14,880 bases of DNA from Candidatus Tremblayella phenacoccinincola (GTDB lineage: Bacteria; Pseudomonadota; Gammaproteobacteria; Burkholderiales; Burkholderiaceae): positions 1 through 14,880 of the forward strand of contig NZ_MKGN01000001.1 of the NCBI RefSeq assembly GCF_002682985.1, in the 5' to 3' direction. The notes beneath the pieces were generated by a model. The model did no database searches and was not told the DNA's origin. It saw only the letters and a program-made list of their open reading frames with translations. The translations under genes and the position numbers were made by a program. Positions 1 to 14,880 of this stretch are shown here, piece by piece; the first letter of the stretch is position 1; every line of letters starts with the position of its first letter.

Positions 1-307
1 ATATGATGTAGAGGAGCTAGCTGTTAGGAGTGTTAGGTGCGTTAGATCCACTATGGGGAGGTGGTTATGGTTGTCTAGTAGAAGCTGTTCCCCTTTATGG
101 ATATCTTATGTCTAACTACTTCTAACTTGGTTCTACTAATGCATTAATATATGTAGCTTAGGTTAGTCATAAGCAGATACCCCAGTCAAGACCAACACAT
201 CATAACACAGAGGCAAAAGAGACTTCAGGATACTTCAGATGTTCTTATTGGTTAGGTTCGGACAACCATCAGGCTCTTTCCCCCCCTCTTTCTGTTAGCA
301 CATATTA

Positions 308-490
308 TTAGGACTTCTTGATATGCTTCCTTGCTGCTGTTACCTTCTTTCTTTTCCGTTCAGAGGTTGGCTTTTCATAATATAACCTAGAACGTACTTC
401 ACTTAGTAAGCCGCTACGCTCAACCATCCTCTTGAACCGACGTATGGCTATTTCAAATGGTTCGACATCCTTTATAATAACAATACTCAT
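308..490 (-). CDS. rpsU: 30S ribosomal protein S21
   Basis: 60-aa ORF that aligns end to end with bacterial S21. Here: EPFEIAIRRFKRMVERSGLLSEVRSRLYYEKPTSERKRKKVTA. E. coli RpsU as I recall it: [43 protein letters not shown]. AGGAG lies 6 nt upstream of the ATG on the minus strand. Confidence 0.9.
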   Translation of the reverse strand: MSIVIIKDVEPFEIAIRRFKRMVERSGLLSEVRSRLYYEKPTSERKRKKVTAARKHIKKS

Positions 491-496
491 ATAGAG

Positions 497-501
497 CTCC
501 T
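497..501 (-). promoter_or_regulatory. Shine-Dalgarno (AGGAG) of rpsU
   Basis: Plus-strand ctcct at 497-501 reads AGGAG on the minus strand, 6 nt from the rpsU ATG (490-488). It is the only clear SD I found upstream of any CDS in the window. Confidence 0.5.
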
Positions 502-724
502 AGTGATATACGGGAAGTCCTCCCACATGTCTCATGTTGATGTCTTTAGTTATAAACAGCTATTGGTTAAGCAGGTATTCTTGGTAAGATGAAGCTGGTG
601 TTCCTTGGAGTATATGATAGAGATATATGAACACTCTATAAAGAACCATTAACAGCTCCCGAACCGACCTAGTCATTAGAACAATAAACATAGCTCCTCC
701 CAAGCATGCCTAACACCAATCTAT

Positions 725-2110
725 ATGTTCTCAACGGCCTTGTACGATAAACTATGGAATGCGCATATCATTAAAACACAGAGTAGTGGCGTATCCTTGT
801 TATATGTAGATCTCCACCTTATTCACGAAGTAACCTCTCCACATGCATTTGAAGCTGTTACACAATATGTGCATAATCCTAAAACCACCCTAGCCATTCC
901 AGACCACAATATCACAACCAACCCAGAGAGAAACAAGTCTACTGCCTTCGGGTCTCAAATAGATCTTTTAAGAACAAACAGCAAGAACCATAGTATATGC
1001 TTTCTAGCAGGACATGATGAAAAGCAAGGAATAGTCCATGTTGCAGGACCAGAGTTAGGTATAACAATTCCAGGTTCAAGCATTGTATGTGGAGATTCTC
1101 ATACTTCAACACATGGCTCCTTTACTACTCTGGCTCAAGGCATAGGTTCTTCTGAAGTTGGAACTACTTTAACGACACAGACGCTTCTACAAAGGAAGAA
1201 CCGAAATATGGAAGTTAGCATAGCAGGTAATCTGCATGATGGATGTGTAGCTAAAGATATAGCATTAGCTATAGTTAATACAATAGGAACAGCTGGTGGA
1301 TCAAGCTACTCTATAGAATTCAAAGGAGGCTCTTCCCAAAGAATGTACGTAAACTTCAGAACAACTCTGTGTAATATGTCTATAGAAGCAGGCGCAAAGA
1401 TTAGCATGCTAGCAGCTGACAACATACTTCTTAACTACCTAGCCAACCGAACGATATACACACATACTTTAAGAGATAACACCTGGAAGAAACTAAAAAC
1501 AACTCTTAGTACATCGTTTAATAAATGCGTCTCAATAAAAGTAAACTCAATAGCACCTCAAGTCACTTGGGGAACATCTCCTGAAATGGTTTCTTCTGTT
1601 GATGATAGAATCCCAGATCCTGCTGTTGAAAACAACCCTGACAAAAGGAAAACTATGGAGTCTGCTCTTAACTACATGCTTTTAGAACCAGGAACTCCTA
1701 TTAACACAATAAGCCTAGACTACGTATTCATTGGGTCCTGTACTAATAGTCGGATAGAAGACTTAAGAAGCGCAGCATACGTTGTTAGAAAGATGAACAA
1801 ACCCGTTGCTAAAGGTGTTAGGAAAGCAATTGTTGTTCCAGGTTCTGGGTCTGTAAAGAAACAAGCAACTTCAGAGGGTCTTGATAAGATATTCAAGAAG
1901 GCTGGGTTCGAATGGCGAGCACCTGGCTGTTCTATGTGTATCGCAATGAACTCTGACAAGCTATATCCAGAAGAGAGATGTGCGTCTACTTCTAACAGAA
2001 ACTTTGAAGGAAGACAGGGGAAGCTTAGCAGAACACACTTAGTAAACCCAATGATGGCAGCTTTGGCGGCTATTAGTGGTAAGTTCCAAGATGTTAGAAG
2101 AGTGCTTTAA
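725..2110 (+). CDS. leuC: 3-isopropylmalate dehydratase large subunit
   Basis: 461 aa, colinear with E. coli LeuC. Motifs: HLIHEVTSP, GIVHVAGPE, IVCGDSHT, FIGSCTNSRIEDL, PGCSMCIAMN, ASTSNRNFEGRQG. The three Fe-S ligand cysteines are retained. Confidence 0.95.
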   Translation: MFSTALYDKLWNAHIIKTQSSGVSLLYVDLHLIHEVTSPHAFEAVTQYVHNPKTTLAIPDHNITTNPERNKSTAFGSQIDLLRTNSKNHSICFLAGHDEKQGIVHVAGPELGITIPGSSIVCGDSHTSTHGSFTTLAQGIGSSEVGTTLTTQTLLQRKNRNMEVSIAGNLHDGCVAKDIALAIVNTIGTAGGSSYSIEFKGGSSQRMYVNFRTTLCNMSIEAGAKISMLAADNILLNYLANRTIYTHTLRDNTWKKLKTTLSTSFNKCVSIKVNSIAPQVTWGTSPEMVSSVDDRIPDPAVENNPDKRKTMESALNYMLLEPGTPINTISLDYVFIGSCTNSRIEDLRSAAYVVRKMNKPVAKGVRKAIVVPGSGSVKKQATSEGLDKIFKKAGFEWRAPGCSMCIAMNSDKLYPEERCASTSNRNFEGRQGKLSRTHLVNPMMAALAAISGKFQDVRRVL

Positions 2111-2697
2111 TGGATAAATCGATACTACACAGAGGAGTTATTATCAATATCGAAAAGGATAACATAAACACTGACGTCATTATTCCAAAGCAGTTCTTAA
2201 AAGAAACATCCAAACGCAGGCTCGGAAGCTACCTATTCAGCGAATGGCGAGAGCCTACATACCAATTCAATAGTGAACCATTCCCATTAGTATTAAGAAC
2301 AAGCAACAAAGTATCTGTCCTGCTAGTTAGGAAGAACTTTGGATGTGGTAGTTCAAGAGAACATGCTCCTTGGTCTATTAAACAATATGGGTTAAACATC
2401 CTCATTGGTCTTAGCTTTGCTGACATATTCTACGTTAATGCTATTAAGAACGGGATATTGCCTTTAACTCTAAAAGAACCCGATGTGACATATATAGCTC
2501 AGCTCTTAGTAAAAGTATCTAGGCTTCAGATTACGGTGAACTTAATGGACAGAAAGGTAGTCTCGAGCACATATAAAGACTGGTCGTTTTGTGTTCCTTC
2601 CTTTTATCGATTAGCATTATTGAGAGGAATGTCAGAAGCTGAGTTAGTTCTTAAACATATCAAGGATATCATAAGTTTTGATAGAAGCAATGAGTGA
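2110..2697 (+). CDS. leuD: 3-isopropylmalate dehydratase small subunit
   Basis: 195 aa. LeuD motifs: DVIIPKQFL, NFGCGSSREHAPW, SFADIFY. The ATG overlaps the leuC stop by 1 nt (TAATG at 2108-2112). Confidence 0.93.
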   Translation: MDKSILHRGVIINIEKDNINTDVIIPKQFLKETSKRRLGSYLFSEWREPTYQFNSEPFPLVLRTSNKVSVLLVRKNFGCGSSREHAPWSIKQYGLNILIGLSFADIFYVNAIKNGILPLTLKEPDVTYIAQLLVKVSRLQITVNLMDRKVVSSTYKDWSFCVPSFYRLALLRGMSEAELVLKHIKDIISFDRSNE

Positions 2698-2769
2698 CCC
2701 GAACATCTTAATTATGGTTTATAATATAGAATATTAACGAAAGCTCTATGCTGGTCAATCCTCATATAT

Positions 2770-3841
2770 ATGAATGTTATAGTATTACCCAGGTGATGGT
2801 ATAGGACCTGAAGTTATTAAGGAATCAGTCAAGGTATTGAACGCACTAACCATACGCCAAATAACCATTAAGGAATCTCTTATTGGTAGAACAGCATTTG
2901 AATCCACTGGAAGCTTTTTGCCTGTCTCAACAGTAAACATGGTTAAGGCAAGTGATGCAGTTTTACTTGGGTCAGTAGGTGCTAACAGGACTACTGACAT
3001 TACATACTACCCTGGTCCTGAAACAGCTCTTTTAAAACTAAGAAAGCTAATGAGTTCTTCCATAAACCTCAGACCAATCAAACACTATGACTCCATTAAC
3101 ACCAGCTTTCCAAATGATAACCTGAAAGGCACTGACATATTGGTTCTGAGGGAGCTAACCAGTGGAATTTACTTTGGTAAGCCAAAGATCGTAAGAAAGA
3201 CATATGCTCAGACCAAAGCAACATCTCTAGAAGGGGTTGATACAATGAAGTACTCTGAGTCAGAAGTTAGAAGTATAGCACACGTTGCTTTTAAATCCGC
3301 TAGGAACCGTAAGAAGAAGATCCTATCAGTGGACAAAGCAAATGTTTTAGAATCATCCAAAGTCTGGAGGAGTATGGTTTTAGAAGTATCCAAAAGCTAT
3401 AATGATGTTAGGTTATGGAACAACTACATTGATAGTGCGGTAATAGAAATACTAGCGAACCCAAGAGAATTCGATGTAGTTCTTTCTGGAAACCTTTTTG
3501 GAGATATCCTTTCTGACCAGCTTTCAATAGTCTCTGGTTCTTTAGGAATGTTGCCTTCTGCGTCCTTGGGTTTTAATGGGAAAGGCCTGTATGAGCCTGT
3601 ACATGGTTCAGCTCCATCTTTAACACACAAGAACTTGGCTAACCCAATAGCTGCTATTCTTTCGTTAGCGATGCTGTTAAGATATTCGTTCCATCTAAAC
3701 AAACAGGCATCTATGATTGACAATGCAGTAGTAAGCGTTCTAAAAAGGAACTATAAAACATCAGATATCTCCAACGGTAAAAGATATGTTAGTACGTCTG
3801 AAATGGGAGACTTGATCGCTTCATTAATTAGAACAATATAA
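2770..3841 (+). CDS. leuB: 3-isopropylmalate dehydrogenase, 5' end interrupted by a +1 frameshift at 2788-2796
   Basis: The body (2792-3841) is colinear with E. coli LeuB: LRPIK, LRELTSGIYFG, SVDKANVL, NLFGDILSD, GMLPSASL, LYEPVHGSAP, ANPIAAILS. The conserved N-terminus is split across two frames. ATG2770 gives MNVIVLP and then hits AGG-TGA. The next frame continues GDGIGPEV. The only uninterrupted ORF starts at TTG2837 and lacks the GDGIGPEV loop. Confidence 0.85.
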
Positions 3842-3850
3842 TACCTAAGA

Positions 3851-4939
3851 ATGTTTGGAAGAGGCTGTATTGGGTTTGTAGGTTGGAGAGGCTTGGTGGG
3901 TTCTGTATTTATCAAACAATCACAGGTTGCTGCTAACATTAACAACGAATCCACTAAATACCTATTTCTTAGCAGCACATACAGAAGGTTGGTTAAGTTC
4001 TTAATAGGTGTCTACAACGTAAAGAAGACTAACGACGTTAAAGCTCTATTAAAATGCAAAGCTATTGTTTCAATGCAAGGTAGTGACTACACTGATATTA
4101 CGCTTTCTAACCTAAGAAACCTGAACTGGACTGGCTATTGGATTGACGCAGCTTCTTCTCTTAGGAGACAGCTTAATGTGTGTGTAGTGTTGGACCCCGT
4201 AAACTCTAGAACCATCAAAAGCTCCATAGAAAGCGGTAAAAAGAGTTTCGTTGGTGGGAACTGTACCGTTAGTTTAATGCTAATGGTGTTACATAGGTTA
4301 ATCAGGAGAAGTAATATGAAATGGATGTTCGTTACAACCTTTCAATCTGTATCAGGAGCTGGTTCCAACTACGTAAAGGGTTTGCTGTTACAGATGGCTT
4401 TCTTGAGTAGAGCTAGGTTTAGGGATGTGCTAAACTCAAGCATTCAGGTTAGGATAGGTGATCCAAGCGTAAGTGAGTCCGTTGTTGGGTCAATTGTGCC
4501 TTGGATAGATGAAGAGACGAATAAGCTAGGAACGTCAAAGGAAGAACAAAAGGGCTTTATTGAAACTAATAGAATATTAGGACTACCAATGATACCGAAC
4601 GTTGGTGGTGTGTGTATAAGGGTTGGGGTGTTAAGATGTCATTCACAAAGCTTTTTAATTAAGGTTGAGAAAAGCATGTGTTTTGGATGTGCTGCTGACA
4701 TAATTCAATCAACCAGCAGATGGGTTAAACTATTACCAAATATAAAAGCATACTCAAGGCAGTTATTAACACCTGAACATATAGCTGGTTCTTTGGTGGT
4801 TGCTATTGGTAGACTAAAGAAGCTACCATTCAATAGTGGACTCCTATCAATGTTTACAGTAGGAGATCAGTTACTATGGGGAGCTGTTGAACCTATAAAG
4901 CGAACACTTAAACTCTTTTGTAATATGGTCTCGAACTAG
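3851..4939 (+). CDS. asd: aspartate-semialdehyde dehydrogenase
   Basis: 362 aa, colinear with E. coli Asd. Motifs: GFVGWRGLVGSV (NADP fold), YWIDAASSLR, GGNCTVSLML (catalytic Cys), LRCHSQ (catalytic His), TVGDQLLWGA. Confidence 0.92.
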   Translation: MFGRGCIGFVGWRGLVGSVFIKQSQVAANINNESTKYLFLSSTYRRLVKFLIGVYNVKKTNDVKALLKCKAIVSMQGSDYTDITLSNLRNLNWTGYWIDAASSLRRQLNVCVVLDPVNSRTIKSSIESGKKSFVGGNCTVSLMLMVLHRLIRRSNMKWMFVTTFQSVSGAGSNYVKGLLLQMAFLSRARFRDVLNSSIQVRIGDPSVSESVVGSIVPWIDEETNKLGTSKEEQKGFIETNRILGLPMIPNVGGVCIRVGVLRCHSQSFLIKVEKSMCFGCAADIIQSTSRWVKLLPNIKAYSRQLLTPEHIAGSLVVAIGRLKKLPFNSGLLSMFTVGDQLLWGAVEPIKRTLKLFCNMVSN

Positions 4940-5073
4940 CTGTTAAAGATCTTTCAATATACAGTCTACAATCATCTCAAAGACAAGGCTTCTAATCAGT
5001 AGCATAGCTCTTTGAATGTGGGTTCCTTATTGGAGGAGCTCCCTTACAATCCCTTAACAAGAACATAGCTACT

Positions 5074-8000
5074 ATGTATAAAAGCACACAAAGGTATGTT
5101 CATTTAAGAATGCACTCAGAGTACTCGGTATTAGATGGTACTATCAGACTAAATGAAGCGTTAGAATGTGCAAAAGCAAACAAACAAGGGGCTTTAGCAT
5201 TAACTGATCTCAATAACCTGTTTGGAGTAGTGAAGTTTTATAAGTTATCAAGAATACAAGGCATTAAACCAATAGTCGGATGTAATATATCAGTTAAACA
5301 TGGTAGCTCTGAAAGCAAGAACAAAAGTAATATCATTTTGCTAGCCACTAACGTACAAGGCTACCGTAACCTATGTAAGATAGTTTCTATGGCTTGGGTG
5401 AACCATAGTATCAACAGCTATTCATTCCTTGATGAACCTAACATAGTTCAAAGAGAGCCCAGTTCAATAGCTATAGAAAGAACCTGTTTGAAAGGAGATC
5501 TAACAAGAGGTCTTATAGCCTTATCAGGAGCTATATATGGAAACATAGGACAGGCCATAATGGACGGAGATAAACACAATGCAAGAACCCTGTTGAATGG
5601 ATGGCTATCTGACTTCTCTGGTAACTTTTATGTTGAGATACAGCGTAGCGGCCAACAAAGCGAGGAACGCTATATAGATGGGGCAGTAGAGTTAGCTTCT
5701 ATATATAGAATTCCAGTAGTAGCAACACATCCAATTCAGTTCCTCAAACCAACAGACTTTCAAATGCATGAAGTCAGGGCTTGTATAGCTGAGAACAAGA
5801 TTCTACTTAATAGACAAAAAGCCAAGAAATATACATATGAACAATACTTCAAATCCAAAAGAGAGATGTGTAGTCTATTTAAAGACATTCCTTCAGCATT
5901 AGAAAACACTGTACATATAGCTAAAAGATGTAACTTAAGCTTGAACCTAGGAGATATTAAACTACCTGTCTTCCCAAAACCTAAGGGCATTCCAATTAAA
6001 AAGCTTTTCGTAGCTTCAGTAGTTATTGGTTTAAAATGCAAGATCCAAAAGAAGCGGATAAGAATTAAAAGCACCTCTTTCGTTCATTATCTTAACAGAA
6101 TAGTGTTTGAGTTCGAAGTAATACTTAGAATGGGGTTCTTAGGATATTTCCTGATAGTATCAGACTTTGTATGTTGGGCTAAGAACAATGGAGTTCCAGT
6201 AGGACCGGGTAGAGGCTCTGGTTCAGGTTCTCTAATAGCATTCATTTTAAGCATTACCGATGTTAACCCAATTCAGTACGGTCTGTTGTTCGAAAGGTTC
6301 TTAAATCCAGAACGTATAGCAATGCCAGATCTCGATATAGACTTCTGTCAAGCTGGTAGGAACAGAGTCATAAGCTATGTAATGGAACTGTATGGAAGTA
6401 GGCTGGTATCTCAAATCACAACGTTCGGAACATTTGCGACAAGAGCCGCAATTCGAGACATAGGAAGAACATTAGGCATACATCATACCATAACAGACAA
6501 CATTGCAAAGCTCATTCCACAACCTACTGAACAACAACAAAAGCTTAACTACAACGTACTAAAGCTTGAAACCATCGTATTGAATCCTGATAGACCCGAA
6601 GAAGCCTCTCGTTCTTTGGTAGGCAGTAGTGTTAGACGCTTGATTAGCTTAGCAGTTAGGATGGATGGATTAGCTAGAAACGTTGCTGTTCATGCCGGGG
6701 GAGTATTAATTGCACCTGTATCTATTTCGATGTTCTGTCCTTTGTATTCACAAGAAGGCGACTGTGCTATGTTGGTAAGTCAGTTTGATAAAGATGACGC
6801 AGAAACAGTAGGTTTAGTAAAGTTCGACTTTCTTGGACTTACAACCTTAACAGCTCTTAATAATACTGCAAAACATATTAAAGCCCTCCATAAGCTGAAA
6901 GCTTGGTCATTGGAGGACATATGTATGGAAGACATTGGTTCATATAAGATCTTGCAAAAAGCAGATACCATAGCCATATTCCAGTTTGAAAGCTCAGGCA
7001 TGAAAAGGATTCTAAGAACAGCTAAACCAGATTGCTTTGAGGATATTATAGCATTAATAGCTTTGTTCAGACCAGGTCCTATGCATTTAATGTTTAGCTA
7101 TTGTAAAAGAAAACATGGCATGGAAAGCTCACATTACTTAAACAGACGTCTGGTACCTATATTAAAAGAAACCTATGGCATAATAATATATCAGGAACAG
7201 GTCATGCAGATCGCTAGGGTTATTGGTAGATACACTCTTGCAAAAGCTGATCTTCTCAGAAGGGCGATAAGTAAAAAGCAACCGCTCGCAATGGAACACC
7301 ACAGACTGAACTTCCAAAAAGGAGCCAGAAGTATTGGGTTAACCAACGCTGAGTCTAAAGTAATATTCGAACTAATGGAGAAGTTTGCTTGCTACGGTTT
7401 TAACAAGTCACACGCAACAGCTTACGCTATATTAGTCATTCAAACAGCCTGGTTAAAAGCTCACTATCCAGCTGAGTTTATAGCTTCAAACTTAAGCTTA
7501 TCAATGCACGAGGTTAACAGGACTATAAAATTGTATAAAGACTCCTCAAATAGAAACATAATGCTCCTAAAACCAGATGTTAACAAGTCTTTTTATCAGT
7601 TTAAACCAATTGAGAATGTTCCCATAAAGGCTTGTCTCAAGATAGATTCTATCCATAAGACTAAACCTAAAGCTATACAGTACGGTCTGGGAGCGATCAA
7701 AGACACCGGAAAGCTCGCTGTTCAAGAACTCATAAAGGCTAGAGAAGCCAAACCCTTTACAAGCCTTCTTGACTTCTGCCTTAGAACTAATCGAAGAACT
7801 CTAAGCAAGAAAACCATTGAGCTTTTAATAAGAGCTGGAGCTTTCGATAGTTCTTGTTGTTCAATAAGGAGATGTGTTCTAATAAGGCTGTTAGTAGCGA
7901 CTATAAGGTATTCAGAAAGAATAAAAGCATCCGTAGACATCAGTGGGTTATATCCAAACAGCGGTTCCTTTGAGATTAGTCTAGACAGAGCAATGAGAAA

Positions 8001-8637
8001 GATAAGACCAATATGGAGTGAAAGAAGGATCTTATTTGAGGAAAAGAAAGCATTAGGTCTTTATCAGACTGGACATCCATTTAAGCTCTTCAAAAGAGAT
8101 ATTAGGAAGCTTGTTCCAAATAGCATAAGTTATTATAGGACTGGTTCTATAGGTAGTCATGTTTTCTTATGTGGCGTAGTTACCAGCTATTTCCATAAGC
8201 TAATTAACAACAAACTCGTAGCTGTTATTCTTTTAGAAGACGACGAAGAACAGTGTAGTGTTTACCTCAACACCTCAATATTACCGAACGATGTTAAACT
8301 AGACAAGCTTATAATAGTAAGAGGTCACTTACTCGTTCCAAAAGACTACGATAGAATAAACATAACAGCTGTCAGAACATATAGTTTAACGTCCGAATGT
8401 CTTAAACAATGTAGGTTTGTGACAACTGTTTGTAACATCGAATCAACCATTGCAAAGGCTTCTAGCTTCTTTATAAAGACCACATACAGTTCAGGCAAGA
8501 GTATATTTATTCAAATAGCCCACAAGCTTAAAACTATTGTAGTCTTAGAACATAGTCTAGGTTTATATTGTGAATCTACATTAAGAGCTCTTAATAAGGT
8601 TCTTAATGGGTGTCTAAAGATCAAATATATATACTAA
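5074..8637 (+). CDS. dnaE: DNA polymerase III alpha subunit
   Basis: 1187 aa. PHP N-terminus HLRMHSEYSVLDG. Motifs: GVPVGPGRGSGSGSL, FERFLNPERIAMPDLDIDF (catalytic Asp pair), FDKDD, LVKFDFLGL, FRPGP, IIYQEQVMQIA, GFNKSHATAYA, AHYPAEF. Confidence 0.95.
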   Translation: MYKSTQRYVHLRMHSEYSVLDGTIRLNEALECAKANKQGALALTDLNNLFGVVKFYKLSRIQGIKPIVGCNISVKHGSSESKNKSNIILLATNVQGYRNLCKIVSMAWVNHSINSYSFLDEPNIVQREPSSIAIERTCLKGDLTRGLIALSGAIYGNIGQAIMDGDKHNARTLLNGWLSDFSGNFYVEIQRSGQQSEERYIDGAVELASIYRIPVVATHPIQFLKPTDFQMHEVRACIAENKILLNRQKAKKYTYEQYFKSKREMCSLFKDIPSALENTVHIAKRCNLSLNLGDIKLPVFPKPKGIPIKKLFVASVVIGLKCKIQKKRIRIKSTSFVHYLNRIVFEFEVILRMGFLGYFLIVSDFVCWAKNNGVPVGPGRGSGSGSLIAFILSITDVNPIQYGLLFERFLNPERIAMPDLDIDFCQAGRNRVISYVMELYGSRLVSQITTFGTFATRAAIRDIGRTLGIHHTITDNIAKLIPQPTEQQQKLNYNVLKLETIVLNPDRPEEASRSLVGSSVRRLISLAVRMDGLARNVAVHAGGVLIAPVSISMFCPLYSQEGDCAMLVSQFDKDDAETVGLVKFDFLGLTTLTALNNTAKHIKALHKLKAWSLEDICMEDIGSYKILQKADTIAIFQFESSGMKRILRTAKPDCFEDIIALIALFRPGPMHLMFSYCKRKHGMESSHYLNRRLVPILKETYGIIIYQEQVMQIARVIGRYTLAKADLLRRAISKKQPLAMEHHRLNFQKGARSIGLTNAESKVIFELMEKFACYGFNKSHATAYAILVIQTAWLKAHYPAEFIASNLSLSMHEVNRTIKLYKDSSNRNIMLLKPDVNKSFYQFKPIENVPIKACLKIDSIHKTKPKAIQYGLGAIKDTGKLAVQELIKAREAKPFTSLLDFCLRTNRRTLSKKTIELLIRAGAFDSSCCSIRRCVLIRLLVATIRYSERIKASVDISGLYPNSGSFEISLDRAMRKIRPIWSERRILFEEKKALGLYQTGHPFKLFKRDIRKLVPNSISYYRTGSIGSHVFLCGVVTSYFHKLINNKLVAVILLEDDEEQCSVYLNTSILPNDVKLDKLIIVRGHLLVPKDYDRINITAVRTYSLTSECLKQCRFVTTVCNIESTIAKASSFFIKTTYSSGKSIFIQIAHKLKTIVVLEHSLGLYCESTLRALNKVLNGCLKIKYIY

Positions 8638-8971
8638 AAGCCTGTTGTTTTAAACACAGCTCGTTGTTGAATAAAGAGCCCAAAGTATAAAAACACCTTA
8701 CATCAGCTTTCATAATATGTACTAATATAGAACTACAACATACTACGTGCCACTGACTACTGCTTTGTGTTACGAATGTTGAAGAGCCATACAGATCTTT
8801 GAATAGTCCATGTAGTTCCTTAGCAATTCCTCTAATGTGAACACTAGAAACGCCTTCAGTCACTATTGTATACGTATGGCTCACTTTAAAGTCCGTGTAT
8901 ATCTTGGTGTTTACAGCTTTTAGTTTGTATGCTGTGTATACGGCTTTTAATATAAGACCTACATCACACAT
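8621..8971 (-). CDS. rsfS: ribosomal silencing factor RsfS (YbeB/iojap family), with a C-terminal extension
   Basis: 116 aa. Aligns with E. coli RsfS as I recall it. TEGVSSVHIRGIAKEL matches CTGTSSRHVMSIADHV. QWHVVCCSSILVHIMKADVRCFYTLGSLF matches [29 protein letters not shown]. About 13 extra residues follow the family's usual end. GC content is like the left-hand block. Confidence 0.65.
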   Translation of the reverse strand: MCDVGLILKAVYTAYKLKAVNTKIYTDFKVSHTYTIVTEGVSSVHIRGIAKELHGLFKDLYGSSTFVTQSSSQWHVVCCSSILVHIMKADVRCFYTLGSLFNNELCLKQQAFSIYI

Positions 8972-9133
8972 GCCTCACCTCAGATTCTAACCTAGAGACC
9001 CATATACAGACAGTCTACATCGCTTTTTGTTTATTGGATTGTCTTAGATTAACACAGATATAGAACTCCAAAACCATCTGTTTAACTTATGTTCTATTGT
9101 ATGTATATGCTATGATGTTATGAGTTATGATAT

Positions 9134-10555
9134 ATGATATGCCTATATAACACATTAACTAAAACTAAAGAACTTATCAACCCTATTAAACCTAACTTAG
9201 TAACTATATATATTTGTGGTGTAACAACATATGATCTGTGCCATTTAGGACACGGACGCACGTTTGTAGCTTTTGATATTATTATTAGGCATATACGTCA
9301 TTGTGGTTATAAAGTTAGATATATTCGAAATATCACTGATATTGATGATAAAGTTATATATAAAGCAGTTAAGGTTGGTGTTCAATGTAAGTTCTTAAGT
9401 AAAAGCTTTATAGTTGAAATGCATAAGGACTTTAAGTTAGTTAATGTAGCGCAGCCTAACCATGAGCCTTGTACTACTAAAACCATAAGACATATTATTG
9501 ACTATGTTTATATGTTAATTAAAAAGAGATATGCTTATCTAAATACAAATGGGGAAGTAATATATTCAATTAAAACCACTAATAGTTACGGTCTATTATC
9601 TCGACAGGCAGCTATATATCTTAATGTAAACAAGCTTAAGAACTTTAATAATAAACGAACCTCTAATGACTTTGTATTATGGAAAAGACCTAAACCTGGA
9701 GAACCAAGTTGGGATTCACCTTGGGGCATTGGACGTCCTGGTTGGCATATAGAATGTTCAGCTATTAACCATAAATACTTAGCCTCTCACTTTGATATCC
9801 ATGGTGGAGGGTTAGACTTAATATTTCCACACCATGAAAATGAACTAACTCAGACTACCAGTTGCTTTGATGGTTCTTGTGTTAGGATATGGATGCATAC
9901 TGGCATATTAATATTAAATAAAGAAAAGATGTCGAAGTCTTTAGAGAACTCTATTAAGCTACGGGATGTTTTTAGTTCTTATGATGCAGAAACTATAAGA
10001 GCCTTATACATAACTAGCCATTATAGAAGTCCTTTATCTTTTAGTCTTAAAAAGGTAAAAGAAGCAGTTACTTCTCTAAAGCGTTTATATACTTCTCTTA
10101 GAACTACTAGGTTTAGGTTAAACGTAGCTCTTAAAGAAACTAAAGGAATTAAAGAAGAGATGGTCGAGAGATTTATTAATGCTATGAATGACGACTTTAA
10201 TACTCCAAAGGCTTTTTCAATACTATTTTATATGTCTAAAAGGATAAACTATCTTAAACATAGGAACTTAATATTAGCATCTAACCTAGCTTCTAATCTA
10301 CGTAGTTTAGGTTCTAGACTAGGACTATTAAGCTACGGTTCTATTGATCTTATGTATATACAAGAAACTATATTAACTAAAGCAAAGATTAGGATAGATG
10401 ATATAGAAAAGCTAATTAAGAAACGTAACCTAGCTAGAAGTAATAAACAATGGCATTTGTCGGATAATATAAGAGCTAAGCTTATTGATAAAAGCATAGT
10501 ACTTGAAGATGTTAAAGATAATACAATATGGAATGCTAGCTTAAACCTCCAATAA
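9134..10555 (+). CDS. cysS: cysteine--tRNA ligase
   Basis: 473 aa, colinear with E. coli CysRS. Motifs: YICGVTTYDLCHLGHGRTFVAFD (HIGH), YIRNITDIDDK, GRPGWHIECSA, FPHHENE, KMSKS, DDFNTP. Strong I/K/N/Y enrichment. Confidence 0.95.
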   Translation: MICLYNTLTKTKELINPIKPNLVTIYICGVTTYDLCHLGHGRTFVAFDIIIRHIRHCGYKVRYIRNITDIDDKVIYKAVKVGVQCKFLSKSFIVEMHKDFKLVNVAQPNHEPCTTKTIRHIIDYVYMLIKKRYAYLNTNGEVIYSIKTTNSYGLLSRQAAIYLNVNKLKNFNNKRTSNDFVLWKRPKPGEPSWDSPWGIGRPGWHIECSAINHKYLASHFDIHGGGLDLIFPHHENELTQTTSCFDGSCVRIWMHTGILILNKEKMSKSLENSIKLRDVFSSYDAETIRALYITSHYRSPLSFSLKKVKEAVTSLKRLYTSLRTTRFRLNVALKETKGIKEEMVERFINAMNDDFNTPKAFSILFYMSKRINYLKHRNLILASNLASNLRSLGSRLGLLSYGSIDLMYIQETILTKAKIRIDDIEKLIKKRNLARSNKQWHLSDNIRAKLIDKSIVLEDVKDNTIWNASLNLQ

Positions 10556-10557
10556 GT

Positions 10558-10631
10558 GCGCCCTTAGTTCAGTTGGATAGAGCAACGGCCTTCTAAGCCG
10601 TAGATCACAGGTTCGAACCCTGTAGGGCGTG
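10558..10631 (+). tRNA. tRNA-Arg (anticodon UCU)
   Basis: Hand-folded cloverleaf. Acceptor GCGCCCT/AGGGCGT (G1.U72). D stem GTTC/GAGC. Anticodon stem ACGGC/GCCGT with loop CTTCTAA (TCT at 10592-10594). T arm ACAGG-TTCGAAC-CCTGT. Discriminator G. No encoded CCA. Starts 2 nt after the cysS stop. Confidence 0.9.
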
Positions 10632-10659
10632 CTTTCTATATATTAGTTTATTATAGACT

Positions 10660-11130
10660 ATGGACGTATTAAAAAGCCTTATGTATATAAACCTTATAAT
10701 AAAGAATAATAAGATACCTTTTCAATACTATGTTGAAAAAAGGTTTGAAGCAGGCATATCATTACAAGGGTGGGAAGTTAAGGCTCTTAGGTTTAAAAAG
10801 GCTAATATTAACAATAGCTATGTATATATCAAGGAATGTGAAGCATACATAGTTGGTTCTAGCTTTCAGTCTTTATATTATATATCCTGTTCAGACATAA
10901 CCTATGAACCATTAAGAACCCGTAAGCTACTATTAACTAAAAAAGAACTAACTCTTTTATATGGGTCAGTATATAAACATAAGGGCTACTCTATAGTAGT
11001 TGAGTCTTTATATTGGAAAGGCTCTTGGTGTAAAGCTAGTATAGTTTTAGTTAAAGGCAAAAAGGACTACGATAAAAGAAGTGACCTAAAAAAGGATATG
11101 CAGGTTAGCTGTTTGTCTGATACATATTAA
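10660..11130 (+). CDS. smpB: SsrA-binding protein SmpB
   Basis: 156 aa, colinear with E. coli SmpB. Motifs: FEAGISLQGWEVKALR, RTRKLLLTKKEL, LYWKGSWCKASIVLVKGKKDYDKRSD. Confidence 0.9.
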   Translation: MDVLKSLMYINLIIKNNKIPFQYYVEKRFEAGISLQGWEVKALRFKKANINNSYVYIKECEAYIVGSSFQSLYYISCSDITYEPLRTRKLLLTKKELTLLYGSVYKHKGYSIVVESLYWKGSWCKASIVLVKGKKDYDKRSDLKKDMQVSCLSDTY

Positions 11131-11152
11131 TCTGCTGTCCTAACCCTATTAG

Positions 11153-11701
11153 TTAAAAGAAGTTCTCCCATATAGCTATAACACATCCTATGACTTGTTT
11201 ACCTGGGAATGTTCCCCAAAAGCGGCTATCATAGCTTTTAACTATATAGTCACCTATTACAAAATATCTAAACCTTGGTAAACACCAACAACATATATTG
11301 CTTTTGGGTTTATTAATAAGGATGCCTTTTCTACTATGTATGTTTAAGCTACTATATAATATGTTCTTCTTTTGGTCTTTAAGCTTTTGTATATAGTTTA
11401 TTATTCCTATATAGTTTATGGATATCTTTTTAATATGCTTATTATATGTTACTATATCACCAGGTAAACCTAATAGTCTTTTGATATAATTAGAAGCTTT
11501 AAAAGGATATCTTACTACTATTATAGAACCTCGTTTATTAATAAACCCATAAGAAACCTTTTTAACTATGGCTAGGTCTCCAGAGAATAACGTTGGAACC
11601 ATTGACATTGCCTTAATACAATATAGACCAACTATAAAAGCATCTACTGAATATAATAGCATAATAACTATAATAGGTTTTATTATGTTAAGCTTATCCA
11701 T
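11153..11701 (-). CDS. lepB: signal peptidase I (short form)
   Basis: 182 aa. One N-terminal hydrophobic segment. Catalytic Ser box SMVPTL. Lys box YIKRLLGLPGD. Box E GDYIVKSYDSRFWG. Confidence 0.85.
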   Translation of the reverse strand: MDKLNIIKPIIVIMLLYSVDAFIVGLYCIKAMSMVPTLFSGDLAIVKKVSYGFINKRGSIIVVRYPFKASNYIKRLLGLPGDIVTYNKHIKKISINYIGIINYIQKLKDQKKNILYSSLNIHSRKGILINKPKSNICCWCLPRFRYFVIGDYIVKSYDSRFWGTFPGKQVIGCVIAIWENFF

Positions 11702-11748
11702 ATATTGTCTCTTTAGAAGTAGATATGTGGTTAACTACTAGTCTTAGT

Positions 11749-14211
11749 CTAGGTTAAAGTTAATATGTTTATTGCTTTATTAGGTATGTATAGCACCTTA
11801 TAAGCATTATTAGGTTTAATATATCTTAAAGGCTTTTCATAGCTATATAGCTTTTCTATCAATAGAGACTCTCTTATACATACAGACGTCTCAATAGAAC
11901 CTCTTACTTTATTATTAATATGTACTATTATTGATATATATATAGAACCTATGTATGAGCTGTTTAAGTTAACCCAATATAGATCTTCTATAGCTTTTAT
12001 GTTGGTTAGTTCCTTCCATAATATGGAACAAAGATGAGGAACAAAAGGACTAACTATTTTAATAACTAGCTTTAACATCTCTTTAGATAAAGAGTAGTCC
12101 AACTCTTTTAGCTTAGGTAGTTTAATTAGGTTACTAACTATCTTCATAATAGTGGCTATAGTAGTGTTAAATGAAAGACGTTCTTCTATAGTATTAGCTA
12201 GCTTAATAATAGCCTTATTAACATCCATATATAATAACAGCTGTCCTTTGCTTAGGGAATTAATATCAAAAGGTAATACATATATTAGGTCTACATGCTC
12301 ATATACAATGCTCCATACTTTAATTATAAACCGATAGGTACCTTCTATTCCTGATTGGTTCCATATAAAATCTATGTTAGCAGGAGCAGCAAACATAATA
12401 AATAGTCGTAATGCATCAGCGCCATATAGTTCTAATATCTTTCCTGGACTAATACCATTATTTTTAGACTTTGACATCTTATGTATACCTGCGTGTTTAA
12501 CTTCATTACCATCTAAATCAAATAGGTTATATAGGTTGGTTTTGCTATTATATTTAGCAACTACATATAGCGGAGAAGCCCAACTAATATTATTATCTAC
12601 ATAGTAATAAGCATCCGCTAAAACCATCCCTTGACAAAAGAGTTTCCTTACTGGTTCTTTATATTTAAACCCAACTAGACCAGCATCTCTTAATAGCTTA
12701 TGGTAAAATCTAATGTATAATAAGTGCATAACGGCATGTTCTATTCCACCTATATATTGATCAACAGGTAACCAATAGTTTGATGCTTTTATATCTATCA
12801 TGTCTTTTATATAGGCTGGACAACCATAACGAACGTAATACCATGAAGACTCTATAAAGGTATCAAAAGTATCAGACTCACGATATGCCTCTTTCCCTAA
12901 ATATATAGACTTATGCCATTTTACATTCCTTTTCCTAGCTACTAACAGATATCTATTTACTAATAGGCTTTCATCCAATATAGCTGGTAGTTCTTTAGTT
13001 GATACAGCTATCGCTTTCTTACTATGTGTATATATTGGTATAGGGGTTCCCCAACTACGTTGTCTAGAAATACACCAGTCTTTTAAACAATAGGTTATCT
13101 TTTGAATACAGCTATTAGATTTAATTAACATATTCACTATAGAACCAATTCTTTGAGGTATTCCATATGGTACTTTGTTTGATATATATATAGCAGTTGG
13201 TAGTTTATGGTATATAGCAAAGCTAATATCTTCTATATATTTAGAAGGAATACCTATAGTGATGTCTGTTCTATATTCTTTTATTATATGGTTAACTACC
13301 CAAACTGATAGCATTATATTTGTTAATGGACTTATAGCGGATAACTCTGTAATATCTTTTAGACTGTCTGTATTAACTTCTTTTACGGTCTTTTTTATAT
13401 TTAAAAGCGATAAGTAATGATAAACAGATATCTTTATATAGGAAGTCTTTATCAAACACTCTGGGTCTATAGAATATATACAGATGCTAGAACCTAGTCC
13501 TAATATGCTAACTGTTAGTATTATGCTTTTAGCTTTACCTATCCAGTTTCTTTGCATATCTTTTATATGTGTTGGCCAATAGGTTAAATAGGTTAGGCCT
13601 TTTAGAAGAGCATCAGCATATGAAGATATCTTAATAAACCATTGTGAAAGCTTTTTAAAAGATATATGCTTATTACATCTCCAACAGATCCCATTAACAG
13701 CCTGTTCATTTGCTAATACTGTTTTATCTGTAGGACACCAGTTAACAACAGTTTTGGTTTTATAGGCTAACTCCTTACTATATACGTATATATATATCCA
13801 TTGTTCCCATTTATAATATTCTGGTTTACATGTGATAACTTCGCGAGACCAGTCAATACTATAGCCCATAGTCTTTAGTTGAGCTCTCATATGGATTATA
13901 TTATTATATGTCCATTCAGAAGGGATGCTTTTATTAGTAGCTGCTGCGCATTCCGCAGGTAGACCAAATGAGTCCCACCCAAACGGATTCAATACATAGC
14001 TTCCCTTCATTCGTTGGTATCTAGCTATAACGTCCCCTATTGTATAGTTTCGGATATGACCCATATGAAGTCTTCCAGAGGGGTAGGGCAACATAGATAA
14101 GCAATAGTACTTTCCTTTAGATATAGACTCAGTAGCTTTGTATAGTTGGTCTTTCTCCCAATAGGATTGTATATTAGCTTCTATCTCTTTATGGTAATAT
14201 AGTTCTTCCAT
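11749..14211 (-). CDS. leuS: leucine--tRNA ligase
   Basis: 820 aa, colinear with E. coli LeuRS. KYYCLSMLPYPSGRLHMGHIRNYTIGDVIARYQRM is nearly identical to the E. coli segment. Other motifs: VLANEQ, CWRC, QWFIKI, MQRNWIG, LKDWCISRQRSWG, YIGGIEHAVMHLLY, KMSKSKNNG. Confidence 0.95.
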   Translation of the reverse strand: MEELYYHKEIEANIQSYWEKDQLYKATESISKGKYYCLSMLPYPSGRLHMGHIRNYTIGDVIARYQRMKGSYVLNPFGWDSFGLPAECAAATNKSIPSEWTYNNIIHMRAQLKTMGYSIDWSREVITCKPEYYKWEQWIYIYVYSKELAYKTKTVVNWCPTDKTVLANEQAVNGICWRCNKHISFKKLSQWFIKISSYADALLKGLTYLTYWPTHIKDMQRNWIGKAKSIILTVSILGLGSSICIYSIDPECLIKTSYIKISVYHYLSLLNIKKTVKEVNTDSLKDITELSAISPLTNIMLSVWVVNHIIKEYRTDITIGIPSKYIEDISFAIYHKLPTAIYISNKVPYGIPQRIGSIVNMLIKSNSCIQKITYCLKDWCISRQRSWGTPIPIYTHSKKAIAVSTKELPAILDESLLVNRYLLVARKRNVKWHKSIYLGKEAYRESDTFDTFIESSWYYVRYGCPAYIKDMIDIKASNYWLPVDQYIGGIEHAVMHLLYIRFYHKLLRDAGLVGFKYKEPVRKLFCQGMVLADAYYYVDNNISWASPLYVVAKYNSKTNLYNLFDLDGNEVKHAGIHKMSKSKNNGISPGKILELYGADALRLFIMFAAPANIDFIWNQSGIEGTYRFIIKVWSIVYEHVDLIYVLPFDINSLSKGQLLLYMDVNKAIIKLANTIEERLSFNTTIATIMKIVSNLIKLPKLKELDYSLSKEMLKLVIKIVSPFVPHLCSILWKELTNIKAIEDLYWVNLNSSYIGSIYISIIVHINNKVRGSIETSVCIRESLLIEKLYSYEKPLRYIKPNNAYKVLYIPNKAINILTLT

Positions 14212-14302
14212 AGTTTATAAGAAGGATTAGGGGGTTAAGTAGTTACTGGATGAGACCAATATGTTATTAGCTATAAGAGAGGAATTAACATAGTCTATAT
14301 AG

Positions 14303-14340
14303 TTGGGGTTTATCGTTATCTCCTGCCATACGAACCCCAA
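14303..14340. repeat. inverted repeat (8-bp stem TTGGGGTT/AACCCCAA, 22-nt loop) in the leuS / tRNA-Leu divergent spacer
   Basis: TTGGGGTT at 14303-14310 is the perfect reverse complement of AACCCCAA at 14333-14340. A second, weaker one (AGGCCTAT 14365-14372 / ATAGGCTT 14388-14395) follows. Confidence 0.35.
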
Positions 14341-14463
14341 AAGCTTCTCATATATTTTCTAGAGAGGCCTATATTGTAGCTAAAGAGATAGGCTTATAGT
14401 TAGCATTTATAGGGATACTTTTGTTGATAGCTCTTCAAAGGAAGGAGGGAGAAAGTGTTTAAT

Positions 14464-14547
14464 ACCGAGGTGGCGAAATAGGTAGTCGCGTTACTTTGAG
14501 GTGGTAATGCTTTTATAAGTATACGGGTTCAAGTCCCGTCCTCGGTA
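14464..14547 (+). tRNA. tRNA-Leu (anticodon GAG), class II with long variable arm
   Basis: Acceptor ACCGAGG/CCTCGGT. Anticodon stem TTACT/GGTAA with loop TTGAGGT (GAG at 14498-14500). Long variable arm. T arm ACGGG-TTCAAGT-CCCGT. Discriminator A. Very close to E. coli tRNA-Leu(GAG) as I recall it. No encoded CCA. Confidence 0.9.
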
Positions 14548-14575
14548 TTATATAATAAACATAATACGCATCTAA

Positions 14576-14650
14576 AGCGGAGTGGAGCAGGCTTGGCAGC
14601 TCATCGGGCTCATAACCCGAAGGACGTTGGTTCAATTCCAACCTCCGCAT
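14576..14650 (+). tRNA. initiator tRNA-fMet (anticodon CAU)
   Basis: Colinear with E. coli tRNA-fMet. Three consecutive G:C pairs close the anticodon loop (TCGGG-CTCATAA-CCCGA, CAT at 14611-14613). A11:U24 is present. Positions 1:72 are unpaired (A x A). T arm GTTGG-TTCAATT-CCAAC. No encoded CCA. Confidence 0.85.
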
Positions 14651-14880
14651 CTGAGATCTTGGTGTTCTTGTGTTGTTAGTTAACCTTTGTATATTAGTAT
14701 GTAGATTAGTATGTATGATGTTCATTGTAGCTTGAAAAGGCAGTCTATATTGGTATGTATCTATAGGCTATTAGATGAACCAGGCTCTAGGACAGATATA
14801 CGTTGGTTCTTAACAGCTACAGAGCACATACATAGCTGATGAACCATTCCTTTCTCGAGTAGAGGCTACCCATATGCTTA

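Follow-up and report, generated by a model that had tools for sequence, protein, structure and literature searches.

An AT-rich block of translation genes of probable gammaproteobacterial origin in the genome of 'Candidatus Tremblaya phenacola' PPER

The mealybug Phenacoccus peruvianus harbours 'Candidatus Tremblaya phenacola' PPER as its only bacteriome symbiont, and PMC4144094 and PMC5664097 report a bacteriome with a single bacterial cell type. The symbiont genome is a beta/gamma chimera (Gil et al. 2018, ISME J 12:124, cited by PMC5664097 and PMC11014885), and the same is reported for PSOL, from Phenacoccus solenopsis (PMC11014885; GCA_009805595.3). According to PMC11014885 and PMC5664097, gamma genes make up ~46% of the genes in PPER and ~45% in PSOL, with little redundancy and whole machineries of one origin. 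The translation functions they supply (aminoacyl-tRNA synthetases, SmpB) have gamma copies only in both genomes; in passages of the PMC11014885 supplement, ten aminoacyl-tRNA synthetase assignments are all gamma except one 'unknown' (PSOL proS).

Here we analysed one stretch of 14,880 nt, hereafter the window, which makes up an entire NCBI contig. For each of its DnaE, LeuS and LepB there is an NCBI 'Candidatus Tremblaya phenacola' protein with 100% identity, and the order TPPER_00001 to TPPER_00012 in that supplement agrees with the window gene order, which bears out the assignment to PPER proposed in an earlier note. Identical proteins, locus-tag order, beta/gamma labels and the GC and codon-usage signature leave no essential difference from the PPER genome as published. 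The AT-rich block at 9134–14211 is very probably gammaproteobacterial (Sodalis-like) DNA within this betaproteobacterial genome. It is a rediscovery of the published chimera (Gil et al. 2018; PMC11014885), not a new one. We add the exact left junction, set by synteny with T. phenacola PAVE, a cysS–tRNA-Arg synteny relic, the share of each codon position in the compositional step, counts of polarised substitutions and a leuB frameshift.

Table 1. Features of the window. Published labels are those given for PPER in the PMC11014885 supplement.
Feature	Position	Strand	GC (%)	Evidence and class
rpsU (ribosomal protein S21)	308–490	-		60-aa ORF; TPPER_00001; published beta
leuC	725–2110	+	40.3	NCBIfam NF004016, 607.6 bits; published beta
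leuD	2110–2697	+	37.1	NF002458, 189 bits; published beta
leuB	2770–3841	+	38.9	TIGR00169; beta backbone; published beta
asd	3851–4939	+	39.3	NF005144, 349.5 bits; backbone-like GC; 9 nt past leuB
dnaE	5074–8637	+	37.4	Tremblaya/Burkholderiaceae matches; beta backbone; published beta
rsfS	8621–8971	-	35.0	Final backbone gene ahead of left junction
Left beta/gamma junction spacer	8972–9133		33.3	162 nt
cysS	9134–10555	+	31.2	TIGR00435, 498.7 bits; gammaproteobacterial; published gamma
tRNA-Arg(UCU)	10558–10632	+		3' of cysS; Enterobacterales-type micro-synteny
smpB	10660–11130	+	31.0	NF003843, 141.4 bits; TPPER_00010; published gamma
lepB (short, 182 aa)	11153–11701	-	28.6	TIGR02227, 87.6 bits; GC minimum of the window
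leuS	11749–14211	-	31.7	TIGR00396, 771 bits; gammaproteobacterial; published gamma
Right junction spacer	14212–14462		35.5	251 nt
tRNA-Leu(GAG)	14463–14548	+		ARAGORN and Rfam
tRNA-Met(CAU), initiator-type	14576–14651	+		ARAGORN and Rfam

Composition of the window

The GC content is 38.3% at 1–9133, 31.5% at 9134–14211 and 39.3% at 14212–14880. The abrupt step described in the earlier note therefore exists at the boundaries it gave, although its size had been overstated: the 20–27% GC reported for cysS, lepB and leuS holds for just 20–44% of the 60-nt lines within them, and the line means are 28.5–31.7%. An unconstrained two-breakpoint likelihood fit placed the island at 9031–13830 (30.8% versus 38.5% GC), with the left breakpoint (~9031) inside the left junction spacer. 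Its LLR is 41.8, whereas 200 shuffles of 60-nt blocks averaged 5.3 and reached 11.9 at most. Gamma and beta genes differ in GC (31.2% vs 38.2%), GC3 (0.242 vs 0.339) and GC4 (0.13 vs 0.22), and codon positions 1 and 2 hold ~54% of the GC step. Gene-wide GC3 is 0.30–0.37 in the left genes versus 0.22–0.29 in the island genes. Over the first 90 codons it is 0.400 in leuC and 0.178 in cysS, in agreement with the earlier estimates of ~39% and 19%. Likewise, the I/K/N/Y/F enrichment noticed in the island proteins was recovered, with an F+Y+M+I+N+K fraction of 0.37–0.48 as compared to 0.28–0.33 in the left proteins. Spacers are indeed short inside the island (2, 27, 22 and 47 nt) and mostly longer outside (234, 72 or 139, 9, 134, 162 and 251 nt), but this packing is not conserved in PSOL, where the island spacers measure 25, 36, 67 and 78 nt.

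The distinct GC and codon-usage signature of the gamma genes in the PPER island is also present in PSOL. There, composition follows ancestry through four alternating blocks: aceF-lpd-infA-trxB-aroQ (28–32% GC), leuC to rsfS (33–40%), cysS to leuS (26–30%) and rlmE-carB (38–39%). In the PMC11014885 supplement, aceF, lpd, trxB and aroQ are gamma and carB is beta; its table yielded no entry for infA.

Ancestry of the island and its flanks

The best genome matches of CysS are Enterovibrio, Sodalis, Winslowiella and Vibrio, at 46–48%. A CysS phylogeny, which had been suggested as a check, was run by neighbour joining on long AT-biased branches; it groups CysS with Enterobacterales/Vibrionales/Aeromonadales in 189/200 bootstraps and with beta in 0/200, as anticipated. 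Enterobacterales-only support is 8/200, and the pair sits by the AT-rich Ca. Pantoea carbekii. For LeuS, the named matches outside Tremblaya among the best 120 all belong to Enterobacterales or Orbales (41–45%); they include Sodalis, Pantoea, Gilliamella and Dickeya, together with three symbionts of mealybugs (Mikella, Doolittlea and Gullanella). The gamma class of CysS and LeuS is firmly shown. The near-identity to E. coli-type enzymes over long stretches, as described in the earlier note, was an exaggeration: LeuS and CysS are 43.9% and 47.6% identical to their E. coli K-12 counterparts, with longest identical runs of 19 and 11 residues. According to the PMC11014885 supplement, smpB (TPPER_00010) was used in the published gamma tree, and lepB is labelled 'unknown' in PPER and 'gamma' in PSOL. 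Our LepB homologue search returned 4 matches only, none taxonomically informative, and the LepB sequence does not tell gamma from beta.

A same-strand tRNA-Arg(TCT) lies 1.4–4.2 kb past cysS in Sodalis, Winslowiella, Pantoea and Ca. Pantoea carbekii. This succession occurs at 4/5 Enterobacterales loci scanned and was not found at the Enterobacter, Enterovibrio or three beta loci scanned. In addition, the island tRNA-Arg(UCU), aligned with four Enterobacterales tRNA-Arg(UCU) genes, gives a mean column identity of 94%. The cysS–tRNA-Arg(UCU) arrangement is an Enterobacterales micro-synteny relic. Because the CysS tree gives so few Enterobacterales-only bootstraps, we infer a Sodalis-allied placement of the island from the literature and from this relic.

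On the left, the best 120 matches of DnaE are Tremblaya phenacola (100%, 82% and 43%) and Burkholderiaceae (~46%). rsfS is convergent with dnaE with a 17-nt overlap, and the same convergent overlap is present in the purely beta T. phenacola PAVE; the top RsfS match outside PSOL, from 1.8 billion representatives searched, is a PAVE-type RsfS. DnaE and RsfS are vertically inherited Tremblaya (betaproteobacterial) backbone. Overall, the published labels and our own ancestry tests bear out the two ancestries on one molecule proposed earlier. leuC and leuD overlap by 1 nt. The PDB scores of Asd are similar whether the enzyme is gamma or beta (1nwc 282.5, 3uw3 276.9, 1brm 263.6), on which its sequence by itself cannot tell beta from gamma, and its labels in the PMC11014885 supplement disagree (beta in PPER, gamma in PSOL). 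On the right, the tRNA-Met(CAU) shows an A1:A72 mismatch, and its anticodon stem is GGG/CCC. Both right-hand tRNAs are 94% identical to the PSOL copies, which are followed by rlmE and carB; they would form part of the beta side.

The canonical N-terminus of LeuB (MNVIVLP, ATG at 2770) and the remainder of the gene are in different frames. A 1-nt insertion lies at CCC-A (2788–2791), after which the 0-frame reads AGG TGA; CCC-A-GG-TGA is conserved between PPER and both PSOL-type assemblies, three in all, and leuB homologues are unshifted. With A2791 skipped, TIGR00169 scores 374 bits over profile positions 1–348, versus 341.7 bits (positions 32–348), below the cut-off of 353.2, for the ORF starting at TTG-2837. 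A programmed +1 site of the prfB or Ty1 kind is defined by a conserved site, a P-site tRNA able to re-pair in +1, a stop or slow codon following in the 0-frame and selection on both frames; AGG is not rare here (12.6 per 1000 codons). The insertion is a candidate +1 recoding site.

Origin, linkage and age of the union

The 5.1-kb block (cysS, tRNA-Arg(UCU), smpB, lepB and leuS) very probably derives from a Sodalis-allied gammaproteobacterial co-symbiont. It is flanked by Tremblaya segments, with rpsU-leuCDB-asd-dnaE-rsfS to its left and, to its right, tRNA-Leu/tRNA-fMet. At the merger, the donor genome may already have been more AT-rich than Tremblaya, and its proteins more AT-shifted. The merged genomes would then have been shuffled by recombination, with the gamma genes providing aminoacyl-tRNA synthetases and SmpB, and slow amelioration may be why the step persists. 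That the event was a whole-genome fusion is taken from the literature, since the window alone does not separate it from piecemeal transfer.

Piecemeal horizontal transfer, in which the gamma co-symbiont contributed a single small fragment or a few of them and no whole-genome fusion took place, is quite unlikely. It would account for an island that is itself composite: in E. coli, leuS sits in a different region from cysS/argU, smpB and lepB map to still other places, and enterobacterial synteny is kept solely by cysS–tRNA-Arg. Fusion and serial fragment transfer are indistinguishable by any single-window test, and the genome-scale data argue for fusion. The published gamma shares, with their low redundancy and machineries of shared origin, speak against isolated fragments, and the alternation of gamma and beta blocks every few kb in PSOL fits fusion followed by shuffling and loss. 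Moreover, no direct or inverted repeats or mobile-element remnants were found flanking 9134–14211, the window contains no integrase, and its ORFs of at least 80 aa (excluding those nested in another gene's span) are all housekeeping, with no mobility genes.

The wrong joining of Tremblaya reads to reads of a co-resident gammaproteobacterial symbiont is highly unlikely. The contig is short, with uncharacterised ends, and the junction spacers are the least conserved portions of the locus: the PSOL alignment breaks within the left one (302 nt in PSOL), and the right one has no PSOL alignment, though the flanking leuS and tRNAs align. But the independent PSOL assembly, which comes from another host species, has both junctions, and its genes there keep their order and orientation; nucleotide identity to PPER is 85.4% for the beta block and 80.3% for the island. 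The left junction is also present in a separate Logan assembly of run SRR13503347, 98.1% identical to PSOL. Identical false joins are not expected in three assemblies from three datasets, and in PMC11014885 the PSOL authors make the same synteny argument. The assembly join that the earlier note had offered as an alternative is therefore rejected, and the beta/gamma linkage on one molecule is real.

Finally, a single ancestry without foreign DNA, in which the expression or function of the genes, for instance, creates the local heterogeneity, has a probability close to nil: all island protein genes serve translation or secretion, which makes a functional bias conceivable, but this reading is refuted by the phylogenetic signal (no CysS bootstrap with beta; LeuS matches in Enterobacterales/Orbales, DnaE matches in Burkholderiaceae), and both the cysS–argU relic and the equally low GC of aceF, lpd, trxB and aroQ in PSOL, which are metabolic genes with a gamma label in the supplement, speak against it.

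Returning to the fusion of two genomes, dS between PPER and PSOL is 0.31–0.40, and the union is older than their split and not demonstrably recent. The 'fairly recent union' of the earlier note is thus weakly founded. So is its argument that composition should converge, since the share of the step in codon positions 1 and 2 is held by protein constraint, and a sharp step need not mean recency. Recent substitutions between two PSOL-type genomes, polarised with PPER as outgroup, show no detectable convergence: AT>GC to GC>AT counts are 29:26 in beta and 19:18 in gamma. The implied third-position equilibria (0.33 beta, 0.20 gamma) match the present GC3 of 0.34 and 0.22, and per GC site the gamma block has ~2x the GC>AT rate of the beta block. 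It is conceivable, if doubtful, that the step is held at block-specific stationarity in one small replicon instead of being a slowly decaying relic. Two mutation/selection regimes would then coexist under one replication and repair machinery, with codon–tRNA co-adaptation of each ancestry's genes or context-dependent mutation as candidate causes.

Comparison with known systems

PSOL shares with PPER the leuC-to-leuS order, the two junctions and the GC step. It differs by its 80–85% nucleotide identity, by longer island spacers, by rlmE-carB after the tRNAs and by aroQ, trxB and pdh genes, gamma in the published labels, which replace rpsU upstream of leuC. The PPER block resembles a classical horizontally acquired genomic island in that its composition breaks sharply, its phylogenetic signal is foreign and a tRNA gene lies within or next to it. 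An integrative element at 9134–14211 was rejected, as neither integrase/recombinase nor flanking repeats are present there; unlike a classical island, the block also lacks mobility genes, its cargo is core translation genes replacing lost native ones, and gamma blocks reach nearly half of the genome. The consortia of Tremblaya princeps with gamma endosymbionts (Moranella, Mikella, Doolittlea, Gullanella) involve the same partner lineages, with a Sodalis-allied gamma supplying translation functions. In these consortia the genomes reside in separate, nested cells, whereas in T. phenacola PPER the genes are carried on one DNA molecule.

Composition and ancestry of the genes

Sliding-window and per-gene counts gave 38.3% GC for positions 1-9133, 31.5% for 9134-14211 (the AT-rich island) and 39.3% for 14212-14880, with 35.0-40.3% in the left-hand genes and 28.6-31.7% in the four protein genes of the island. 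A two-breakpoint likelihood fit with no position prior placed the island at 9031-13830 (LLR 41.8; the highest value obtained from 200 shuffles of 60-nt blocks was 11.9). The profile and the per-gene values bear out the step that the earlier note had seen at these gene boundaries. Its GC3 over the first 90 codons (about 39% in leuC, 19% in cysS) compares well with the measured 0.400 and 0.178, and its amino-acid bias in the island proteins and its spacer lengths were accurate on recount. Its range of 20-27% GC inside the island holds for the lowest 20-44% of 60-nt lines, but the line means are 28.5-31.7%. The near identity to E. coli enzymes was overstated: against K-12, LeuS is 43.9% and CysS 47.6% identical, the longest stretches without a mismatch being 19 and 11 residues. 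Spacer compaction was rejected as an island signature because the tight spacing is not kept in PSOL, the sister T. phenacola genome from Phenacoccus solenopsis (GCA_009805595.3).

Within coding sequences the step amounts to 7 points (38.2% vs 31.2%), of which codon positions 1 and 2, hence amino-acid composition, hold 54% and position 3 holds 46%. At 4-fold sites, beta and gamma genes have GC of 0.22 vs 0.13 in PPER and 0.23 vs 0.12 in PSOL.

Genes of the window, from NCBIfam, ARAGORN and Rfam
Gene	Position	Strand
rpsU	308-490	-
leuC	725-2110	+
leuD	2110-2697	+
leuB	2770/2837-3841	+
asd	3851-4939	+
dnaE	5074-8637	+
rsfS	8621-8971	-
cysS	9134-10555	+
tRNA-Arg(UCU)	10558-10632	+
smpB	10660-11130	+
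lepB	11153-11701	-
leuS	11749-14211	-
tRNA-Leu(GAG)	14463-14548	+
tRNA-Met(CAU), initiator type	14576-14651	+

DnaE, LeuS and LepB are each 100% identical to an NCBI protein named 'Candidatus Tremblaya phenacola', and the gene order is that of TPPER_00001-00012, which together identify the window as the first contig of strain PPER. In the supplement of PMC11014885, the PSOL paper, these tags run 00001 rpsU, 00002 leuC, 00003 leuD, 00004 leuB, 00005 asd, 00006 dnaE, 00008 cysS, 00010 smpB, 00011 lepB and 00012 leuS. The same table gives a beta label to leuC, leuD, leuB, dnaE and rpsU and a gamma label to cysS, smpB and leuS; the ten aminoacyl-tRNA synthetase assignments consulted there are gamma save one 'unknown' (PSOL proS). 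For lepB, PPER has 'unknown' and PSOL 'gamma', and our homologue search with this protein, too diverged, gave four matches, none informative on ancestry. For asd, PPER has 'beta' and PSOL 'gamma', a conflict explained by the fact that gamma and beta enzymes in the PDB score alike against Asd.

On the backbone side, the named DnaE matches after the Tremblaya entries, among the best 120, are Burkholderiaceae at about 46% identity. The gene adjoining the left junction, rsfS, carries no published ancestry label. When 1.8 billion representatives were scanned exhaustively with HMMER, the best RsfS match outside PSOL shared 85% identity with the RsfS of PAVE, a purely beta T. phenacola strain. In PAVE, dnaE and rsfS are convergent and overlapping as in the window, an arrangement that predates the fusion; the overlap is 17 nt in the window (8621-8637) and 12 nt in PAVE (contig 13463-13474). 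After rsfS, PAVE continues with ilvB-ilvC-leuA, in the place taken by the gamma block in PPER and PSOL. The shared arrangement and the PAVE-type best match therefore assign rsfS to the backbone and set the left junction in the spacer 8972-9133.

On the island side, the named LeuS matches outside Tremblaya, among the best 120, all belong to Enterobacterales or Orbales and include Sodalis and the mealybug symbionts Mikella, Doolittlea and Gullanella. A GTDB genome scan with CysS, from which the references for tree and synteny were taken, found relatives of at most 48% identity, the best being Enterovibrio, Sodalis, Winslowiella and Vibrio. A neighbour-joining tree of 37 CysS sequences put PPER and PSOL within an Enterobacterales/Vibrionales/Aeromonadales clade in 189/200 bootstraps and with the seven beta sequences in 0/200; long-branch attraction to Ca. 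Pantoea carbekii makes any finer placement unreliable. A tRNA-Arg(UCU) gene (94% mean column identity in the alignment) lies 1.4-4.2 kb 3' of cysS on the same strand in Sodalis sp. RH21, Winslowiella, Pantoea and Ca. Pantoea carbekii; this order was not found in Enterobacter, Enterovibrio or three betaproteobacterial loci. As a marker independent of composition, the synteny speaks for an enterobacterial origin of the cysS-tRNA-Arg segment, a relic from which intervening genes were deleted. In the island only 2 nt separate the two genes, and none of the ORFs found between them in Sodalis is left.

To the right, the tRNA-Met(CAU) has an A1:A72 mismatch and a GGG/CCC anticodon stem, both initiator features, and follows tRNA-Leu(GAG) after 27 nt. 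In E. coli, the same pair (leuU, metY) lies within one chromosomal region, about 3.8 kb apart.

Linkage and age of the union

The 87.9-kb PSOL contig carries leuC-leuD-leuB-asd-dnaE-rsfS, then cysS-tRNA-Arg-smpB-lepB-leuS, then tRNA-Leu-tRNA-Met, as in the window, and continues 3' with rlmE-carB. Nucleotide identity between PPER and PSOL is 85.4% in the beta block (leuC to rsfS) and 80.3% in the island. The left junction is also spanned in the Logan assembly of SRR13503347, which is 98.1% identical to PSOL. The recurrence of the joins in three datasets excludes an assembly chimera, the alternative that the earlier note had kept. At the PSOL locus, GC tracks the published ancestry labels over four alternating blocks: aceF-lpd-infA-trxB-aroQ (28-32%; aceF, lpd, trxB and aroQ gamma, infA not found in the table), leuC to rsfS (33-40%, beta), cysS to leuS (26-30%, gamma) and rlmE-carB (38-39%, carB beta). 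Heterogeneity of GC unrelated to ancestry, which the note had set against its own chimeric reading, is thus not what this locus displays.

Left of leuC, the two genomes are rearranged (window 1-724 vs PSOL contig 1-5641), with the beta gene rpsU in PPER and a gamma block (aceE/aceF/lpd, infA, trxB, tRNA-Thr, aroQ) in PSOL; aceE, aceF and lpd have no PPER counterpart in the supplement table. A 92-nt intergenic segment (window 126-217, PSOL contig 5287-5376) is 83% conserved between differing flanks, rpsU in PPER and aroQ in PSOL. An Rfam scan of 1-724, including this segment, gave no match at E <= 1.

The union is older than the PPER/PSOL split (dS 0.31-0.40; 4-fold-site differences 0.20-0.24) and, since PAVE has no gamma block after rsfS, more recent than the divergence from the PAVE lineage. 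The recent union proposed in the earlier note is therefore not borne out, and neither is the argument that a step this sharp implies recency: with 54% of it in codon positions 1 and 2, protein constraint and a modest number of substitutions suffice to keep it. Between the two PSOL-type genomes, substitutions polarised with PPER are balanced, at 29:26 in beta and 19:18 in gamma genes, with implied equilibrium GC3 of 0.33 and 0.20, near current values, the polarisation being by parsimony, which is biased at the PPER/PSOL-type divergence. The difference in rate between blocks is not significant (Fisher p = 0.09). That the step reflects true block-specific stationarity and not a decaying relic appears improbable.

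Beta and gamma genes thus lie on one DNA molecule, the gamma block contributing aminoacyl-tRNA synthetases, SmpB and a signal peptidase. Drawing partly on the literature, a Sodalis-allied co-symbiont, AT-rich beforehand, would have fused its genome with that of Tremblaya; later recombination would have interleaved beta and gamma fragments, and redundant genes would have disappeared. The island, for its part, combines at least three gamma loci. A mobile genomic island was rejected for 9134-14211, since neither integrase nor flanking repeats were found in or around it; at its borders and at the contig ends, repeats did not exceed chance-level 18-33-nt matches.

The leuB reading frame

From ATG 2770, the canonical LeuB N-terminus MNVIVLP reads into CCC AGG TGA (2788-2796); the +1 frame holds the remainder (GDGIGPEV onward). 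In PPER, a TAG (2780-2782) interrupts that main frame a short way upstream, so that 15 conserved codons GDGIGPEVIKESVKV are unreachable from any canonical in-frame start; in PSOL, an alternative in-frame TTG start is present. The motif CCC-A-GGT-GAT-GG recurs in PSOL (contig 7681-7710) and, on the minus strand, at about 10545-10575 of the Logan assembly: all three assemblies share a 1-nt insertion in leuB. With A2791 skipped, the TIGR00169 score rises from 341.7 bits, below the cut-off of 353.2, to 374, and the profile match extends from 32-348 to 1-348. In 14 environmental LeuB homologues with translated N-termini, xxIxxLPGDGIGPEV is in a single frame; a metagenome scan for PAVE-type leuB found no Tremblaya. 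Over the seven codons upstream, PPER and PSOL differ by conservative or synonymous changes in the ATG frame. The AGG codon is not rare in the window.

The most economical reading of the sequence is a candidate +1 recoding site, at which peptidyl-tRNA-Pro may slip from CCC to CCA. Loss of trmD and efp favours such +1 slippage at CCC-N (tRNA-Pro frameshifting). Detection of the LeuB peptide MNVIVLPGDGIGPEVIK would prove recoding. We found no earlier report of a leuB frameshift in Tremblaya in the searchable literature, and its presence in all three assemblies may merit separate study.

Relation to the published fusion genome

From composition and gene content, the earlier note had deduced that the genome is chimeric and had even arrived at the organism. 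This main claim was correct, and the labels published for PPER agree with it. The chimeric genome was already published for this very sequence in 2018 (PPER; Gil et al., summarised in PMC5664097) and for PSOL in 2024; PMC11014885 gives PSOL the same architecture as PPER. With the chimera published and its per-gene labels coinciding with the note's guess, the finding brings no new biology; its value is to validate a reading made without tools. Added here are the junction in the rsfS/cysS spacer, the cysS-argU relic, a union older than the PPER/PSOL split and the amino-acid level of more than half of the step, which together correct the inference of a recent union.

The fusion genome is among the few documented mergers of two bacterial lineages, of different classes, into a single chromosome, and shows a route by which a degenerate symbiont can regain translation functions. 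Between PPER and PSOL, the gamma genes cysS, lepB and leuS of the window have the higher dN/dS, 0.37-0.41 compared with 0.25-0.29 for the beta genes, the reverse of the genome-wide trend reported in PMC11014885.
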